Positions 1-64,000 of a stretch of 64,000 bases of DNA are shown here, piece after piece. The stretch is from Nitrososphaerota archaeon (GTDB lineage: Archaea; Thermoproteota; EX4484-205; JAAOZP01). The notes under the pieces were generated by a model. It did no database searches, was not told the origin of the DNA, and worked only from the letters and a program-made list of their open reading frames with translations. The stretch spans positions 32,001 to 96,000 of the forward strand of contig JAAOZP010000014.1 in the NCBI GenBank assembly GCA_011605725.1, read 5' to 3'. Each line of letters begins with the position of its first letter. The first letter of the stretch is position 1. Made by a program: the position numbers and the translations under genes.

Positions 1-144
1 ATTGCTAGACACGTCAAGGCTTCTGAAGCACACGTTATGATCGATGGAAGAATAGTGTGCAGCGGAGACCCTGAGGAAATGGTTTCAAACATCATGGAGC
101 ATGGTTTCGAAGCATGCGTGAACTGCAGGAGGGCTAAGCGGTGA
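1..144 (+). CDS. sufC: Fe-S assembly ATPase SufC, C-terminal part (truncated by window)
   Basis: Frame 1 reads IARHVKASEAHVMIDGRIVCSGDPEE...HGF; its stop overlaps the start of the SufB/D-family gene. Confidence 0.8.
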   Translation: MARHVKASEAHVMIDGRIVCSGDPEEMVSNIMEHGFEACVNCRRAKR

Positions 145-1346
145 ATCTGGAGGAGGCTAGAAGACTTCTCAAGCCGAAGGCTGAGAAAGCCTTGGCTAAA
201 CCGGCTCCATACGGGTTAGACCTGAGTCTTTCAAGTTTCAATCTTGGAACAGGCTTTGGAACAGGAGTTGAAGGCTCTGAGAAGATTCTAGAATCAGTGG
301 GGATAGACTTGAATGAAAGGAACAGGTCTGGAAGCTACTACCAGGTGGATAACAAGGCAGTGTATTCCTCCACTAGGCAGAAAGGGTTAACGGTTAAACC
401 GTTAAGCCAGGCTCTTAAAAACCCTGAAAACCTAGACTACTATTGGAAGGCTCTGCCCGTCGACACCGACAAGTATACTGCTGCAGCATTCCTAGGGGAG
501 AAGGAAGGATACTTCATAAAAGTGGATGACGGTGTTAACGTTGACACGCCTGTGCAAGCCTGCCTCCTCCTTAGAACACCGGGATTGATTCAGGCTCCGC
601 ACAACATAGTGGTGGTTGGGGAAAACTCCAGGTTGCACGTAATAACGGGGTGCGCCGCCATGAGGGAGGAGGCTGGCCTACACATCGGAGTATCAGAGTT
701 CTACGTGAAGAAGGGAGGCACATTAACTTTCACCATGATCCACAGCTGGGGTAAAGCTATTCACGTCAGACCCAGGACAGTAGCCCACGTCGGGGAAAAC
801 AGTGTCTTCATAAGCCACTACATAAACACTTCGCAAGTCTCCTCTCTCCAAACACATCCTGTAGCATATCTAGACGGGGAGGGAAGTAGAGCCTACTTGT
901 CATCCATAATAATAGGCAGGGGAGCATCCAAAATTGACGTGGGCGGCACCCTGGAACTAGATGCTCCAGCATGCTCCGGCGAAATACTTTCTAGAACAAT
1001 AGGCTTCGACGAGAGCACGGTCATCGCTAGAGCCAGGGTCACCGGCAAGGCTCCAGGAGTTAGGGGGCATGTGGAATGCAGGGGACTACTATTGTCGAAC
1101 AAGTCTAGGATAGACGCAATACCTGAGCTGGAGGCAAGAGTGCAGGATGTTCAGCTGACTCATGAGGCTGCCATAGGCAGGATAGCTGAGGAGGAGCTCC
1201 TATACCTGGTGGCGAGAGGCTTCACAGAGGAAGAAGCCAGATCAATAATAGTGAGAGGCTTCCTGAGCGTCGAGCTTACAGGCCTCCCTGAAAACCTGGC
1301 TAAGTACTTGGAGGGTATTCTAGACAGCCTAGCCTCCTCGCTCTAG
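141..1346 (+). CDS. sufB: SufB/SufD family Fe-S scaffold protein
   Basis: GHVECRGLLL, PELE and LTHEAAIGRI..EELLYL.ARG motifs. Confidence 0.9.
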   Translation: MNLEEARRLLKPKAEKALAKPAPYGLDLSLSSFNLGTGFGTGVEGSEKILESVGIDLNERNRSGSYYQVDNKAVYSSTRQKGLTVKPLSQALKNPENLDYYWKALPVDTDKYTAAAFLGEKEGYFIKVDDGVNVDTPVQACLLLRTPGLIQAPHNIVVVGENSRLHVITGCAAMREEAGLHIGVSEFYVKKGGTLTFTMIHSWGKAIHVRPRTVAHVGENSVFISHYINTSQVSSLQTHPVAYLDGEGSRAYLSSIIIGRGASKIDVGGTLELDAPACSGEILSRTIGFDESTVIARARVTGKAPGVRGHVECRGLLLSNKSRIDAIPELEARVQDVQLTHEAAIGRIAEEELLYLVARGFTEEEARSIIVRGFLSVELTGLPENLAKYLEGILDSLASSL

Positions 1347-1393
1347 CCTTCGCCCCAAAAATTGAAGCGCGCGAGAGGAGGTTCGAGAAATAT

Positions 1394-1741
1394 TTGAAGA
1401 TGACTAGCGCCTTCAGGTTTCCTGGCCTGAGGGTCGGATGGAGCCTTGCAGACTGCGCCAAGAGCCACATGTGGGGAATCGAGGTAGCTAAAAGGGTTAG
1501 CGAAAAACATGGTGTCAAGGTTAGATTCGAAATAGACTATGAATCGGGCTTCTTCACAACCTTCGACTCAACTGGGATGAACGACGAGCAGTTAATCAAC
1601 GAGATCATGAAGAGGGTAAACGCAATCGCCGAAGCTAGGGAGATGTTTTTTAATGAGGAAACGATGAACGAATTCCTGGCCAGCAAAGGAATAGAGGTTG
1701 AGAGGAAGCGCAGCAGGCGAAGACGAGTCTCGAGAAGCTGA
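1394..1741 (+). CDS. Hypothetical protein, possibly N-terminally truncated
   Basis: 115-aa ORF with normal codon usage; the frame stays open upstream of the TTG. Confidence 0.55.
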   Translation: MKMTSAFRFPGLRVGWSLADCAKSHMWGIEVAKRVSEKHGVKVRFEIDYESGFFTTFDSTGMNDEQLINEIMKRVNAIAEAREMFFNEETMNEFLASKGIEVERKRSRRRRVSRS

Positions 1742-1851
1742 AGGGCAAGAAGGCATTCGTAAGGCTGCTATGGTTCGATGAAGTAGCTAAGAAAGCTTCG
1801 AAGGAGCATGAGGTAGAGGTCAGGGTTAAGGTTGCCGATGATTCCGAATAG
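1738..1851 (+). pseudogene. Fragment paralogous to the preceding hypothetical protein
   Basis: WFDEVAKKASKEHEVEVRVKVADDS resembles WGIEVAKRVSEKHGVKVRFEIDYES. Confidence 0.45.
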
Positions 1852-2007
1852 CGTGCCATATTGATCAAGCCTTTGAAGCATAACTGGACACGCATCCTGC
1901 CTTCTGTCTTTAGCATGAATTAGAGGGTTGGCAGAAGAGGGTTAAGTTCCAACTGACTTCAAAAAGGTGAAACATTATAGAAACATATCTATAACTATAA
2001 ATTATTG

Positions 2008-2103
2008 CGGGCCCGGCGGGAATTGAACCCGCAACATCTGGGTTAAAAGCCCAGCGCTCTAACCAGGCTGCTCTCCACACATGTGGATTTGAGCTACGGG
2101 CCC
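2008..2103 (-). tRNA. tRNA-Lys(UUU) with 21-nt D-loop intron (15/16; 2068-2088)
   Basis: GGGCCCG acceptor stem, CTGGG-CTTTTAA-CCCAG anticodon arm, GTTCAAT T-loop; GCTC/GAGC helix with 3-nt bulges. Confidence 0.93.
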
Positions 2104-2229
2104 TAGAAAAGCTGAGCTCAAGAGGAATAAAAACGTTTCTTAGCTCGATCAAGATATGGCAAGCTTAGGATTCCTGAGCCTTATCCTCGGGGGATTCGTA
2201 TTATTGCCGGTTAAATATTGTTGTTTCCG

Positions 2230-2769
2230 CTAGCTGAGGATTTCTTGGAAAAACTCGTTTAATTCTTCAAGCCTTCTTATCGCGGGGTGGTCTGAGCCCA
2301 GCTTCTCCTTGAAGTATTTCAGGGTCTCTGTGAACTCTACTTTCCTGTCGCCGTCTACAAGCTTGTCAGCGTAGCAGACTATTTTCTCCTCAATGGTCTC
2401 GGGGATTAGGCTTATGGAGCCTAGTTTCAGCTTCACCGCTTCCTCCTCGCTTATTCCTGCTCCCACGTGTCTCTCAACTATTTTCGCAAGCCTCTCGTCC
2501 AGTTTTCTTCTTCTCACTATTTGCCCGCCTATTACTCCGTGTGAAACATCATGGGTAACTGCTCTACCAATGTCGTGGAGCAGTGCTCCTGCTGCAACCA
2601 GCTTCCTATTCACATGATATCCTTTCGACTCTAGTCTGTTTGCTAAGTCTTTTGCGACTTCGCTGACTTTCAAAACGTGTTTGAGAACGTTACTGTTAAC
2701 CCCTTCCTCTAAAAGAATCTTCACGCATTTATCCTCACTCGGTATTCTACTCTTTCTCCTCATTTTCAA
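2230..2769 (-). CDS. HD-domain phosphohydrolase
   Basis: H...ALLHDIG...H...HVGAG...YADK motifs. Confidence 0.9.
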   Translation of the reverse strand: MKMRRKSRIPSEDKCVKILLEEGVNSNVLKHVLKVSEVAKDLANRLESKGYHVNRKLVAAGALLHDIGRAVTHDVSHGVIGGQIVRRRKLDERLAKIVERHVGAGISEEEAVKLKLGSISLIPETIEEKIVCYADKLVDGDRKVEFTETLKYFKEKLGSDHPAIRRLEELNEFFQEILS

Positions 2770-3274
2770 TTGTTTTTATCAACGTATTCAGCTTCTTCAA
2801 GTATTCCTCCTTATTCATTCTGAACAAGGGTTCGCCGCACACGGGGCATTTGAAAAGGTTTTCAACAGCCTCGTCGAAAACAAGTATTTTATGACCTTCC
2901 TTCCCACAGTGGTAGAGCTCGTTGGCCTCGACGAACGCGAGCTTCTCCTTAAGCTTCTGCAGAATCATTCTCCTGTAGTTTGTCGCTATTCCTTCCGCCT
3001 GGTCTATAAGCGGCATCCATAGGAATATGCTTTTTATCTTGTCTCCCTCCTCCTTCTTCAATTCCTCGTAGGTTATCAAAGCCTTCTCGTAAAGCTTGAA
3101 AAGTATCTTCCTAACGTCTCCCACTCTTAACCCGGTTTTAGAGGATATTTGCTCTTCAGTAGCCTTCTTAAGCTGTATTAATGCTTCCGCAACCTCTATC
3201 GCCTCGTCTCCTCCTATCAGGCCTACGATCTGCGTGTAAAGGTGGCTTATGGCGTCAAACCTGTCCTCGCTCAA
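2747..3274 (-). CDS. tfe: Transcription factor E (TFIIE-alpha homolog)
   Basis: Winged helix VRKILFKLY plus FKCPVCGEPL zinc ribbon. Confidence 0.92.
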   Translation of the reverse strand: MSEDRFDAISHLYTQIVGLIGGDEAIEVAEALIQLKKATEEQISSKTGLRVGDVRKILFKLYEKALITYEELKKEEGDKIKSIFLWMPLIDQAEGIATNYRRMILQKLKEKLAFVEANELYHCGKEGHKILVFDEAVENLFKCPVCGEPLFRMNKEEYLKKLNTLIKTIENEEKE

Positions 3275-3836
3275 CTTTCTCCTCCTCCTTGTAAAGCGGG
3301 TTCCTACATATTACTTTTCCCCTAGGCGAGGGAACCACGGAGATCCTTGCCTTGTAATGCTGCATATAGAGCTCCCTACCCTTGAAAAACCTGTCTAAGA
3401 ATATTGCGAGCGCAGCTATCTCTGAATGAGGCTGGTTCGTTATCGAAACATTATAGTCGGAAGCTTCATAGGCTTCGCGTGGAACCTTTCGGCCGCCGAT
3501 TATCACTAGGAGCCTGCCCGCCCCTCTGACGCGTTCAATAACGTTTTCAACAGGCATGCCGTACATCGTGAGGTGGATGATGAGGCTTCCCCTGCTTCTC
3601 CACTCCTCAACTGTTTTCAGCCAGTTTCCACTGTAGTCGACGCTTATTCTTCCACCCCAATCTTTAACAACCTTTCTGGCTTTCTCCTCAAGCTTAGAAT
3701 CCCTGTCCCCGTGAATGATGAACGATGATGCTCCGAAGGCTCTTGAAACAAGGAAAGCATGCATAGTTACCCTCTTATCCCTGAATATTCTGTGGCCGAG
3801 ACGGAGAACGCCTATTTCGCAACACTCCTGCATCAT
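3255..3836 (-). CDS. trm56: tRNA (cytidine56-2'-O)-methyltransferase, SPOUT family
   Basis: LRLGHR..RDKRVT, HLTMYG and NQPHSEIAALAIFLD motifs; start moved to MMQE. Confidence 0.93.
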   Translation of the reverse strand: MMQECCEIGVLRLGHRIFRDKRVTMHAFLVSRAFGASSFIIHGDRDSKLEEKARKVVKDWGGRISVDYSGNWLKTVEEWRSRGSLIIHLTMYGMPVENVIERVRGAGRLLVIIGGRKVPREAYEASDYNVSITNQPHSEIAALAIFLDRFFKGRELYMQHYKARISVVPSPRGKVICRNPLYKEEEKVERGQV

Positions 3837-3852
3837 GGCTAAAACTAGCCTC

Positions 3853-4389
3853 CTACTGTTCCGCAGCCTCGTCGCGCAAAACATCTCCCAGGGTTAAGGT
3901 TGAAGAAGGCTTCTTGACGAGATGCTGGGTTGGAAGCTTTTCTTCCCTCACAGTACTCGTTTTAAGCAGCTTTATTTTTAAAGCATCCTCTATCTTCCTA
4001 ATGTCAACCAACGATGGAGTTATCTTTCCAGATTCAATCTTCTTTACTAGAGACGTTTTTAAACCGGTTTTCTCACCCAGGTCCTCCTCGCTCCAGCCGA
4101 GTTCTCTCCTCCTATTCTTAATAAGCTCCTTATAATTGTCTACAAGCTCCATCGTCTCCGGTAGGGGAACAGTTTCAACAGGAGTTTTCTTCTCAACTCT
4201 TTTAACCATGGCTGGCTTGGCAACAACCGGTTTCTTAAGCAGGGCTCCACTAGGCTTGACAAGCATGCTTTCAACAGGAGTTTTCTTAGTAAGAGTGTTG
4301 AAACAGTCTGGGCAAACATTCATAACACTGCCCTCCACAATAACTCTCCTGAGCTTCGGCGACCTAGCTCCACATATCTCACATATCAT
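3853..4389 (-). CDS. mbf1: Archaeal multiprotein bridging factor 1
   Basis: CEICG...VCPDC zinc ribbon, HTH and TLGD tail. Confidence 0.9.
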   Translation of the reverse strand: MICEICGARSPKLRRVIVEGSVMNVCPDCFNTLTKKTPVESMLVKPSGALLKKPVVAKPAMVKRVEKKTPVETVPLPETMELVDNYKELIKNRRRELGWSEEDLGEKTGLKTSLVKKIESGKITPSLVDIRKIEDALKIKLLKTSTVREEKLPTQHLVKKPSSTLTLGDVLRDEAAEQ

Positions 4390-4435
4390 TTTAAAGACGC
4401 TTAAGAGACTATGCGGGAAGCAAATATGCCTTTCC

Positions 4436-4789
4436 CTATTGGCCTGATTGAAGGAGGACTATTGCTTGAGCAATATCGCCCTCCGTTGTTATCAGCGCCT
4501 TCCTAGCTTCCTCAACACTTCTACCAGTCTGTTTCGCCACCAGCAGAACATCCTCCTCCTGAGGAACATACTCTTCCTTCTCCTTCTTCTCAACCATAGG
4601 CTCCCCGATAACCTGGTATATCTCCTGGCCACCACCAACCATCTTAGTCACAGTCGGAGAGTCGAAAACAATCCTCTCACTATCAGTCTCTATAATCACG
4701 CTTCTAACGCCCTGTACCTCTTCAATCCTTATCCCAAGCCTCTTGAGCAGACGTTCCTGCTCCCTCTTAGACCCGAATCTCAGTCCCAT
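4436..4789 (-). CDS. nac: Nascent polypeptide-associated complex protein
   Basis: NAC domain plus UBA-like EDV.LVA.QT...EARKAL...GDIAQAI. Confidence 0.92.
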   Translation of the reverse strand: MGLRFGSKREQERLLKRLGIRIEEVQGVRSVIIETDSERIVFDSPTVTKMVGGGQEIYQVIGEPMVEKKEKEEYVPQEEDVLLVAKQTGRSVEEARKALITTEGDIAQAIVLLQSGQ

Positions 4790-4832
4790 GGCTAACGGTT
4801 CACGATACTCTTCACCAGGGTTGGCTTAAACT

Positions 4833-5075
4833 TTACTTGGAGAAGCCTTCGATAGGCATCAGAGTAAGAGTGTTCCTCACACCCTCAATCTTCCTAATAT
4901 ACTTGCTTATGAATTCCTTAAGCTTCTCACTGTTCTCAGCCTCAACCTTAGTAATAATATCGTAGACGCCGAAAACAATCCAGGACTCTACAACCCCAGG
5001 AGTCTCCTTAAGCTTATTCAGAACATCGTTCTCAGTACCTATCTCAACATTCATCAAAACATATGCGTGAGCCAT
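4833..5075 (-). CDS. Stand-alone Lrp/AsnC ligand-binding domain protein
   Basis: AYVLMNV...VFGVYDII.KVE...IRKIEGV..TLTL. Confidence 0.88.
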   Translation of the reverse strand: MAHAYVLMNVEIGTENDVLNKLKETPGVVESWIVFGVYDIITKVEAENSEKLKEFISKYIRKIEGVRNTLTLMPIEGFSK

Positions 5076-5282
5076 TTTCCCATCTAAGATTAATTCCCAT
5101 TAACTCCTTAATAAAACCTTCCCCGTCCCAGCCCCTGTTTAAGCCTAGCCGGCATTAAACAACCGTTAAAAACAGCAAGCAACACTAGAAACACTATATA
5201 TGGTTGAAACAGAGCGTAAACCCTATCTCATTAGCATGAAAAACCTTAAAAATCCGTCGCAAATGAAAACACACGGGGAACC

Positions 5283-5421
5283 GGGGCCATAGTCTAACCA
5301 GGCAGGACGGCGGGCTCCAGCCAAACGCAAGCCAGCGATCCCGGCGAGGGAGATGAGGAAAGGTTGGAGCTGGGAATATGAGAGACACCCGTGAATGGGC
5401 GTTCAAATCGCCCTGGCCCCA
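5283..5421 (+). tRNA. tRNA-Trp(CCA) with ~66-nt intron at 37/38 (5321-5386)
   Basis: GGGGCCA/TGGCCCC acceptor stem, GCGGG-CTCCAG...A-CCCGT anticodon arm, GTTCAAATC T-loop. Confidence 0.9.
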
Positions 5422-5574
5422 CTCCCCTCTTAAGGGATTCTTTAAGCCAGCTTATAGAAACTTCCTGCTCCTTTCTCTCATGCCTTTTGGACTTTTTCCT
5501 TAACCCAAACTTGGCTAAAAGAGTATCGCGGACACTAAGTATTCCTTTCTGTATTCACCCTCTTCGAACACCAG

Positions 5575-5784
5575 ATGCCAAAAAGCCTCCATATACGTCT
5601 GAAGTCCGTAGTGGGGAAGGAAGACCTCAATAGTGGCGAATTAAGGTCTGTCGAGGAGAAATTGACAAGGTTTTCATGCAGAAGAATCTTATTCGTGCCG
5701 AAGAAGGAGAAATTGCCTAAGGAACCCAATGGGATAGAAGTATGGGACGTTGACGCAATCCTCAATCGTGAACAGGAGAACTAG
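5575..5784 (+). pseudogene. Probable C-terminal gene fragment of unknown function
   Basis: Protein-like 3' half (RRILFVP...IEVWDV) with no credible N-terminus; lies just after the tRNA. Confidence 0.3.
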
Positions 5785-5952
5785 AAATTATCGCGTGTTA
5801 GCGTGCTTAATCTGCCCGAACTCTCCCTGTCCTCGACTACCAGCAGTGGATTTCCACGTTTTGAGAGTATTTCCTATCGGCTTGATTCCATTTGGATACA
5901 TTTTTCTAATTTCATCTATTCCTTTAGTAACTGTCTAACAAAAAGTTTAATT

Positions 5953-6591
5953 CTATAATACTTCGAGATTAAACCAGAATCTTGCTTTAGGATACTTCTT
6001 GTGGATTTCCAGGGCTTTCATGAAGAAGTCGCCGAATTTTTTGCCACGCCAGTTCATGGTTTCTATTGTACGATTCATGTTTTCCTCGAGCGTTGACTCT
6101 TTATGTGAAAACCATCGGAGGAGCCTCTTGGCGACCTCCATGTCCTGGGGGTCCTCCTTCGAGAGCAGAGTCTGCGACGCGAGACGGTTTATCTCGTCCT
6201 GCACCTCTTTCAAATCCAGTATCTCGCATGGCCAGAGCGCACGCTTCCCCCTTCCTCTTAGCAACCTCACGAACCTCGTCCTCACTTTTATCTTCTCCCT
6301 CAGGGAGTTGAACAGCCGGTAGGTCTCCTCAAAGTAGGAGAACGGTAGATCATAACCGAAGAATAGCGACATCGATAGCGATGCTTCGCGTATTTCCCGT
6401 AGATCTTCGTCATTATGGATGATATGGCATGTATGAATAAGCATTGGTATGTATTTGAAGCCCTTGAGCTGGAGAGCCTTGACATCGCTCCAGCCAAACC
6501 ATAAGCCCTCCTTATCAAGCCGCTCGATCTCCTCCCTAGCTTTTCGCGAACACCTGCTTGAGGCCTTTATGCCGAGGACGAGTTGCGTCAT
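5953..6591 (-). CDS. Putative immunity protein, paralog 3
   Basis: Shares SS....AR.E, LQLKG.KY.P, ALW, EVQDE.N.L, EDP.D and KKYP.ARFW with three paralogs; follows a toxin CT fragment. Confidence 0.7.
   Translation of the reverse strand: MTQLVLGIKASSRCSRKAREEIERLDKEGLWFGWSDVKALQLKGFKYIPMLIHTCHIIHNDEDLREIREASLSMSLFFGYDLPFSYFEETYRLFNSLREKIKVRTRFVRLLRGRGKRALWPCEILDLKEVQDEINRLASQTLLSKEDPQDMEVAKRLLRWFSHKESTLEENMNRTIETMNWRGKKFGDFFMKALEIHKKYPKARFWFNLEVL
6121..6244. repeat. 124-bp exact inverted repeat of 10371-10494
   Basis: Direct comparison; further inverted blocks at 5951-6036/10576-10660, 6446-6493/10146-10193 and 6620-6717/9928-10025. Confidence 0.9.
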
Positions 6592-6594
6592 GCC

Positions 6595-6749
6595 TCAACC
6601 TCCAGTCCACTCCACACCTTTAATGAAAATCTTAAGCACATCCCTATTGCTTTTATAAAGCTCTTTAAGATACTCGAAGAGGGCTTTTGCATTCAGGGAC
6701 TGAGGCTCATCGTAGAAGCGGTACATCAGGATTGCATTCCCCCTCTTTT
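6595..6749 (-). pseudogene. Orphan toxin C-terminal fragment 3
   Basis: NAILMYRFYDEPQSLNAKALFEYLKELYKSNRDVLKIFIKGVEWTGG*; 98 nt identical to 9928-10025. Confidence 0.75.
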
Positions 6750-7349
6750 TTATAGCAATATGACATACCACCAGAACCTTGCACTGGGGTATTTTTTAGA
6801 AATGTCTATTAGATTCAGGAAGTAGCTACCGATATCCCTTACACATTTGTTTTCGAATTCTATCTCACGGTCGATTTTCTCCTCTAGTTCCATTTCCTCG
6901 TCCTTAAGAGAGCTGTGAGCAAGGAGCCTCATAGCCATCTTCCTATCATCAGGGTCCTCCTTAAACAACAAGGGATGCGTTACGAGCCTATGAACCTCGT
7001 TCTGAACCTCCTTAAGCTTAAGGACGTCGTTGGACCAGAGAGCATATTCCGCTCTACCCTTTGGTCTGACGATTCTAACATCGATTCTCTGCTTCAACTC
7101 CCTAAACGTTTTAATGATCTCCTCAAAGTAAGAAGGAGGAAGGCCGATGTAAGAGGATAGGAAATCTGAGGGCTCCTCGGCGATAAAGGATGCAGTATAC
7201 ACTATAGTCGGTACATACTTCAAGCCCTTATACTGCATGAGTTCTGTCTCAATCCAAAAGAAGCTCTTGCTCTTATACTGCTTAAGCTCTTTCCTAGCTT
7301 TCCACGGAGACTTGCTCGAAATCCTCAGCTTGAGATAGTAATTGCTCAT
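6750..7349 (-). CDS. Putative immunity protein, paralog 2
   Basis: Same family motifs; starts 4 nt after a toxin-fragment stop. Confidence 0.7.
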   Translation of the reverse strand: MSNYYLKLRISSKSPWKARKELKQYKSKSFFWIETELMQYKGLKYVPTIVYTASFIAEEPSDFLSSYIGLPPSYFEEIIKTFRELKQRIDVRIVRPKGRAEYALWSNDVLKLKEVQNEVHRLVTHPLLFKEDPDDRKMAMRLLAHSSLKDEEMELEEKIDREIEFENKCVRDIGSYFLNLIDISKKYPSARFWWYVILL

Positions 7350-7353
7350 CCCG

Positions 7354-7667
7354 CTAGCCTCCAGTCCATTCTATGCCATTGATAAAGATTCTCAATCTTC
7401 CAGGATGCCTTCTACTTAGCTCCTCAAGGTAATCGAACAGCCCCATTGCATCCATGCTCCGAGGCTCCTCATAAAATCGATACATCAAAACTGAGCCCTC
7501 TTTCTCAGCAACATATAGGTATACATCAGCATCTTTTTTCAAGTCTTCAAGACCACCTGTTTCATATCCATGCTTAACCTCAATACTTTTCTTAAATCGC
7601 CTACATAATCAAAGAAACGGTCTATTTTCCGTAATCCTTCTGCCTTGGCCTCGAAACGGTTTCTCAT
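7354..7667 (-). pseudogene. Orphan PD-(D/E)xK toxin C-terminal fragment 2, frameshifted
   Basis: RFE...FFDYVGD, then a frame change to IEVKHGYETGGLEDLKK...MYRFYEEP...IFINGIEWTGG. Confidence 0.7.
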
Positions 7668-8272
7668 CCGGGGGTTTCTACGTAAAGCCAGAACTTCGCA
7701 GTAGGATATTTTTTCGAAATATCTATCAGCTTCAAGAAATAGCTGGCGAAGTCTTTGCTCCACTTATTTTCAGATTCTATCACCTTGTCTATTTTATCTT
7801 CAAAAGTTAACTTCTCTTTTCCATGCCAATGAATATGGGGAAGAAGCTTTTCAGCTATCTTCCTGTCCTCAGGGTCTTCCCTCGATAGCAAATCGCCGTT
7901 AGCAAGCCAATTTACCTCATCCTGGACCTTCCTAAGGCTGAGGACGATGTTGGGCCAGAGGGCATAATCTGCCCTGCTCCATGACCTAACGATTCTAACA
8001 TTAACCTTCTGCCTTAATTCCTCAAATACCTTAATAACTTCTTCGAAGTGGGAGAGCGATAAGCCGATCCTAGAGGGCAAAAACTCAGAAGGCCTTTTAG
8101 GCACTCCGCTTGCAGCATAGATTATTGTCGGCATATACTTTAAGCCCTTTAACTGCAGTACCTCAATATCAGTCCACCAAATGGGGCGTTTATACTTAAC
8201 CTCCTTAAGCTCCTTCCTAGCCTCCCGCGGGGTCTTGCTTGAAACCCTTATCCTTAGGTAGTAGTGGCTCAT
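7664..8272 (-). CDS. Putative immunity protein, paralog 1
   Basis: Same family motifs; ATG directly follows the toxin stop codon. Confidence 0.7.
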   Translation of the reverse strand: MSHYYLRIRVSSKTPREARKELKEVKYKRPIWWTDIEVLQLKGLKYMPTIIYAASGVPKRPSEFLPSRIGLSLSHFEEVIKVFEELRQKVNVRIVRSWSRADYALWPNIVLSLRKVQDEVNWLANGDLLSREDPEDRKIAEKLLPHIHWHGKEKLTFEDKIDKVIESENKWSKDFASYFLKLIDISKKYPTAKFWLYVETPG

Positions 8273-9014
8273 CTAACCTCCCTTCCACTCCACACCTTTA
8301 ATGAAGATTCTTAACCTCTCAGGATGCTCCTTACTTAGCTCTTTAAGGTAATTGAATAACCCTATTGCGTTTTCGCTCTGAGGCTCATCGTAGAACCGGT
8401 ACATTAAGACCCAACCATTTTTCTCGGCAATGTACAGATATATATCGGAATCCTTTTTTTAAGTCTTCGAGGTCCCCTGTTTCATATCCATGCTTCACCT
8501 CAATGATCGCCTCATCCCCATCCTTTGTCACTCCTTTATAATCGAAAAATACGCATTCTTTGTTAAATTTTTTCTTCTCAGCCTCAATAAAATCATATTT
8601 ATGCTCCATCTCTGTAATCTTTCCACCCTCGCTTTCAAAGCGTATCTTCTCATAAAACATTGCTATAAAGTGTGCAGGTGCATTGGACGCCCTCCTAGGT
8701 ATTTGTTCATTTATGCCTATAATCGTTAGAGGAATATCTCCATCATCCTCATGTTTGACGAATAGCACATCCTTCAATAAAATATCCAGAACTTCGACCT
8801 CAGTGTGATATTCGAGGTAAATTATATTACGATAGTTCCCCCCTGTTTTCACGATTTCTGAAGTAACCTTCACCGACCTGCCGTCATCCCCTAGGGCTAG
8901 CCTGAACCCGATTGCGTCCCCGCTCTTAAGCGGTATTTCAAGGTTCACGATACTGCCCTTGGGCTTCTTGAAGCCAGCGTCCCCGACCTCGAAGCTCCTA
9001 GACGCTAGCGCGCG
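8273..9014 (-). pseudogene. PD-(D/E)xK toxin-like gene 1, N-truncated, +1 frameshift in A7 run (8454-8460)
   Basis: FFDYKG...IIEVKHG; removing one A restores DSDIYLYIAEKNGWVLMYRFYDEP...IFIKGVEWKGG*. Confidence 0.7.
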
Positions 9015-9444
9015 CTATCTTTTGGCCAAAAATATTAGTGAAGTCTCCCTAGCTCAATGACGAGAGCACCCGCTTCCCTGAAGCTTAACACCCCACGAAC
9101 CCTAACCTCCTCCAGAAACTTTCAAACAGTATCTTGGTTCCTCAGGCTGTTCAGGCCTGCTCTAACTCCAACGTTAAGATCCTTAATAGGAATTTTACTG
9201 ACCTCTCACTCTCTTCATCAGTACTAATACTGGTTTGAATAGTATCCTGTAGGGATACCATATGCTAATCTTTCATCCTTAAACAATTTCTATGGTATCA
9301 TTAGAGCTAATTAATTTGATGAAGAGTTTCTTGATGGTGGTTTCGTTGAAACAGCAACATAGAGCCTTTTTATTGTTAGGAGAATATGGGTGTATAAAAA
9401 GGGTTTGCAGATGTTGTTTTAGATTGTTGCTATATGCGTTTGAA

Positions 9445-10050
9445 GACAGGTCGGTGAAGGTTACCCCGGAGGTCGCGTGGGGAGAAGGCAACTACGATGA
9501 AATGATTAGTCTGAAGTACGAGCCCGAGTTCGAAATTATCGAGCATGATAGTAGCGTCACGCTGAAGGATGTCCTTATAATGAAATACAAAGATGCGGAG
9601 GGCGAGCATTTAACGATACGTGGCATAAACGAAAAGGTTCCAAAAAGCGCACTTGATAAACCTGAGCACTTCATAGCGATGTACTATGAGAAAATGCGTT
9701 TCGAAGAAATGGGTGGAAAAATTACGAATGTAGAGTATCCGCATGAAGTATATACGAACTGCATCTTCGATTACGTGGGTGAATGGAAGGGTTATAAAAC
9801 GTATGTTGAAGTTAAGCACGGGTATGAAGGAGGTTCAGACGAGGAGTTAAAGAATCAGGCCAACAAGTATTTAAGCGTCGTAAAGGAGGAGGTTGCGAAA
9901 GGTGTTAATGCGATCCTTATGTATCGATTCTACGATGAGCCTCAGTCCCTGAATGCAAAAGCCCTCTTCGAGTATCTTAAAGAGCTTTATAAAAGCAATA
10001 GGGATGTGCTTAAGATTTTCATTAAGGGTGTTGAGTGGGCTGGAGGGTAG
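9445..10050 (+). CDS. PD-(D/E)xK toxin-like C-terminal domain 4 (open frame, start uncertain)
   Basis: Homology to copy 1 begins at DRSVKVT; IFDYVG...YVEVKHG; MYRFYDEP; IFIKGVEW. Confidence 0.65.
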   Translation, partial: DRSVKVTPEVAWGEGNYDEMISLKYEPEFEIIEHDSSVTLKDVLIMKYKDAEGEHLTIRGINEKVPKSALDKPEHFIAMYYEKMRFEEMGGKITNVEYPHEVYTNCIFDYVGEWKGYKTYVEVKHGYEGGSDEELKNQANKYLSVVKEEVAKGVNAILMYRFYDEPQSLNAKALFEYLKELYKSNRDVLKIFIKGVEWAGG

Positions 10051-10053
10051 AGA

Positions 10054-10658
10054 ATGACAACTTTCTCCCTACGCATAGAGATTTCGAGTAGGTGCTCACA
10101 AAGGGCCAGGACGGAGCTTCAGCAGATTGAGAGCGTGTGGTTCCACTGGAGCGATGTCAAGGCTCTCCAGCTCAAGGGCTTCAAATACATACCGATGATT
10201 ATTTACACGGGCGACCGCCTTCAAGACAGCCCATTGGAATACAAGGAATCGTTCATCGGCTCTCCTCTTAGCTTACCGCTTCCCTATTATGAGGAGATCT
10301 ACATGCTGTTTAACTCTATGAGGGAAAAATTGAAAGTGAGGATTGTGAGGGCAATAGAAGGAAGGGGGATGCGTGCGCTCTGGCCATGCGAGATACTGGA
10401 TTTGAAAGAGGTGCAGGACGAGATAAACCGTCTCGCGTCGCAGACTCTGCTCTCGAAGGAGGACCCCCAGGACATGGAGGTCGCCAAGAGGCTCTTTGGG
10501 CGCCCTCTCGGTAAAGAGCCAACACCCGAGGACATAAACCGCATAATAGATGGTACAAACTGGAGTGGCAAAAAGTTCGGCGACTTCTTCATGAAAGCCC
10601 TGGAATCCACAAGAAGTATCCTAAAGCAAGATTCTGGTTTAATCTCGAAGTATTATAG
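10054..10658 (+). pseudogene. Putative immunity protein, paralog 4, with 1-nt deletion near 10604
   Basis: CTGGAATCC versus CTGGAAATCC in paralog 3; the restored frame ends IHKKYPKARFWFNLEVL*. Confidence 0.7.
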
Positions 10659-10762
10659 AAGTGAAAGCAAATTGATGAGGAAAAGAGAATGTGCGTCCAT
10701 GCGAATGCTTCCCCCTGTAGGAACAGCACCTTTTACCCGAACGCTGAAAGATTTTTGTTGCC

Positions 10763-11710
10763 TCAGAATACTTTGCCAGCCTTCTCCAGGTTCTCCAAGC
10801 GCTGCCAGTTCCACTCAATCCAGTTCTTAAGCCTCTGCAATGTCTCCGCGTTCTTAGGATCAAGAAGATGCCTCATCATCCTTTGAATCTTAAGATATTC
10901 CTCAACCGGCGTAGGCTTCGAAACCCTATAGTTAATCCTAAGCTGACCGTCCTCAATCTCGTAAATCGGAAACAGCCGGGTCTCAACAGCCATCCTCGAA
11001 ACCTTGACCGTCAAATGAGGATCATAACGCCAGCCGAACTGGCACGGAGCAAGAACATGCAGAAACGCAGGACCCTGCTCACTATAGTTAACAGCCTTCC
11101 TAATCTTATTAACCATGTCACGCCAAAGCCACAGCGTCGCAGTAGCAGCATAAGGAATATGGTGCGAAGCAACAATAGCAATTAAATCCTTCTTGTTTTC
11201 CTGCTTACCTGGAATCACCTTCCCAGCAGGGCTCGTCGTGGTCGCAGCACCCAGAATAGATGCTCCTGACCTCTGAATGCCCGTATTCATGTATGCACAA
11301 TTATCATAACATAAATATATAATTTTATCTAATCTTTCTAGTGCTCCTGATATTGCTCCTAGTCCTATGTCGAATGTTGCGCCGTCTCCTCCGAGTGCTA
11401 TGACTGGTATTTTTCTTGCTCTTCCTTCTGCTGAGAGTTTTTCGAGTGCTGCTGCTATGCCTGCTGCTACTGGCGCGTTGTTCTGGAAGAGCACGTGGAC
11501 CCATGGTGTTTTCCACGCGGAGTACGGGTAGATTGTTGTTCCTACTTCTACGCAGCCTGTTGCGTTTACGATTATTGCTTCTGGTACGGCTAGTGTAATG
11601 ATTTTCGCGGTTATTGCTGGCCCGCATCCTGCGCATAGTCTGTGTCCCGGTCTGAATTTTGATTCTTCAGGTAGGTCGGATATTTTCGCCACTGGGTTTA
11701 GCTTGCTCAT
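10763..11710 (-). CDS. porB: Pyruvate/2-oxoacid:ferredoxin oxidoreductase beta subunit
   Basis: GHRLCAGC, GGDG TPP motif, YMNTGIQRS. Confidence 0.93.
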   Translation of the reverse strand: MSKLNPVAKISDLPEESKFRPGHRLCAGCGPAITAKIITLAVPEAIIVNATGCVEVGTTIYPYSAWKTPWVHVLFQNNAPVAAGIAAALEKLSAEGRARKIPVIALGGDGATFDIGLGAISGALERLDKIIYLCYDNCAYMNTGIQRSGASILGAATTTSPAGKVIPGKQENKKDLIAIVASHHIPYAATATLWLWRDMVNKIRKAVNYSEQGPAFLHVLAPCQFGWRYDPHLTVKVSRMAVETRLFPIYEIEDGQLRINYRVSKPTPVEEYLKIQRMMRHLLDPKNAETLQRLKNWIEWNWQRLENLEKAGKVF

Positions 11711-12903
11711 TCTCCTCTCACCCCGTAGAAATATGCTTTATCTGTCTTACCCTTGTCGGCAAGCTCTTTTCCTCGCTTATAGATGTCGATTACTCCTTGG
11801 GCGGGGATGTCTCTTCCCCCAAGGCCGTAAATGAAGTCTATCATTTTAACGTTGTAGTTCGGGTATAGTGTTGCAGTAATGTCTTCGTAAACTGGGCCTG
11901 CTCTCGCTCCTGGGCTCATCACTTTCTCCATGACGATTATCCTTTTGAATCTTGAGAATAATTGCTCAGCCTCTTTAACCGGCCAGGGCCTGTATTGGAG
12001 TATGCCTACCACGCCTACTTTTTCTCCTTTTTCCCTGAGGTTTTTGACTGCGTGTCTGGCTGTTCCGACGGTGCTTCCCATTGCTACTATGCAGGTTTCG
12101 GCGTCGCTCGTCATGTATTCTTTCAGCGGCCTGTAGTTTCTCCCGGAGATCTCGCCGTATTTTTTGAATACTTCCTGTATTACTTGCCTAGCGTTCTCCA
12201 TCGCCTCGTATTGTTGTCTTTTGAACTCGAAGTATGAGTCTTGGAGGGCTAGGACCCCGTAGCTCCTCGGGTTGTCCGGGTCTATCTTGGGCCCGGTTGT
12301 CCTTACTCCTAGGAATTCCTTGACGACGTCGTCGTTTAAAGCGTAGAAGTTTGTTATCGCGTGCGAGACTATGAAGCCGTCGTATGAGACGACTACTGGC
12401 AGTAGGACCCTGGGGTCTTCAGCGATTTTGAAAGCCATTATTGTCAGGTCGTAGGTTTCCTGCGCCTCCTCGCCGTTGAACATTATCCAGCCCGCGTCCC
12501 TCATTCCGAAGAAGTCCGAATGATCGTTGTGGATGTTTATCGGTGCTGAGAGTGCTCTTGCTGCGAGCGCCATTACTATTGGGAGTCTTAGCCCGGAGGC
12601 TGCGTAGAGTGCTTCCCACATGTATGCTAGTCCCTGGCTTGCTGTTGCTGTGAATGTTCTTGCTCCCGCTAATGAGGCTCCTATTACTGCTGAGAGGGCT
12701 GAGTGCTCGGACTCAACGTTTATATACTTGGCGTTCAGCTCGCCGTCGTTCACGTATCGTGAAAGGGTTTCTACGACGAATGTCTGCGGAGTTATCGGGT
12801 AGGCGCTTATGACGTCAACATTAGCCTGTTTGACAGCGTATGCTACAGCATCGTTCCCGGTCAGCGCGATCCTATGTTGTCTTGCTAATGCTTCAGCCAT
12901 CAT
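11707..12903 (-). CDS. porA: 2-oxoacid:ferredoxin oxidoreductase alpha subunit
   Basis: YPITP, ESEHSA, TATASQG, YGLGGRD. Confidence 0.93.
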   Translation of the reverse strand: MMAEALARQHRIALTGNDAVAYAVKQANVDVISAYPITPQTFVVETLSRYVNDGELNAKYINVESEHSALSAVIGASLAGARTFTATASQGLAYMWEALYAASGLRLPIVMALAARALSAPINIHNDHSDFFGMRDAGWIMFNGEEAQETYDLTIMAFKIAEDPRVLLPVVVSYDGFIVSHAITNFYALNDDVVKEFLGVRTTGPKIDPDNPRSYGVLALQDSYFEFKRQQYEAMENARQVIQEVFKKYGEISGRNYRPLKEYMTSDAETCIVAMGSTVGTARHAVKNLREKGEKVGVVGILQYRPWPVKEAEQLFSRFKRIIVMEKVMSPGARAGPVYEDITATLYPNYNVKMIDFIYGLGGRDIPAQGVIDIYKRGKELADKGKTDKAYFYGVRGE

Positions 12904-12904
12904 T

Positions 12905-13183
12905 CTAAATCTCCTCCGGAACCATTGTTATCGCCTTCTTTGGACATTCCTCGGCGCATATTCCGCAGCCCTTGCAATAGTCATAGTCTATCTTGACCTC
13001 GTTCCCCTTTCTGATTATCGCGGGCTCGGGGCAGTAGAGCCAACATATCAAGCATCTGACGCACTTCTCGTAGTCTATGACTGGTTTCTCAACCCTCCAG
13101 TTGCCTGTCTTATACTTCTCGCTCGTACCGCCGGCAACGCTTCCACCCAGGTCTATCTCTCTCCAGGTTACGGTTGTGCTCAT
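12905..13183 (-). CDS. porD: 2-oxoacid:ferredoxin oxidoreductase delta subunit
   Basis: KTGNWR..KP and two CxxCxxCxxxCP clusters. Confidence 0.93.
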   Translation of the reverse strand: MSTTVTWREIDLGGSVAGGTSEKYKTGNWRVEKPVIDYEKCVRCLICWLYCPEPAIIRKGNEVKIDYDYCKGCGICAEECPKKAITMVPEEI

Positions 13184-13755
13184 TGGGCCGCCACCTCCTC
13201 GTATCCCCTCTTAAGCATTTTCACATTAAGCTCTCCAACCCTGCCTGGGAACCTGTTTAAAAACAGTTTTTCAAGTGTCTCAAGCCTAACTATTCCCGTC
13301 AGCCTCACTAGTCCCCCTAGCACGGGCGTGTTGAAAACGTAGGCTCCGAAAACCTCTTTCGAGATTCTAGCGGCGTCGACTACGCCCAGAGTCTTAACGT
13401 TTAAACCAAGCTTCTTCTTCAAGTCTCCCGGGTTTTTAGCCGAGTTGACTACTGCGACACCCTCCGGTTTAAGACCAACGTAGACGCTTGGGTCCTCAGC
13501 CAAGTATGGGTCTATAACTGCCAGTATGTCTGGCTCGTATACTGATGAATGTATGTCTATAGGGTCTTCCGAGAAACGTGTGTAGCCTCTCACCGGTCCA
13601 CCTGTTCTCTCCGGGCCGAAATCCGGGAAAGTCTGAATGTTTTTGCCTTCTTCGAAGAGAGCCATGCCTATAAGCTGGTTTGCTAGAACAACTCCCTGGC
13701 CGCCCCTGCCGTGCCATCTTATTTCAACAATCCTGCTTGTTTTCACCATTCTCAT
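13180..13755 (-). CDS. porC: 2-oxoacid:ferredoxin oxidoreductase gamma subunit
   Basis: EIRWHGRGGQG, FGPERTGGP. Confidence 0.93.
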   Translation of the reverse strand: MRMVKTSRIVEIRWHGRGGQGVVLANQLIGMALFEEGKNIQTFPDFGPERTGGPVRGYTRFSEDPIDIHSSVYEPDILAVIDPYLAEDPSVYVGLKPEGVAVVNSAKNPGDLKKKLGLNVKTLGVVDAARISKEVFGAYVFNTPVLGGLVRLTGIVRLETLEKLFLNRFPGRVGELNVKMLKRGYEEVAAQ

Positions 13756-13917
13756 CAGCCCCGGGGAAGCTGGAAAACACTTACTTATACACTTTGCCCC
13801 AAATCTGGGTCTTTAAAGTGGAAAATGTTTAACCAACAGGATTTAACTCGACGGCTTTTAAGCTTTTTCAACGCCGATAGTGGTTAAATAGATGGCTTAA
13901 TCCTATTCTGCGTCTAA

Positions 13918-14814
13918 ATGTCTAAGAGGCCTCTGAGAATAGGTGTGGTAGGTGCTTTAACGATAGATGTTAACAGGAGCCGGGGAGGAGCCTACAGTTA
14001 CATGGGTGGTGGAGGATTCTACTCTTCACTCAGCCTTTCAAGAATGGGTGTTGAAACAGTTCTTTTCACAGCCTACGGACCGGATATGAACCAGGAGTGG
14101 GTGGAGAGTCTTAAAAAAAGAGGTATTAAGGTTTATGCTGTAGAGCTTGAAAGAAGCATCCTGTTTGAAAACGTTTACCAGGATTCCTCCAGGCTTCAGA
14201 AGGCTTCGGGCGAGCCCTCTAGAAAGATTTTCATCGACAGGAGTAGGCTTGCAGGTTTTGATGCTGTCCATGTTACGCCTGTTTTAAACGAGGTTGACCA
14301 AAGTGTTTTCAAAGAGCTTGAGGAAGCAGGCTGCAAGGTTTCTATTGACGCGCAAGGGTTCATCAGGACATGCGGTGTCGACGGGATTGTCCACCAGGTT
14401 AAGAGAATGCTTCCGGATGATGCTCTCAGCAGGGTGAACTATGTTCACATGAATGTTGACGAGCAGTTTTTCTTTCTGAACCATGATGTTAAGGAGCTTT
14501 TCGAAATCAACCCAGGGATGATTGTTGAATTGACTAATTCTGAACATGGTTCCATGGTTGTTTATAAGCATGGGTGTTTCTATATGCCTGTTTTCAGCGT
14601 TGAAACACTAGACCCGACTGGAGCAGGGGATGTTTACGCAGCTGTCTTCCTTGCGAAGCATCTTGAAACAGGAAGCCTAGTTGAGGCAAGCATTTACGCG
14701 TCAGCCTGTTCAAGCATTAAAGCGGAGAAAACAGGACCGTTCTTCGACTTTAACGTTAACGAGGTTGAAGACAGGGTTAGAAAGCTGAAGAGGCTTATTG
14801 AAAATTTATATTAG
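13918..14814 (+). CDS. PfkB-family carbohydrate/nucleoside kinase
   Basis: DPTGAGD motif, N-terminal G....D and GG. Confidence 0.88.
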   Translation: MSKRPLRIGVVGALTIDVNRSRGGAYSYMGGGGFYSSLSLSRMGVETVLFTAYGPDMNQEWVESLKKRGIKVYAVELERSILFENVYQDSSRLQKASGEPSRKIFIDRSRLAGFDAVHVTPVLNEVDQSVFKELEEAGCKVSIDAQGFIRTCGVDGIVHQVKRMLPDDALSRVNYVHMNVDEQFFFLNHDVKELFEINPGMIVELTNSEHGSMVVYKHGCFYMPVFSVETLDPTGAGDVYAAVFLAKHLETGSLVEASIYASACSSIKAEKTGPFFDFNVNEVEDRVRKLKRLIENLY

Positions 14815-14835
14815 TGTTCCTTAGGGTGAAGGCTG

Positions 14836-15363
14836 ATGAGCATACTGGGGAAAAGCGAGCTGCTGAAAATGGTGAGGAGACTGCCGATAATCCACCCGTT
14901 CGACGAGAAGTATATGGATGGAGACGGCTATGTTTTAACAGTGATGGAGGATGTTAAGCTTCAATACCTTGAGCATAAGAACGTTATTTCTAACGAGATA
15001 GTTTTCACGCCGCCGAACATTGTCGCACACCTTACTGCTAAAAGCCGTTACGGCAGAGCAGGCCTGTCTTTTTTAAACGCCGCCAAGGTTCACAGCGGCT
15101 TCGTCGGGAGGCTTGCACTGGAGATTGTGAACCTGAACAACGAGAGGGAGCCTGTAGTTGTTAAAAAGGGAGATCCTTTCATGCATATAGAGTTTATAAC
15201 CAGGGTTGGAGAACCCTCTCCATACGAAGGCGAGTATCAGTTTCAATACATGACCAGTGAGGAAATAAACTTCTACCTGCCGTATCTTAGAAAGGTTTTC
15301 AAGAAGGATTTTGAGACACTAGCGTTAAAGTGGAGGCTAAGGGAAAAGCTGAAAAACCAGTAG
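14836..15363 (+). CDS. dcd: dCTP deaminase/dUTPase-fold protein
   Basis: KSRYGRAGL, SGFVG.L.LEIVN, YEGEYQ.Q. Confidence 0.75.
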   Translation: MSILGKSELLKMVRRLPIIHPFDEKYMDGDGYVLTVMEDVKLQYLEHKNVISNEIVFTPPNIVAHLTAKSRYGRAGLSFLNAAKVHSGFVGRLALEIVNLNNEREPVVVKKGDPFMHIEFITRVGEPSPYEGEYQFQYMTSEEINFYLPYLRKVFKKDFETLALKWRLREKLKNQ

Positions 15364-15419
15364 CCAGCTTACACGTTAATCCTTATTAACCCAGCTCTGT
15401 TTCAAAAACAGTCTGCAGA

Positions 15420-17318
15420 ATGGGGTTTCTGGAGGAGGCTGAAAGAATAAGGATTCACGTGGACCAGGCGTTAGAGAAACTGGGTTTTACTGCTAGAGCG
15501 AGGGTTGAGGAGCCGCCTATCCCTGACCTCGGAGACCTAGCAACCCCTGTTGCATTCGACTTGGCTAGGAAACACGGTTGCAACCCGGTGGAGACAGCTG
15601 ACAGGATTATAGCAGCTATGGAGCTCAGCAGGCTGGAGGTTTTGAAGAGCGTTGAAAACGTGAACGGCTTCATAAATTTCCGTTTCGACCCGGTGAAGTA
15701 CTCTGTTAAAGTTGTGAACGAAGCTCTTTCTAAACGCTGGGATTACGGAAGGTTTCCTGTTGCCAGCAGGAGAATACTTATAGAGCATACGAATTCCAAC
15801 CCGAATAAGGCTCTGCACGTCGGAACCCTGAGGAATGCTGTCATAGGAGATGTTTTAGCTAGGCTTTTAAGGTTCCTGGGCCACGATGTGATGGTTGTAA
15901 ACTATATTGACGACAGTGGCTCCCAGGTTGCTGATAATATTCTTGCCCACTACTTTATGAAGATACCTATGGAGCCTCCGGATGGCATGAGGTTCGACGA
16001 GTACAGTGGAAGGGTTTATGCAGAGTACAGTGAGAAGATTGAGAAGAGTGGGGAGCTGAGAAAACTGAGAAGCGAGATAATAAGAAAGATTGAAGAAGGA
16101 GGGAATGAGCTGGCTGATTTCGCCAGGTTTTTCTCCGAGAAGGTTGTTGAATGCCAGCTTGAAACAGCGTGGAACTTCAAAATATTTTACGACTTGCTAA
16201 ACTGGGAGACCGACGTGTTGAGGTCAGGAATATTCGAATGGGCTATGAACGAGTTGAGAAGCAGGGGTGAAGCCTACGTGGAGGAGGAGGGTGAAAACAA
16301 GGGGTGTTTAATGATTAGGCTTAGGGATGTTGAGGAGTTCAGCAGGCTTAAGGCGCCTGACGAGGTTCTCGTAAGGTCAGACGGCACAGCCACCTATGTT
16401 GGAAAGGATATTGCTTACGCAGCGTGGAAACTCGGTTTAACGCCGAGAAGGTTTATGGTGAGGAAATGGGTTGAGCAGCCGAATGGAAGACTCCTTTTAA
16501 CGACGCACTGGGATGGAGAGGAATACGATTACCCTGGGGCAGACTTAGCGATAACGATTGTGGACAAGAGGCAGGAATACCCGCAGAAAGTTGTTGAGCA
16601 TGCTTTGAGAAAGCTTGGAGCCCCACCTGGGAAAAAATACCTCCCGTATCTCTATGAGGTTGTCGCCCTCTCCGGTGAGACGGCGAGCGAGCTGACGGGG
16701 ATTGAGGGGTTGAAGGAGAAAAGGATGGTTCACATGTCCGGTAGGAAAGGAATAGTTTTCAACGCTAACGATCTTCTCAAGACTGTTTTTCAGAAGGTTT
16801 ACGAGGAGACCCGGAGGAGAAACCCGTCTAAGGATGAGGAGTGGATTAGGAGTGTGAGCACTCATCTCAGCGTTGCATCCATAAGGTACTCGCTATTCAA
16901 GACCGATAAGAATAACATAATAGTTTTCGACGTTAGGGACGCCACTAGGCTTGAGGGCGACACAGCACCGTATCTTCAATACACCTATGCGCGAGCATGC
17001 AGAATACTTGAGAAAGCAAGCGTCGACGTGAACAGTGTGTCCGAGGTCTTCTTCAACACTCCTGAGGAGCTGAGCCTAGTTAGGCAAGTAGGCAAATTCT
17101 CATGGGTTTTAAACATTGCTAGTGAAACACTAGCACTAAACATTATCGCAGTATACATGAGGCATCTTGCAGACATGTTCAACAGTTTCTACGAGAAATG
17201 CCCCGTGATAACAGGCGGGGACATTAGAATGGATAGGCTGGCGCTGGTTAAAGCTTTCGTGATAACCATGGGCAACGCGTTTGAGATAACGGGTATTGAG
17301 AAGCTGAATGAAGTTTAA
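15420..17318 (+). CDS. argS: Arginine--tRNA ligase
   Basis: EHTNSNPNKALHVG, MSGRKG, GDTAPYLQYTYAR. Confidence 0.96.
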   Translation: MGFLEEAERIRIHVDQALEKLGFTARARVEEPPIPDLGDLATPVAFDLARKHGCNPVETADRIIAAMELSRLEVLKSVENVNGFINFRFDPVKYSVKVVNEALSKRWDYGRFPVASRRILIEHTNSNPNKALHVGTLRNAVIGDVLARLLRFLGHDVMVVNYIDDSGSQVADNILAHYFMKIPMEPPDGMRFDEYSGRVYAEYSEKIEKSGELRKLRSEIIRKIEEGGNELADFARFFSEKVVECQLETAWNFKIFYDLLNWETDVLRSGIFEWAMNELRSRGEAYVEEEGENKGCLMIRLRDVEEFSRLKAPDEVLVRSDGTATYVGKDIAYAAWKLGLTPRRFMVRKWVEQPNGRLLLTTHWDGEEYDYPGADLAITIVDKRQEYPQKVVEHALRKLGAPPGKKYLPYLYEVVALSGETASELTGIEGLKEKRMVHMSGRKGIVFNANDLLKTVFQKVYEETRRRNPSKDEEWIRSVSTHLSVASIRYSLFKTDKNNIIVFDVRDATRLEGDTAPYLQYTYARACRILEKASVDVNSVSEVFFNTPEELSLVRQVGKFSWVLNIASETLALNIIAVYMRHLADMFNSFYEKCPVITGGDIRMDRLALVKAFVITMGNAFEITGIEKLNEV

Positions 17319-17344
17319 ATAAGCCCTGTGTTAAACTTTCAAAG

Positions 17345-17420
17345 GGGCCCGTGGCCAAGCCAGGATAAAGGCGTCGGCCTGCGGAGCCGGAGATCCTGGG
17401 TTCAAATCCCAGCGGGCCCG
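17345..17420 (+). tRNA. tRNA-Arg(GCG)
   Basis: Cloverleaf; TCGGC-CTGCGGA-GCCGG anticodon arm. Confidence 0.95.
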
Positions 17421-17506
17421 TTCTGCAAATTTCAAGCTGTCTGTCTGCGTAGCACGCTACGCTTAAAAGTCTTATTAAAAATTATAATGGGGGATGAACG
17501 CGCGCG

Positions 17507-17760
17507 TCAATAATCCTTTTGCAGCCATAGTCTCTGAGAAGCGCGTATAAGAAATCTACATCATAATCATGGCTTCCCCAAATTCTATCGTACAGCTTTG
17601 CCTCCAGGTTGAAAACATCTTTGAGTTTCAACTTGCTCCTCTACTCTAATCTTCGAGACGCTTGACGTTAATCTTTTTTCACGTTGCAAAAGCCTTCTCC
17701 AACGTCTTGCAAGCAGCTTCAACAAGGACTGTTTTCCCCACTGTCCTCCAGGAGCTTTAG
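17507..17760 (-). pseudogene. Decayed gene fragment, possibly a P-loop NTPase
   Basis: Broken frames reading VGKTVLVEAAC and DVDFLYALLRDYGCKRIID. Confidence 0.3.
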
Positions 17761-17850
17761 GGTTGAACAACTCGAGCGATAATATTCGCTTAACGAGTAA
17801 ATGTTCACAAGCAATCTTTAACTATCTGTTTAAGCGAACCGTAAACAAGA

Positions 17851-18726
17851 ATGGGCTTGTATACTCGCTCCGGAAAACCTCTTGTAAGCAGGGTTGCCTG
17901 CGACGGGAACCTGAAGAAATCTGTTGAACAAGCTGTCTCCCTCATCGGGGGGTTTGACAAGCTTGTTGAGAAAGATGACACAGTCCTTCTGAAGCCTAAT
18001 TATAATACTGCCGACCAGTTCCCAGGCTCGAGCGACCCTGAGTTCATAAAGTGCATTATTGAACTGCTTTACGAGGCGGGAGCGGCGAGAGTCATTCTGG
18101 GGGAGCGGACGGCTTTTCTCCACAGCTGGAAGGTTTTGAAGCAAGCAGGCATCGTCAGGATTGCTGAAGAAGCAGGGGCCGAGGTTAAAGTATTCGGGAA
18201 AGACGGTTGGCGAACAGTATTCGACACGGCCGGATGGCGGCGTGTCGAGGTTAAGGGAGGGCGATACCTGCGAAAAGTCTCACTTGCTAGGGAAGTGCTG
18301 GAGGCAGAGAAGGTGGTTTACGCTCCACTTATTAAAACGCATCACGCTGCAGACTTCACAGGGTCGATCAAGCTTGCAATGGGCTTCGTCAAACCGTTTT
18401 TCGACCAAATCACGTTCCACATGAGGCACCTCCGGGAGAAGCTTGCGGAACTAAGCTTGGTGGTGAAGCCCGGCTTGATCATCATGGATGCGAGAAGAGT
18501 TTTCATAACTGGGGGGCCTGCTAGAGGCACGTTGCGCGAGCCAAACCTGATACTTGCTTCAGGCAATCAAGTGGCAATAGACGTGGAGGGCGTGAAGATA
18601 CTGCAAAGCTACCCTGGAAACAGTCTGGAGGGCAGAAACGTGTGGAGTCTAGAACAGATTAAGCATTCGGTGGAGCTTGGGCTTGGCCCACGTAGCGAGG
18701 AGGAATATGAGCTAGTAACTTCTTAA
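17851..18726 (+). CDS. DUF362 domain protein
   Basis: VLLKPN, P.IKTH....TGSIK..MG, VAID. Confidence 0.85.
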   Translation: MGLYTRSGKPLVSRVACDGNLKKSVEQAVSLIGGFDKLVEKDDTVLLKPNYNTADQFPGSSDPEFIKCIIELLYEAGAARVILGERTAFLHSWKVLKQAGIVRIAEEAGAEVKVFGKDGWRTVFDTAGWRRVEVKGGRYLRKVSLAREVLEAEKVVYAPLIKTHHAADFTGSIKLAMGFVKPFFDQITFHMRHLREKLAELSLVVKPGLIIMDARRVFITGGPARGTLREPNLILASGNQVAIDVEGVKILQSYPGNSLEGRNVWSLEQIKHSVELGLGPRSEEEYELVTS

Positions 18727-18811
18727 GGCTTAACGTTTCAAGTGTCGCTTGCTATTTGTATTCTCTGAATTCCGGAAGCCTTATATTTCATTACTATTCC
18801 AAATGTTGCTT

Positions 18812-19290
18812 ATTGTCGATAGAAATCTGCGAGTATGGGGCTCAGGACGTTGATGACTCGTTAAAGCAATTATGGTTAAGCTTGACCCTGTGAAATGTTT
18901 AATGTTGAGCGTTTCATACTGCCTTCGGAAGAGAATGCTGACAAATGGATTCGTTTTACCCGTGGCAGCTTAGCAAGTGGGAAAAGCTTCCTTTTAGTGG
19001 CGAAGACCAGCAATAAACCCGTAGGGTTTGCGAAGGGCTCTGTCCCAGAGTATCTTCTCGAGGTTTCAGAACACTTCAGCACTACAGATGATTATACGTG
19101 TTGCCGGAGTTCCGTGGAAGAGGCGTGGGCAGGAAGCTGGTTGTTGAAAGCTTGAAAACTCTGAAGGCTAGGGGGCGTGAAAGCAGTTAGGCTTAACGTT
19201 TTGAAAGAGAACAAGGCAGCGGTTAAGCTTTACAGGAGGCTTGGTTTCAAAACCCGTAATTATGGTATGGAGAAAACCTTTAGAAAATAG
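18812..19290 (+). pseudogene. GNAT acetyltransferase pseudogene (about three frameshifts)
   Basis: LYVLPEFRGRGVGRKL and VRLNVLKENKAAVKLYRRLGF lie in different frames. Confidence 0.85.
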
Positions 19291-19325
19291 CTCGCGATCT
19301 TGCAGATTATTTAAACCGGCTGAAC

Positions 19326-20036
<711 letters not shown>

Positions 20037-20067
20037 CTACTGTTTAAAAACTTAACCCTTTGAAAAA

Positions 20068-21846
20068 CTAGTAGTAATACTTCCCCTGAGCCCTTTGAAG
20101 CCTGTCTGTCTTAGAGTCTTTCTTATTTATCCTGGGACGAAAGTTTTCAGGCTCCCTTCTGAGGGTCACATCCAGATATTTGAGGAGACTGTTCATGCCT
20201 TCGGCGACATTCAATGGTTTAGAGGCGTATCCTTGGACGCCTGGTTCACCATGTATGAAGATTAGCCTGTCTGAAAGAAAATCCAAGGCAGCAATATCGT
20301 GTTCAACAACGAATGCTGAAGCCTTCTTAGTCATGACAGTATGGCGTATCGCACGTATAACGACAAGCCTCTGCTCAACATCCAAGTATGCGCACGGTTC
20401 ATCTAAGAAGTATATTGGAGAATCCTTTAAAAGGGCTATTGCGATCGCGAGTGCTTGAAGCTCGCCGCCGCTAAGGGTTTCAGCAAGCCTATCGTAAAGC
20501 CTATCAAGTTTAAGAGGCTTTATCAACTCGCTTTCAAGAACCTCAGGCACCTCTCCGCCGTAAGCCTCTTTCAAAAGGTCGCTTACAACCCCGTTAAACA
20601 GGCCTGAAACATACTGCGGCTTATAGCCTATCTTCCTAGCTAGGTCTCTGTCGGAAAGGGATTCGCCACCAGAGAAATACTTTAAAAGTTCTTTCAGCAT
20701 TGTTGTCTTACCTATCCCGTTTGGACCAGCTATGCCTATGACTTCCCCAACACCTATGAAGCCCTTCTCAGCCTTAAGGTTAAAACCTCCTAGTGAAACC
20801 TCTATAGACGGCCATTCAAACATTTTCAATGCTGGAGGCTCCTCCCCCGGGCTGTGAGCATGAAACATTATCTTCTCCTTTCTGAAGCGAATATTCTCCT
20901 GCCTTATGTATCCTTCTAAGTAAGAGTTTATTCCGACGCGCACGGAGAGGACTTGAGACACAATGCCGTAAACCGAGGGTTGCCCGTAGATTATGACAAG
21001 GTAATCGGCGAGATAGTCAAGCAGCGTGAGATCATGCTCCACAACAACAACTATCTTACCATCCTCCTTCAGAGAGCTTATTAGCTCAGCCACGTTGAGA
21101 CGCTGTTTCACGTCGAGAAAGCTTGAAGGCTCGTCGAACAAGTATACGTCACCCATTCTCATGAAGGCCGCTGCAACAGCCAGCCTCTGCAGTTCTCCGC
21201 CACTTAGGTTGCTAACCTTGTTGTCTAAAACGTTTTTCAAATCCAGTTTCTCCAAAACCTCGCTTAAAACTCCCTTCTCATCAACTTTTTCAAGCGTTTC
21301 CCTAACGCTTTTACCGCCGATAATCCTAGGAATATCGTCTAAGTATTGCGGCTTATAGATACACTTGACTCTCCCTTTGAAAATATCTTCAACCAGGTTG
21401 AATGAAGCATTACCCCTTAGGAACGATAGGATTTCATTCACACCCACCTCTTCACCAACCCTGCCCAGATTCGGTTTAACAAGACCGCTGATTATCTTAA
21501 GCACTGTCGACTTGCCTATGCCGTTTTCACCAAGAATACCTGTGACAGCACCCTTGGAGAGAACTGGAAAACCATAGAGCTTGAAAGCGTTAACACCATA
21601 CCTGTGGAAAACCTTCTTCTCAAGCTCGTCTGGAAGGTTTACGACCCATATGGCGTTGAAAGGACATTTCTTAACGCATATGCAGCACCCGCTGCACAAG
21701 TACTCGTTTATTACTGGAGGACTCTCGTCCTCAGCGAAGTATATTGCTTCCTGCCCTATCCTAACTATCGGGCAGTATTTCCTGCAGGGTTTTCCACACT
21801 TCGTGGGTTTGCAGGAGCCCCTGTCTACTACGGCTACTCTAACCAA
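20068..21846 (-). CDS. rli: Ribosome recycling factor ABCE1/RLI
   Basis: N-terminal Fe-S domain, two ABC domains, RPRINK..S..DR.Q tail. Confidence 0.96.
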   Translation of the reverse strand: MVRVAVVDRGSCKPTKCGKPCRKYCPIVRIGQEAIYFAEDESPPVINEYLCSGCCICVKKCPFNAIWVVNLPDELEKKVFHRYGVNAFKLYGFPVLSKGAVTGILGENGIGKSTVLKIISGLVKPNLGRVGEEVGVNEILSFLRGNASFNLVEDIFKGRVKCIYKPQYLDDIPRIIGGKSVRETLEKVDEKGVLSEVLEKLDLKNVLDNKVSNLSGGELQRLAVAAAFMRMGDVYLFDEPSSFLDVKQRLNVAELISSLKEDGKIVVVVEHDLTLLDYLADYLVIIYGQPSVYGIVSQVLSVRVGINSYLEGYIRQENIRFRKEKIMFHAHSPGEEPPALKMFEWPSIEVSLGGFNLKAEKGFIGVGEVIGIAGPNGIGKTTMLKELLKYFSGGESLSDRDLARKIGYKPQYVSGLFNGVVSDLLKEAYGGEVPEVLESELIKPLKLDRLYDRLAETLSGGELQALAIAIALLKDSPIYFLDEPCAYLDVEQRLVVIRAIRHTVMTKKASAFVVEHDIAALDFLSDRLIFIHGEPGVQGYASKPLNVAEGMNSLLKYLDVTLRREPENFRPRINKKDSKTDRLQRAQGKYYY

Positions 21847-21902
21847 TCCGTATCAACCCTGTAAAACTTTTAAAAACTATGTGAGAAAAAGCCTTGACTC
21901 GT

Positions 21903-22010
21903 CTACCATTCTTCCTCTAGTTCTTCCTCTTCCCAGTCTTCCTCCCAGTCTTCCTCCTCTTCCTCCCATTCTTCCTCTTCTTCTTCCTCCTCGTTAAAAT
22001 CCTCGCTCAT
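21903..22010 (-). CDS. 35-aa extremely acidic Glu/Trp microprotein
   Basis: MSEDFNEEEEEEEEWEEEEEDWEEDWEEEELEEEW*; TTTTATA about 30 nt upstream; mixed GAA/GAG codons. Confidence 0.7.
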   Translation of the reverse strand: MSEDFNEEEEEEEEWEEEEEDWEEDWEEEELEEEW

Positions 22011-22086
22011 TTTGGGTCGGATGAAGCTTTGAAAAGCAGTATAAAAACATATCCCCTGTTTAAAACCATAAGTATGCTCCCTAAAA

Positions 22087-22869
22087 CTATATTTCTTCTG
22101 CAGTCAGTGTTACTGTCGTCCTTTCCTCAATCCTTTCTATAACTCCGTCTCTAAGCCATGCTAGTCTATCAGACACGTCCACCATTTTAAGGTCGTGAGT
22201 AGCACATATCACCGTAGTGTCCCTTTCGACTTTAAGCCTGTAGAGCAGCTGAACTATTGAAAGCCCTGTTGAAAGGTCAAGGTTGCCCGTAGGCTCGTCT
22301 GCAAGAATTATAGAGGGATTGTTAGCTAACGCTCTCGCGATCGCAACCCTTTGCTGCTGTCCTCCGGAAAGCTCCTGCGGCCTGTGGTTGAGCCTATCCC
22401 CCAGGCCGACTAGGCTCAGAAGCTCAGCAGCCTTCTTACGCCTCTCCTCCTTGCTTATTCCGAGGAAGACCATTGGTAGTGCAACATTGTCTTGGGCTGA
22501 GAGAACCGGTATAAGGTTGAACGTTTGAAATATGTAGCCTATCTTCCTGCTCCTGACCCATGCGAGCTGCCGGTCGTTCATCTGCGCCAAGTTTATGCCG
22601 TCTATGGAGACGCTTCCGCTCGTAGGCTTGTCTAATCCGCCGATCATGTTGAACAGCGTTGTCTTGCCGCTTCCAGAGGGACCCATCACAACCACGTATT
22701 CTCCTCTCTTCACCTGTAGGTCGATTCCTTTTAAGGCCTTCACAACACCGCTTCTCAGGACATAGTTTTTAGTGACCTCTCTAACATCCACTACTATTTC
22801 CGGTGCCTGCAAGGCTGCTTCCTCTCTATGTAAAACTAGTATTTTAATCTTGCGAGCTTCCGGGTTCAA
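22087..22869 (-). CDS. ABC transporter ATP-binding protein, LolD/MacB type
   Basis: [25 protein letters not shown]. Confidence 0.93.
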
Positions 22870-22934
22870 CAGTTCATCCTCAGGAAATCGCCTTAAAACG
22901 TTTAGAAAAACCAGATAATAGGTCGAACCCGGTT

Positions 22935-23477
22935 TTAAACATACAGTAATGCTATTCTCTCCTTCACGAGCTCAAGCACGTCGGAATACTTTAAGGCTTC
23001 AACTTTAAAATCCTTGGAAAGCAGGCTTCTCCAGAAAGATGTAAACACCTGTTCATCATCCTTGAAAGGTTCAACAGTCAATCCTCTTTTCGAAAACTCC
23101 TCTTTCAAAGCAGCCACCGCCTCCTTTAAAACTGCAGCATCCTCTGAAATCACCAGTATGGCTGCCCGCTTTGAAACCGGGGCTCCGAGCGTGGACAACG
23201 CTTCTTGAAAGCTTCTCTTTCCGTAAAGCGCCACTAGAAGCTCCTGTTCAAAGCCCCTAAGCACGTTGTACCCGTGTTTAAAGGCCTGGTGAACATTGTA
23301 GGCTAGGAAAGGTATTAGCTCGCTCACTAGGCAAGCCGGGTTGAAAAACTGGATGAAAACCCTCCTGTTCTTCTTCAACTGTGTAGCTATGCTGACCCAT
23401 TCTTCCGGAAGTCTGTCAACCGATAGAAGCGTGAAGAACAGGCCTAGCGAGTCTATGCTTCGAACAGGTTCCAACAT
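22935..23477 (-). CDS. cgi121: KEOPS subunit Cgi121-like protein
   Basis: AF..G.N.....ELL..L.G.R....AL...G and ERIALL ending. Confidence 0.65.
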   Translation of the reverse strand: MLEPVRSIDSLGLFFTLLSVDRLPEEWVSIATQLKKNRRVFIQFFNPACLVSELIPFLAYNVHQAFKHGYNVLRGFEQELLVALYGKRSFQEALSTLGAPVSKRAAILVISEDAAVLKEAVAALKEEFSKRGLTVEPFKDDEQVFTSFWRSLLSKDFKVEALKYSDVLELVKERIALLYV

Positions 23478-23515
23478 GGTATTTAGCCAGGAAACTGGAT
23501 AAAAACATTTATTTT

Positions 23516-24133
23516 ATGGTGTTGAACGTTAAAGCTGGAATGGAGTTCGAAGTAATAAGCTGGGAGCATTTCTACCAGCTTACTCTGGAGCTTGTTGAGA
23601 AAGTTTTGAAATCCGGGTATATGCCGGATGTGATAATCGGGGTCTCAAGAGGCGGCTTAGTCCCGCTCAGGATTTTTTCAGACGAGTTTGAGAAAACGGA
23701 AATAGGCATAATAAGAGTTGCCTTCTACGAGGACGTTAAGAAAACAGGCCGTGAGCCGAGAATTCTGCAGGATGTTAATGTTGAAGTTTACGGGAAGAGA
23801 GTGCTGGTTGTCGACGATGTTGCAGATACTGGTAGAAGCCTAGAGATAGTTCGCAAGCATCTTGAAGGCAAGGGTGCGCGGGAGGTTAGGGTTGCAACCG
23901 TCTACTATAAGCCTTGGAGCTCTTTTAAGCCGGATTACTATGTTAAGAAAACCGAGAAATGGATTATTTTTCCTCATGAGATTGGAGAAACCGTGAGAAG
24001 CCTTGCTCAGAAGAACCTTAAAGAGGGCGGTAAGACCCTGGAGGAGTTCAGAGACATGCTGATAGACATTGGGCTGCCGCCGATGATCGTCGACAGCTAC
24101 TTGAAAAGACTGAACCGTCTTAAACATGATTGA
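23516..24133 (+). CDS. Purine phosphoribosyltransferase (type I PRT)
   Basis: SRGG, VLVVDDVADTG, WIIFPHE. Confidence 0.9.
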   Translation: MVLNVKAGMEFEVISWEHFYQLTLELVEKVLKSGYMPDVIIGVSRGGLVPLRIFSDEFEKTEIGIIRVAFYEDVKKTGREPRILQDVNVEVYGKRVLVVDDVADTGRSLEIVRKHLEGKGAREVRVATVYYKPWSSFKPDYYVKKTEKWIIFPHEIGETVRSLAQKNLKEGGKTLEEFRDMLIDIGLPPMIVDSYLKRLNRLKHD

Positions 24134-24258
24134 AACCTCAGTGAGGTGCATGATCTTCATAGAGGATTTTCTCTCAGAGCAGGTCAGTTCACATCATTCG
24201 ACTTATTTTGATGTTTAAGAACTATTTAAACCTGAAATCCCGTTGACACTTAGCGCAA

Positions 24259-24640
24259 CTAGTTCTTGCTCAGAATCTGTTCGAGGATTGTGGAGGAAAG
24301 ATTGTAAAGGAAATCACTTATCTCCACAGCCTCATCCTCTGAAAGCTGTATTTTTTCGACTTTTTCAAGAGCCTTATCATACAGGCTTCTAAGCCTATAC
24401 TCAATAGGGTTTGAAGCCTCCTCGTTTACATTAGTGTTTTCATACTTGCTCATAGGTGGGAAAAGCATTGTCACAAGCATTCTGCTGGAAAGAATCGACA
24501 TTCTCGCATATATGAGTTTCAAAGGCGGGGAGGCCTTCTTAGACTCCTTAAGATAGGCTTCGGCTTCTCTCAGGGCTCTCTTTAACCAGCCGTAGTCGAA
24601 ATCAGACAGGAAGATTGGGAAATCACTCTTCTCCAACCTC
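24259..24640 (-). CDS. Hypothetical helical protein (start uncertain)
   Basis: ORF overlapping the end of rps17e. Confidence 0.55.
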
Positions 24641-24853
24641 AACAACTTCCTCCTGCTGCCGTTTTCCAGCTTCCGAGGATTTAACCGACGTAATATATCC
24701 GGCAACCCTGTTCAGAAGCTTCTTAGACTGGAAAACCGCGACCTTCTTCAAAGCCTGCTTATTCGCATAATAATCGTTACTAAAGAGGTCACCATATTTA
24801 AGCAGCAGCATTCTCGCAACCCCCTTAACCCGGCTGTCGTAGATCTTTCCCAA
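24623..24853 (-). CDS. rps17e: 30S ribosomal protein S17e
   Basis: MGKI...VK..A..L...F..D...NK...SKKL.NRVAGYIT. Confidence 0.93.
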   Translation of the reverse strand: MGKIYDSRVKGVARMLLLKYGDLFSNDYYANKQALKKVAVFQSKKLLNRVAGYITSVKSSEAGKRQQEEVVEVGEE

Positions 24854-24951
24854 ACTCGGGCCAAGAAAAGAACCTTAGCCTAATAAATCTTGTCTCCGGG
24901 AAAAGCTTTTAAAAAGTCTTTTGAAAGAGGGAGTATCGAGGTGATACGAAA

Positions 24952-26550
24952 ATGGCATATGAACAGACTAGACCAGCAATAGTGCTTAAGGAAACAACCG
25001 TGAGAAGAAGCAAGGAAGAGGCTTATGAGAACAATATTGTAGCCTCACTTGTAATAGGCGAGGTCGTTAGAACCGCGTATGGTCCAAGAGGCTTAAACAA
25101 ACTCTTAGTAGGCACAGTCGGGGATATCACTGTGACCAAGACTGGAGTAACTATTCTCAGCGAAGCGAGTATTGAGCATCCTGTCGGCAAGATAATAATA
25201 GACGCGGCTAAGGCTCTTGAAAAGGAGATTGGGGACGGGACGACTTCACTCATACTTTTAACCTGCGACCTGGTTAGAAACGCATACAGCTTGTATAAGC
25301 AGGGAATAAGCCCGATTTCAATAGTCAGAGGGTATAATAAGGCTTTGTCCGAGGTTCTTGAAAAGCTTGAGAAAGATGCTAAACCAGTTGATCTTTCAGA
25401 CAGGGAGATGCTTAAGAGGATTGCTGAAACAGCGATCACCTTCTTTTCATCTCCGGAGGAGAGGAGACGTCTTGCCGAAATAGTCTTGGAAACTGCTGAA
25501 AGAATTGTTGAGAAAAGAGATGGCGGATATTACGCGGACATAGACTGGGTGAGCATAGTTAGGAAGCGTGGGCGCGAGATTTTAGACTCTAGACTCATAA
25601 ACGGCGTTATAGTTGATAAGGAAGTCGTCCATCCGAACATGAGTAAAACGGTTAAAAATGCTAAGATTGCTCTGGTAGACTACGCTCTAGAGGTTAAGAA
25701 GACTGAAATATCGACTGAAATAGAGGTTAAGACCACTGAAGAACTCCGAGGATTCATCAGGGAAGAAGAGGAGATTATAAGGGAAAAAGTTGACAGGATA
25801 GTTAAGTCTGGAGCAAACGTTGTTTTCTGCCAGAAGGGTATAGATGAGCTGGCTCAGCAATACCTGTATAAGAACGGCATCACAGCGGTGAGACGGGTTA
25901 AAAGATCCGATATGGAGAGGCTTGAGCGAGCAACCTACGGTAAGATTGTTTCAGACCCTGAGGATATTTCTGAAGACAAGCTTGGCAGGGCAGACATTGT
26001 TAAGGAGGAGGTTTTCGAAAACGAGAAAATAGTCTTCGTGGAAGGCTGCCGAGAGCCCAAGGCTGTGTCAATACTTTTGAGAAGCGTGAACGAGGATCTT
26101 TTAAAAGAGTATGAGAGAGAGTTTAAACACGCGCTCTCAGCAGTTCTCAGCCTATACAAGGATTCAAGATGCGTCGTCGGCGGAGGTGCGGAGCTACTTG
26201 AGATAGGGCGTGCGTTGAGAAGAAGCGCGGAGAACCAGTCTGAAGAGGATAAACTGATATACGAGGCTTTCGCCGACAGCGTGGAATCGCTTGTAAGAAC
26301 CCTCGCTGCTAACGTCGGCATGAAGCCCTTGACAACAATGTCGCTGCTTAGCAGTAAGCATTCTAAAGATGGTGCAGGATACGGGATAGACGCTATAAGC
26401 AGGGAGGTGGCGGACCTGAATGGAAAAGTGGTTGACCCGTATCTCGTAGTTAAAAACTGGATGGTTTCAGCTGTGGAGCTGGCTACGACGATAATAGGTG
26501 TCGACGAAGTAATATTGACAGTGAAACCCAAGACGGAGGAGAAAAGCTAA
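24952..26550 (+). CDS. Divergent group II chaperonin (thermosome) subunit
   Basis: YGPRG, GDGTTS, CQKGIDE, AVRRVKRSD. Confidence 0.92.
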   Translation: MAYEQTRPAIVLKETTVRRSKEEAYENNIVASLVIGEVVRTAYGPRGLNKLLVGTVGDITVTKTGVTILSEASIEHPVGKIIIDAAKALEKEIGDGTTSLILLTCDLVRNAYSLYKQGISPISIVRGYNKALSEVLEKLEKDAKPVDLSDREMLKRIAETAITFFSSPEERRRLAEIVLETAERIVEKRDGGYYADIDWVSIVRKRGREILDSRLINGVIVDKEVVHPNMSKTVKNAKIALVDYALEVKKTEISTEIEVKTTEELRGFIREEEEIIREKVDRIVKSGANVVFCQKGIDELAQQYLYKNGITAVRRVKRSDMERLERATYGKIVSDPEDISEDKLGRADIVKEEVFENEKIVFVEGCREPKAVSILLRSVNEDLLKEYEREFKHALSAVLSLYKDSRCVVGGGAELLEIGRALRRSAENQSEEDKLIYEAFADSVESLVRTLAANVGMKPLTTMSLLSSKHSKDGAGYGIDAISREVADLNGKVVDPYLVVKNWMVSAVELATTIIGVDEVILTVKPKTEEKS

Positions 26551-26625
26551 GTCTCTAAGCACGCTTCTTTTTCAACGCTTCATAAGATTCAGCCCAGTTT
26601 GAAACATTCTGCCATACTCTTTTTT

Positions 26626-27777
26626 TCAACGTTTCCTCCTTATCCATGGAATGAGAAGCGTTGCGGAAGCTATTGACAGGGTTGAAGAGAGCGCGAACAT
26701 GGCCTGTAAACCTTGATAATCCGAAACCATTCCGCCCAAGTAGGGGCCGAAGGACATCCCCATTTGAAGCGAAAGATTGTAAAAGCCAGCGTAAAGCCCT
26801 GTTCTCCTACTTCCCCCAAGGCTTGAACTGATTGACATTCCTGAAACGGTGAACAACGCATAGAGTATGCCTCGAACACTCTGAATAATCAGGTAGCTGT
26901 AAAGATTCTTAACGGTCCCATAGATCCAGTAAACCATGCCTAAGCCTGCTTCACCTAAGATTAGGACTGTGATTCCTCCAACCCGGTCGGAGAGCCATCC
27001 GCCAAAATACATGGCGGGAACCTCGAGGAGGGCGCCTAACGCGATTACTACACCTATGAAAAAGGGATCGCTGCCCAGCTGAGATAGTGAAATGGTTAGG
27101 AACGAGGATGTTGCTCCCATACTTATTCCCGACGTTAAAATGCTTGCCGTGAAGCAGACAGCAAGTTTAACAGACGAGTTTCTTTTCTCCAGAATATTCT
27201 CGTGTAGGCTCCTCCTATCGCTCTCAACCATGGGCAGGAACAGGCTTGCTAGGAAAGACATGATGGTGAACACTAGTGCGACTGGAAAAATGTTCCACAA
27301 GTGGTCTCTGGCAAATAAACCCGTAAGAATGCAGGCGGCTGCCCAGCCCATGGATCCAAAAAGTCTGTATCTTCCCATTGAAACACCGAGCCGACTGTTC
27401 CCAGAAAGATCGGCAACCATTGATTGAGCGAGCGGCATGAACCCGGCTATGAACAAGCTTGCGACAAAATACCATACTGACATGCTGACAACGTCAGTCG
27501 ACAGCAGTAGAATCAGACACGCTAAACTCCTAACGAGAAGAGACGTTGAGATAATGGCTTTCCTGTTACGATACTTATCGGCAATAGCGCCGAAGACTGG
27601 TTGAAGTAGAGAGGAAAGAAGACTGGTTATAGTCATGAGCAGGCCAATGGAGGCATAGGATAATCCTTGAGATCTTAAGTAGACGCCGAACAAAAGAGTG
27701 AAGGGTGCGAATGAAGCCCATACGAGCCCGCCAGTTACGGATATCGTTAACAATGCGCGGTCCGATTCCGGTTTCAA
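26626..27777 (-). CDS. MFS transporter
   Basis: About 12 hydrophobic segments; G.IADKY and GWLSDRVG motifs. Confidence 0.9.
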   Translation of the reverse strand: MKPESDRALLTISVTGGLVWASFAPFTLLFGVYLRSQGLSYASIGLLMTITSLLSSLLQPVFGAIADKYRNRKAIISTSLLVRSLACLILLLSTDVVSMSVWYFVASLFIAGFMPLAQSMVADLSGNSRLGVSMGRYRLFGSMGWAAACILTGLFARDHLWNIFPVALVFTIMSFLASLFLPMVESDRRSLHENILEKRNSSVKLAVCFTASILTSGISMGATSSFLTISLSQLGSDPFFIGVVIALGALLEVPAMYFGGWLSDRVGGITVLILGEAGLGMVYWIYGTVKNLYSYLIIQSVRGILYALFTVSGMSISSSLGGSRRTGLYAGFYNLSLQMGMSFGPYLGGMVSDYQGLQAMFALSSTLSIASATLLIPWIRRKR

Positions 27778-27949
27778 CGTTTCGCATCCTTATTTCCAAA
27801 TGTATTTGAGCTTTACTAATCCGCCATGTATAAAAATGTGTGCAAACATGTTAGTGCAGGCTGCCCAGCATATTTGCTTAAATTCTTGAAGCGTAAAAAA
27901 TATATTGTGAGAAGGGGCAAATGCGGGTTTAATTGCGAGAATAGCAAGA

Positions 27950-28706
27950 GTGAAGTTCTCCAAGTTTATACCTGAAATCGATGTCACTGATCAAAGGTCT
28001 TGGGTTTGGAGGGATGGTTTTCAAGTATCTGAGGTTTTTATGCCCCTATGGCAGTTGCTTACAAATGGAAACATTCTGGTTCAGGCTTCTAGCAAGGGTC
28101 TTCACGACTACCTTGATTTTGATGGAAGGATACTGCTTTCCACAGTTATGCCTGACGAGCTTATTGACAGGCTTGAAACCAAGAATTACTTCAGGCTGAT
28201 CAACGACTTGAAGCCGGATGCCACGATGATTCCTGACAACTACACCTATACCGATGTCCCACTCTATCAGTCCTGGTCCCAAACCATACGCCTCGTCTCG
28301 TTCGCGAACGATTTCCTTAAGCTTGACACTCCTTTGATAGGCCTGGTTAAAGGTGCTAACCTGCGTCAGATGGATTGGACCATAAGGAAGCAGGTTGAAA
28401 TGAACTATGCTTCCTTCGCAATACCAGCTAGAGAATTGTTCGAGGAGGAGAGGCTTGACGAATTCTTACCATATATCCTGTCGACTTTAAAGAGAAACTT
28501 GAGTAAGAACGGTTTCGAGTTTCTTCTCTACGGCGTTGATGCGAGACTCTAGGAGTATAAGGATATAAGCTATAGTAATCTTTCCTGGTTCCTGAGGGCG
28601 AAGCACGGGGAATACTACTGGGATGAGTTGTTCTACGACCTCAGAGACCCCATGATAAGGTTCGAGGAGTGTTATTGTGAAGCATGTGAGGGTATGATGC
28701 GCGCGC
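27950..28706 (+). pseudogene. tRNA-guanine transglycosylase-fold (TGT/DpdA-like) gene with in-frame TAG at 28550, truncated after the zinc motif
   Basis: Frame continues past TAG into SNLSW...AKHG...CYCEAC. Confidence 0.55.
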
Positions 28707-28709
28707 TAA

Positions 28710-29045
28710 GTTCCCCGAGAACACCTACATGCAAATGGGAAAAGAGCGTATGTGAAAGGTTTCTTTTCTGGGGATGGAAGTGCCTATCTGATTCATGGAG
28801 AAAGACTCTTCATACGATTTCGCTCAAAATGTGAAGAAGGGCTGGAGGGTTTACGTCAAATCCTTATGGACTTGGGTTTTCATCCTGGAAAAATTGGAAA
28901 AGATGTAGAGTCTGATACTATAACTTATCGGTTCACTATTCCAAGCAGAGAGCATGAAAGGTTTATAGATGAAATAGGAAGTTTTAAGCCTGAGCATATA
29001 AGAGTATTTGAGGAGTATAGAAGATTAAAGGGTGAGAAGGGGTGA
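28710..29045 (+). pseudogene. LAGLIDADG homing endonuclease-like domain fragment
   Basis: AYVKGFFSGDGS motif, L..LGF and F...IG. Confidence 0.7.
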
Positions 29046-29184
29046 AAGGGGCTAGGGTCTGGGGATGGGGTGATGACCTAGAATTAGCTGGGGAGAATGC
29101 TCAGATGATATAAACAAACGCTGGAAAAGTACGACGGAAGAATGTTCCATTGCGATAGATGGTAGAAACCGTAGCAAAGATATA

Positions 29185-29538
29185 TTGTTTAAAATCATCG
29201 TGTACATAAACGAACCTGGGGGCGTAGAGAGCTTAGTCAACGATCTCTTCGATGCTGTATTAACCGGAGATAAGGGGAACAAGATATACTTCGTCACAGT
29301 TAACTTATATGATCATGTAGCTTCAAACAAGAGGACATATAGAAACGACCTATCATTTGTGAAGGAAGCCCATGAGAAGCAGAAACTAATTCTTATACAG
29401 AAATTTAAGAAGCATCCGGAAGTCGAGCCGTTGTTGAAAGAGGGAAGAACCTTAGAGGTGTTCTCGCCAATCGCGGTATATTGCGAACTGGAATCAGAAC
29501 GCTTCAATAAGGTAATAATGTGGATGAAAAAACTATGA
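29185..29538 (+). CDS. Hypothetical protein or gene remnant
   Basis: 117-aa ORF; the frame extends upstream without a clear start. Confidence 0.45.
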   Translation: MFKIIVYINEPGGVESLVNDLFDAVLTGDKGNKIYFVTVNLYDHVASNKRTYRNDLSFVKEAHEKQKLILIQKFKKHPEVEPLLKEGRTLEVFSPIAVYCELESERFNKVIMWMKKL

Positions 29539-29722
29539 TCTAGATCCTCTTCTAGACCTATGCACGTTTTTGCCAACAAGTTGATTGAACTCAAGATCGC
29601 TACCCGTATTCTAGGGTATGAGCTGGGTGGCAATATCGAGGAGCTGGCGATCGAAGATTTAGATGTAACAGAAAAAGAGGTTTACCTGTGGTTAGCTTAG
29701 AATAAAAGCTTTAAGACATTAA

Positions 29723-29797
29723 TGCTCCGAGCGGGATTTGAACCCGCGCCCCGAGCTCGAGAGGCTCGTATGCTTGACCGGGCTACACCATCGGAGC
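29723..29797 (-). tRNA. tRNA-Glu(CUC)
   Basis: GCTCCGA acceptor stem; CGAGC-CTCTCGA-GCTCG anticodon arm. Confidence 0.95.
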
Positions 29798-29895
29798 TGG
29801 AAAACATTCTTCAGAGGGGGAGTTAAATCTTTTGCTGTTTAAAAAATATTCTGGGGCCGTTGAACTTTTTATAACCCGTATGCTCAGCTTAAGCT

Positions 29896-30495
29896 GTGAA
29901 GAGCAGAGTAATAGTGGTGACCGGTACTCCTGGAACTGGCAAGACCTCCTTGTGCAGATATATTGTCAACAGGAATAAAGACTGGATTCACCTGGATCTA
30001 GGCAGGTTCGCGGCTGAGGCTAACGCGATCACTGGTTATGATTATTCTTTGGAAACCGGTATTGTTGACATGAGCATTTTGAAAAAGGCTCTGCGCAAGC
30101 ATGTTTCAAACAGCGTCGAAGAGGGTGTTCGCCTCCTGATAGATGGTCATTACGCGGCGGAGGTTTCTCCGGCAGAGTACGTTAACTACTGTCTTGTCCT
30201 AAGATGTAGACCAGATGTTCTCTGGCGCAGGCTCCGCAGCGTCAAGGGGTATGGCGAGGAGAAGGCTAGGAGGAACGTTGAATCCGAGATTACGGACTAC
30301 TGCTATCTGATGGCGAAGCTACATTTTAAACGGAAGAGAATCGTACAGCTGGACACGACCGGTGTTAGTGTTGGAAAAACCTACATCCGGTTTATGGAGT
30401 GTTATAGAGAAGGCTTTAGGTGTAAGGGGGATGTGGTTGACTGGGTTGACTTCCTTCTAAGGAACCCTGGGAAAATGAGCTTTCTTTTTCGTTAA
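29896..30495 (+). CDS. Adenylate kinase, Fap7/AK6 type
   Basis: TGTPGTGKT, IDGH, LRC.P..L..RL. Confidence 0.88.
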   Translation: MKSRVIVVTGTPGTGKTSLCRYIVNRNKDWIHLDLGRFAAEANAITGYDYSLETGIVDMSILKKALRKHVSNSVEEGVRLLIDGHYAAEVSPAEYVNYCLVLRCRPDVLWRRLRSVKGYGEEKARRNVESEITDYCYLMAKLHFKRKRIVQLDTTGVSVGKTYIRFMECYREGFRCKGDVVDWVDFLLRNPGKMSFLFR

Positions 30496-32275
30496 GCCTT
30501 ATGGTGAAAAGTACGGGTTTGGAAAAACCCTCTGCCGTTAAGAAGCCGTATCCAGGTGTCTGCTTCTTCAAAAGCTCATAGTCCCATGGGGAAAGACCCA
30601 TTATGTCTGTCAGAACTCTTGACTCCTCTCCCTCGCATATCCTGTGGGCTATTTTCAGACTTGTTGACTTGACTATTTCCGGGGAGATTTGCGACGGAAA
30701 CTGTGACACAAGTATAAGGCTCTCGTTAAACTTTCTCATCTCTAAGAAAAGTTTCTCAGCAATGCCAGGCGGAGAGTCGCGCCTCCTGTACGGCAAGATG
30801 TTATGCGCCTCCTCAACGACAGTAAAATGACTCTTAACGCTCTTGTTTTTCACTCTGAACTCGTAGAGTTGCGCTAGGATAAAGAGTGAAACCAGCTTAC
30901 GAATATCTACTTCAACAATGTCTCCCAGCTCGAAAACAACATTCCTATCTACAATGTCGCTGATCCTTACCAGCTTACTCGTGTTACAGAATATTTCCCT
31001 ACTCTGCCCAGTTATCAACGGCCTAAGTCTCCTTAGAAGCGCGAACTTTGTCTCGTTCTCGTAGAACGATTTGATGCTCCATCTCTCTAAGGTTTCTACA
31101 AGCTCGCTAAGAGAGTTTGAAGCAGGTATTCCAAGCTCTTTCTCTGCAAGTGTTTGCAGAAGCACTTCTCTAAACATGTATGATTGAGAAGGAGTGAAGC
31201 TGTATATTTGGTCGAAAATATCTGTAACTATTGCCACGTGTTCAGACAGGCTGCTGGCTTCAACCGGGTTAAGTATGTCTAAGGAGAAAGAGCCGAGTTT
31301 GAAAACAATGCCGTTAAGCTCCTCAGCCAGATGCCCATACTCGTTATGCCAGTCTAAAACCATAAAGGGATATTTAAGTTCCGCGAGCCCTCTTAAAACA
31401 TGTTTCACAGTCGTCGTCTTACCGGATCCTGTTGAACCATAGACAGCCATATGCTTCTTAAACTTGTCTACATCGAGCCTGAACGGAATGATGCTTGAAC
31501 CGTTAAAAACTATCCACCCTAGGTCAATAGTCTCCCTGTTTTCAACAGCATCAGCGGAGGGTCTGTATGAAGATGGGAGAAAACAGAGCTCGTCGTCAGG
31601 CATGTGCGGTGTAAGAAGCCTAATGGAGTTGCTTGCGTCAACCCGCTGAGCAACGGAATCATCCACCAGGATTCTTCTCAAGTATTTAACCAGCTCTTTC
31701 CCCGTCAGTCTGACGAGTTTTAACTCTGGGAAAACCGTGTTGTATACAGACCTTATTTTTTCAAAATCTGTTCTAAGCATCTTCACCGCCTCATCAACTC
31801 CTTCGCGACCTATTTCTCTGCTGACTACGAGCAGCTGGGCGAGAAGAACATCCTCGTCACGGTTTCCAGAGGGAAGCATATGGGTCACAAACGTTGTTGA
31901 GACTCCTGCTTTAAGAAGCCCGTTGACAAGGCCTCTGGTTTTTAAATAGAAATCCTCCTCTCCAGTCCCGGTTCCGCCTGTCCCCTCCTCCGGAAATATT
32001 GAAACAGCTCCAACTACGAACTCTGATGAACCCGTTTTCGCAATAAAGTAATCCTCGTTTTCTCTAAAAGAAAATTTTTCAACCAGGCTCGGCCGCTTGT
32101 AAAGCAGGAGAAGAACTATGGGGAGTAGAAGAATCGTTAAGAGTAGAGTGCTCCCTAAGGAGGGAAGGTTTGGGAAAAACTGGAGGTTTGAAAGGTTTTT
32201 CACAATGCTTATGAGTATTGTGATGATTACCGCTACATAGGTCGGGTCAGGCTTTATATTCTTGCCGTCAGCCAT
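30416..32275 (-). CDS. Membrane-anchored HerA/VirB4-like ATPase (DUF87)
   Basis: Two N-terminal TM segments; GSTGSGKT, DWHNEY, EEAH, EMRKF, SQ.P. Confidence 0.85.
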   Translation of the reverse strand: MADGKNIKPDPTYVAVIITILISIVKNLSNLQFFPNLPSLGSTLLLTILLLPIVLLLLYKRPSLVEKFSFRENEDYFIAKTGSSEFVVGAVSIFPEEGTGGTGTGEEDFYLKTRGLVNGLLKAGVSTTFVTHMLPSGNRDEDVLLAQLLVVSREIGREGVDEAVKMLRTDFEKIRSVYNTVFPELKLVRLTGKELVKYLRRILVDDSVAQRVDASNSIRLLTPHMPDDELCFLPSSYRPSADAVENRETIDLGWIVFNGSSIIPFRLDVDKFKKHMAVYGSTGSGKTTTVKHVLRGLAELKYPFMVLDWHNEYGHLAEELNGIVFKLGSFSLDILNPVEASSLSEHVAIVTDIFDQIYSFTPSQSYMFREVLLQTLAEKELGIPASNSLSELVETLERWSIKSFYENETKFALLRRLRPLITGQSREIFCNTSKLVRISDIVDRNVVFELGDIVEVDIRKLVSLFILAQLYEFRVKNKSVKSHFTVVEEAHNILPYRRRDSPPGIAEKLFLEMRKFNESLILVSQFPSQISPEIVKSTSLKIAHRICEGEESRVLTDIMGLSPWDYELLKKQTPGYGFLTAEGFSKPVLFTIRLNEKESSFSQGSLEGSQPSQPHPPYT

Positions 32276-32278
32276 TAT

Positions 32279-32518
32279 TTATGGCAGCATCCAACCGAAT
32301 AGGCTTTCGCCCAGTTTACCCACTTCCCCTATTAGAGAGTTGAAGAAGCCCGATATGTTGTCTACGACTTGTTTCGAAACTCCGAAGACGGCTCCCAGCA
32401 TGACTAGTGCCAACACTATCAGCAGACCCTCTTCTATGAGTTGCGACCCTTTCAACTTTGTTTTCAAGATTCTTTTCAACCCACTATTAACACGAGTCTT
32501 AGATAATTTAAGCACCAA
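32279..32518 (-). CDS. Type IV/Flp-like pilin with class III signal peptide
   Basis: Basic leader ending KLKG|SQLIE followed by a hydrophobic helix. Confidence 0.75.
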   Translation of the reverse strand: MVLKLSKTRVNSGLKRILKTKLKGSQLIEEGLLIVLALVMLGAVFGVSKQVVDNISGFFNSLIGEVGKLGESLFGWMLP

Positions 32519-32523
32519 TGATT

Positions 32524-33324
32524 CTATCCGCTGATTCGCATAGTGAAGCTGCTGATAATATTGTTGAAAACCAGGAATGATGCTGCGAAGCTTAAAGCTG
32601 AGTAAAGTATTGTTTTCACAAGTGTTCTGAATGCTAGGGAGCGGTGAACAAGTATAGAGACGCTTAATACGTATAGGAAAAGGGAAATAAGCTGGGAAAA
32701 ATCCCCCTGTAAAACGGATGTTGCTGAAAAATCTGAGAATGCGTTGAGAATGGGGGTTGCAGCAGAGAGGAAACCAATTAGAGAGGAGCTTACTACAAGC
32801 ATTATCATGGCTCTAAACCTGGCTTCTGAAAAAAGAGTCCTCCTCTCATTCTTCAAAGCCTCGTTTTCCCTAAGCAGAACCACATAGCTCTTCAGAATTT
32901 TTTTAGCAGAGACAGCATCCTTAACGAAAAGGCTTGAAGCAAGCCTGATTAAGAGCCTGCCTGTTCGGCTAAGCCCACTCGAATAGGATGTTAAAGTTTT
33001 CTCCATCGGATACCCGTTTATACTGTTGCGCATAGCTTTTTCGAAAAGACCACGGTAATCGGTTTTCAAATCTGGATCCGACAAAGTTTTGAAAACGGAA
33101 CCCTCAAGATTCAGGTTTTCAGGACTATCCGCTAACCTATCTACTAGTGTTAGGTCAACGGTCTCTGAAAGGTTTTCAGCATTGTTTTCCTTATTCCGAG
33201 TCATCATAAGCGTGTAGACTAGAAGCTGAATTGAGAATGCAACATACGGCTTAAGCTTTAAAACAGGCATTAAAAAGGCAAGTGTTCCAAGCCCTGTTAC
33301 TAGGAAAAAGCGTGTTTTACTCAA
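32524..33324 (-). CDS. TadB/TadC-like pilus platform membrane protein
   Basis: TM segments flanking a soluble helical domain; downstream of the secretion ATPase. Confidence 0.55.
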   Translation of the reverse strand: MSKTRFFLVTGLGTLAFLMPVLKLKPYVAFSIQLLVYTLMMTRNKENNAENLSETVDLTLVDRLADSPENLNLEGSVFKTLSDPDLKTDYRGLFEKAMRNSINGYPMEKTLTSYSSGLSRTGRLLIRLASSLFVKDAVSAKKILKSYVVLLRENEALKNERRTLFSEARFRAMIMLVVSSSLIGFLSAATPILNAFSDFSATSVLQGDFSQLISLFLYVLSVSILVHRSLAFRTLVKTILYSALSFAASFLVFNNIISSFTMRISG

Positions 33325-33887
33325 CCCAGCAGAACACTCCTAATCCTTCCGATCTTGTCGAAGAAGATGCGGAACACTATCATGCTTATGATGAAGAATG
33401 CTGAGAAGAGTATTGTCGAGGTTTCTGGTGAAAACCCGGAGACCAATATTATTGGTATTGGAACAAGAAAAACGTAGAAGAAGAATAGTGAAACTATGGA
33501 GTTAAGTTTCAACGTGTACTCATGATACTTCATTCTGGCTTTCGACTCAAGGATTCTGAATAGCACTAACGTCTCCTCAGGATCAGCTCTCTGCTTAGAA
33601 GTGTTCTGAACCACGTGAGTAATCGCGTTCAGTAGATCCGGATATTTTCTGAGAGCCTTGTTTAACGCTTTCTGAATATCTACACCATTCAGATCTTTTT
33701 TAAGACATTGATTTAAGACTGTGTAAAACTCTTCATATTTTTTACTTGAAACGTCGCAAATAGTTCTATAAAGGTTGTTGTATGCAGATTGAGCTATTAT
33801 TATTTCAGCTACAATTGGAGTTATTACCTCGTAAGCATGCTTATCATCATCTTTAAATATTCTTCTTAAAAACGTTTTCAATGTCAC
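33321..33887 (-). CDS. TadB/TadC-like pilus platform membrane protein
   Basis: Helical domain (G.D...AL) plus two C-terminal TMs; translationally coupled to the ATPase. Confidence 0.55.
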   Translation of the reverse strand: MTLKTFLRRIFKDDDKHAYEVITPIVAEIIIAQSAYNNLYRTICDVSSKKYEEFYTVLNQCLKKDLNGVDIQKALNKALRKYPDLLNAITHVVQNTSKQRADPEETLVLFRILESKARMKYHEYTLKLNSIVSLFFFYVFLVPIPIILVSGFSPETSTILFSAFFIISMIVFRIFFDKIGRIRSVLLG

Positions 33888-35749
33888 TTCTGAAAACCTC
33901 CTCCAGTCTTTCTAAGCATTTCCACGTGAATTTTTTGAACTAGAGCTTTAATGGTGAAATTGTCTGAAAAACGGTTCTCTAAAACCACTTTCAAGATGTC
34001 TTCATATTCTTCATAGAGGTTTTTCTCATCGATACAGCTTAAACCGGCTATTTTTCCGAAAAATCTTGAGGCTTCTAACCCAGTATAGCAGCGTAACTCG
34101 TCCGAAACAGTATGTCTCGAAAATATTTCATTAAGGCTCGAATCCTCGTCTATCAGAGCTATTTCCCAGACGAGCCGTTTAACAAAATTATTTGCCTCAA
34201 TCCTTCTCATAACTATTAGCAGATCAAGCTCTGAAACTAGGGCTCTAGGAACTCTGTAAACGTCTACAAGCCTTTTAAAGAAACCCTTGCCGGAAGCAGC
34301 GTGAGCAGTATGCATTATTCTTAAACCGGCTGAGACAGCGCGGAACATCGCTTTAACATGGCTTCCGGTTTGAACCTCTCCCAGAATCAGGTAGGAAGGA
34401 GTTCTGTGAAGAGCCTTAACTATTTCAAGCGTCTTATTATCGCTTCTTCCCCTGGTTTCGAATGGTTCAACCACATACACTATTCTATGCTGGTCGAAAA
34501 TCCTTGGGGGAAGTGTTTCAAGAGCGTCTTCAATATGCACTATGCGCCACCATGAGGGAGCAAAATAGCTTAGAAAGTTCAGGAGAGAGGTTTTCCCAGA
34601 ATTCGGCTCACCCAAGATAGAGATGTTTGCACGATTAAGAATTGCAAGGATTAGAAATGCTGCAGACTCGGGTGAAAAATACTCTGATTCTAAAAGATCC
34701 TTCAAGCGAAGCACGCCTACCATGTGTTTCCGAATGTCTAGCACGCCCTTCCCCAATGTTAGGGGAGGAATATCTATCGATACTCTTGTCAAAATCCTGT
34801 TGAACAAGATAGCGGTTTTAATCGAGGGGTTGGAGTAGTCCAGGCTCAGGCCTGATTCTCTTTTCACAAGCGACGTCAGGCTTTCAAAATCTCTTTCTTT
34901 AAACACAATATTCGTACGGAGCCTTCCGAAACGGGAATGGTCGACGTAAAGCCTTCTCCCTACATCGTCTAAGAAGAAACACTGAACATCACTGTCTTTC
35001 AATAATGGGTATATTTTCGACAAGCCTATGGAGGAGTATACTGCGTGTCTAACTATGGAGTTTGCCGGCTCCGTCTCACCTCGCGTTAACACTTTCAAAA
35101 ACCTTAAGCCGACTTTAAACCTGTAGCTAAATATGTCTTTAAGCCTACCGGTTTTAAGCATTCTCCTAGAGTAGGCTAGTCGCAGAATTTTCGAAAGCTC
35201 CTTCTCAATCCAGAAGTAATCGTCAGTCTTGAAAAAAACCCTGTAGAAACCGCTTTTAGAATCCACGCAGTACAGCAGGTGGCCAAGCACGTAGCTGTGT
35301 TCAGCCTGCCAAGTGTTGTGGAAAACCCTTTCGAATTCCTGGAAGCTGCACTCGGAAAAAAGTTTGATTGATGCGGGAAACCGTAATAATGGCTTAGAAT
35401 ATATGCTTCCATAGAATGGCCTGATGGAAAGCATTCCTCGGGAAGTATCAAGGTCAAGACTATTCTCCAGAAGTTTTTTGTAAAGCTCTTCCTTCTCCTT
35501 CTCAGCCTCCCGTGAGAGATTCTTTAATAATCCAACATATTGTTTCTGAACTTCAAGCAAACGATCATCAACATGAACCAGTATTCTCTCTGGCTTGAAA
35601 TACATGAGTTTATGCATGATATCGCAGAGAAGCCAAGGATCGGTTTTTGAGGAACCTGAATACGACAGGTATAAAGCCCTATTCCTATAATCCCAGGCCC
35701 ATTTTCTTTCAAAGCCGGTATGAAGGAAATTCTGTTCAACGCTGCTCAT
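33884..35749 (-). CDS. Type II/IV secretion (pilus assembly) ATPase
   Basis: GEPNSGKTS, IED..E, LILGEV, MHTAHA. Confidence 0.9.
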   Translation of the reverse strand: MSSVEQNFLHTGFERKWAWDYRNRALYLSYSGSSKTDPWLLCDIMHKLMYFKPERILVHVDDRLLEVQKQYVGLLKNLSREAEKEKEELYKKLLENSLDLDTSRGMLSIRPFYGSIYSKPLLRFPASIKLFSECSFQEFERVFHNTWQAEHSYVLGHLLYCVDSKSGFYRVFFKTDDYFWIEKELSKILRLAYSRRMLKTGRLKDIFSYRFKVGLRFLKVLTRGETEPANSIVRHAVYSSIGLSKIYPLLKDSDVQCFFLDDVGRRLYVDHSRFGRLRTNIVFKERDFESLTSLVKRESGLSLDYSNPSIKTAILFNRILTRVSIDIPPLTLGKGVLDIRKHMVGVLRLKDLLESEYFSPESAAFLILAILNRANISILGEPNSGKTSLLNFLSYFAPSWWRIVHIEDALETLPPRIFDQHRIVYVVEPFETRGRSDNKTLEIVKALHRTPSYLILGEVQTGSHVKAMFRAVSAGLRIMHTAHAASGKGFFKRLVDVYRVPRALVSELDLLIVMRRIEANNFVKRLVWEIALIDEDSSLNEIFSRHTVSDELRCYTGLEASRFFGKIAGLSCIDEKNLYEEYEDILKVVLENRFSDNFTIKALVQKIHVEMLRKTGGGFQK

Positions 35750-35895
35750 TTCGGAGCAACCTTTAGGAGTTCGCTTAACTCCCGATACTTCTTCTCGAGG
35801 TTTAAAATTCTAGTGTTCAACTTCCCTATATGCACCTTCAAATCCTCTATCTCCTGAAGTATTGCGTTAACCATCATGTCATCTTGGAAGATCAT
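35746..35895 (-). CDS. 49-aa coiled-coil small protein heading the pilus operon
   Basis: MIFQDDMMVNAILQEIEDLKVHIGKLNTRILNLEKKYRELSELLKVAPK*; ATGA overlap with the ATPase start. Confidence 0.65.
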   Translation of the reverse strand: MIFQDDMMVNAILQEIEDLKVHIGKLNTRILNLEKKYRELSELLKVAPK

Positions 35896-36029
35896 CTTCA
35901 AACCAGAATGGTGAGAAACCTATTTATTCACCAATACTGACCCGTTGGCGGTTATAAGGCTTAGACACTGGTATGATTCTGGGTTGAAAAAGCACATGGA
36001 AGCCGTATGGCTTAAGAGGATGATCATCC

Positions 36030-36173
36030 ATGAGTAACCTGCTTGAGAAAACCCTGGTAATACTGCTTTCCATAATCCTCTTTGGACTGGGTTTAGAATA
36101 CTTATCGGAGCGAGTAATACCTATGATTAAGCAGATTTGTGAAAGCGTGGCTAAGCTGCTTGCCGCAGGCTAG
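36030..36173 (+). CDS. 47-aa pilin-like membrane peptide
   Basis: MSNLLEKTLVILLSIILFGLG...; Glu near the N-terminus followed by a TM helix. Confidence 0.6.
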   Translation: MSNLLEKTLVILLSIILFGLGLEYLSERVIPMIKQICESVAKLLAAG

Positions 36174-36184
36174 GGTGAAACAGT

Positions 36185-36564
36185 TTGAACGAAATCCTTG
36201 AGGAGCATTTGAAGGACGCTCTCTGGATAACTTTGACGCTCACAGTAAGCTTTACACTTCTTCGTGCTGCGAACACTGTTATAACGGTTTTTTCAACAAA
36301 GGTTTTTAACAGTATCCTGTTTTTGATAGGGAAATATGCTGATCTCTCAGCGGAATACGGAGGAGAGTTCACCATATCTATGCCGGGAAACTCCTACTTG
36401 ATTATTCAATCCTGCTTAAGAATAATGAGTATTCTATTGTGATTCATGGGATTCGAGTCTTCTACGGGACTTGGAAATACAGGTTTAACAGCGTGTCTTT
36501 AGAGCCAGGTGGAACATACTCTTTGAAGAAAACAGAGAATGGATTTGTTTTAACCAAACGATGA
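36185..36564 (+). CDS. Minor pilin-like protein split by a -1 frameshift at G GGA AAC (36385-36391)
   Basis: The -1 frame (GKLLLDYSILLKNNEY...FVLTKR*) ends in an ATGA overlap with the next ORF. Confidence 0.6.
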
Positions 36565-36692
36565 GCGACAAGCTTCTAGATTTCCTAGAATCATCATTCC
36601 TGATTTTTCTGCTAGTCTTAGAACTAGCGTTGGCTGTTCTTCTCACCTTAAGCAATGTTTCCACTCTAACTCGGCTTGCTGAGCAAGTGTGA
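36561..36692 (+). CDS. 43-aa single-TM pilin-like peptide
   Basis: MSDKLLDFLESSFLIFLLVLELALAVLL...; operon-style spacing. Confidence 0.55.
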   Translation: MSDKLLDFLESSFLIFLLVLELALAVLLTLSNVSTLTRLAEQV

Positions 36693-36698
36693 GTAGGG

Positions 36699-37082
36699 AT
36701 GCAGTTTTTAGAGGGAACCATCGCAATCGTCCTGAGCACTCTCCTATTAATACCGATAATAACTGTCTCGCAAAGTATCAGAAACACGTTTGAAAGAATA
36801 GAAGCAATAGGAATAGATTTGGTTTTGGAGAGAAGCCTTGCAGGAATCCCTCAGCAGAACCTAGCTGACTCTGAAACCCTGCTCAGCGAAGTTGCCAGGA
36901 TCCTGGATTCTAACGGGCTTGAGTGGAGTAGAATAGAGCTTCTGAGCAGGAAGAATGGAAGAACAGTGGTGGAGGGCAAACAGGTCTCAAAAAATCTTGA
37001 TGAACAACATACTAGGCTAATTAGAATAGTCAGAGTAAGTAGTGAAGACATTGTGTGCATAGTGGTGAGTTTTAGAAAATGA
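36699..37082 (+). CDS. Minor pilin-like protein
   Basis: MQFLE followed by a hydrophobic helix. Confidence 0.6.
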   Translation: MQFLEGTIAIVLSTLLLIPIITVSQSIRNTFERIEAIGIDLVLERSLAGIPQQNLADSETLLSEVARILDSNGLEWSRIELLSRKNGRTVVEGKQVSKNLDEQHTRLIRIVRVSSEDIVCIVVSFRK

Positions 37083-37546
37083 TTAAAACATGGATGATGC
37101 CTATAGTTGCCTCGACAGCCATCATGGTTTTGCTTTTGACAGTGAACCTAATGGTCCAGTCTGGAAGCATTCTTCTAGAAGGCTTTTTGAAGCAGAGAGA
37201 AAAACTAGTTTTAGCCGACTCTCTAGTAAACGATGTTTTCAACAGTGTGGAGGACATTGCAGAAACAAGCATGAGTTCTTCACAGGGTAATTTCTCTGAG
37301 TTTAGGAAAATCCTAGTGGATAGGATAGAACGCTTCAAATCTGAGAATCTTTATGGGGAATTTTTCAAAGAGTGTGGGATTATTGCGCAGTTTAACTACA
37401 CCATTGAAACCCGTGAGGAGGAGCTTTTAATAGAGGTTACGTGCAGGATTCGCGTGAGTGATCCTGAAGGCTTATTCGAATACGAACGTGTTTACAAGAC
37501 GGTTAAACGGCAGGGTTCTGCTCTGTATGATGGTTCAACGGGTTGA
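37079..37546 (+). CDS. N-terminal TM, pilin-like or exported protein
   Basis: Hydrophobic N-terminus; ATGA-coupled to the previous ORF. Confidence 0.6.
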   Translation: MIKTWMMPIVASTAIMVLLLTVNLMVQSGSILLEGFLKQREKLVLADSLVNDVFNSVEDIAETSMSSSQGNFSEFRKILVDRIERFKSENLYGEFFKECGIIAQFNYTIETREEELLIEVTCRIRVSDPEGLFEYERVYKTVKRQGSALYDGSTG

Positions 37547-38436
37547 GATGTTTTCCCGAAGAACTCTTCATATGTTTCTCTAACGCTGTACTCTGCATAC
37601 CCCACGTATCCAGCCAGCTCCCTCTGAGTCACAGGGTTCTTAATCTTTAACATGGCCGAAGCCTCCTTTGATGCTGCATAAATTGCTGCTGCTAAACATA
37701 TCATGGGGTTTTTACCATGAAAATAATAGTGTTTAGATTTTAAATCATTAAAGAGCCTGATGGACATCGGCCTAAGAATGTTTAGAAAAGTTTCTCTTTC
37801 AGCAAGAGATTGAAGCTTACGGTTATTTCTTATTATCAGAGATATTATCTCGTTGATCGTTTTAACTGCATCGTATTTCGCTTCTGCAATCCCGATTTCC
37901 CTCGCAATAGAGATCACGTTGAACAGGTCTCTCGGCCGGATTTTAAAACCTATGCTACGCAGGTACGCCTGTATCTTCTTATAGTGCGGAGCAATGTTTA
38001 AACTACAGGATCTTGCTGTGCTAACTACGGAGTATGCTGCAACCGCCGCCAAACTAATCTTTCTATTTTTAGAGCTGCGCAGCAATGTTAAACCAATACT
38101 GAGAGAAAACAGTCTTACTGAATGCCCAAGATGGAAATTGCTACAGACTTTGTCTATTATCCATTTCAGCTCATTCTCCTTCCTAGTAGCAGAGTAGAAA
38201 ATGCTCTTCTGAAGTCTAGAAACATTGTTTTTAAAACCGTGCTCCGCCATGAGGCTTCCGTAGCAGGAGTCTCCGTGAGCCGTGTGATCCTGATCATAGG
38301 ATGCGACATACTTATCTATGAAGTCAACCACTAAGCCGCACCTGCTGCAAACAAGCTCGTTATCTGAGTTAACAAGTGGCGAATTGCAATCTGGGCATTT
38401 GAGGAGAACAGGTGGTTGAACTGTTTCCTGTTCCAT
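37492..38436 (-). CDS. Divergent TFB (TFIIB)-family protein
   Basis: CPDC...ELVCSRCGLV zinc ribbon; GKNP...AAAIY.A and TQRELA cyclin-fold motifs. Confidence 0.8.
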   Translation of the reverse strand: MEQETVQPPVLLKCPDCNSPLVNSDNELVCSRCGLVVDFIDKYVASYDQDHTAHGDSCYGSLMAEHGFKNNVSRLQKSIFYSATRKENELKWIIDKVCSNFHLGHSVRLFSLSIGLTLLRSSKNRKISLAAVAAYSVVSTARSCSLNIAPHYKKIQAYLRSIGFKIRPRDLFNVISIAREIGIAEAKYDAVKTINEIISLIIRNNRKLQSLAERETFLNILRPMSIRLFNDLKSKHYYFHGKNPMICLAAAIYAASKEASAMLKIKNPVTQRELAGYVGYAEYSVRETYEEFFGKTSQPVEPSYRAEPCRLTVL

Positions 38437-38557
38437 TTCTAAAAGTACCATTAGCAGAACAATAAAAATAGCCACGAAAAAAAGCTATGTTTTAGGATAA
38501 GCTCCTTACTTCAGAAAGTATTAAAAACAGGGAGTGTACTGTAAAAGTGATGTTGAA

Positions 38558-38983
38558 ATGATGAGAACAGGGTTCACGACAGAGGTTAATCGTTTAATAG
38601 GTAAGAAGGTTGCAGTGGTTACTCAAAGCGGTGAGGAGCTTCAGGGTGTTTTAGCCTCGCTGGATGTTGATACTTTTTCAGTGATTTTGAACGATGTTGA
38701 GTTGAAAGGAGGCAGGAAGATTCCTAAGGTGATACTCAACGGGAGTGACGTTAGGAGAATAGAGGTGAGGGCAGCAATCCTGGATTTAAGGAAACTTGCT
38801 GAGAGGATAGAGAGAGTCTTTCCGAAAATGGTTCAGTATAACGAGGAGGCTGGTGTCATAATAGTGATGAACAGGATAAGGGTTACTGAGAATGGAGTTA
38901 TCGAAGGAAGTGGGCTGGCAGCTGAAAAAGTGAGTGAAATATATAACGATTTTATTAAAGAGAGCTCCGCGGAAAAAGAATAA
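38558..38983 (+). CDS. Sm-like protein with C-terminal domain (SmAP3 type)
   Basis: Sm fold (G.L...D, NG..V..I) plus IRVTENGV.EGSG..A domain. Confidence 0.85.
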   Translation: MMRTGFTTEVNRLIGKKVAVVTQSGEELQGVLASLDVDTFSVILNDVELKGGRKIPKVILNGSDVRRIEVRAAILDLRKLAERIERVFPKMVQYNEEAGVIIVMNRIRVTENGVIEGSGLAAEKVSEIYNDFIKESSAEKE

Positions 38984-38991
38984 TTACTCTG

Positions 38992-39627
38992 TCAATCCTT
39001 TGAAAAATATTTTTTAAGAAAGCTGATGACACTATTCTGAGCTGTTTTAGCGGCAGCAAGGTCCGGACTTTCTCCATTGGTCTCAATAAGGATGCATGCG
39101 CTGTCAAAACCATGAAGGCTTGCGAGCCCAGGAATTAGGCCTGCAGCTCCCACGACTGTACCCCTTAAAGGCAGGAACCCGAGGGAGGCACCAAGCATCG
39201 AGATCCTCCAATTAGTAGAGGAAATATAGACCCTTCTTTTCTCACCAACCCGTGTTATAGCATACCCGCCTATGCCTATGATGATCCTTATTCCAGATTC
39301 CTCCGCAACCTCTATCAGTCTCCTGGCTAACTCATACTGGTTAAATTGAGTAGTAGGCTGGGAGACGCCTCTGACTATAGTGATGCCCTTAAACTCTCCT
39401 GTGCTGATTTTGTTGATAGTTATTTTCGGAGGAGTTATCAGGCCCTCTCTAGAGGTTACTGATACGTAGAGGAGAGACTCAGGGTAAAGCTCCAGAATCG
39501 GAATGTTTTCAACAGCAGACTCCATGAGCAGCTCGCCTGTTAACGAGCCTACGAGACCGATACCCGGGAGGCATATCAGCATACAGTCTGCAGTCCAAGC
39601 CTCTTTTCTAAGAACTTTCTCCAGCAA
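38992..39627 (-). CDS. PAC2-family proteasome assembly chaperone
   Basis: LPGIGLVG, GIGGY, G.VVGAAGL, ET.G..PD..AA. Confidence 0.85.
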   Translation of the reverse strand: MLEKVLRKEAWTADCMLICLPGIGLVGSLTGELLMESAVENIPILELYPESLLYVSVTSREGLITPPKITINKISTGEFKGITIVRGVSQPTTQFNQYELARRLIEVAEESGIRIIIGIGGYAITRVGEKRRVYISSTNWRISMLGASLGFLPLRGTVVGAAGLIPGLASLHGFDSACILIETNGESPDLAAAKTAQNSVISFLKKYFSKD

Positions 39628-40101
39628 TCCTTTTACCCCCTGGAAAGCCCCGGGTCCTATTAAAGCTTTTTAATTAAACTCGGTTGCGATACTACTTCCA
39701 CCAACCCCCATTCTTCAAGTGCTAGGTTCCAGCAAGAGGGTTTAGAGGTAGAAGCGGGTTGGATGCTAGAGTCTTGTTGCAGCACGCGGTGCCCAAGTAA
39801 AAAGGGGAAAGATTTCTTAGTCACGTTTTAATCATGTATTCGGAGTATGGGTCATACCAGTAGAAGTCACTCGACTTAGCAAGCCTCCTAGCAGATCTGA
39901 TTAGAGTGAAGGGCCACGCATGTATTTCATGCCTGAGCTGCCTCACGGGACAGTGATAAGCATGAAGAAGTAGGCTGAAATATATGCTGTAGCAATATGG
40001 TAGATCCTTAGTAAGGAGATTATGGGAGTTTAAAAGGAACTCCAGGGGAGAGTTAAAACTTTAAATAAAGACCTGGAGAAAGCGTTGAAGAGGATTAAAA
40101 C

Positions 40102-41358
40102 ATGCTTATAAAATTTCTAGGCGGAGTACGCGAAGTAGGGAGGTCAGCCATTTACTTGGCGGGTCGGGAGAAACGCCTCCTGCTAGACGCTGGAGTAATG
40201 CTCTCCGGGAGGCAGGTTAAATACCCCATGCACATCCCGCCAAGAGAAGTAGACGGCATAATCATAACTCACGCTCATCTTGATCATGTTGGAGCTGCAC
40301 CCATATTCTTCATAAGTGGAGGGAGAGAATCCTTCCTAACGAGTTTAACAGCACCACTTGCTAAACTTATATTGCTGGACTTCATCCGGGTGTCGAAGGA
40401 AACCGTTCCATTCGAAGTTCTTGAAGTAGACAAGTTTGTAAGCAGGTCGAGAAAGCTCAGTTACCAAGAGGAGTACTCTAGAGACGGCTTTAAACTCGTC
40501 TTCCTGTCAGCAGGCCATACTCCTGGAGGAGGACAGGTTTTACTCGAGCTTGACGGGAGAAGGGTGCTCTACACGGGGGACATTAACACTGTTGAAACAA
40601 CTCTGCTTAAAGGCGCTTATACTGATTATCCTCCGGTTGACGTAGCGGTTGTTGAAAGCACTTACGCAAATAAGAATCACCCGCCTAGGGAGGAGGTTGA
40701 GGCGAAGTTCGTTAGAAAACTCGGCGAAACCGTTGAAAGAGGCGGTATAGCGCTTGTCCCAGCCTTCGGCCTAGGAAGGTCTCAGGAAGTAATAACGATA
40801 CTTGCTAAACACGGTTTTCCCCATGACGTTTATTATGACGGCATGGCTAGGACTGTGACCGAGATACTTTTTGATTTCCCAGAATGGCTGTCTCACCCCG
40901 ACCTTCTTGAGAAAGCAGCTAGGCAAGTTATATGGATAACCACGCAAAGACAGAGGGAGGAAGCCTTAAAGAGGCCCGGAGTGATCGTTACGCCAGCCGG
41001 GATGCTTCAAGGAGGCCCTGTCAACTTCTACCTTAAAGAGGTTGGGAAGTCTGACAGGAACCTGATAGCGTTCGTCAGCTATCAGGTTGAAGGGACTCCG
41101 GGAAGGCTTCTCTTGGAGAAGAAAATAGTATCAGTGGATGGGAAACTGGCTAAGGTCAAGGCGGAGGTGAAGCATTTCGAGCTTTCTTCGCACAGCGGGA
41201 AGGATCAGCTTGAGGAATTGGTAAGTAGGATTAAGGCGGAGAAAACCTTCATAGTTCACGGTGATTCGGATAACTGTGAGAAGCTGGCGGAATACGCTAG
41301 GAAGCGTCTTGGTCTTGACGCAGTAGCACCGGAGCTCGGAGAGAGCTATTCCATCTAG
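40102..41358 (+). CDS. Beta-CASP metallo-beta-lactamase ribonuclease
   Basis: EVGRS, THAHLDH, AGH..G, ESTY, LSSH, VHGD. Confidence 0.92.
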   Translation: MLIKFLGGVREVGRSAIYLAGREKRLLLDAGVMLSGRQVKYPMHIPPREVDGIIITHAHLDHVGAAPIFFISGGRESFLTSLTAPLAKLILLDFIRVSKETVPFEVLEVDKFVSRSRKLSYQEEYSRDGFKLVFLSAGHTPGGGQVLLELDGRRVLYTGDINTVETTLLKGAYTDYPPVDVAVVESTYANKNHPPREEVEAKFVRKLGETVERGGIALVPAFGLGRSQEVITILAKHGFPHDVYYDGMARTVTEILFDFPEWLSHPDLLEKAARQVIWITTQRQREEALKRPGVIVTPAGMLQGGPVNFYLKEVGKSDRNLIAFVSYQVEGTPGRLLLEKKIVSVDGKLAKVKAEVKHFELSSHSGKDQLEELVSRIKAEKTFIVHGDSDNCEKLAEYARKRLGLDAVAPELGESYSI

Positions 41359-41376
41359 CGGAAACCATGAGGAGAA

Positions 41377-41469
41377 TGGGCCGGGCCGGATTTCCGATTA
41401 ATCCTTGTTTTCGAACCGGCGACCTCCGCTGTGTGAGAGCGGCGTCCTAACCATCTGAACGACCGGCCC
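41377..41469 (-). tRNA. tRNA-Val(CAC) with 19-nt T-loop intron (59/60; 41391-41409)
   Basis: CCGCT-CTCACAC-AGCGG anticodon arm; TTCG/CGGA helix with AAA and AAT bulges. Confidence 0.92.
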
Positions 41470-41514
41470 GTTTAAAAGGTTCAACGCCTGTTTTATATTC
41501 TTTTCTATGCGACC

Positions 41515-41682
41515 CTATTTCTTGGCTCTCCTCTCAGTCCTTTTAGGCCTAAGGTTCTTACTGTGGCATTTTCTACACTTCTTCGCATCAATAGCATTCC
41601 TAGCGCCGCAGTTCCTACATATCATGAACCGCAGCCTCCGGTTCTTAACTATCTCGATCAACACCGGGTCGCTTATCTTCAT
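41515..41682 (-). CDS. rpl40e: 50S ribosomal protein L40e (not in ORF track)
   Basis: ICRNCGARN...AKKCRKCHSKNLRPK. Confidence 0.95.
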   Translation of the reverse strand: MKISDPVLIEIVKNRRLRFMICRNCGARNAIDAKKCRKCHSKNLRPKRTERRAKK

Positions 41683-41779
41683 GCTGTTGAATCACGTTTC
41701 AGATTAGTATTTAAAAGGTTTACGCAGCCTTCGGAAATAGGGAAGATTTAAAAAGAGTTCAATAGCCCACAAGACATAA

Positions 41780-42277
41780 ATGAAAATACCTTTCTGCGAT
41801 TTCTGCGTGAAAAGCGGAATCCTATGCCAGAAATGCAGAGAACTCATAGACAGTGGGAGGAATAGTAGTTTGGATTTAACATTGTCAAGGATCCTGCTTG
41901 AGGAAGCCAGCAGGATTCGTGAGCTCGAGAAAGTCGAGTTTAAGAAGGCTCACGTGGAGGACGGTTTTCTACTCATTTTAAGCAATAATGATGGGGTGAG
42001 GATTCTCAGGGATAGTAAGGAGGTTGCTGAGAGAATCAGAAGGGATATTGGCGTTGAGAAAATAACGGTTGTGGATTACAGGAAGGATCAGAAGAGGAAG
42101 CTAGAGGAACTCGTATACCCGTTTAGAATAGTTGGCTTAAGCAAGGTGTGGCTTCCAGGCAATATTACTGAGTTTAAAATCGTAGTTGAGGGGAGAGAGC
42201 TGGATGAGAAGCAGGTTGAGACGCTTGAGAAGCTCGCTAAAAAACTAGGTATTAACGTTAGGATTCAAGCCTTATGA
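41780..42277 (+). CDS. NusA-like KH protein with N-terminal Cys cluster
   Basis: MKIPFCDFCVKSGILCQKC, VWLPG. Confidence 0.75.
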   Translation: MKIPFCDFCVKSGILCQKCRELIDSGRNSSLDLTLSRILLEEASRIRELEKVEFKKAHVEDGFLLILSNNDGVRILRDSKEVAERIRRDIGVEKITVVDYRKDQKRKLEELVYPFRIVGLSKVWLPGNITEFKIVVEGRELDEKQVETLEKLAKKLGINVRIQAL

Positions 42278-42289
42278 AGATGATGGGAA

Positions 42290-43582
42290 ATGTTTGGAGA
42301 GAGGAAAAGAAGCATTGATATAACGTTTGAAGACGAGGGTAAGACTGTTAGAGTCTACGGTTGGGCGCTTGACAGGAGGGACCTAGGCGGAGTCAAGTTC
42401 ATAGTTTTAGCAGACCGGTGGGGCAGGATACAGATAACATGGGTTAGGGGTAAATCCAATCCCAGTGTTGAGGGCACGCTTGACAGTATAAAGCTTAACG
42501 ACGTGATAGAAGTGAGCGGGAGAGTAAGAAGAACCCCGCAGGCTCCAAGGGGGGTTGAAATAGATCCTGTTGAAATAAGGGTTTTAAATACTTCTGAACA
42601 TCCGTTGCCACTGGACCCTACTGACAGGATTAAGAGTAGCCTTGACGTTAGGCTGGACGCGCGGCCCCTGGATGTTTTCAGGCCAAGGGTTAGAAGCATC
42701 TTCATAATTAAGAGCGCTCTTCTACAGGTTTTGAGAGACTTCTTCCATGAAAACGATTTCGTCGAAATAATTACCCCCAGGATAATAGCTTCTGCAACAG
42801 AGGGGGGAGCAGCCCTATTCCCCTTGCCTTACTTTGACAAGATAGCTTACTTGGCTCAGAGCCCTCAGCTTTTCAAGGAGCAAATGGTAATAGGCTTTGA
42901 AAGAGTTTTTGAAATAGGCCCGTTTTTCAGGGCTGAGCCCTTCAACACGACTAAGCATCTGAACGAGTTTACCTCAGTAGATGTTGAGGTTGCTTTCGCA
43001 GACATGGAGGACGTTATGGTTATCTGCGAGAAAATGATAAAGTATGTTCATGAGAAGATAGCTGAAAAATGCAGGAGCGAGTTTGACAACTTAGGTTTAA
43101 AGATAAGAGTGCCTGAAATCCCGCTGAAAAGATTCAAGTATAGCGAGGTTATTTCAATGCTTAAAGAAAAGGGGGTTCAAGTAGGTTTCGGAGATGATGT
43201 TGGAAGCGAGGAGCTTAGGAGCCTTGAGGAGCTGAGGGAAGAGTATTACTTCATAACTCACTGGCCGAGTAAAATCAAGCCTTTCTACATTAAGGTTAAT
43301 CCAGACGGTACTTCGCAATCGTTTGACTTGAACTACGGCCCGTTGGAGCTGGGCTCCGGCGGAACCAGGGAGGAGAATAAGGAGAGGCTTGTAAGCCAGT
43401 TGATAGAGAAAAACCTGAACCCAAGCGACTTTTCATACCATTTGAAGGCTTTCGGATACGGTATGCCTCCTCACGCAGGATGGGCAATAGGTCTTGAAAG
43501 GCTTTTAATGAGCATCCTTAAGCTTGACAACATTAGGGAGGCAACACTATATCCTAGGGACAGGTTTAGACTAGAGCCTTAG
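42290..43582 (+). CDS. aspS: Aspartate--tRNA ligase
   Basis: LAQSPQL, FRAE, GMPPHAG.AIGLERL, YPRD. Confidence 0.95.
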   Translation: MFGERKRSIDITFEDEGKTVRVYGWALDRRDLGGVKFIVLADRWGRIQITWVRGKSNPSVEGTLDSIKLNDVIEVSGRVRRTPQAPRGVEIDPVEIRVLNTSEHPLPLDPTDRIKSSLDVRLDARPLDVFRPRVRSIFIIKSALLQVLRDFFHENDFVEIITPRIIASATEGGAALFPLPYFDKIAYLAQSPQLFKEQMVIGFERVFEIGPFFRAEPFNTTKHLNEFTSVDVEVAFADMEDVMVICEKMIKYVHEKIAEKCRSEFDNLGLKIRVPEIPLKRFKYSEVISMLKEKGVQVGFGDDVGSEELRSLEELREEYYFITHWPSKIKPFYIKVNPDGTSQSFDLNYGPLELGSGGTREENKERLVSQLIEKNLNPSDFSYHLKAFGYGMPPHAGWAIGLERLLMSILKLDNIREATLYPRDRFRLEP

Positions 43583-44598
43583 CCTTCTTCAGCATATGCT
43601 TCTTCCTCAACGTCAGTTATTCCGTTCTCAGTGATTTTGAACAGGCATTCTCCTTCAGGCCTGTCTAGGCTGACAATTAGGCGGGCAACCCTTAAACCCT
43701 GCTCACCCCTGGCTTTACGAAGATATATTCTCGTGTGGCTCCTGTGTGCAAGAATGTGGCCACCCACAGGGTAGGCGCCCATTCCGAATATCTCGTCAGG
43801 CTTAGCCATAACTTGGTTAGTAACGACAATAACAAGGTTGAAAGCCTTGGAAAGACGCTCGAGCCTGTGGAGATGCGCGTTCAGCTTCTGCTGTCTTTTA
43901 ACAAGGCTCTCTCTACCCAGGTATTCGCTTCTGAAATGGGTTGTCAAGGAATCAACTATGACGAGCTTCACCTTCTTACTCTTAATTATCTCGTCGAGAC
44001 GCTCAACTATGAGTATCTGGTGGTCAGAGTTAAAGGCTTCCGCGACAGTAATGTTTTCAACAGTCTTAATCGGGTCCAGCTTCAAATACTTAGCCATCGC
44101 AACAATACGTTCAGGCCTGAAACTGTTTTCAGTATCGATGTAGACAACGTTCCCATTTAAACCCCCTCTCTCCTCAGGCAGCTGAACGTTAACCGCAAGC
44201 TGATGGCTTATCTGTGATTTTCCTGTTCCATACTCCCCGAAGAACTCGGTTATCGTCATAGTCTCCAGTCCTCCCCCTAGGAGGGCATCCAGCTTCTTAC
44301 TTCCAGTAGTAAGCTTCTGAATATGCTCCCGCTGCTTCAGAATGTCTAGGGCTGAGACAAATTTAACCTCAATGCTGCTTCTCGCCAGCGATATTATCTT
44401 GGCGGCAGTCTTATCAGGAATGCCTCCGCTTACAAGCTCGTTTACAGTGGCTGTCGCCAATGCTTCAACAGTAGTGTAACCAAGCTCCTTAAGCTTAGCA
44501 GCAGTAGATGGACCTATGCCTGGAATATCCTCTATTGATTCAAAAACCTCTACTCGCTCAGATTCATCCTCTTCCTCCTCAGTTTTTCTCCTACCCAT
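43579..44598 (-). CDS. radA: DNA recombinase RadA
   Basis: HhH N-domain, GEYGTGKSQ, DTENSFRPER, GGHILAH; start at MGRR. Confidence 0.96.
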   Translation of the reverse strand: MGRRKTEEEEDESERVEVFESIEDIPGIGPSTAAKLKELGYTTVEALATATVNELVSGGIPDKTAAKIISLARSSIEVKFVSALDILKQREHIQKLTTGSKKLDALLGGGLETMTITEFFGEYGTGKSQISHQLAVNVQLPEERGGLNGNVVYIDTENSFRPERIVAMAKYLKLDPIKTVENITVAEAFNSDHQILIVERLDEIIKSKKVKLVIVDSLTTHFRSEYLGRESLVKRQQKLNAHLHRLERLSKAFNLVIVVTNQVMAKPDEIFGMGAYPVGGHILAHRSHTRIYLRKARGEQGLRVARLIVSLDRPEGECLFKITENGITDVEEEAYAEEG

Positions 44599-44713
44599 GA
44601 TTTTTTCCTTCTGCTTAACCAGTAGATTCTTAGAACGGTAGCTTATAAATGTGAAACCGATTCCCCGTAAAGGGGTTTTCAAGCTTATAACTTCAGCACG
44701 GCTGAAACTTCAG

Positions 44714-45406
44714 ATGGCTAGGGATTACCGTGAAGAGGTCCGTAGGCTTTACGACACCATATCTGAGGAGTTTGACAGAACAAGGATTAAGCCAGACCCT
44801 TTTCTTGAAACGCTGGTTAAAAGAGGTTTTTCAAGAAGAACCCGCTTAATACTTGATAATGGTTGCGGAAACTGTAGGAACCTGAAAGCGTTTGACAAGG
44901 AATGCATCATGATTGCAGGAGACTTTTCCAGAAGCATGCTTAAACAATGTGTGAAAAACGTTTCTGCAAGAGAGGTTCACTACGTGCAGTATGACTTAAC
45001 ACGTCTCCCTTTTAGAAACAGGGTTTTCGACAGTATAATATGTGTTTCAGCAATACATCATTTGAAGGAGGAGGATGTTGAAAAGGCTTTTAGAGAAATG
45101 GGAAGGGTTCTGAGCAACAGGGGATGGATGCTTGCCTCCTCATGGTCAGTAAAGATGACTAGGGATAATAGGTTTCTGCGCAGAGCTAGAAAGATCAGCG
45201 GGAACTATTTCATGGTCAACTGGGGTCCGTACGAGAGGTTTTACTTTCTCATGGATGCTAAAACCCTCGGCGCGATATGCAGGAAGGCAGGCTTCAGGGA
45301 TGCGGTTACTCTAGAATATGGGATGAATAATTACAGTCTAGTGGATAGGAGAACCAGGGAAGCCGGGGCACGTGGAGAGGCTTCAGCCGATGAAAACACT
45401 GGTTAA
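44714..45406 (+). CDS. Class I SAM-dependent methyltransferase (Trm9-like)
   Basis: YDTI..EFD.TR, LDNGCGN.R, AIHH. Confidence 0.8.
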   Translation: MARDYREEVRRLYDTISEEFDRTRIKPDPFLETLVKRGFSRRTRLILDNGCGNCRNLKAFDKECIMIAGDFSRSMLKQCVKNVSAREVHYVQYDLTRLPFRNRVFDSIICVSAIHHLKEEDVEKAFREMGRVLSNRGWMLASSWSVKMTRDNRFLRRARKISGNYFMVNWGPYERFYFLMDAKTLGAICRKAGFRDAVTLEYGMNNYSLVDRRTREAGARGEASADENTG

Positions 45407-45460
45407 GCGGGAAAAAGGGGAATAAAACTTTTATAACCACCGTCAACTATTAAGGGGATG

Positions 45461-45535
45461 GCGGCGCTGGTCTAGCCTGGTTATGACACCAGCCTTCCAA
45501 GCTGGGAATCCCGGGTTCAAATCCCGGGCGCCGCA
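45461..45535 (+). tRNA. tRNA-Gly(UCC)
   Basis: CCAGC-CTTCCAA-GCTGG anticodon arm. Confidence 0.95.
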
Positions 45536-45577
45536 TAAACCATAATAACCTTCAAGTGTTTTTCCATAAGCGTTTAA

Positions 45578-45943
45578 ATGGGTAAGAGGATGGTGATGAA
45601 TATCGCAAGGGAGAGGATAGACATACTGCTTAGGCTTGCGCTGGAAACTGCGGAATCCGACTTGAGCAGGGCTGAATCATATGCCAAGCTTGCCTGGAGG
45701 ATTGCTGAGAAATACAACCTTAGGAGGAAGACCGTGTTGAGAAGATACTTTAGATGTAGTAAGTGTAAGAGCCCAGTGATACCTGGTCGTAGCCTTAAGA
45801 TTAGGGTTTTGAAAGACAAGGGAGTGGGGCTCATCTGTTTGAAGTGTGGAAGCGTCAAGCTTATTCCAGTTTTCCGCGAAAAAGATAAGAATCCTGGTGT
45901 TGAAGCATATTCGACCAGGTTTGAGTCTAGAGCTTACGGCTGA
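45578..45943 (+). CDS. rnp4: RNase P protein Rpp21
   Basis: IARERI..L, CSKC...IPG...CLKCG. Confidence 0.9.
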   Translation: MGKRMVMNIARERIDILLRLALETAESDLSRAESYAKLAWRIAEKYNLRRKTVLRRYFRCSKCKSPVIPGRSLKIRVLKDKGVGLICLKCGSVKLIPVFREKDKNPGVEAYSTRFESRAYG

Positions 45944-45944
45944 A

Positions 45945-46538
45945 GTGGAGCGTTTCACGAAAGCATTCATATTGCTGTTCGTCATACTCGATTCTGTTGG
46001 AAACATTCCTGTTTTCCACGCTTTTCTAGAGTCCTTCTCAAGCGAGAGGAGGAGGAAGATAATAAGGGAGTCTGTCGTCGCCGCGACAGCAGTGCTAGTG
46101 TTCTTCGCCATGCTTGGAAACATAATGTTCAGCTTCCTCGGGATAAGGCTATATGACTTCTACGTTGCTTCAGGAATGGTTCTTGTAGCAATATCCTTAA
46201 AATACATACTTGTGGGTGAGGAGAGCGAGCTGAGAGGGGAAAAGGCTGAGGAGATCTCTGTCTTCCCCCTGGCTACGCCGCTTCTCGCAGGTCCGGGAAG
46301 TATTTCCACAGTCATAATAATATCTAACCCTCCATATAACATTCTGATTTGCATACTAGTAATACTGCTGAACGCGGTTTTAGCATACGTGATCCTTGTT
46401 AACGGTGAGAGGATTATGGCGAGCATAGGCAGAACTCCTTCGAAGCTTATTGCGAAAATATTCAACTTGATAATAGTGGCTTTCGGGATAGTTATGATTA
46501 GAAACGGTTTAGAAGGATTTCTACAGTTACCCGGGTAG
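45945..46538 (+). CDS. MarC-family membrane protein (start uncertain)
   Basis: D.VGNIP, PLATPLLAGPGSI. Confidence 0.9.
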   Translation: MERFTKAFILLFVILDSVGNIPVFHAFLESFSSERRRKIIRESVVAATAVLVFFAMLGNIMFSFLGIRLYDFYVASGMVLVAISLKYILVGEESELRGEKAEEISVFPLATPLLAGPGSISTVIIISNPPYNILICILVILLNAVLAYVILVNGERIMASIGRTPSKLIAKIFNLIIVAFGIVMIRNGLEGFLQLPG

Positions 46539-46547
46539 CTTTAGAAG

Positions 46548-46562
46548 AAAAAGTTAATATAG
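46548..46562 (+). promoter_or_regulatory. BRE/TATA promoter of the leu leader
   Basis: AAAAAGTTAATATAG; TTAATATAG also precedes the ilv leader. Confidence 0.55.
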
Positions 46563-46594
46563 TAGTGGAGCGGTCTCCGCTGAGGAGGTGTATA

Positions 46595-46675
46595 GTGCAC
46601 ATGGCCAGCAACGCCCAAAGGGGGCGAGACTACCTGCGTTGCAGAGACAGCGACACCTCTATCGGAGTCTGCTGA
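46595..46675 (+). CDS. Putative leu leader peptide, 26 aa (MHMASNAQRGRDYLRCRDSDTSIGVC)
   Basis: AGGAGGTG SD, GTG start, AxRGRD shared with the ilv leader, sole Leu at position 14. Confidence 0.7.
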   Translation: MHMASNAQRGRDYLRCRDSDTSIGVC

Positions 46676-46716
46676 AAAACAATATTGTTTTAAACCTGTT
46701 TTAGGAGGGTTTCGTA

Positions 46717-48252
46717 ATGGTTTGGAGAGGATATATTGCTGAGGCTGAAATACCTGGCAGGGTGATTCTTTTCGACACTACTTTAAGAGATGGTGAACAG
46801 ACTCCTGGAGTCGCGCTTACGCCCGAGGACAAGCTTAAGATAGCGAGACAGCTGGACTTGCTTGGAGTACCCGTATTGGAAGCAGGCTTTCCAGCAGCGT
46901 CGCGCGGCGAGGAGGAGGCTATTAAGCAGATAGCTAGAGAAGGGTTGAACGCGGAGGTCGCTGCCTTATCCAGATGCGTGAAGGAGGATGTTGAGAAGAC
47001 TGCTTCAACCGGTGCACGGAGAATACATCTTTTCATAGCAACCTCAGACATACATTTGAATAAGAAGCTGCAGATAAGCAGGGATGAAGCTGTATGCAGA
47101 GCGGTTGAATCCATAGACCTTGCTAAATCCTACGGTATGAAAATAGAGTTTTCAGCTGAGGATGCGACTCGGACGAGCATCGATTTCCTAGTGGAGTTTT
47201 ACAGGAGGGTTGAAGAGGCGGGAGCAAGCATAGTCGACATTCCTGATACTGTTGGTGTTGCAACACCCTTTGCTATGAGGGAGATTGTTAAGAGGGTTCG
47301 CAAAGCCCTGAGGATCCCGGTTGCAGTGCACTGTCACAACGACATGGGTCTAGCAGTTGCGAACACGCTTGCAGGCATTGAGGGCGGAGCCTCTGAGGCG
47401 CATGTAACAATTAATGGACTTGGGGAGAGAGCAGGCAACGCGAGCCTAGAGGAGGTGGCGGTTTCCCTGAAAGTATTGTATGGTGTTGAAACAGGCTTAA
47501 AGTTTAAAGAGATATACAACACTTGCAGGCTTGTCTCACTGATAACTGGCGTAGCAATACCTGTGAATAAGCCTATAGTTGGAGAAAACGCTTTCTCCCA
47601 TGAGAGCGGTATCCATACTCACGGCATACTGGCGTCTCCAGAGACTTACGAGCCTATAGACCCTGGGTTTGTTGGAGCTAGGAGAAAGCTGGTAGCTGGA
47701 AAGCACGCCGGTGTCCACGGGATTTCAGCGCAGCTTGAAGAAATGGGGTACAGGCTTAGTGAGGAGGAGTTGAAACAGGTTCTTAAAATAGTTAAGGATA
47801 TTGGCGACAAGGGTAAGAAGGTTACTGACGCGGAACTCGCCTCGATAGCTGAAAGCGTTATAGGGTACGGGGTCGGTGAGAAGGATCGCATCGAGCTTGA
47901 AGAGCTTCTGGTGGTCACTGGGTTAAACACGACGCCGACAGCAGCAATAAAGATAAGAAGGGGTGAACAGGCTTGGAGAGGAGCGGAGTTCGGAGTGGGG
48001 CCGATAGATGCTTCGATGAAGGCAGTCAGCAAGCTTCTTGGAGACCTGGTTAAGATTAAGCTTGAAAGCTTCAGGTTGGAGGCAATCACGGGAGGCACGG
48101 ATGCGCTTGCAGAAGTTACGGTCAGGGTTTCAGATGAAGAAGGGAGGAGTGTGACTGCGAAGGGATTCAGCGAGGACATTGTGCTAGCAGGGGTTTACGC
48201 GATATTAAACGGGGCTAACAGGCTTCTGCAGATTAAGAGGGCTGGTAGATGA
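46717..48252 (+). CDS. leuA: 2-isopropylmalate synthase (or citramalate synthase)
   Basis: DTTLRDGEQ, HCHND.G, GERAGN, regulatory domain GPIDA. Confidence 0.9.
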   Translation: MVWRGYIAEAEIPGRVILFDTTLRDGEQTPGVALTPEDKLKIARQLDLLGVPVLEAGFPAASRGEEEAIKQIAREGLNAEVAALSRCVKEDVEKTASTGARRIHLFIATSDIHLNKKLQISRDEAVCRAVESIDLAKSYGMKIEFSAEDATRTSIDFLVEFYRRVEEAGASIVDIPDTVGVATPFAMREIVKRVRKALRIPVAVHCHNDMGLAVANTLAGIEGGASEAHVTINGLGERAGNASLEEVAVSLKVLYGVETGLKFKEIYNTCRLVSLITGVAIPVNKPIVGENAFSHESGIHTHGILASPETYEPIDPGFVGARRKLVAGKHAGVHGISAQLEEMGYRLSEEELKQVLKIVKDIGDKGKKVTDAELASIAESVIGYGVGEKDRIELEELLVVTGLNTTPTAAIKIRRGEQAWRGAEFGVGPIDASMKAVSKLLGDLVKIKLESFRLEAITGGTDALAEVTVRVSDEEGRSVTAKGFSEDIVLAGVYAILNGANRLLQIKRAGR

Positions 48253-49514
48253 CGGGTTTAACAGCAGTACAGAAGGTGCTTTCCAGGAAAACAGGCAGGC
48301 CTCGTGTGGAACCTGGTGAAATAGTTGAGGCTAAGGTGGATTTCCTAATGTTGCACGAGGTAACTGGGCCACTGGCTGTCGAAGAGTTTGAAAAAATCTC
48401 TGGAAAAGTCTGGGACCCAAGTAGGGTGATAGTGGTTTTCGACCATGATGTTCCGCCGAGCACGATAGACTTAGCCAACCAGATGAGAAGGATGAGAAGC
48501 TTCGTTAAGAAACACGGGGTAAACAATTTTTTCGAGATAGGCAGGGGAGGTATTGCTCATCAAGTTCTCTTCGAAGAAGGCTTCGACATGCCTGGCTTCC
48601 TGATAGTCGGCGCGGACAGTCATACTTGCACAGCTGGGGCGACTGGCGCAGTTGGAATAGGGGTCGGCTCTACTGATGCTGCTGTTGTCCTAGCAACCGG
48701 AGAGATATGGTTGAGGGTTCCTGAAACACTGTTGGTTGAGGTCAAAGGCAGGCTTAGGAAAGGCGTTTTCGCGAAGGATGTTGCTTTAAGTATCGTTGGG
48801 AGAATTGGCAGCAATGGAGCAACCTATAAGGCTCTGGAGTATTCAGGTGAAACAGTAAGCATGATGTCTCTTTCTGAACGCCTTACTCTTGCAAACCTCT
48901 CCGTGGAGACTGGCGCTAAAACCGGGATTGTTCAGACAGATTCTAAAAGCATTGAGTATGCTGAGAACTCTGGAAGACGCAGCGAGCTACTGGATGTTAG
49001 GAGCGACCCCGACGCGTGCCTGGAGAAAATCGAGATTGATGTTTCAAACTTGGAGCCTGTTGTAAGCCTGCCGCATAGCGTGGATAATGTTAAGCCCGTT
49101 GCAGAAGTTGAAGGCCTTGAGATAGACCAGGCTTTCCTAGGTTCCTGCACGAACGGGAGGCTGGACGATCTTCTCGTAGCCTTCAAGATACTTAAGGGGA
49201 GAAGGGTCGCGCCGAGCGTGAGGCTGGTGGTTAGCCCGGCTTCAGTCAAGGTGTATGCGGAGGCTTTGAGAGCAGGAGTCGTCGAGGAGATTGTGCGGGC
49301 AGGAGGAATAGTGACAAGCCCAACATGTGGTCCCTGCCTCGGAATGTCGAGGGGAGTTCTTGCTGAAGGAGAGGTTGCAGTTTCAAGCAGCAACAGGAAC
49401 TTTATAGGCAGAATGGGTGATAAGAGGAGTAAAGTGTTCCTCGCTTCCCCGGCGACAGTGGTTGCGTCAGCGGTAGAGGGAAGAATAGCTGATCCAAGGA
49501 GGTTTCTGCCTTGA
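48249..49514 (+). CDS. leuC: 3-isopropylmalate dehydratase large subunit
   Basis: GADSHTC, GSCTNGR, CGPCLG, NRNF.GR. Confidence 0.92.
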   Translation: MTGLTAVQKVLSRKTGRPRVEPGEIVEAKVDFLMLHEVTGPLAVEEFEKISGKVWDPSRVIVVFDHDVPPSTIDLANQMRRMRSFVKKHGVNNFFEIGRGGIAHQVLFEEGFDMPGFLIVGADSHTCTAGATGAVGIGVGSTDAAVVLATGEIWLRVPETLLVEVKGRLRKGVFAKDVALSIVGRIGSNGATYKALEYSGETVSMMSLSERLTLANLSVETGAKTGIVQTDSKSIEYAENSGRRSELLDVRSDPDACLEKIEIDVSNLEPVVSLPHSVDNVKPVAEVEGLEIDQAFLGSCTNGRLDDLLVAFKILKGRRVAPSVRLVVSPASVKVYAEALRAGVVEEIVRAGGIVTSPTCGPCLGMSRGVLAEGEVAVSSSNRNFIGRMGDKRSKVFLASPATVVASAVEGRIADPRRFLP

Positions 49515-50008
49515 AGATACGCGGTAGGATTATTAGGCTTGGAGACAACGTGGATACTGACGTGATAATACCTGCAAGATACTTGGTGACTCACGATGCG
49601 GAGGTTCTTGCGAAACATGTTTTCGAAGACTATTATCCTGAATTCAGGGCAAAGGCTTCTGGTGGAGCGATAATAGTTGCCGGAGAGGACTTCGGGCTGG
49701 GGAGCTCAAGAGAGCATGCAGTAATAGCTTTGAAACACTCCGGTGTGAAAGCGATAGTAGCTAAGTCTTTTGCAAGAATCTTCTACAGGAATTCTATCAA
49801 CCTGGGTCTTCCCGCGCTCGTCTTAAGAAGTAATGAGGGTTTTGACAAGCTTAAGGATGGGGATGAGGCTGAGCTTGATGTCTCCAACGGGGTTTTGACG
49901 ATTATCAGAACCGGGGAGAAGTTTTCCTGCGATAAAATGCCTGAATTCATGATGAAAATAATAGAAGCAGGAGGCTTAATAAACTATTTTTTGAAGAAAC
50001 ACGGATGA
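49511..50008 (+). CDS. leuD: 3-isopropylmalate dehydratase small subunit
   Basis: DTDVIIP, FG.GSSREHA, FARIFYRN. Confidence 0.92.
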   Translation: MKIRGRIIRLGDNVDTDVIIPARYLVTHDAEVLAKHVFEDYYPEFRAKASGGAIIVAGEDFGLGSSREHAVIALKHSGVKAIVAKSFARIFYRNSINLGLPALVLRSNEGFDKLKDGDEAELDVSNGVLTIIRTGEKFSCDKMPEFMMKIIEAGGLINYFLKKHG

Positions 50009-50056
50009 AACCCGCTGGAAAACAGGGCCCGATAACTATTTATAAACCGGCTCAGC

Positions 50057-50917
50057 ATGAAACTATTACTGTTGCAGCGGAGAGAAGCAGTTAGAAGGGA
50101 GGCTGTTGGCAGTTATTCCTGCGAGCAGTGTGGGCGTCCACTGAGCCCTGAATACAAGTTCTGCCCAGCCTGCGGAACCCCGCGGAGAGGAGTCTCCTAC
50201 GTTAGGAGGGTTTCAACAGGCAACCCGGCTATAGACGAGATTCTGGAGGGTGGTTTCGAAGTGGGTAAAACATATCTGCTCGCCGGGGAGGCTGGAACCG
50301 GTAAGACGATTTTCAGCTTACAATACCTCTTACACGGGGCTAAGAATAATGAGCCCGGAATATATGTTACGATAGACGAGAGGCCGGAGATGCTTGTTAG
50401 AGACGTGAGGAACTTCGGCTGGGATCTTCAGCCGCTCATAGAGACAAAGAAGCTTGCGATACTCCCGGTTAGGAGATACTTCACCTCCAAGATGTGGGGG
50501 AGGGAAATGGACACTATAGTTAACAACATAATAGAGGAGCTTGACAGGAGGAGGAGGGAGATAGGGGCTAAGAGGCTTGTCATAGATCCTATAGCCCCGT
50601 TGGTAACTACTTATTCGAACGAGGTTGCATGGGTTAGAGAATACATCAGGAGCCTCATATTCTCTATTGAGGAGAAGCTCGGTGTAACCACGGTTATAAC
50701 GTCAGAAGTCCCTACTGGGGAGAACATGATGAGCAGGTATGGTGTTGAAGAGTTTCTGGCGAGCGGCGTAATATTACTATCCCTGTCTAGAGTTGGGAAC
50801 TCCATAATAAGGACGATGTTTATAAGGAAGATGCGCTGGACTGCTGTGAACCCAACGATCTACAGGTTTGAAATAGAAAGGGGTCGTGGAATAGTTCTTA
50901 AAGAACCGTTAAGCTAA
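50057..50917 (+). CDS. KaiC/RAD55-like ATPase with N-terminal zinc ribbon
   Basis: CEQCG...FCPACG; GEAGTGKT; RLVID; RKMR.T. Confidence 0.88.
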   Translation: MKLLLLQRREAVRREAVGSYSCEQCGRPLSPEYKFCPACGTPRRGVSYVRRVSTGNPAIDEILEGGFEVGKTYLLAGEAGTGKTIFSLQYLLHGAKNNEPGIYVTIDERPEMLVRDVRNFGWDLQPLIETKKLAILPVRRYFTSKMWGREMDTIVNNIIEELDRRRREIGAKRLVIDPIAPLVTTYSNEVAWVREYIRSLIFSIEEKLGVTTVITSEVPTGENMMSRYGVEEFLASGVILLSLSRVGNSIIRTMFIRKMRWTAVNPTIYRFEIERGRGIVLKEPLS

Positions 50918-51480
50918 GTCGGCAGCCTGGTTCCACATCTGAAGCAGAATTTGTAGCGCGCATTGTTTATTGCCCCACACTTTGGACAGGTTTTAGTGCC
51001 TGCACTACCAGCCGTCTCCTCGGAAGCAGGCCGCGACGCAACGGTGACGGTTTCAACATGCTCCGGTTCCGCCGCCTCATATTCAGCAGGCTCCTTGAAA
51101 GAGGGCTGGGCCTCAGGAGCCTCCGCTGCACTACTGCTTGGCGCAACCTGGACCTCAGGCTCCTTCGGCACGTACGTGGAGGGTTTTGCTGAAACCTGCT
51201 CCCTAACCTGGGTCTTCGGCTCTTCACGCGTTTCGACAGCCGGCTTCGCCGGCGCAGGGGGTGCAGCTGGAACAGTAACCTCTTTCTTCAATATCACTAT
51301 GTCTTCAGCAGCGTCAACCTCGCTCCAGATGAACTCCATCTCCCTATTGTCTCTCCCGACAACAACTATTCCAACTAGGTTCTCGCCTAAGACAAACCCT
51401 ATGTCTTTAACAGTGCCGACGTATCGGCCCCTCTTATCGTAAACCTGGAGGCCTATTATCTTGTCTTTTCTAATTAGCAA
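50914..51480 (-). CDS. PRC-barrel plus low-complexity linker plus zinc-ribbon protein
   Basis: IG..VYD..G..VGTVKD; Pro/Ala/Glu linker; CPKCG...FCFRCG. Confidence 0.8.
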   Translation of the reverse strand: MLIRKDKIIGLQVYDKRGRYVGTVKDIGFVLGENLVGIVVVGRDNREMEFIWSEVDAAEDIVILKKEVTVPAAPPAPAKPAVETREEPKTQVREQVSAKPSTYVPKEPEVQVAPSSSAAEAPEAQPSFKEPAEYEAAEPEHVETVTVASRPASEETAGSAGTKTCPKCGAINNARYKFCFRCGTRLPT

Positions 51481-51601
51481 CCCGTAGGGAAATTCTCCCG
51501 GGGTGACTTTTATTCTTTATCTTCATATTAGTACACAATGCTAACGGTTTAGATGCTGTGTCAAACAGGCAATGAAACAGTTTAAAGGCATTAGAGGGCC
51601 T

Positions 51602-53134
51602 CTAAGGGCATTTTTCAACCGTGGAGAAGGAGAAGCCCTTGACAAGCCTGCTTACAGCGTTTTCCAGAAGCATCCTAGCCTCCGTGTCTTTCTGAAGCAT
51701 CAGGCTAAGCTTTGAGAAACACTCTTTTAAAACGTTCTCCCTGTCTGCGAGCATCATTTTATCAGCCTCGGGAGAGCCTGCGCCTAAGGATACTCGCTTC
51801 GAAGCGACAGCACTCGCGTCAGCCTCTTTCAGTATTTTCATCAGTAGACCGCTAACGTCTCTGCCTAACACGTTCAGGGAAACACTTTTTAAATCCTCCT
51901 CGTTGAGACTATTCATCTTCCTGCCGGTTTTAACGCTGAGCTTAACAATCTCCCCCACCAACCTGTGGGCAAGCCTGAATGGAACCCTGGCTTCCTCAAC
52001 TATTCTTTCAGCAACATCCAAGGCAATAATGTTTGGCTCAGTTAAAGACCTTATTCTCTCACGGTTCTCCTTAAGATTCTCAAGAACAATTCTAACGATT
52101 CTAACTGCTTCCCTGCTTGTTTCAATAGCCTCGATCAACGGGGGCTTGGTTTCCTGAAGATCTCTAACATAGCCGCTGGGCACTGCCTTGCAAACCATCG
52201 AGAGCTGAGCTAGACTTGAGAAAACCCTTCCTGTTCTCGCACGGGTCAGCTCAAGTATGCAAGGATTCTTCTTATGTGGCATCGCGCTCGATGGGAAAGC
52301 CAGCTCGTCTGGAAGCGTGAAGAAACCGTATTCTGAGGAAAGCCAGATTATAAGGTCCTCCATAATCCTGCTCAGGTTAAGCATGAGAATGTTGAGGTTT
52401 GAAACAACCTCCAGCGCGAAGTCTCTTGACGAAACAGCGTCGAACGAGTTCTCCACAACACCGTCGAACCCTAGGAGCCTCGTAGTGAGACTCCTGTCTA
52501 TCTTAAGCGAGGAGCCGACTATAGCAACGCTCCCTAAAGGATTCTGGTTAACCCTTTTAAAGGATTCTGAGAGTCGGTTAAAGTCTCTCAGAAACACGTC
52601 GAAATACCCTAGGAAATAGTGTGAAAGAGGAGCAACCTGAGCCTGTTGCAGATGAGTGTAGAACGGGAAAACTACGTCAAGAGTCTCTCCAGCCTTCTTT
52701 AGAAGAGTTGCCTCAAGCTTAAGCAGCTCTCCCATAATGCTTAAGACTTCTCTCCTCGTCTTAAGCCTCACCGCCGTGACAACCTGATCATTCCTGGAGC
52801 GAGCCGTGTGAACAAGGCCTCCTACCTCCATCCCAGCCTGCTTAACTACATAAGACTCTATGAGTTCATGAACATCCTCGTACTTTTCAAGGTCGAGCTG
52901 ACTCAAACCTTCCTCTCTAAGCCTTTTAAGAGCCTCAAGAATCTGTTTAAGCTGCTCCTCAGTAATATAGCCCTGTTTCATAAGCATGAGGTCGTGCGCA
53001 ACCGTGCATTCAATATCCTCGTTAAATATCCAAGCGTCTTCCCTAATGCTGGACACGTATCTCGTGGCCTCTGAGGAAACCGGTCCAAGCCTGCTCCTAT
53101 ATATGCCTCCGGAAGCATCCTGCTCCATTGACAA
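51602..53134 (-). CDS. argH: Argininosuccinate lyase
   Basis: HTARSRNDQV, YTHLQ.AQ, SSAMPHKKNP, RDLQE. Confidence 0.95.
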   Translation of the reverse strand: MSMEQDASGGIYRSRLGPVSSEATRYVSSIREDAWIFNEDIECTVAHDLMLMKQGYITEEQLKQILEALKRLREEGLSQLDLEKYEDVHELIESYVVKQAGMEVGGLVHTARSRNDQVVTAVRLKTRREVLSIMGELLKLEATLLKKAGETLDVVFPFYTHLQQAQVAPLSHYFLGYFDVFLRDFNRLSESFKRVNQNPLGSVAIVGSSLKIDRSLTTRLLGFDGVVENSFDAVSSRDFALEVVSNLNILMLNLSRIMEDLIIWLSSEYGFFTLPDELAFPSSAMPHKKNPCILELTRARTGRVFSSLAQLSMVCKAVPSGYVRDLQETKPPLIEAIETSREAVRIVRIVLENLKENRERIRSLTEPNIIALDVAERIVEEARVPFRLAHRLVGEIVKLSVKTGRKMNSLNEEDLKSVSLNVLGRDVSGLLMKILKEADASAVASKRVSLGAGSPEADKMMLADRENVLKECFSKLSLMLQKDTEARMLLENAVSRLVKGFSFSTVEKCP

Positions 53135-53218
53135 CCCTAAGCCGGATGAACCTGCAGAAACATGCTAATAAGGGTTACATGAAAAACGGTTTGAAACATT
53201 CTGAAGGCTTAAAAGCGA

Positions 53219-53305
53219 TCAGCATTTTACGGGTTTCCCTAGAGACAAGTGGTGGCGAGCTAAGATTCTACAAGGGTTGAGACGCCTCCGGTAGTCCAGA
53301 AGCAT
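53219..53305 (-). CDS. Putative argH leader peptide, 28 aa (MLLDYRRRLNPCRILARHHLSLGKPVKC)
   Basis: GGAGTGTG SD-like sequence before ATG; tandem CGG AGG CGT codons; 84 nt upstream of argH. Confidence 0.55.
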   Translation of the reverse strand: MLLDYRRRLNPCRILARHHLSLGKPVKC

Positions 53306-53412
53306 GTGAATCACACTCCACGGAAAGCCTTTCCCCCGGTTTTCTACGCGCGCAAAAAGCAGCGGGCAAAACTTAAAAGGCTCAAAAACAAGTATTTCAA
53401 GAGGAACTCGTC

Positions 53413-54538
53413 ATGCTTATAGAGGAGAAGCTGGATCTCGGAAGACTCGTCACATTCGTGCCCAACAAGCATATTCCAATACATAATTGGTTTTTTCTAT
53501 AAAGAAGGGTTTTCCCGCGACTTCGTAGTTCTTGTGAGTAGACGGCTGGGGCTTGGCGAAGACTCGTGGATGCTGGACCCGTTCTGCGGCGTCGGAACAA
53601 CCCAGTTAACTGGAAAGGAGCTTGGGATAAATACTGTTGGCGTCGACGTGGCTGAGCTTCCTGTTTTCGTCTCCAGGGTTAAGACTGCCGACTATGATGT
53701 TGAGCAGCTCAGGAAGGTTTCTGAAAAAGTTTTCTCGGAAAAATTTAGAAGACCCAGCCTAGGTGGTTTAAGCAGGCTTGTTAGAAGAGCTTTTCCCAAG
53801 CATGTTTTAGAGGACATATTGTTCTTCAGAGAGATTGTTGAAAACATTGAGGATGAGACTGTGAGAAACTTCTTCAAACTCGGTTTAATAAGTGCTGCTA
53901 TGAAAGCATCCTACGTCGTGAAGGACGGCGGCCTCCTTAGAATAGTTAAGGAGAGGAACATCCCGCCTTTCAGAAAGTTTTACAAGAACAGGATTAAGAG
54001 GATGATTAAGGATGTTGAAGCCTCCAGAATGCTTAACCCTAAGGTGTCAACTTTTAAGGCTGACTCGAGAAACCTATGGTTCTTGGAGGATGAAACGTTC
54101 GACGCGGTCGTTACTTCACCACCCTACTTGAACAAGATAGAGTACACCAGGGTTTACAGGGTTGAAAACGAGCTTTTCTTCAAGGGTTCCGAGCCCATGC
54201 TACGCTCATACATAGGTGACGCCGTTAGGCTGACGGAGGATTCTGAAAACACCGGAAACACCCCGGCGATAGTTGAAGCCTATTTCCGAGACCTCCGCAG
54301 GGTTCTGTCCGAGCTTCACCGTGTTCTTAAAAAGAACGGGATGGGTGTTTTCGTCATAGCTCAAGGAGTCTTTCCGACGGGCGTTGTAGAAACAGAGAGA
54401 ATATTCGTTGAAATAGCTGGGGAAACCGGTTTTGAAACCGAGAGGCTCTGGCTAGTCAACAGGAGGGTTGCAACCAGAGACCGTGTCGTCAAGATTGGTT
54501 ATGCAGACGAGTATGTTGTTTTCACACGTAAACTCTGA
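53413..54538 (+). pseudogene. DNA amino-methyltransferase with +1 frameshift in T6 run (53491-53496)
   Basis: DPFCGVGT and TSPPY motifs; removing one T joins IHNWFFYKEGFS to the main ORF. Confidence 0.8.
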
Positions 54539-54544
54539 AAAACT

Positions 54545-55558
54545 TTAAAGCCTGAAACTGGCCTCAATGCTTGGACGTATCGGTTGAGAATCGTAGCCCA
54601 GCCTCCTAAGCTCCCTTGAAAACTCTTCCGGGAAACCGTGGACTGTGAAAACCTTCTCCGGACAGGTTTTCCTAACGATTTCCACCAGGCCGTTGAAATC
54701 AGCATGATCGCTCAACGGGAAAGCCTTGTCAACGCCCAGCGCCTCGCTATACCAGTCGAAAATCGACCTGCCTGAGAAGCTTATGAAGACAGCACCATAC
54801 TTCCTTTTAACAAGCTGCATGAAAGCATTTCTACCGGAGACATTAGGATAGTATAGGGCCCAGGATCCCTCAGGCAGCTCTGGAGACTGGGGTGTGAAAA
54901 CCTTCTTCCCACTTATCCCCATTGAGAAAAGCCTGTAAACATTGTTATACTCTGCTATAGATGGTGAAACATATGTTTCAACAACATCCTGGAGAACAGG
55001 GTCTAAAACCATTTGAACATGTTGAGACTTGCCAAGCGGGTATCCCATTAGAACTATGGGTCTGCCTCTTCTCACTGTTTCACTAACGTAGTCGACAATC
55101 TCGCCTATCAGCTGTCTTCTCGAGGGGAAAACCAGGCCGGGGCGACCATAGTTAGACTCTATTATGAGAGTATGAACCCTTGGGAAGCACGGTTCAGGTA
55201 TGCCCTCAACCGGTGAAGTGTTAACATCTCCCGTGTAAAGAATCCCTCCCCTATCGGTTTCAACAAGCAGGGCTTTAGACCCTAAAATATGGCCTGAGTC
55301 CAGAAGGGTGAAAGGATTGTTCTCAACACGCTTAACTTCAAGCCCCCTGAGCGTGGAAAGAAGCAGAGTCTCCTCCGAGCATACTGCTGAGGCTTTCTTC
55401 GCGTCAGACCTGCCTAAATGGTCGAAGTGCGCGTGAGATATGAAAAGATAGTTGAAAGACTCGTCTGAGCCTGTTTTCAGAAAAGCCTCTCCCCCTTTGA
55501 AGCAGAGGGTTGCGAAACGGTCAAGCTTAACTGAAAAACCCTTGAACGCTGCGGACAT
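54545..55558 (-). CDS. MBL-fold beta-CASP nuclease
   Basis: SHAHFDH, SGHILG, ESNYG, LSDHAD, VHG. Confidence 0.85.
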   Translation of the reverse strand: MSAAFKGFSVKLDRFATLCFKGGEAFLKTGSDESFNYLFISHAHFDHLGRSDAKKASAVCSEETLLLSTLRGLEVKRVENNPFTLLDSGHILGSKALLVETDRGGILYTGDVNTSPVEGIPEPCFPRVHTLIIESNYGRPGLVFPSRRQLIGEIVDYVSETVRRGRPIVLMGYPLGKSQHVQMVLDPVLQDVVETYVSPSIAEYNNVYRLFSMGISGKKVFTPQSPELPEGSWALYYPNVSGRNAFMQLVKRKYGAVFISFSGRSIFDWYSEALGVDKAFPLSDHADFNGLVEIVRKTCPEKVFTVHGFPEEFSRELRRLGYDSQPIRPSIEASFRL

Positions 55559-55561
55559 TGG

Positions 55562-57196
55562 CTAGGTGAAAAACCTGTTTTCCCTCAGCTTAGCTAAAAA
55601 CCGGCTTTCAAGCCTCTTAGCCGGCGGAACCCATTTCCTCCTTCTCTCCTCAAGCTCGTCTCTATCGACAAGCAGGTCCAGCCTTCTTTCCGGCACGTCT
55701 ACAAGTATCTCGTCACCGTCCTCCACGAGCGCTATAGGTCCCCCCAAGTAGGCCTCTGGGGAAACATGGCCTATGGCAATTCCCTTCGTGCCCCCTGAGA
55801 ATCTTCCGTCAGTAACCAGCGCAACCCTTTCAACAAGGTTCCTGCCAACTATTAGCGAGGTCGGCATCAGCATTTCACGCATACCGGGGCCGCCTAGAAG
55901 CCCCTCGTAGCGCACGACAACTACAGTGTCCACAGTGAAATCCTCTTTCTCAAGCGCTTCAACAGCCTCCTCCTCAGAGTTGAAAACCCTAGCCCTGCCT
56001 CTGAACGTTCTAAGCTGAACAGGTGTTCCAGCAAGCTTAATCACAGCGCCCTCCGGCGCCAAGGACCCCCATAGCACCGCTATGCCTCCTTCACCTCTAT
56101 ACGGGTTATCCGGAGAACGTATAAGCATGCCCCTTGGATCTGGAAACTCTTCAACAAGCTCCCGGAGACGCCTACCGGTAACAGTTAAAACATCCAGGTT
56201 AAGATATTTTTTAAGAGTCTTCATGAGCGAGGGGACTCCGCCCGCGTTGTAGAAGTCGATCATGAAGCTCTCGCCGGACGGCCTTATTAGAGCCAGCGTA
56301 GGTATCCTTCTGCTCAGCTCGTCGAAGGTCTTTAGAGGAAGCTCGTACCCAGCCTCCTTGGCTAGAGCGCTCAAGTGGAGAACAGTGTTGGTGGAGCCTC
56401 CGAGAGCATTATCAACAATTATAGCGTTAACAATGCTTTCAGGCTTAACAATATCCTTAAACCTTAAACCCTCCTTCCAGAGTTCCACTATTCGCCTTCC
56501 AGACTCGTATGCAAGAGTCTTCTTACCCTCGTCCTCAGCGTGAGTAGCAGCCATGCCGGGAAGCGATATGCCCATCGCCTCAACCAGGCAAGCCATAGTG
56601 TTAGCAGTGAAAAGGCCGGCGCAGCTTCCGGCGCCGGGGCAAGCAGCCTGTTCAAACTCCCTCAGTTCTTCAAGCGTAATCCTTCCCTCACGGTATTCCC
56701 CGAGCGCTTCGAAGACTGAAACCAAGTCAACCCTCCTGCCTTTGAACAACCCCGGATACATGGGTCCGCCTGTAACGAATATCGACGGAAGATTCAGCCT
56801 GGCTGCTGCCAGCAGGTGGCCGGGAACAATCTTGTCGCATGAAGATATGAAAACCAGGGCGTCGAACACGTGTGCTGAAACCATTATTTCAACCGAGTCG
56901 GCTATGACTTCTCTGCTTGGGAGCGAGAACCTCATTCCATCATGGTTCATCGCAATACCGTCGCAGACAGCGATCGTGTTGAAGATGAAAGGCACCCCGC
57001 CGCTGTCTCTAACACCCTTGGAAACGTTTTCCGCAAGCACGTTGAGGTGAACATGTCCTGGGACAACGTTAGTGAAGGAGTTGACTACACCTATGAAAGG
57101 CTTTTCGAAGTCCTGGTTTCTCAAGCCTATGGCGTGAAGCAGAGACCTGTGCGGAGCCCTGTCCACACCTTTTTTTACAGCGTCGCTCCTCATCAA
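55562..57196 (-). CDS. ilvD: Dihydroxy-acid dehydratase
   Basis: CDG, CDK, FTANTM, GGSTN, TDGRFSG. Confidence 0.96.
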   Translation of the reverse strand: MMRSDAVKKGVDRAPHRSLLHAIGLRNQDFEKPFIGVVNSFTNVVPGHVHLNVLAENVSKGVRDSGGVPFIFNTIAVCDGIAMNHDGMRFSLPSREVIADSVEIMVSAHVFDALVFISSCDKIVPGHLLAAARLNLPSIFVTGGPMYPGLFKGRRVDLVSVFEALGEYREGRITLEELREFEQAACPGAGSCAGLFTANTMACLVEAMGISLPGMAATHAEDEGKKTLAYESGRRIVELWKEGLRFKDIVKPESIVNAIIVDNALGGSTNTVLHLSALAKEAGYELPLKTFDELSRRIPTLALIRPSGESFMIDFYNAGGVPSLMKTLKKYLNLDVLTVTGRRLRELVEEFPDPRGMLIRSPDNPYRGEGGIAVLWGSLAPEGAVIKLAGTPVQLRTFRGRARVFNSEEEAVEALEKEDFTVDTVVVVRYEGLLGGPGMREMLMPTSLIVGRNLVERVALVTDGRFSGGTKGIAIGHVSPEAYLGGPIALVEDGDEILVDVPERRLDLLVDRDELEERRRKWVPPAKRLESRFLAKLRENRFFT

Positions 57197-57203
57197 GTCT
57201 TTT

Positions 57204-58187
57204 TCAACCGTACACCATCGACCTTATTTTCCTTCCAACAGTCTCTATCAAGTGGTTTCTCTCTCTTTCAACGAGAGTCTTCAGAACAACCTGGTTCGAA
57301 CTGTTTTCAAGTATCCACTCTCTTGCGAAAACACCTGTCTGAACATCTTCAAGAAGCTTCCTCATCTTCCTCTTAACATCCTCATCTATAAGATAGGGGC
57401 CGCGCGTAAGACCGCCGTACTTAGCAGTATCGCTGACAGCCTGCCACATGCCGGATAAGCCTTTAGACCAGATCAGGTCGACGATAAGCTTAAGCTCGTT
57501 TAAAACTTCGAAGTAAGCCACCTCAGGCTGGTATCCTGCTTCCACAAGGATTTCGAAGCCGCTTTTAATAAGCGACGAGACTCCGCCGCATAGCACAGCC
57601 TGCTCTCCGAAAAGATCTGTCTCAACCTCCTCCTTGAACGAGGTTTCTATCAAGCCGATCCTGCTTAGCCCCACAGCCTTCCCCAGCTCCCTGACTATTC
57701 TTGAAGCATTACCCGTGTAATCCTGGTGGACAGCTATTAAGCCGGGGACCCCGGTTCCGCGAACATATGCTTCTCTTAAAGCAGGACCAGGCGCCTTGGG
57801 AGCCACGAGGACAACGTCGAGCCAGGGAGAAGGAACTATCTGCCTGTAGTGAATGTTGAAAGCATGCGCGAAAACAAGTGTTGAACCCTTAGAGATGTTC
57901 GGCTCAACATGATCCCTGTAGACAGCCGGTTGAGCAGGATCAGGAATAAGCATTAGAATAATGCTGCTTTTTCTAACTGCCTCACTTATCTCGTAGACTT
58001 CGAAGCCGTCTTCAGAAGCCCTTCTCCAAGACGAGCCTTCTCTTCTCAAGCCTATTATCGTGTTAACACCGCTGTCTCTAATGTTCTTAGCCTGAGCCTC
58101 ACCCTGGGAGCCATAGCCTATCACGGCGACAGTCTTATTCTTAATCAGCTCGATGCTTATTTCATCATCCCTTATTATCCTAGCCAT
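57204..58187 (-). CDS. ilvC: Ketol-acid reductoisomerase
   Basis: GYGSQG, APK.PG, DLFGEQAVLCGG. Confidence 0.96.
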   Translation of the reverse strand: MARIIRDDEISIELIKNKTVAVIGYGSQGEAQAKNIRDSGVNTIIGLRREGSSWRRASEDGFEVYEISEAVRKSSIILMLIPDPAQPAVYRDHVEPNISKGSTLVFAHAFNIHYRQIVPSPWLDVVLVAPKAPGPALREAYVRGTGVPGLIAVHQDYTGNASRIVRELGKAVGLSRIGLIETSFKEEVETDLFGEQAVLCGGVSSLIKSGFEILVEAGYQPEVAYFEVLNELKLIVDLIWSKGLSGMWQAVSDTAKYGGLTRGPYLIDEDVKRKMRKLLEDVQTGVFAREWILENSSNQVVLKTLVERERNHLIETVGRKIRSMVYG

Positions 58188-58231
58188 CCTCAGTCACCCC
58201 TACTCCACGGCTACGTTTTCTTTTAAGCTTT

Positions 58232-58720
58232 TTACTTTCTGAAACGGTTCAAAGTGTGAATCATCACACCGCTCCTCGAGAAGCTTTCAACACGATCTTT
58301 AAACTCCTCCTTAAAGTCGTCGACAACCCTAGGGTCGGCGAGGAGCTCGACGAGAAGCCTGGAGCCGCTCAGCAAGGTTGTTCTAGCCCTATACCTGACC
58401 CTGATATAGTCGCTCACACTAGTGTCACAATCCTTCAGCACAGCTACGAAAGCCTCCCTTATCACATCGTACTCGAGAGAACCTATCTTAACCTCGAAGA
58501 CACATGGGTTTTTCTCAAGAACCTTAACTATGTTTTCAAATTTCTCCTGAGGCAGGCTGAAGGTTAGAGATATCTCCGAGGTCTTCCCGTTCACCATGCC
58601 GACAGTTATCGTGTCAATGTTTATTGCTCTCCTCGCGAATATTGAGGCTATTCTCTCCATCACCCCAGGCATGTTGAGAACCCTGAGCACAACGAACCTC
58701 TTATTCTCGTCTGAAGCCAT
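58232..58720 (-). CDS. ilvN: Acetolactate synthase small subunit
   Basis: N.PGV..RI..IF.RR.INI ACT domain. Confidence 0.9.
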   Translation of the reverse strand: MASDENKRFVVLRVLNMPGVMERIASIFARRAINIDTITVGMVNGKTSEISLTFSLPQEKFENIVKVLEKNPCVFEVKIGSLEYDVIREAFVAVLKDCDTSVSDYIRVRYRARTTLLSGSRLLVELLADPRVVDDFKEEFKDRVESFSRSGVMIHTLNRFRK

Positions 58721-58728
58721 TTTCCACC

Positions 58729-60402
58729 CTACCTCCTTACGATGACTCTGTCAAGCGGGGCAGCCGGGGGAACCATTGGGAAAACATTATCCTCTCTCGC
58801 GACAATCACGTCTAACACAGTTGTCTCATCCTGCTTTAAAGCGGTTTCAAGAGCGTTTTTAAGCTCGCTTATCCTCGTCACTTTAAACCCTTTAGCGCCG
58901 AAACCCTCTGAAACCCTAGCTATGTCAGCTCTGCCCTTCAAATCCACAGCCATATACCTCCTGCCGTAGAAAAGCTCCTGCCACTGTCTAACCATGCCCA
59001 GGAAATAATTGTTAAGAACCAAGACTATGATCGGCAGGTTATAGTCTACTGAAACCGGAAGCTGGTTACAAGTCATGAAGAAGCTACCGTCTCCAGCTAT
59101 GTCGAAAACACGGCTCTCCGGGAAGGCTGCTTTAACCCCGATCGCAGCCGGAAGCCCGAAGCCCATTGTGCCAAGTCCGCCGGAGGATATGAATTGTCTC
59201 GGACGCTTAGCTGTAAAGTGGAGTGAAGCATACATCTGGCACTGGCCTACCTCCGTCGTCACAAAGTCTTCAGCCTTAACATAGTCGTTCAGAACCCTTA
59301 CGGCAGTACTTGGATCAACCGGAACAGCATCGTAATCGTAAAGGAACTCAGATTCCTTCTTGAGCTGTTTAACTCTTTCACCCCACGTAGCAGCCTTGCC
59401 CTTCTTGAAAAGCCTGAGAATCGTTTCGCGAATCCTGATTAAAACCTGCTTAGCGTCACCGGCGACGCCAAGGTCGGGCTTAAGCAGCTTCCCGATTTCA
59501 GACCTATCTATGTCAACATGTATCTTCCTCGCTCCCGGGGCGAAGCCGCTTAACTTACCAGTAGTCCTGTCGCTAAACCTCATGCCTACTGCAAGAATCA
59601 GGTCGCTCTCCTGAACAGCCTTGATCGCGCCTAGCTTCCCATGCATTCCAACCATGCCTAGGGACAACGGATGGTCTTCAGGAATGCTTCCCTTGCCCAT
59701 TAGAGTCGTCGCTACGGGAGCGTTTAGAAGCTCAGCAAGGGCGATAAGCTCGCTGGACGCGCCTGATATTATTACTCCGCCTCCAGCTATGATCACAGGC
59801 CTCTCAGCCTCAACCAGCATCTTTGAGACTGTTAGAATCTCCTCGTCGGAGGGAGAGGGAGGAGTATAAGAGTAGATGTAGAAATCGTCATCAGGCTCGC
59901 CCTCCATCAGCTGAACATCCCTAGGGACGTCGATGTGAACAGGCCCAGGTCTTCCGGATAAGGCTATTTTAAAAGCGTTCTCAAGCGCAGAGTTAAGCTC
60001 GTTTAAGTCTCTAGGTAGAAAGTTCATCTTCGTCAACCCTATCATCATCGAGAAAACATTAGCCTCCTGAAAACCGTCGTAACCTATGAGAGGCGTCGCA
60101 ACCTGGCCGGCTATGCTTAAAACCGGCGAGGAATCCAAGTAGGCGTTGGCAATTCCTGTTGCAAGATTAGTGGCGCCAGGGCCGGATGTGGCGACGACAA
60201 CGCCAATCCTGCCGGTTGCCCTAGCATACCCGTCAGCCATGTGGGCAGCACCCTGCTCATGCCTCGCGAGAATGAACTCTATGTCGCCAGCCTTATAAAG
60301 CTCGTCTAGAAACGGGAGCACAGCCCCACCGGGTACTCCGAAGATGGTTTTAACCCCGTTCTCCCTCAGCTTCTCAACTAGTAGTCTAGACCCTGAAACC
60401 AT
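58729..60402 (-). CDS. ilvB: Acetolactate synthase large subunit
   Basis: FG.PGG, RHEQ, SGGLGTMG, GDGSF, GMVRQWQ; ATG 60402 follows GAGGTG. Confidence 0.96.
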   Translation of the reverse strand: MVSGSRLLVEKLRENGVKTIFGVPGGAVLPFLDELYKAGDIEFILARHEQGAAHMADGYARATGRIGVVVATSGPGATNLATGIANAYLDSSPVLSIAGQVATPLIGYDGFQEANVFSMMIGLTKMNFLPRDLNELNSALENAFKIALSGRPGPVHIDVPRDVQLMEGEPDDDFYIYSYTPPSPSDEEILTVSKMLVEAERPVIIAGGGVIISGASSELIALAELLNAPVATTLMGKGSIPEDHPLSLGMVGMHGKLGAIKAVQESDLILAVGMRFSDRTTGKLSGFAPGARKIHVDIDRSEIGKLLKPDLGVAGDAKQVLIRIRETILRLFKKGKAATWGERVKQLKKESEFLYDYDAVPVDPSTAVRVLNDYVKAEDFVTTEVGQCQMYASLHFTAKRPRQFISSGGLGTMGFGLPAAIGVKAAFPESRVFDIAGDGSFFMTCNQLPVSVDYNLPIIVLVLNNYFLGMVRQWQELFYGRRYMAVDLKGRADIARVSEGFGAKGFKVTRISELKNALETALKQDETTVLDVIVAREDNVFPMVPPAAPLDRVIVRR

Positions 60403-60447
60403 TTGAAACACCTCTTGCAAACGGCTTTTTGAAAACCACTGTTTTCT

Positions 60448-60531
60448 CTAGCGGAGGCTGGGTTTGCAGCGGGACTCCTGCAGTTGGTGGACGGTGTCCC
60501 GCCCCCTTGGAGCGTGAATATTATGGTACAC
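60448..60531 (-). CDS. Putative ilv leader peptide, 27 aa (MYHNIHAPRGRDTVHQLQESRCKPSLR)
   Basis: AGGAGGTG SD, GTG start, AxRGRD at the same positions as in the leu leader, Val at position 14. Confidence 0.7.
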   Translation of the reverse strand: MYHNIHAPRGRDTVHQLQESRCKPSLR

Positions 60532-60596
60532 TCAGCGCACCTCCTAAGCAGTGTGCCCATTGAGAGGCCTATATTAATCTTTCCCCCCTAAGCTGG

Positions 60597-61298
60597 CTAA
60601 ATACCGTCGATACGAATATTCCTGGTTTCTACCGAGCAGGCATACAAGGCTAAGACGTAGAGCGGCAGGGAAACAAGCAGAACAACCAGTATCAATATAC
60701 TGCGAAATCCAACAGTAAACTCTTTAAGAAAGAGCTGTTGACCCTGCGGCTGGCTCGCCTCCTGGGTTATTAAGAAAGGAGATATCGTTACGCTGAAGAT
60801 TATCACGCAGAGAAAAATGGCTGTAGTGTTCGCGAGCTTTCTTAAAACCTCCTTAGAAAGACCATATCCGACGGCTAGTGAGAAAAGCCAGTAACCATGC
60901 GTTGCCAATAGGAAATGAATCAAACCGTTAAAATCATTGAAGATAAGGGGAGATCGTAACACAGGTATTAAAACTATAAGTGTTTTAAGCTCTAGCAGGA
61001 TGAGGGAAACAAGAGAATGCGCTAAAAACGGTATGTACTCAGACATGGCTGTGTAAATCTTTAGCTTAAAACCCTTGTTTAAAAATTCCATGCGCCAAAT
61101 CTCAAGCTCAGAAAGGGTTGAGCAGAGAATTATAACTAACCATACTGCTGGGAGTAAAGCGCGCACGCTAACAATAGGTTCGAAGGAACCAGGGCATAGT
61201 AGTGTATAGGCGGCTAATGCTACTGGGGCAAACTCCAGGGTCATGAAGAGCGGTGAAGTGAAGAAGAGCTTCAGCTCCCGGTCAACAAGGTTAGCCAA
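60597..61298 (-). CDS. ABC-2-like membrane protein
   Basis: About six TMs, RELK near the N-terminus, follows an ABC domain gene. Confidence 0.65.
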   Translation of the reverse strand: MANLVDRELKLFFTSPLFMTLEFAPVALAAYTLLCPGSFEPIVSVRALLPAVWLVIILCSTLSELEIWRMEFLNKGFKLKIYTAMSEYIPFLAHSLVSLILLELKTLIVLIPVLRSPLIFNDFNGLIHFLLATHGYWLFSLAVGYGLSKEVLRKLANTTAIFLCVIIFSVTISPFLITQEASQPQGQQLFLKEFTVGFRSILILVVLLVSLPLYVLALYACSVETRNIRIDGI

Positions 61299-61304
61299 AA
61301 CTCG

Positions 61305-62246
61305 TCACTCCTCCATAAACCTGTGGGCGGACTCAAGCAGGTGCTGCCTGCTGCTTACAATCTTGTTGATGGAAGCATTGTTCTTAACAAGGAACTCCAG
61401 AGTCCTCTGGATTTTCTCAGGAGTATTGTCAAACTCTATTATTGCCTCCTTCTCACCGGTTGCGTACCAGCTTACACCGATTTTCTCAAGCATTTCAATA
61501 TTGCTTTCAACGCTGAAGCCTGAAACATGTATGGAAAGCATGCCGGGGCCGCTGACTCCGGTGATGAAGCTCTCCGTATGGTCTAACACGGCCTGCTGCC
61601 CATTGTGGAATATGGTTATCCTGTCGCAAACATCGTCCAGGAGCATGGGTATTGTTGAAAACACGACTATAGACTTACCCAAGTCCGTCGAAGTCTTTAT
61701 GAAGTTACGCATGAAGGAGGCTACGTCGTAAGTTGCCCCCCTGAAAGGATCGTAGAGAAGCACCACTGCCGGATCATGGATGAATGTTGAGGCGAAGCAT
61801 AGCTTCCTCCTGATGGAGAGGGAAAGCTTGGACCATTTAACCCTTGAAACGTTAGCCGCTTCGAAAAGGGAAAGCAGCTCCTCAACTCTTTTAACAGCCT
61901 TATCCCTAGGCACTTTGTGCAAAGAGGCTGCTAGAAGAAAGTTTTCCATGACCGTCAAGTCTTCAACCAGGTTCATGGTGCACGAGTAAAAACCAACCCT
62001 CCTGCTGAAATCCCTCCTGCTGAACCTCGGGTTGTTAAAGTAGATTATGCTGCCTGAGGAAGGCCTGTCTAGGAGAAGCAGGAGTTTGAAAAGGCATTCA
62101 ACCGGCTCAGTCCTGTTTGAAACAATCCCGAGTATTTCAGCATTATCCAGGACGAAGCTTACTTTCGAAAGCAACATATGCCCGTTTTTCTTGAAGGAGA
62201 CGTCTGAAACCTTCAACGGGGCACCAACGGGCTCTGCGAGACTCAA
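61305..62246 (-). CDS. ABC ATPase-like protein with degenerate catalytic motifs
   Basis: PSSGSI, LTVMEN and HDP present; Walker A reads SNRTEPVE and Walker B reads LLYDP. Confidence 0.75.
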   Translation of the reverse strand: MSLAEPVGAPLKVSDVSFKKNGHMLLSKVSFVLDNAEILGIVSNRTEPVECLFKLLLLLDRPSSGSIIYFNNPRFSRRDFSRRVGFYSCTMNLVEDLTVMENFLLAASLHKVPRDKAVKRVEELLSLFEAANVSRVKWSKLSLSIRRKLCFASTFIHDPAVVLLYDPFRGATYDVASFMRNFIKTSTDLGKSIVVFSTIPMLLDDVCDRITIFHNGQQAVLDHTESFITGVSGPGMLSIHVSGFSVESNIEMLEKIGVSWYATGEKEAIIEFDNTPEKIQRTLEFLVKNNASINKIVSSRQHLLESAHRFMEE

Positions 62247-62589
62247 CCTTAAACATCCTCCTCACGGTGGAAGCTCATAACTCAAGATCACGAGCACACG
62301 GCTCAAAGGCCAGAGAATTCATCGTCTTCCACCGCGTTAAGAGTATCCGAAAACAGGAGCTTTTAAGCTTTCCGCAAAGGCTTGTAGAATAAAAAAGAAC
62401 CTGTTCCCAGCATGAGACTACACGTTTTACCTGCCCTGAAGAATACGGGCGTGAGAGAAAACAGAGCCTGGGAAATGAGCATGCAGAGGCCTATTAATAA
62501 CCCGGGTAAAAACGAGCATTGAGAAGGAACTGTTTAGGATGGTTTAGGTTTAAAACTTTTATTAACCACCACCATCCATTGGTGAGACA

Positions 62590-62664
62590 GCGGCGCTGGT
62601 CTAACCTGGTTATGACACCAGCCCCCCAAGCTGGGAACTCCGGGTTCAAATCCCGGGCGCCGCA
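62590..62664 (+). tRNA. tRNA-Gly(CCC), with C at position 33
   Basis: CCAGC-CCCCCAA-GCTGG anticodon arm; near-identical to tRNA-Gly(UCC). Confidence 0.92.
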
Positions 62665-62795
62665 TTTCAAAACGTTAAGCAGAATCAAGAGTCTTGAGCG
62701 CGCGTGGCTGAGGCCGTTAAGAATGTTGAAAAGCCTGGCTGGAATGTTTCCTTAGAAAAATAAGAAAAAAGAAAAAAAAGCTTGGTTTAAGTGTC

Positions 62796-64000
62796 TTAGT
62801 CTAGTTCTCCAGCACCGCCTTCCTCAGACGGTGGCTTCGGAGTCTTCTCCTTCTCTTTAAGCTTGCCCGCGGCAATCACGTCGTCAATCCTCAGGATCAT
62901 GCTTGCAGCCTCGCTTGCAGACTTCACTATCTGCTCTTTCACGAGCAATGGTTCAAGAATATTGTTAGCCCAGCTGTCAGCAGTCTTCTTAGACACAATG
63001 TCTACGCCGTGCCATTTGTTTCCAGACTCATGTTGCTTCCTGAGCTCAGCTATGATATCTATCGGATCCATTCCAGCGTTCTCAGCAAGCGCTGAGGGTA
63101 TTGACTCCAGCGCGTCTGCAAACCTTAATACTGCAAGCTGCTCCTTGCCAGCTATAGTCTCCGCCTTCTTCCTTATTCTCATCGCAACCTCTATCTCAGG
63201 AGCTCCCGCGCCGGCGACGATATACGGGTATGTGACAACATCCTTCACAACGCAGAGAGCATCGTGGAGAGCCCTGTCAGCCTCGTCAACCATCTTCTCA
63301 GTTCCACCCCTTATCAGGATGGTTACAGACCTCGGATCCTTGCACTGCTCTATGAAGACCCACTTGTCTTCACCGACCTTCCTCTCCTCAACTAGGCCGG
63401 CGTAGCCAAGGTCGTCCTTAGTAAGCTCGTTCACGCTGGTAACTATTCTGGCGCCGGTTGCCTTAGAGGCCTTCTCAATATCAGACTCCTTGACTCTTCT
63501 CACAGCGATCACCCCAGCCTTAGCCAAGTAGTGTTGAGCAATGTCGTCAATACCCTTCTGGCAGAGAACCACGTTTGCACCAGCTTCAACGATCTTGTCA
63601 ACCATCTCCTTCAGAATCCTCTGCTCCTCCTCCAGGAATGCTTTAATCTGCTCAGGCCTTTCAATGTTTATCTTAGCGTCGAACTCAGTCTTCTCGATCT
63701 CAAGCGGGCTGTTGAGAATAGCTATCTTAGCATTAACAATCCTCCTCGGCATCCCAGAGTGAACAATCTCCTTATCCAGCACGATGCCGTTTATCAGCTT
63801 GGTCTCCATCACTGAGCCGCCGGCCTTCTTCTCAACCTTAACATCGTCAAGCCTAATGTTAAACTTCCCGTTCTCCTCCCTCGCCACCTTCAGAATAGCG
63901 TCGACAGCGATCTCCGCAAGCTGGTCACTATACTCCCTGACAACCTTGCTCCTCAGAGCAGTCATGGCTATCAGCTTGAGAACCTCCCTGTCCGTCGGCT
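62796..64000 (-). CDS. ths: Thermosome subunit (5' end outside window)
   Basis: IVLDKEIVH, CQKGIDD, IRGG, ILRIDDVI. Confidence 0.96.
   Translation of the reverse strand, partial: PTDREVLKLIAMTALRSKVVREYSDQLAEIAVDAILKVAREENGKFNIRLDDVKVEKKAGGSVMETKLINGIVLDKEIVHSGMPRRIVNAKIAILNSPLEIEKTEFDAKINIERPEQIKAFLEEEQRILKEMVDKIVEAGANVVLCQKGIDDIAQHYLAKAGVIAVRRVKESDIEKASKATGARIVTSVNELTKDDLGYAGLVEERKVGEDKWVFIEQCKDPRSVTILIRGGTEKMVDEADRALHDALCVVKDVVTYPYIVAGAGAPEIEVAMRIRKKAETIAGKEQLAVLRFADALESIPSALAENAGMDPIDIIAELRKQHESGNKWHGVDIVSKKTADSWANNILEPLLVKEQIVKSASEAASMILRIDDVIAAGKLKEKEKTPKPPSEEGGAGELD

Follow-up and report, generated by a model that had tools for sequence, protein, structure and literature searches.

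Paralogous conserved leaders upstream of leuACD and ilvBNCD in a Brockarchaeota genus, candidates for archaeal operon control by decoding of a cognate codon

The enterobacterial attenuators of leu, ilvBN and ilvGMEDA precede the same biosynthetic operons as the archaeal leaders described here and resemble them in having a short SD-led ORF with cognate codon(s), in the nucleotide-level conservation of RNA elements within this ORF, and in the expected logic, by which a hungry codon leads to more expression. The archaeal leaders differ from these attenuators, as they contain one cognate codon and not a run of consecutive ones, have no GC-rich terminator/antiterminator pair and bear no sequence or profile relationship to them. 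Archaeal termination is associated with U-tracts and with FttA/aCPSF1 (PMC8716108, PMC11616081). In translational attenuation of the ermC/cat type, a leader ORF likewise precedes the main gene, whose SD a complementary box is able to mask, and ribosome position decides between alternative pairings. However, the signal in the archaeal leaders would be tRNA charging and not an antibiotic, their masking box is a literal anti-SD whose best partner is the leader's own SD, and the predicted accessibility changes are small. In the +1 frameshift site of prfB (RF2), an SD-like AGGGGG run is followed by a slow A-site codon and then by C (PMC12421855). The archaeal leaders similarly combine an internal SD-like run, a presumed slow A-site codon plus C, and an open +1 frame downstream. 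Differently from prfB, where a slippery CUU U codon is found 3 nt past the run, they have 6 nt and a variable, non-slippery P-site codon, and a shift would deliver ribosomes to the next gene instead of making a fused protein. A further likeness is to Ty1-type hungry-codon +1 shifts, as upstream duplexes stimulate shifting at hungry sense codons; in vitro, this was seen with upstream SD duplexes and hairpins (PMC6321510). Finally, the ilvB-II motif of Corynebacterium ilvBNC was found ahead of ilvB as a conserved 'RNA motif' and proved to be a regulatory uORF (PMC10272879); it is bacterial and unrelated in sequence to the archaeal leaders.

The window analysed here, a stretch of 64,000 nucleotides, comes from the 2.23-Mb genome of an uncultured hot-spring archaeon belonging to the Brockarchaeota. 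An initial annotation had described two leaders of common layout (TATA box, SD, GTG start, ORF of 26-27 codons, and 41-45 nt to the first gene), one ahead of leuACD and the other ahead of ilvBNCD, and this layout was confirmed at the positions listed below. The two peptides do carry A7-x-R9-G10-R11-D12 in the same register, and codon 14 does specify the end product, being Leu (CTG) before leu and Val (GTC) before ilv, and is invariant in orthologues.

46549-46562, plus strand: leu promoter, BRE-like AAAAG and TATA box TTAATATAG (46554-46562), invariant in 16 orthologues
46584-46590, plus strand: leu SD1, GGAGGTG, at the probable RNA 5' end; SD1 is invariant in 46/46 leaders
46595-46675, plus strand: leu leader ORF (frame 0), GTG at 46595, 26 codons, TGA at 46673-46675; open in 22/22 leu leaders
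46612-46626, plus strand: hairpin H1 of leu, CGCCC, loop AAAGG, GGGCG; predicted pairing compatible with the alignment
46618-46629, plus strand: leu invariant core AAGGGGGCGAGA, SD-like G-run and rare Arg codon CGA
46634-46637, plus strand: leu cognate codon CTG (codon 14) and the next C, beginning 9 nt past the G-run
46653-46660, plus strand: leu anti-SD box ACACCTCT, with 8-bp complementarity to SD1
46620-46742, plus strand: leu +1 frame, stop-free over the stretch between the G-run and the leuA ATG, which takes in the frame-0 stop, the anti-SD box, SD2 and the U-rich spacer; first stop TGA at 46740-46742
46676-46716, plus strand: leu U-rich spacer with SD2 AGGAGG (46703-46708), followed by the leuA ATG at 46717
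60569-60582, minus strand: ilv promoter, BRE-like GAAAG and TATA box TTAATATAG (60577-60569)
60538-60544, minus strand: ilv SD1, GGAGGTG
60448-60531, minus strand: ilv leader ORF (frame 0), GTG at 60531, 27 codons, TAG at 60450-60448; GTG in 24/24 ilv leaders
60500-60514, minus strand: hairpin H1 of ilv, CGCTCC, loop AAG, GGGGCG
60497-60508, minus strand: ilv invariant core AAGGGGGCGGGA
60489-60492, minus strand: ilv cognate Val codon GTC (codon 14) and the next C, invariant in 24/24 ilv leaders
60453-60458, minus strand: ilv anti-SD box GCCTCC, directly ahead of the frame-0 stop
60378-60506, minus strand: ilv +1 frame, without stops from the G-run through SD2 GAGGTG (60414-60409) to the ilvB ATG (60402-60400); first stop TAG at 60380-60378
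53219-53314, minus strand: ORF with DYRRR upstream of argH, single-copy in the genome and not part of the leader system

Elsewhere in the genome, promoters of the AAAGNTTWAWATA type lie 22-27 nt ahead of leaderless-looking genes, from which we infer a leu TSS at about 46582-46586; the leader reads AGGAGGTG across its SD region (46583-46590). The ORF stops 41 nt before the leuA ATG (46717) and, in ilv, 45 nt before the ilvB ATG (60402). The leu spacer contains a conserved TTTTAGGAGG block.

Leaders were surveyed in 17 genomes of one Brockarchaeota genus, where they are located upstream of leuA and ilvB only. Exactly two strong copies (covariance model, E 1e-12 or lower) were detected in each of the 15 genomes in which both operons are assembled, and one copy in G001, while the same model found zero leaders in nine genomes from other genera of the order. 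In the 2.23-Mb genome AGGGGGCGRGAC occurs only twice, once in each leader. The likeness of the leu and ilv leaders is not due to chance: they are genuine, paralogous conserved elements. We compared 46 distinct leader sequences (22 leu and 24 ilv) from related genomes, a relatedness that reduces the effective number of independent spacer types to approximately 4-5 per paralogue. Neither the leader families of Rfam nor the leader peptides of NCBIfam, both curated models, gave a match to the leaders. Searches of Rfam, Pfam, NCBIfam and the literature returned no equivalent, in line with the earlier statement that no characterised archaeal counterpart was known, and the literature searches found no report of ribosome-sensed gene control in archaea.

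Not all of the initially proposed leader attenuation survives this comparison. What stands is that both operons share a conserved leader which is probably translated and whose cognate codon is invariant; the arrest peptide, the arg member and the bacterial-style terminator hairpin do not. A general system acting over amino-acid operons had been envisaged, but only leu and ilv carry the leader. The DYRRR ORF ahead of argH, regarded earlier as a third leader, was rejected: it is single-copy, sits in a genome-specific stretch of ~170-190 nt that is absent from 15/15 other genomes of the genus, and has no counterpart upstream of argH in these 15 relatives. This genome does have the AAAAC/GTTTT hairpin, with a stem of five pairs that are mostly A-U, but about half of the orthologous leaders lack it. 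A consensus scan for bacterial-type terminators found no terminator-like site in either leader, and no T-run reaches 4 in the ilv L011-L014 clade.

The mini-ORF is likely translated in both leaders, since an SD lies at the presumed 5' end, GTG and ATG turn over as start codons, and TAG, TAA and TGA interchange at fixed stops. Frame 0 is open in 46/46 leaders. The GTG start corresponds to codon -8 relative to AGG, and the nine leu leaders that have ATA, ACA, GCA or GTA there all retain an in-frame ATG at -6, two codons downstream (46601 in the window). The stop of leu leaders is TGA, TAG or TAA, at clade-fixed positions; in ilv the three triplets alternate at one position among three clades, and two ilv clades have the ORF in a 20-codon form. 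Codon 14 is CTG in 22/22 leu leaders, followed by C in 21 of them, and as a rule is the single CTG, two Leu codons being found in three leaders. The ilv leader also has a conserved Leu codon, CTG, at codon 17 (60483-60481), three codons past GTC.

Judging from these comparisons, the chances are about even that the paralogous leaders are translated and control the first gene of leuACD and ilvBNCD via ribosome decoding of one cognate codon. The mechanism that we prefer, tentatively and as a possibility, is an amino-acid-sensing programmed +1 frameshift attenuator whose shifted ribosomes would reach the leuA or ilvB start. The perfect SD at or near the leader RNA 5' end would load ribosomes on the mini-ORF of 20-27 codons, where they would meet the SD-like G-run, the rare Arg codon and then the cognate CTG (leu) or GTC (ilv) followed by C. 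With plentiful charged tRNA, ribosomes would keep frame 0 and terminate 32-54 nt ahead of the main start, which would be too distant for coupling, and the free anti-SD box could mask a ribosome-binding site. In E. coli and in Haloferax, translational coupling weakens once the distance exceeds about 30 nt (PMC12548453). With Leu- or Val-tRNA scarce, the SD-like run would hold the ribosome with the hungry codon in the decoding centre, and a fraction of the held ribosomes would slip to the +1 frame, which offers an open path across the spacer and SD2 as far as the main start codon. At the main gene the shifted ribosomes would bring about unmasking or re-initiation, and by covering the U-rich spacer they would shield it from termination.

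In 46/46 leaders the +1 frame stays open between the G-run and the region of the main start. Over all 46 taken together, the interval that separates the motif from the main ATG contains 94 stop triplets in frame 0, 3 in +1 and 52 in +2. The first +1 stop follows the main ATG by 14-34 nt in 41/46 leaders, the others having either a TAATG overlap or TGA 6 nt ahead of the ATG. Four leu leaders have a +1-frame TAA directly 5' of GGG. In the leu leaders, +1-frame start codons are absent from the G-run onwards, and two leaders have one, an ATG, just upstream of it; spacer lengths differ between leu clades by multiples of 3. For each spacer type, the probability of finding the +1 frame open is 0.09-0.28 for leu and 0.14-0.52 for ilv; in ilv the open frame is weak evidence, since the sequence is GC-rich and +2 is largely open as well. 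The distance from the G-run to the cognate codon, 9 nt, compares with a modal GGAGG-to-start spacing of 8-9 nt in the genome. Several features speak against the reading that we prefer, as do the lack of compensatory changes and the slight, non-uniform shifts in modelled SD2 accessibility described below: there is one cognate codon and no run; the would-be P-site codon varies (UAC, AAC, CAC, AAU, ACC, CCC), and only CCC-G can re-pair in +1; the SD-like run is 6 nt from this codon and not 3 nt as in prfB; and the preference of the anti-SD for SD1 over SD2 is not needed by the model.

What the invariant core is made of bears on several other explanations. An arrest peptide, A-x-RGRD, that would stall ribosomes at D-x-[cognate codon] had been proposed earlier, and the identical register in the two leaders together with the CGA/CGG and GAC/GAT synonymous variation speaks for it. 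The CGA/CGG and GCC/GCT differences noted at the outset are indeed real, but what dominates is that third positions do not vary, as seen throughout AAGGGGGCGRGA, and this is not a coding pattern. Invariant residues use the same codon in 7/9 cases in the ilv leader and 4/5 in the leu leader, vs 8% in ilvB and leuA of the same genomes, and 92% of the invariant residues in neighbouring genes use at least two codons. The AGG and GGG codons show zero variation, although AGA makes up 31% of the genome's Arg codons (CGA 3%, CGG 5%) and GGA, GGC and GGT 22-28% each of its Gly codons. The x codon is CCA, CAA, AAA, CTA, CGA or ATA, so that its third base is always A while the residue changes among P, Q, K, L, R and I. 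The G-run reads AAGGGGG in 45/46 leaders and AAGGAGG in the sole variant, so an SD-like site is kept internally even where GGGGG became GGAGG and one species thereby reads RRRD (G10R). With no match in Pfam or NCBIfam either, we regard an arrest peptide as very improbable; comparison of the leaders identifies the shared A-x-RGRD as a nucleotide signal, not a peptide motif. The block could be a DNA operator, i.e. a transcription-factor site downstream of both promoters acting as a repressor roadblock, and its distance from the TATA box is fixed in both. To this we give scarcely any credence: the block is ~35-50 nt downstream of the presumed TSS and without dyad or direct-repeat symmetry beyond a short hairpin, C/T changes facing an invariant G suit G-U pairs in the sense RNA only, and it is to RNA or to translation that SD-likeness, the complementarity of the anti-SD and the frame features belong. 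Recognition of the RNA core GCYNNAAGGGGGCGRGAY or of H1 by a trans-acting RNA-binding protein or small ligand, with the mini-ORF incidental or merely loading ribosomes, would accommodate 12 contiguous invariant nt with frozen third positions in two otherwise diverged paralogues. The G-run also forms the 3' arm of H1, which is compatible with all sequences (in leu 96-99% of cells paired vs 35-66% with a slid partner), its leu changes being solely C to U facing an invariant G. In ilv only, the G-run has an alternative downstream partner, CCGTCCNCC (60493-60485), which includes the Val codon; both alternative pairings reach 99% of cells, with zero co-varying pairs. A trans-acting factor nevertheless appears unlikely, given that neither an Rfam match nor a compact fold common to both leaders with covarying pairs, of the riboswitch or T-box-like kind, was found (folding against shuffled sequence, z = -0.23 in leu, no better than shuffled, and z = -2.36 in ilv), and that start turnover, stop interchange, the operon-specific cognate codon and the open +1 frame are left unexplained.

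The anti-SD box, conserved in all leaders, points to another possibility, a stall-dependent RNA switch without frameshift (ermC-type translational attenuation) in which the anti-SD would pair with SD1, the G-run or SD2. In the off state, loading at SD1 would free the anti-SD to mask SD2; in the on state, stalling at codon 14, with the next ribosome queued over the start, would let SD1 capture the anti-SD and SD2 open. The box is a nucleotide-level element, since the ORF of the 20-codon ilv clades does not include it and leu reads it in another frame. Its complementarity to SD1 exceeds that to SD2, the predicted duplex energies being -11 to -15 and -5 to -11 kcal/mol, respectively. The SD1:anti-SD helix, which the consensus fold selects in both sets, is paired in 92-98% of cells vs 40-66% in slid controls (the 8 bp of leu, 97.7% vs 40-61%), and one T-A to C-G change is seen at its end. 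Local MFE structures computed with SD1 blocked often have the anti-SD paired with SD2, and occupation of SD1 lowers modelled SD2 accessibility, in leu from 0.54 to 0.42 and in the L011 clade of ilv from 0.55 to 0.15 (65 C). Against this, equilibrium modelling of ribosome-occupied states gives mostly small, non-uniform shifts that are absent in ilv clade A; a search for compensatory changes in the predicted pairs found none (0-1 double-sided changes), and leu does not fold better than shuffled sequence. The switch would also leave unexplained the open +1 frame, the 3n indels and the fixed 9-nt spacing, and we consider it rather unlikely. A constitutive, non-sensing leader, whose mini-ORF and anti-SD would set a fixed expression level or stabilise the mRNA 5' end, fits the presence of one cognate codon only and the likelihood of Leu or Val in any 26-residue peptide. 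It seems improbable, because the cognate codon is invariant, differs as expected between the paralogues and is locked 9 nt past the SD-like run, and because the element is confined to the two BCAA units.

In archaea +1 frameshifting is unreported, and just one -1 case is documented (PMC8211752). If true, the amino-acid-sensing +1 frameshift attenuator that we tentatively prefer would provide the first description from archaea both of +1 recoding and of ribosome-sensed operon control, and would represent a mode of amino-acid sensing of which no domain has a known example.

The leuACD and ilvBNCD operons are preceded by a real, conserved and genus-specific pair of regulatory leaders, each about 140 nt long and both present at the positions proposed for them in the initial annotation. 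The genes leuA, leuC and leuD lie on one side, ilvB, ilvN, ilvC and ilvD on the other, and argH between them. Each leader carries a Shine-Dalgarno sequence of its own (SD1), a mini-ORF with an internal SD-like AAGGGGG (the G-run) and the SD of the main gene (SD2); codon 14 of the mini-ORF is the cognate codon, CTG before leuA and GTC before ilvB. The following features were read in the window sequence.

Features of the two leaders and of the argH upstream region
46554-46562, forward strand: TATA box of the leu leader, TTAATATAG
46583-46590, forward strand: SD1 of the leu leader, AGGAGGTG
46595 (GTG) to 46673-46675 (TGA), forward strand: leu leader ORF, 26 codons
46717, forward strand: ATG start of leuA, 41 nt gap from the leader ORF stop
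60577-60569, reverse strand: TATA box of the ilv leader, TTAATATAG
60544-60538, reverse strand: SD1 of the ilv leader, GGAGGTG
60531 (GTG) to 60450-60448 (TAG), reverse strand: ilv leader ORF, 27 codons
60402, reverse strand: ATG start of ilvB, 45 nt gap from the leader ORF stop
53314-53219, reverse strand: ORF upstream of argH, containing DYRRR

A mechanical ORF list starts ilvB at TTG 60420 (window 60400-60420, reverse strand); the true start is ATG 60402, since a conserved GAGGTG SD and ATGGTTTCAGG are common to all orthologues. The sequence AGGGGGCGRGAC occurs twice in the 2.23-Mb assembly, both times within these leaders. A segmental duplication reaching past the leader was ruled out, as the upstream neighbours of the leu and ilv leaders are not paralogous. 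Note also that no leuB adjoins leuACD within the window, and that directly 3' of leuD (window 50057-51480) a KaiC/RadA-like ATPase gene on the forward strand converges on a reverse-strand gene for a PRC-barrel and zinc-ribbon protein.

The leader precedes leuA and ilvB in 16 other species-level genomes of this genus of Brockarchaeota, a phylum described previously (PMC8065059), wherever these regions are assembled. A covariance model built from 31 leaders gave exactly two strong matches per genus genome (E of 1e-12 or lower), no further match below E 0.04 within the genus and none in the rest of the order as sampled by 9 genomes from four genera. When 185,000 species genomes were scanned with a sequence pattern, the only matches besides four attributed to chance came from hot-spring MAGs named Candidatus Brockarchaeota, Thermoproteota or Nitrososphaerota, two in each genome. 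Over genome and metagenome contigs together, the pattern matches were confined to contigs of Brockarchaeota type, apart from a few GC-rich ones in bacteria and a Thermoplasmata MAG, set aside as chance for want of the leader layout. Variants added by a metagenome scan brought the number of distinct leaders to 22 for leu and 24 for ilv. The public sequencing runs with strong leader matches are all hot-spring DNA metagenomes, with no RNA run among the matches listed. Rfam gave no match for the leaders (gathering cut-off and E up to 10), nor did Pfam or NCBIfam for the three peptides (leu, ilv and argH).

The element is carried by leu and ilv only. A genome-wide scan for SD-led ORFs of 10-40 codons followed by an SD-led gene returned 12 matches and no convincing further leader, with a filter so narrow that it missed even the ilv leader, whose SD2 is GAGGTG. 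The DYRRR ORF that had been put forward as a third leader, before argH, does exist, but it is confined to a stretch of about 170-190 nt absent from all 15 other genus genomes, and it is treated here as a chance frame outside the leu/ilv system. In those 15 genomes argH is preceded by a conserved TATA-like box, TTTTAAGTTTT, and then directly by a conserved box, ATGTAACCCTTATTAGC, which is invariant across the genus about 40 nt after TTTTAAGTTTT (window 53135-53400, reverse strand; loci L048-L062) and might be an operator or else a separate leader element. The insert, found between the two boxes in the window genome alone, is flanked on both sides by CTTTTAAG; a MITE or other repeat origin was ruled out, the stretch being single-copy in the genome.

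Several features of the 46 leaders suggest that the mini-ORF is probably translated. In this genome, genes that look leaderless have BRE/TATA elements of the leader type 22-27 nt before their ATG; by the same spacing the leader RNA would begin at SD1 or immediately upstream of it. SD1 does not vary, and the GTG lies 6 nt beyond it. Nine leu leaders have lost this GTG (ATA, ACA, GCA or GTA stands in its place) but retain an in-frame ATG two codons further on; the leu leader of the window has both start codons. The stop codons TAG, TAA and TGA replace one another at fixed positions within clades, and the motif frame is open in 46/46 leaders, which for ilv is weak evidence taken alone because another frame is open there too.

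The initial annotation took A-x-RGRD, shared by the two peptides, for an arrest-peptide motif, a reading that the codons do not bear out. Among the invariant residues of IlvB and LeuA across the same genomes, which served as baseline, 8.2% and 8.3%, respectively, use a single codon, compared with 7/9 invariant residues of the ilv leader (TAC, GCT, CCA, AGG, GTC, CAA, CTG) and 4/5 of the leu leader (AGG, GGG, CGA, CTG). A binomial estimate against this baseline is of the order of 1e-6 (ilv) and 1e-4 (leu), values that are overstated, as neighbouring sites and related genomes are not independent. AGG and GGG in the core are never exchanged for AGA or other Gly codons, though these are common in the genome, and the Arg after the G-run is without exception encoded by CGA or CGG, the two codons least used for this residue (3% and 5%). 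At the variable residue x the amino acid changes (CCA, CAA, AAA, CTA, CGA, ATA) and the third base A is fixed; the sole G-run variant, AAGGAGG, is a perfect SD and converts RGRD to RRRD. From the frozen codons, the fixed third A and the SD-like variant it follows that the conserved object is an RNA-level (or DNA-level) signal, AAGGGGGCGRGA, and no arrest peptide; what looked like a peptide motif is thus an RNA signal.

At the RNA level, 96-99% of sequences can form a small hairpin, CGCYC(C)/GGGGCG, in which the sole changes are C to U opposite an invariant G. The ilv G-run can pair with either of two segments, CGCTCC upstream or CCGTCCNCC downstream, but not with both at once; neither segment ever varies, and the latter includes the Val codon. 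Close to the frame-0 stop, that is, the stop of the mini-ORF frame, all leaders contain an anti-SD box (ACACCTCT, CACCTCC or GCCTCC), whose reading frame in leu differs from that in ilv and which the shorter ORF of the 20-codon ilv clades does not include. Its pairing with SD1 is predicted at -11 to -15 kcal/mol, with 92-98% of cells paired versus 40-66% when slid, and that with SD2 is weaker (-5 to -11 kcal/mol). No real covariation was found in any helix examined in the leu and ilv leader sets, and no bacterial-type terminator in either leader. Compared with shuffles, the leu leader folds no better (z = -0.23) and the ilv leader better (z = -2.36). The AAAAC/GTTTT hairpin previously noted after the stop is present in close relatives; it is a weak stem and confined to them, and one ilv clade is without any T-run.

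The +1 frame downstream of the G-run is stop-free through the frame-0 stop, the anti-SD box, the AT-rich spacer and SD2. In 41/46 leaders the frame first meets a stop 14-34 nt past the main ATG, and in two leu leaders that stop overlaps the ATG as TAATG; in the one ilv clade where the +1 frame would enter ilvB, its first stop is a TGA 6 nt short of the ATG. Between the motif and the main ATG, the 46 leaders together contain 94 stop triplets in frame 0, against 3 in frame +1 and 52 in frame +2. The AGG-to-ATG lengths of the leu clades (98, 95, 89 and 83 nt) differ by multiples of three. In dinucleotide shuffles the frame stays open with a probability, per spacer type, of 0.09-0.28 (leu) and 0.14-0.52 (ilv), so that with about 3-5 independent types per paralogue a stop-free +1 frame is unlikely to be due to chance (roughly 1e-4 or lower, a provisional value that treats these types as independent). 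Four leu leaders have a +1-frame TAA immediately 5' of GGG, and leu leaders have no +1-frame start codon at or after the G-run (two have an ATG just upstream), so that in leu ribosomes could get into this frame only by shifting at the G-run or beyond it. The distance from the G-run to the cognate codon is 9 nt, in agreement with the modal GGAGG-to-start spacing of the genome (8-9 nt); internal initiation from the G-run was ruled out, since no frame offers a start codon at the right distance (ilv has GTC). A -1 shift was likewise ruled out by the early +2-frame stops of leu. In the ilv leaders (window 60378-60531, reverse strand; set A4), the +2 frame is also nearly stop-free up to the ilvB start, which leaves all three frames unusually open beyond the G-run.

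On these sequence features, we see an even chance that each element is a translated, cis-acting leader reading tRNA charging at one codon. The variant explaining most features, a +1 shift at the hungry codon, is a tentative proposal that we judge somewhat improbable. The G-run would engage the 16S tail while CTG or GTC occupies the decoding centre; when this codon is read slowly, a fraction of ribosomes would move to the +1 frame and reach the main start codon, where they could unmask SD2 or re-initiate, having kept the U-rich spacer covered. Unshifted ribosomes would terminate 32-54 nt upstream of the main start, and translational coupling in E. coli and Haloferax weakens at distances above about 30 nt (PMC12548453). 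Precedents support such a model: the prfB frameshift site combines AGGGGG, a slow A-site codon and a conserved C after it (PMC12421855), +1 shifting at a hungry sense codon is stimulated by upstream SD duplexes or hairpins (PMC6321510), and archaeal termination and polarity depend on U-tracts and FttA/aCPSF1 (PMC8716108, PMC11616081, PMC12548453). However, the would-be P-site codon is variable and non-slippery, the spacer is 6 nt in the leaders as opposed to 3 nt in prfB, and the stronger complementarity of the anti-SD box to SD1 is left unaccounted for.

A stall-dependent switch between SD1, the anti-SD box and SD2 would account for that box, but it leaves the +1 frame unexplained, and in equilibrium folding of ribosome-blocked states the changes in SD2 accessibility are small and clade-dependent. 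A trans-acting factor binding the invariant core, a DNA operator, an arrest peptide or a constitutive leader is less able to explain the data, each being a poorer fit to the behaviour of the start and stop codons, to the operon-specific codon and to the frame features.

That ribosomes control amino-acid operons is textbook knowledge for bacteria. In the open literature we found bacterial leaders only and no characterised archaeal counterpart; a review of archaeal recoding lists one -1 case, with neither a leader nor an attenuation system among its entries (PMC8211752). Two complete genomes from another family of the phylum have ORFs of 17-18 codons, ending in LVLVELVL or VLLVVLL, some 50-70 nt upstream of ilvB:

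Leu/Val-run ORFs upstream of ilvB
L025, about 102-51 nt upstream: MTYILTQPFLVLVELVL
L026, about 124-70 nt upstream: MSIKSTKIIGNVLLVVLL

These are classical-looking candidate leader peptides in an archaeon and raise the prior for ribosome-sensed branched-chain amino-acid leaders in archaea. An upstream ORF before ilvB at two further loci, L022 and L023, was dropped because a stop truncates it in one of the two.

The leader is thus a compact, testable candidate with clear mutational predictions. Should the frameshift variant be true, it would constitute a new route from tRNA charging to gene expression, and archaea would gain their first case of +1 recoding; with the SD/anti-SD switch alone, the leader would still be the first archaeal translational attenuator.

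Follow-up and report, generated by a model that had tools for sequence, protein, structure and literature searches.

Does the short open reading frame (ORF) that precedes leuA in a hot-spring archaeon, a member of a genus in Candidatus Brockarchaeota, allow translating ribosomes to report on the supply of leucine? A preliminary description of the locus had proposed an RNA switch, built from alternative Shine-Dalgarno (SD)/anti-SD pairings, that senses Leu-tRNA at a single CTG codon. That description was partly confirmed: the SD/anti-SD pairing and a hairpin in the Arg-Gly-Arg (RGR) codons were recovered, and the two extra helices that it included were not. The window, a stretch of 64,000 nucleotides, contains the leucine genes downstream of the leader and a second branched-chain operon, ilvBNCD, on the opposite strand (Table 1). 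The ilvN gene was assigned tentatively, from a weak NF008864 match and its location after ilvB. On balance, we consider it somewhat probable that the element is a ribosome-dependent leader sensing branched-chain aminoacyl-tRNA supply and that it is the Leu member of a two-member Brockarchaeota family.

Table 1. Positions of leader elements and operon genes in the window
Feature	Position	Strand	Details
BRE/TATA promoter element AAAGTTAATATAG	46550..46562	+	Invariant in 14/14 aligned genomes
Leader SD GGAGGTG	46584..46590	+	P1 5' strand; invariant in 32/32 leaders
Leader ORF	46595..46675	+	GTG 46595 or ATG 46601; TGA 46673-46675; 24-26 codons
Hairpin P2, CGCCC-AAAGG-GGGCG	46612..46626	+	Arms 46612-46616 and 46622-46626; overlaps Ala-x-Arg-Gly-Arg codons
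Conserved core codons A-x-R-G-R-D-x-L	46613..46636	+	Leu codon CTG at 46634-46636
Anti-SD ACACCTCT	46653..46660	+	P1 3' strand; mimic of 16S rRNA 3' end
A/U-rich hairpin AAAACA/TGTTTT with T4 tracts	46676..46702	+	Hairpin 46676-46691; T4 at 46688-46691 and 46699-46702
leuA SD AGGAGGG	46703..46709	+	Conserved as TTTTAGGAGG, 8 nt upstream of ATG
leuA-leuC-leuD block	46717..50008	+	
leuA	46717-48252	+	NCBIfam NF002085, 653 bits
leuC	48249-49514	+	NCBIfam NF001614, 567 bits
leuD	49511-50008	+	NCBIfam TIGR02087, 195 bits
ilvBNCD block	55562..60402	-	
ilvD	57196-55562	-	NCBIfam NF002068, 745 bits
ilvC	58187-57204	-	NCBIfam NF004017, 471 bits
ilvN	58720-58232	-	NCBIfam NF008864, 51 bits, under own cut-off of 119
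ilvB	60402-58729	-	NCBIfam TIGR00118, 683 bits
Paralogous ilvB leader	60403..60582	-	Covariance model R1, 25 bits, E = 9e-4; match 60448-60582
ilvB leader TATA	60582-60569	-	
ilvB leader SD	60544-60538	-	
ilvB leader ORF	60531-60448	-	
ilvB leader Val codon GTC	60492-60490	-	Invariant; occupies Leu-codon position of leuA leader
ilvB leader anti-SD GCCTCC	60458-60453	-	
ilvB SD	60415-60409	-	

Leader anatomy and the ilvB paralogue

The unit has a conserved order, in which a TATA box is followed by an SD where the transcript is predicted to begin, the ORF (24-27 codons), the A-x-R-G-R-D-x-Leu motif, the anti-SD, and the leuA SD. The 21-nt spacer downstream of the TATA box shows merely 39-81% identity across the 14 aligned genomes. 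Transcription of the leuA leader is predicted to start at approximately 46584-46586, on the first bases of GGAGGTG, because the genome-wide distance from the first T of TTWAWATA to the first start codon of long ORFs peaks at 30-32 nt. A scan for bacterial-type promoters and terminators found none, with terminator-like sites sought in 46400-46800. Together with the preceding A, GGAGGTG can pair over 8 nt with the 3' terminus of the 16S rRNA encoded in this genome (GGATCACCTCCT). An SD, a well-spaced in-frame start, and an open frame were present in 32/32 leaders, with 4-12 nt between the SD and the start in every genome. The start codon itself switches among genomes between GTG and an ATG two codons downstream, the sole indel within the ORF is a frame-preserving one of 6 nt, and the two alternative frames contain stops at many variable positions. 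Counts of synonymous and non-synonymous variants in the three frames single out no reading frame, given too few changes. The peptide flanks around the motif vary freely, and the distance from motif to stop ranges from 8 to 15 residues.

Covariance model R1 matched upstream of leuA in all 16 genomes of the genus, and in most relatives a second match lay ~13.7 kb away from the first. This second leader precedes ilvB and has the layout of the leuA leader, both in the window and in relatives. All ilvB-type leaders contain a CCTC(C/T) equivalent of the anti-SD, which falls either inside the ORF or past its stop and is therefore a feature of the RNA rather than of the peptide. The leuA and ilvB leaders are the only two copies in this genome; no third family member was found in this genome, in other genome contigs, or in the metagenomes searched. 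Matches in bacterial genome contigs were about as numerous as expected by chance, and the motif was absent upstream of 80 distant ilvB loci from many phyla among the matches listed (Brockarchaeota not among them). The distribution of the element is limited to uncultured archaea of hot springs. In other families of the same order, one MAG carries an ilvB leader and lacks a leuA leader, in two the genes belong to different operons, and others are without the genes. In the first of these MAGs, a leaderless ilvB uORF retains R-G-R-x-P-V-x-Q-I in frame, and the SD, the 5' arm of hairpin P2, and helix P1 (between leader SD and anti-SD) are missing. An Arg-rich ORF before argH in the studied genome was also considered and rejected as a conserved system; it lies in a ~110-nt stretch unique to this genome and absent in eight relatives.

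Proposed sensing codon and nucleotide-level constraint

The motif A-x-R-G-R-D/E is present in the 32 leaders, and R-G-R-Y occurs in the second family. Numbered from GTG 46595, the CTG highlighted in the preliminary description is codon 14, and both it and AGG GGG CGA are invariant in 16/16 leuA leaders. The same position (D+2) is occupied by GTC in 16/16 ilvB leaders. The rule of CTG or GTC at D+2 also holds in 22 more archaeal genome matches and 17 metagenome matches, and no third codon type was found at this position in any of the three sets. Each leuA leader has the single invariant CTG, each ilvB leader has one GTC and one CTG, and neither type contains a codon run. The presence of one regulatory codon rather than a run counts against reading the element as a ribosome-dependent leader; nevertheless, the Leu/Val contrast of the two paralogues would be best accounted for by sensing at a single codon. 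ARAGORN identified 21 tRNA genes, an inventory too incomplete for assigning the readers of CTG and GTC.

Conservation at the nucleotide level was compared with that of nearby sequence. In distant genomes, identity to the window is 72-88% in the core, 50-55% at leuA third codon positions, and 39-58% in the promoter spacer and in the sequence that follows the leader; the leader region is conserved to the degree of coding DNA. Three of the 15 constrained core positions vary (GCC/GCT, CGA/CGG, and GAC/GAT), all of them third codon positions, for which the probability by our count is 10/455. AGG, GGG, CGR, and the Leu/Val codon are identical even across families near saturation at neutral sites, and CGA accounts for 3% of Arg codons in this genome. 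Frozen synonymous sites and a rare Arg codon mean that selection on the peptide alone cannot explain the block, and a constraint at the level of RNA or codons acts on the core as well.

These observations bear on whether the leader encodes an arrest peptide, with nascent A-x-R-G-R-D-x stalling the ribosome alone or with abundant free Leu, Val, or another ligand, as in TnaC, the fungal arginine attenuator peptide (AAP), and SpeFL, and the stall blocking downstream expression. A peptide-like motif is kept in both paralogues and in the second family, its flanks are variable as in known arrest peptides, and TTCTCTG at the ORF stop of the other-family MAG can pair with the ilvB SD region. A stall that turns expression off also suits simple models, in which the anti-SD stays on the gene SD, or transcription ends at a T tract, when the ribosome misses the end of the ORF. 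However, the variable motif-to-stop distance makes fixed-geometry arrest at the stop unlikely, a function residing in the peptide does not need frozen synonymous sites, and the model offers no account of why Leu or Val is encoded at one fixed position. We regard an arrest peptide as unlikely.

RNA pairing and ribosome position

The preliminary description paired CACCTCT (46654-46660) with the leader SD, and this proposal held up well. With the preceding base, the strand forms an 8-bp helix (P1; GGAGGTGT with the anti-SD, the leader SD on the 5' side) that is retained in 16/16 relatives of the genus. The P1 duplex was calculated at -13.4 kcal/mol, where shuffled sequences averaged -7.4 (p about 0.003), and 99% of cells were paired across 14 genomes versus 40-65% with the partner strand slid. 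A fold containing P1 is the MFE structure for 8/16 leuA leaders. The CGCCC/GGGCG hairpin over the RGR codons (P2) is likewise present, with 94% of cells paired. Substitutions in P2 are all one-sided, placing C/U opposite G, with no compensatory changes; in the alignments checked, no pair was altered on both sides in any helix, P1 and P2 included. Taken as a whole, the leader region is no more stably folded than shuffled sequences (z = -0.35). In the consensus fold, the CTG is left unpaired.

Two further helices in the preliminary description failed on comparison with relatives. The extension of P1 by CTCCG (46575-46579) and CGGAG (46663-46667) occurs in this genome alone in the alignment, and its CTCCG strand lies before the predicted start of the transcript; AAACC (46692-46696)/GGTTT (46708-46712), drawn around the leuA SD, is lost in several relatives. 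T tracts had correctly been placed near 46688-46702, and together with the A/U-rich hairpin they occur in closer relatives only and are missing from the more distant group. The anti-SD, ~35-50 nt beyond the proposed sensing codon and adjoining the ORF stop, is the sole downstream feature common to every member.

A structured leader could act in cis without translation, in the manner of a riboswitch or T-box, if P1 closed a domain comprising P2 and the conserved single strand and if CUG or GUC served as the specifier for a tRNA or other ligand. The closing helix and internal hairpin fit all sequences, leader length is near constant (89 nt in 12/14), conservation of the core extends to synonymous sites, and the Leu/Val triplet contrast would also fit a specifier. 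Against this, nothing in the window reached an Rfam gathering threshold (no leader, T-box, or other family), and the lone match at E up to 10 was a chance suhB on the opposite strand. Covariation is absent, and the other-family MAG keeps the in-frame motif without P1 or the P2 5' arm. The perfect SD, the turnover of start codons, the open frame, and the fixed frame of start, core, and triplet would also go unexplained, and we judge a translation-free RNA to be quite unlikely.

Two inverted repeats in the leader raise the question of a regulatory protein. Either CGCCC-N5-GGGCG (at about +30 to +45, in DNA or in RNA form) or AAAAC...GTTTT, which lies past the ORF, could be an operator or roadblock for a branched-chain amino acid (BCAA) regulator, the ORF being incidental. 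The repeats are common to both BCAA operons, as a shared regulator would need, and the actinobacterial LEU element was finally suggested to be a protein site (PMC1262725). However, distant groups lack the A/U repeat, and the other-family MAG lacks the 5' arm of the GC one; an operator needs no SD, start codon, open frame, or operon-specific codon, and no candidate regulator gene was identified. We consider a protein site improbable.

The effect of ribosome position was modeled by partition-function folding with a ribosome footprint at the start, codon 14, or the stop, at 37 and 60 °C, in a purely thermodynamic treatment. The mean unpaired probability of the leuA SD was 0.43 in free RNA, 0.38 with an initiating ribosome, 0.44 with a stalled one, and 0.46 with one at the stop. 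Footprints gave no consistent switch at the gene SD; single genomes shifted in differing directions, and the ilvB type behaved likewise. The second pairing suggested for CACCTCT, with the leuA SD, can form and is weak, at 5 bp and -8 to -11 kcal/mol. Placing the anti-SD on the leuA SD gives, in the window, a fold 4.4 kcal/mol worse than the P1-containing fold, and across genomes the difference ranges from -9 to +11 kcal/mol. In distant ilvB leaders, the anti-SD can form 7 bp equally well with the leader SD or the gene SD, and these alternatives lie 0.3-2.6 kcal/mol apart; in the closer ilvB group, pairing of the anti-SD with the gene SD was calculated at -3 to -6 kcal/mol. The ilvB-type anti-SD is not individually significant (p 0.06-0.24). 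For the proposed Leu-tRNA-sensing switch as a whole, the conserved SD-led ORF, the invariant CTG, the Val paralogue before ilvB, and P1 all lend support; the toggle of CACCTCT onto the leuA SD does not, since accessibility of that SD stayed at 0.38-0.46 in all states.

Proposed mechanism and relation to known leaders

The comparisons above establish the leader's anatomy and its conservation, the paralogue, the Leu/Val contrast, and the constraint on nucleotides. For a ribosome-dependent leader, we infer where transcription starts, that the ORF is translated, that ribosomes stall on it, and every step of the output, as follows. Transcription would begin ~30 nt past the TATA box, at the perfect SD, and a ribosome loading at this 5'-terminal site would translate the ORF. 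After eight codons it would reach the frozen A-x-R-G-R-D-x block, which is G-rich and SD-like, contains a rare CGA/CGG Arg codon, and overlaps the small hairpin. At a fixed distance beyond the block comes the end-product codon, which is CTG (Leu) in the leuACD leader and GTC (Val) in the ilvBNCD leader, the latter with a Leu codon three positions on. A shortage of the cognate charged tRNA would make the ribosome dwell at this codon. The anti-SD could pair with the leader SD as P1 or, in a weaker pairing, with the SD of the operon's first gene. In the output that we prefer, unhindered translation would occupy the leader SD and open P1, allowing the anti-SD to mask the gene SD, and a stalled ribosome would let P1 persist and leave the gene SD free. 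The need for P1 to form around a stalled ribosome counts against this mechanism, as do the lack of compensatory changes, the unremarkable folding of the region, the inconsistent outcome of footprint folding, the short pairing of the anti-SD with the leuA SD, the frozen synonymous sites, and the variant counts that favor no frame.

Several known systems resemble the leader in part. The E. coli leuL, ivbL, ilvL, and trpL attenuators likewise have an SD-led short ORF before leu/ilv operons with end-product codons inside, and in the trp leader, too, distal RNA masks the SD once the first round of translation is over. In contrast to the codon runs of the E. coli leaders, the archaeal element has one regulatory codon; it also differs in having a TATA promoter and a conserved non-regulatory A-x-R-G-R-D peptide/RNA block, and in being without a GC-rich terminator hairpin, U tail, or Rfam leader match. 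The ermC, cat, TnaC, fungal AAP, SpeFL, and SecM leaders share with it a short ORF with a conserved internal motif and variable flanks. In leaders of the ermC/cat type, the translation state of the ORF sets accessibility of a downstream SD, as it would in the archaeal leader. To our knowledge, the signals for these six are drugs or free metabolites, none of them is archaeal, and their motifs are unlike that of the archaeal leader. The LEU element of Actinobacteria also combines a leader ORF upstream of leuA with a base-paired RNA in which an SD takes part (Seliverstov et al. 2005, PMC1262725). There, the base of a pseudoknot is formed between the leuA SD and the Leu-codon run itself, and the mechanism is unsettled (PMC1262725). 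In contrast, the archaeal leader has no Leu run, its CTG is in no conserved helix, and a separate anti-SD pairs chiefly with the leader's own SD. T-box leaders likewise use one triplet that corresponds to the amino acid of the regulated pathway, as with CUG for leu and GUC for ilv, but the archaeal leader has no T-box Rfam match, T-box sequence, or stem I architecture, and its triplet is in frame in an SD-led ORF.

Leader-peptide attenuation is a textbook bacterial mechanism that relies on coupling of transcription and translation, and amino-acid control in archaea is otherwise attributed to transcription factors. No report of archaeal leader-peptide attenuation was found in the literature searched. 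If the ribosome-dependent reading is true, the paralogous leaders provide a test case with an internal Leu versus Val control. They could reveal whether archaeal ribosomes act as amino-acid sensors, and how signaling might proceed without a bacterial-type terminator; they also bear on whether one codon and a pausing block can substitute for a codon run. More speculatively, and with considerable doubt, the element may be the first archaeal ribosome-sensing attenuator and of a new design, in which the G-rich SD-like block would hold the ribosome, one hungry codon would suffice, and the helix between the SD and the 16S rRNA mimic would be the output. The G run of the R-G-R-D block ends 6-9 nt upstream of the sensing codon, a distance equal to the SD-to-start spacing of this genome.

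The leuA leader and its ilvB paralogue

The leader lies ahead of leuA-leuC-leuD (46717-50008), an operon that lacks leuB, in a 178-nt intergenic region bounded on its other side by a MarC/NAAT transporter gene (45846-46538). A KaiC-family ATPase gene (50057-50917, +) lies on the same strand 49 nt past leuD. R1, a covariance model built from the 89-nt leader core, matched before leuA in 16 of the 16 genomes of the genus and had no match in nine genomes from other families of the order; BLAST of the relatives recovered the intergenic region in 13 of the 16. The element-bearing relatives are hot-spring MAGs named Candidatus Brockarchaeota or Thermoproteota. Core identity to the window is 72-88%, like that of leuA coding DNA. 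In distant genomes, the neutral proxies reach 39-45% (TATA-to-SD spacer), 52-58% (stretch past the anti-SD), and 50-55% (leuA third codon positions). Core identity is far above these proxies, so the core is under selection.

In most genomes, R1 gave a second, weaker match on the other strand, ~13.7 kb away. In the window, this match (60461-60547, -; 25 bits, E = 9e-4) precedes ilvB-ilvN-ilvC-ilvD in a layout equal to that of the leuA leader, and the source genome contains only these two copies. The ilvB paralogue serves as a natural control for the leuA leader. leuA (46717-46723) and ilvB (60402-60396, -) share their first seven bases, ATGGTTT (Met-Val), which may be chance or a piece of the duplicated unit.

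Features read at the leuA and ilvB leaders
Feature	Coordinates	Strand	Basis
leuA leader, TATA-type promoter element AAAGTTAATATAG	46550-46562	+	sequence reading
leuA leader, SD GGAGGTG	46584-46590	+	sequence reading
leuA leader, ORF	starts GTG 46595 / ATG 46601; stop TGA 46673-46675	+	sequence reading
leuA leader, hairpin arms CGCCC and GGGCG	46612-46616, 46622-46626	+	sequence reading
leuA leader, Leu codon CTG	46634-46636	+	sequence reading
leuA leader, anti-SD ACACCTCT	46653-46660	+	sequence reading
leuA leader, A/U hairpin and two T4 tracts	46676-46702	+	sequence reading
leuA SD AGGAGGG	46703-46709	+	sequence reading
leuA start ATG	46717	+	sequence reading
ilvB leader, TATA	60582-60569	-	
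ilvB leader, SD	60544-60538	-	
ilvB leader, ORF	60531-60448	-	
ilvB leader, anti-SD GCCTCC	60458-60453	-	
ilvB SD	60415-60409	-	

Measured from the first T of a TTWAWATA box, the first start codon of long ORFs across the source genome (G000) falls most often at 30-32 nt, the spacing expected of leaderless mRNAs, and a second peak lies at 39 nt. The two peaks suggest many leaderless mRNAs together with a class carrying short SD-bearing leaders. By the 30-32 nt spacing, the leader transcripts are predicted to start at ~46584-46586 (leuA) and 60547-60544 (ilvB), which would place the SD at the extreme 5' end of each. Directly past the leader stops are A/U-rich inverted repeats (AACAATATTGTT at 46679-46690 for leuA; GAAAAC-AGTG-GTTTTC at 60445-60430, -, for ilvB). 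Closer relatives share both repeats and distant groups lack them; each may form a weak hairpin or bind a protein.

Reading frame and proposed sensing codon

The SD is invariant in all 32 leaders (16 of each type) and shows 8-nt complementarity to the 3' end of the source genome's 16S rRNA. In every leader, an in-frame start follows 4-12 nt past the SD and opens a frame 20-27 codons long. Which codon serves as the start changes between genomes: many have GTG, and a subgroup that lost the GTG has an ATG two codons later. Within the ORF, the sole indel spans 6 nt. The window also has a 2-nt deletion between the SD and GTG 46595, upstream of both candidate starts. The remaining two frames contain stops at many variable positions. 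Eight codons past the GTG begins A-x-R-G-R-D/E-x, followed by an invariant codon: CTG (Leu) in 16/16 leuA leaders and GTC (Val) in 16/16 ilvB leaders, the latter type also carrying an additional invariant CAA CTG. The same association was found in 22 further archaeal genome matches and 17 metagenome matches, with no third leader type among them. Because the types represent two paralogous lineages, the association is one of conservation and not of many independent cases. Three of 15 constrained core positions vary, every one a third codon position.

Selection on the peptide alone does not account for the core. The third positions of AGG, GGG, CGR, and the Leu/Val codon are unchanged even between families. 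The second core Arg is CGA or CGG (3% and 5% of Arg codons in the source genome, where AGG and AGA make up 81%). Possible sources of this constraint are the small hairpin, specific codons or tRNAs, or an SD-like G run. The end of this run is 9 nt from the sensing codon and 6 nt from TAC, the codon just ahead of it; SD-to-start spacing in the source genome, as read from the leuA and ilvB loci, is 8 nt.

In a MAG from another family (GenBank: Bathyarchaeota archaeon), no leader was found at leuA. Its ilvB uORF begins 2-4 nt past the predicted transcription start and retains R-G-R-Y-P-V-x-Q-I in frame, without the SD or the hairpin 5' arm. The ilvB gene of this MAG (L082, G017:C76:25575-26971) matches in two pieces separated by an in-frame TAG, which could reflect a sequencing error, a pseudogene, or recoding.

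RNA pairings and proposed regulatory output

The preliminary description paired a CACCTCT stretch near the end of the leader ORF with the leader SD, and this helix (P1) was borne out: it has 8 bp and an energy of -13.4 kcal/mol vs. -7.4 kcal/mol for shuffled partner segments (p ~0.003), with 99% of cells paired in 14 genomes vs. 40-65% when the partner strand was slid 1-3 columns. The proposed CGCCC/GGGCG hairpin at the RGR codons is likewise kept (94% of cells paired). No compensatory double changes occurred in either, so the two helices are compatible with the sequences, short of proof by covariation. The proposed CTCCG/CGGAG extension, whose CTCCG arm falls before the predicted transcription start, and the AAACC...GGTTT hairpin around the leuA SD are present in the source genome and not across relatives. 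The suggested alternative pairing of CACCTCT with the leuA SD is weak, at 5 bp. The whole leader region folds no better than shuffles (z = -0.35).

These elements had been read as a ribosome-position-dependent switch sensing Leu-tRNA at the CTG codon. The elements are confirmed in part, and that reading is supported in part. The leader is conserved and its single CTG invariant, and a putatively translated leader reading one product codon is the best-supported half of the proposed mechanism; a consistent switch at the leuA SD was not found. For all leaders, partition functions were calculated at both 37 and 60 °C, placing a ribosome footprint on the start, the sensing codon, or the stop. Mean gene-SD accessibility was unchanged by ribosome position (leuA type at 37 °C: 0.43 free, 0.38 initiating, 0.44 stalled, and 0.46 at the stop), with single genomes shifting in differing directions. 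Forced folds of the window gave -37.9 kcal/mol with P1 and -33.5 kcal/mol with anti-SD/leuA SD pairing (MFE, -39.5 kcal/mol), and this difference ranged from -9 to +11 kcal/mol across leuA leaders. The anti-SD fits both SDs equally only in the distant ilvB group (gap, 0.3-2.6 kcal/mol).

Among downstream features, the anti-SD alone is common to all members and, because it lies within the ORF in some leaders and past the stop in others, it would act as RNA. For these reasons, output via SD/anti-SD pairing is kept as the leading idea, its details being held with low confidence. Output could possibly arise instead by termination at the T tracts. Archaeal termination is reported to depend on U tracts and the factor aCPSF1/FttA (PMC8716108, PMC11616081). 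Simple versions, however, would respond to starvation with the wrong polarity, and no T tract occurs in L040-L042, three ilvB leaders from the distant ilvB group.

Known systems and other candidates

No Rfam family matches the leader, and the literature library searched turned up bacterial leader-peptide systems alone, with no archaeal report. Closest in concept are the bacterial leu and ilv leader attenuators, the actinobacterial LEU element (PMC1262725), and translational attenuators, arrest peptides, and T-boxes; not all of the defining features of any of these were found here. The conserved leader, which is confined to this lineage, is a candidate leader-peptide regulator.

An Arg-rich ORF of 28 codons, with three consecutive Arg codons, lies upstream of argH within 53135-53385 (-) and was considered as a third member. 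It sits in a ~110-nt stretch unique to the source genome; in eight relatives the sequence ahead of argH is different and shorter, with no Arg-rich ORF. It was therefore not counted. Elsewhere in the window, Rfam gave a partial tRNA match at 2016-2069 (-; 35 bits, model positions 9-63) with no ARAGORN call; a tRNA gene that is split or interrupted by an intron may account for it.

Follow-up and report, generated by a model that had tools for sequence, protein, structure and literature searches.

The branched-chain amino-acid operon ilvB-ilvN-ilvC-ilvD of this hot-spring archaeon is preceded by a conserved leader that is almost certainly translated and that carries codons cognate to the pathway, as suggested by its initiation signals and by the stop codons downstream. 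It has the appearance of an amino-acid sensor, of a type undescribed for archaea. Our preferred explanation, which we advance tentatively, is that a ribosome starved for Val or Leu changes frame at codon 14 of the leader and is carried in the new frame to the start of the enzyme gene; we regard this as a real possibility and stop short of calling it probable.

Layout of the ilv Leader

The window, that is, the whole stretch of 64,000 nucleotides analysed here, belongs to a genome of 2.2 Mb in 20 contigs. The features described lie on its minus strand unless stated otherwise. The operon begins with ilvB, which encodes the large subunit of acetolactate synthase (557 codons; 58729..60402, with the ATG at 60402; Pfam TPP_enzyme_N/M/C), and extends to 55562, its other Pfam domains being ACT_AHAS_ss, KARI_N/C, and ILVD_EDD. 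The whole region upstream of ilvB comprises about 190 nt. Its distal part holds a BRE/TATA element, GGAAAGATTAATATA (60570..60584), predicted from the known archaeal consensus and composed of the purine-rich BRE GGAAAGA and the TATA box TTAATATA (60577-60570). Downstream lies a Shine-Dalgarno (SD) sequence, SD1 (AGGAGGTG; 60538..60545), the putative ribosome-binding site of a leader open reading frame which starts with GTG 6 nt further on and comprises 27 codons before a TAG stop at 60450-60448 (frame 0; 60448..60531). Its peptide would be MYHNIHAPRGRDTVHQLQESRCKPSLR. Codons 7-12, GCT CCA AGG GGG CGG GAC (A-P-R-G-R-D; 60496..60513), form the core of the leader, in which an SD-like AGGGGG (60507-60502) is followed by the rare codon CGG (60501-60499). 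Codon 14, GTC (Val; 60490..60492), is the candidate sensor codon, and codon 17, CTG (Leu; 60481..60483), a possible second one. Leader codons 25-27 contain GCCTCC (60453..60458), here termed the anti-SD; as the first-pass annotation of this DNA had indicated, it can pair with either SD, being complementary to SD1 and to SD2, the ilvB ribosome-binding site (AGAGGTG; 60409..60415; 6 nt ahead of the ATG). A spacer of 45 nt separates the leader frame from ilvB. From the sensor codon onward the +1 frame is devoid of stops through the anti-SD, SD2, and the ilvB ATG, and closes at a TAG at 60380-60378 (60378..60491). A paralogous leader of the same layout is found on the plus strand ahead of leuA-leuC-leuD (46540-46716). 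A 60-codon open reading frame at 60378..60560, of which the stop-free +1 stretch of the ilv leader forms a part, was rejected as a real gene: its ATG is not conserved and lies downstream of the TATA box but ahead of the point at which transcription is expected to begin.

Distribution of the Leader

The upstream regions of ilvB and leuA were taken from 40 relatives. Within the genus, 15 other species have the ilv leader and 15 have the leu leader; a divergent ilv leader was also recovered from one genome of another family (L024, identical in DNA to L118). BLAST and nhmmer searches of the window's genome retrieved no copies besides these two, and a weak match (C16:20914) whose sequence resembles ordinary coding DNA was taken as chance. 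A covariance model built on the core and run against all 26 genomes of the class detected exactly two copies per genome, one at ilv and one at leu, in a single genus (g1); the four remaining genera had none. A pattern scan of metagenomes added 25 leaders, each preceding ilvB or leuA, and the contigs with the motif belong to MAGs that carry the labels Candidatus Brockarchaeota or Thermoproteota and originate from hot springs and vents. The scans by pattern, two of species genomes and one of metagenomes, yielded ilvB and leuA leaders of Brockarchaeota-type MAGs together with a few chance bacterial matches. The complete set thus comprises 58 leaders, 33 genomic (17 ilv and 16 leu) and 25 metagenomic, representing one Brockarchaeota genus plus one other family. 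No third operon with the element was found in the genome, class, or metagenome scans; the element is restricted to a single small lineage and, there, to the ilv and leu operons.

Translation Signals of the Leader

The TATA box TTAATATA is kept in all 33 genomic leaders, both ilv and leu, and in most of them SD1 begins 22-27 nt past it, which places the expected transcription start at or just before SD1. The GGAGGTG of SD1 is invariant in the 32 genus-level leaders. Its distance to the start codon is 6 nt, or 12 nt in a group of eight leu leaders, closely related to one another, where an ATG two codons further would be used, and the former spacing is also that of the enzyme genes, as in GGAGGTG-N6-ATG at ilvB of the relatives, where SD2 is conserved. 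In L024, from the other family, an SD1 of the GGAGGTG form is missing, and the frame begins at an ATG or GTG near the expected transcription start. Codons 3-6 are variable, yet the distance from the GTG to the core is constant at 24 nt (18 nt from the ATG in the eight leu leaders), and the leader frame stays open for 20-27 codons in all 58 leaders; in each of the 25 metagenomic leaders, too, the frame is led by an SD.

These observations bear on two readings in which the region would act without being translated. One is a DNA operator bound by a transcription factor common to the ilv and leu promoters. It draws on the presence of the same block of about 70 bp downstream of two promoters of one regulon, and on the imperfect palindrome CGCTCCAAGGGGGCG that the block contains. 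Archaeal repressors usually bind over the TATA box or the transcription start, whereas the block is situated some 40-90 bp downstream of the TATA and covers neither. Furthermore, the first-pass annotation had reasoned that an operator should leave a conserved DNA motif with its frame lost; we observe instead a frame that is open in every leader, with conserved SD, start codon, and frame-specific stops. We therefore hold an operator to be very improbable.

The second is an untranslated RNA element, i.e., a protein or ligand site whose core would fall in an open frame by chance, and it has more to commend it. Nucleotides within the core are themselves invariant, including third codon positions (AGG, GGG, GTC, CAA, CTG), a hairpin at the core is kept (see below), and pN/pS, at 0.8-1.2 in all three frames, does not favour frame 0. 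The coding-potential comparison that the first-pass annotation had proposed is thus uninformative here, given that pN/pS does not separate the frames and hence cannot sustain a claim of selection on the peptide. The annotation's suggestion that the peptide is under selection is not supported for the peptide as a whole, with ratios close to 1 in every frame and residues outside the core drifting freely. Nevertheless, an RNA that is not translated gives no account of an SD and start codon conserved at initiation spacing, nor of a fixed distance from start to core across codons that vary. For this reason, and others given below, we view this reading as improbable.

A Candidate Sensor Codon behind an Invariant Core

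Over the whole set the core can be written as GC(T/C) NNN AGG GGG CG(G/A) GA(C/T) NNN, or A-x-R-G-R-D-x, followed by codon 14. The string AAGG(G/A)GGCG is invariant in the 33 genomic leaders. Codons 7, 11, and 12 show synonymous changes only, apart from one D-to-E replacement, while the x positions, codons 8 and 13, vary nonsynonymously, and codon 10 changes from GGG to AGG in one species. The resulting AGGAGG, the sole variant of the G-run, is a perfect SD and disrupts a C-G pair of the hairpin, which counts against an untranslated RNA element. Every leader has CGA or CGG for Arg11; at 1.9 and 3.0 per 1000, these two rank with the rarest codons in the genome, where AGG and AGA account for 81% of Arg codons. 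Because of these rare Arg codons, and of a G-run variant that makes an SD at the expense of the hairpin, we argue that the core probably serves as a decoding signal rather than as a mere hairpin arm.

Codon 14, always 9 nt past AGGGGG, is GTC in 17 of 17 ilv leaders and CTG (Leu) in 16 of 16 leu leaders, and the metagenomic copies agree. Codon 14 tracks the pathway, Val for ilv and Leu for leu, and would be the sensor codon. From codon counts we estimate a chance of about 2% that Val and Leu match their pathways in the two families by accident. The rule is drawn from two amino acids, the scans having yielded only ilv and leu copies. In ilv leaders codon 14 is followed by x-CAA-CTG (Q-L), so that codon 17 is CTG in 16/16 genus-level leaders (ATT, Ile, in L024). 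The leaders accordingly hold few cognate codons, one conserved Val and one Leu in ilv and one or two Leu codons in leu.

The first-pass annotation had singled out Ile5, Val14, Leu17, and Leu26, and all four are present in the minus-strand peptide of the window. Comparison of the 17 ilv leaders bears out Val14 and Leu17 as conserved features; the other two are clade-specific. Ile5 is retained in the nine closest relatives only, and Leu26 is limited to leaders of 27 codons, its codon being the CUC of the anti-SD CCUCC; in 20-codon forms this CCUCC falls past the stop. The multivalent sensing that the annotation envisaged, with Ile included, is consequently not sustained, Ile5 being unconserved and the cognate codons single. 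Val, Leu, and Ile together make up four residues in 27, below the genome mean of 25%, so that residue content by itself is meaningless.

Frame-Specific Stop Codons

The strongest evidence that the region is read by ribosomes, probably in defined frames, comes from its stop codons, which we counted from the core to position -6 of the gene ATG and summed over leaders. The 17 ilv leaders have 32 stops in frame 0 and none in either +1 or +2, against 21, 30, and 16 in the three antisense frames. The corresponding counts for the 16 leu leaders are 32, 0, and 34, with 35, 38, and 6 in antisense. Each leader has one to four frame-0 stops, 36-57 nt ahead of the gene, and the 25 metagenomic leaders reproduce the pattern. 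As such a three-phase distribution is expected neither of an untranslated RNA nor of a DNA operator, both are disfavoured.

The +1 frame remains free of stops past the enzyme ATG in 30 of the 33 genomic leaders and closes 2-6 nt ahead of the assumed start in the remaining three. Upstream of the core, several clusters have a +1 stop at a distance of 2-17 nt. The spacers form about nine clusters, with identities of only 41-66% between them. In dinucleotide shuffles, an open +1 frame has a per-sequence chance of 0.08-0.49, from which we estimate a joint chance of roughly 1e-3 to 1e-6 depending on the number of clusters deemed independent, the clusters, from one genus and one other genome, not being fully so.

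Downstream, the +1 frame is bounded by the gene start. Out of frame with both ilvB and leuA, it terminates within -6 to +23 of the start in all but two leaders. In the divergent copy (L024/L118) it ends in AUGA on the ilvB ATG, which on inspection is the first ATG after GAGGTG-N7; the leu leaders L040 and L152 end in UAAUG, and the ilv leaders L016, L133, and L149 in UGAnnnAUG. Most others close at +14 to +23, the exceptions being +34 in the metagenomic L148 and a point outside the stretch scanned for L011. Weaker evidence comes from composition: Val, Leu, and Ile are scarce in the +1 frame of ilv leaders (21/257 codons, 8%) compared with the +2 frame (61/260, 23%) and the genome (25%). The +1 frame of leu leaders is not Leu-poor (20/235 codons).

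RNA Structure and Accessibility of the Initiation Sites

The hairpin of the core, hairpin 1 (60500..60514), consists of the arms CGCTCC (60514-60509) and GGGGCG (60505-60500) around AAG. The first-pass annotation had described it as CGCTC/GGGCG, retained through a U-G pair relative to the leu leader, and rightly so: one C-G pair of the leu hairpin (CGCCC/GGGGCG; 46613-46629, plus strand) is U-G in ilv. RNAalifold predicts hairpin 1 in both families, with 92-99% pairing and not one compensatory change. The minimum-free-energy fold of the window leader joins the G-run instead to a downstream CCGTCC(A)CC. SD1 and the anti-SD are paired in 98-99% of cells (8 bp in leu leaders), again with 0 compensatory changes. 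With the SD of the enzyme gene, the anti-SD can form GCCUC:GAGGU in the window and CACCUCC:GGAGGUG in relatives. Two additional stems that the annotation had listed, TGCAG (60482-60478)/CTGCA (60469-60465) and, after the frame-0 stop, GAAAAC (60446-60441)/GTTTTC (60436-60431) with a T4 tract (60431..60446), can be formed in the window and its near relatives but are absent from more distant species (72% of cells paired). Overall, the window leader folds only modestly better than its shuffles (z = -1.84).

The annotation had held the RNA fold to be under selection and had pointed to bacterial ilv attenuators; an attenuator fold of the bacterial type is not supported, on several grounds. The covariation analysis that it recommended gave no informative compensatory change in hairpin 1, in SD1:anti-SD, or in the other two stems; RNAalifold lists a single compensatory pair among 28 predicted pairs in ilv and one among 22 in leu. 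Two of the four stems are clade-specific. We found no bacterial-type terminator (hairpin plus U-run) in the leaders and no antiterminator/terminator pair in the consensus folds. Rfam returned only tRNAs for the window at the gathering score, and nothing relevant for the leader at E up to 10. For an untranslated RNA element, too, the want of covariation and of an Rfam match is unfavourable. A riboswitch or T-box finds no Rfam match and no covariation-supported fold either, and a T-box-like reading in which GUC or CUG would be the specifier was set aside: inspection by eye showed no conserved UGGN acceptor-binding sequence in leu leaders, and GUC or CUG falls in the frame that the conserved SD and start codon define.

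In a multivalent attenuator responding to Ile, Val, and Leu, the position of the ribosome would decide between terminator and antiterminator. Such a device is suggested by a leader frame with Val and Leu codons preceding a branched-chain amino-acid operon, by the predicted hairpins, and by the T4-T6 tract that is seen by eye ahead of SD2 in most leaders, archaeal RNA polymerase being one that terminates at oligo-T. The leader, however, offers single codons and not runs, an Ile5 that is not conserved, stems past the frame that are clade-specific and free of covariation, no hairpin joined to a U-run, and no matching Rfam leader family. Moreover, intrinsic termination in archaea is independent of hairpins, so that a choice between hairpins would have nothing to act on. 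We consider this reading decidedly improbable; the leader is not a bacterial-style attenuator of many codons and alternative hairpins.

Our main rival explanation involves stalling without any change of frame. A ribosome halted at codon 14 would alter the partner of the anti-SD, be it SD1, the core, or SD2, and so open or close the ilvB site, a form of translational attenuation akin to erm/cat or to the Cys upstream frames of mycobacteria. Much of the structural evidence agrees with this. The anti-SD is kept as CCTCC or CCTCT in 31/33 leaders amid sequence otherwise diverged, and is complementary to all three partners. In the RNAalifold consensus its partner is SD2 for ilv and SD1 for leu; in the minimum-free-energy fold of the window it is SD1, and the folds of individual leaders switch between the two. 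Bacterial upstream frames with cognate codons are reported to act at this level (10.1101/834739). Nevertheless, the anti-SD lies about 30 nt downstream of the stalled ribosome and would be missed by it, leaving SD2 masked, which, taken simply, is the wrong sign. SD2 and the AUG are also of ordinary predicted accessibility: for both ilvB and leuA, the unpaired probability from -20 to +3 (partition function) ranges between the 3rd and 97th percentile of 150 control genes and is mostly mid-range. Masking of SD2 and the ilvB initiation region is thus not supported by these predictions. Compensatory changes are absent, and stalling leaves unexplained why +1 (and +2 in ilv) should be stop-free when frame 0 and the antisense frames are not. 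On balance we judge stalling on its own to be unlikely, if less so than the readings discussed above.

A Possible Frameshift Sensor

The reading that we favour, a change of frame by the starved ribosome at codon 14, can be envisaged as follows. The ilvBNCD mRNA would start at or just before SD1, which would drive translation of the 27-codon leader. The core, AGG GGG CGR GAY NNN, would then slow or hold the ribosome with codon 14 in the A site, the spacing from AGGGGG to codon 14 being near the initiation spacing of this genome. With Val-tRNA plentiful, the ribosome would stay in frame 0 and terminate well upstream of ilvB. If the codon is hungry, the ribosome would shift into +1, open in both families, or possibly into -1, also open in ilv leaders. 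A Leu codon follows three codons past the Val codon 14, and the leuACD twin has CTG at position 14. The shifted ribosome would cross the anti-SD and SD2 without meeting a stop and terminate at or just past the ilvB start, thereby coupling expression to starvation, and its product would bear the N-terminus MYHNIHAPRGRDT followed by +1-frame sequence. Candidates for the output are termination-reinitiation, unfolding of the mRNA, or an RNA polymerase kept coupled across the T-tract.

The stop pattern is the single observation from which the shift is deduced, and several features speak against it. Codon 13 varies (ACC, CCC, TAC, CAC, AAC, AAT) and cannot re-pair in +1, AGGGGG is 6 nt from the P-site codon, and the +1 frame closes 14-23 nt inside the gene in most leaders, which is less ideal for reinitiation. 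A need for coupling is not supported either, given that the initiation regions of ilvB and leuA are no more masked than those of the 150 controls. The shift may alternatively occur at the G-run or at the rare CGR codon rather than at codon 14; such an event would sense Arg-tRNA, which makes no sense for ilv and leu operons. Hungry-codon frameshifting is an established phenomenon and SD-stimulated +1 shifting is known from prfB, while no natural use of the starvation-specific kind is known (PMC5009743).

Comparison with Known Systems

Control of amino-acid biosynthesis operons through the ribosome is textbook knowledge for bacteria. In the ilv and leu attenuators of enterobacteria, a leader frame with pathway codons lets the ribosome sense tRNA charging. 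The present leader resembles those of ilvBN, ilvGMEDA, and leu in its short SD-led frame, in its pathway codons, and in the putative use of the ribosome as a sensor of tRNA charging. It departs from them in having a single cognate codon, or at most a pair, where they have runs; in showing no terminator/antiterminator with U-run and no match to Rfam families such as Leu_leader; and in its archaeal promoter and polymerase, its RGRD/AGGGGG core, and a second stop-free frame leading to the gene.

The +1 frameshift of prfB provides a closer parallel for the core. There, too, AGGGGG stands ahead of a slow A-site codon, frame 0 closes early while +1 is open, and the frequency of shifting would reflect the availability of the factor decoding the A-site codon. 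In E. coli prfB the optimal spacing from the SD-like sequence to the P site is 3 nt. Here the spacing is 6 nt, no slippery codon of the CUU type is found, the slow codon is a sense codon for Val- or Leu-tRNA rather than a stop, and the +1 frame leads to the start of a separate gene instead of encoding the product. Limitation of an aminoacyl-tRNA promotes single-base shifts at hungry codons, and Ty1 pauses at a rare Arg codon (PMC5009743). A rare Arg codon recurs in our leader, where limitation at the A site would likewise promote the shift, whereas the known shifts of this type represent errors or serve to make a fusion protein (PMC5009743).

Two additional systems share individual features. 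The polycysteine upstream frames of mycobacteria combine cognate codons and ribosome stalling with no classical terminator; these bacterial frames are leaderless and have several consecutive Cys codons, and no second-frame feature is mentioned for them in the title or abstract (10.1101/834739). Our leader also has in or near its frame an anti-SD complementary to the SD of the regulated gene, as is the case in erm/cat translational attenuation. In systems of the erm/cat type, such an anti-SD masks the SD of the regulated gene. Here, by contrast, the anti-SD pairs with the leader's own SD1 at least as well, and no unusual masking of ilvB is predicted. Taken together, these comparisons suggest that the leader is a variant of ribosome-mediated amino-acid sensing that would stand outside both the leader-peptide attenuator and the prfB families.

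Biological Implications

In a literature search we found no publication that describes this leader or its mechanism, and at the full-text level no described archaeal case of ribosome-mediated control of an amino-acid operon. On the most conservative reading, the ilv and leu operons of Brockarchaeota are co-regulated through a common cis element, and the picture of a bacterial-style multivalent attenuator is corrected. The archaeal candidate put forward here comprises two paralogous leaders in one genome, which have their respective pathway codons at an identical position after an invariant core. If our interpretation is true, this would be the first ribosome-mediated attenuation described in archaea, an amino-acid sensor that does without a hairpin switch, and attenuation would prove workable for a polymerase that dispenses with terminator hairpins. 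It would also constitute the first natural regulatory use of hungry-codon frameshifting. Should the frameshifting indeed be regulated, the leader would answer whether cells exploit hungry-codon shifting, a question that is open in the recoding literature (PMC5009743).

ilvB start codon and promoter-proximal dyad of the ilv leader

The mechanical open reading frame of ilvB begins at a TTG at position 60420 on the minus strand, which falls within SD2, the Shine-Dalgarno sequence of this gene. Because the N-terminus MVSGS... is conserved and the SD spacing fits, the true start falls at the ATG at 60402 (minus strand). At the opposite end of the leader, the interval between the TATA box and SD1 (60546-60569, minus strand, in the ilv leader; 46563-46585, plus strand, in the paralogous leu leader) spans 16-20 nt and is variable in sequence, yet contains a dyad in most species, at the same position in the upstream regions L009-L053 of the relatives (e.g., GCCCCCGCAGGGGGGC, CCTCATGCATGAGG, and AGCGGTCTCCGCT). 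Judged by the usual distance from TATA box to start, the dyad should lie upstream of the transcript, and so an RNA hairpin is not expected there. A palindrome of variable sequence is also odd as a protein-binding site.

Other loci and related genomes

A small ORF (53219-53314, minus strand; 31 codons from GTG, 28 from ATG) precedes argH (51602-53134, argininosuccinate-lyase-like), which begins approximately 80 nt after it. Its translation, MLLDYRRRLNP..., includes three different Arg codons in a row (CGG AGG CGT). The RGRD core of the leaders is absent from this ORF, and the +1 frame, stop-free in the leaders, by eye shuts shortly past the Arg codons.

In the leader core, the invariant GGG codon is read by tRNA-Gly(CCC); a gene for this tRNA is located at 62590-62664 (plus strand), 2 kb away from the ilv leader. 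A partial Rfam tRNA match (2016-2069, minus strand; 35 bits, model positions 9-63) received no ARAGORN call and may represent a tRNA gene that contains an intron, is split, or has decayed.

In two genomes from another family of the same order (G020 and G018), ilvB lies directly 3' of a leuA-like gene, and neither the leader nor the RGRD motif is present before ilvB (upstream regions L026 and L027). Thus, the leader seems to have arisen, or to have been retained, only when ilvB and leuA each stand first in a transcription unit of their own.
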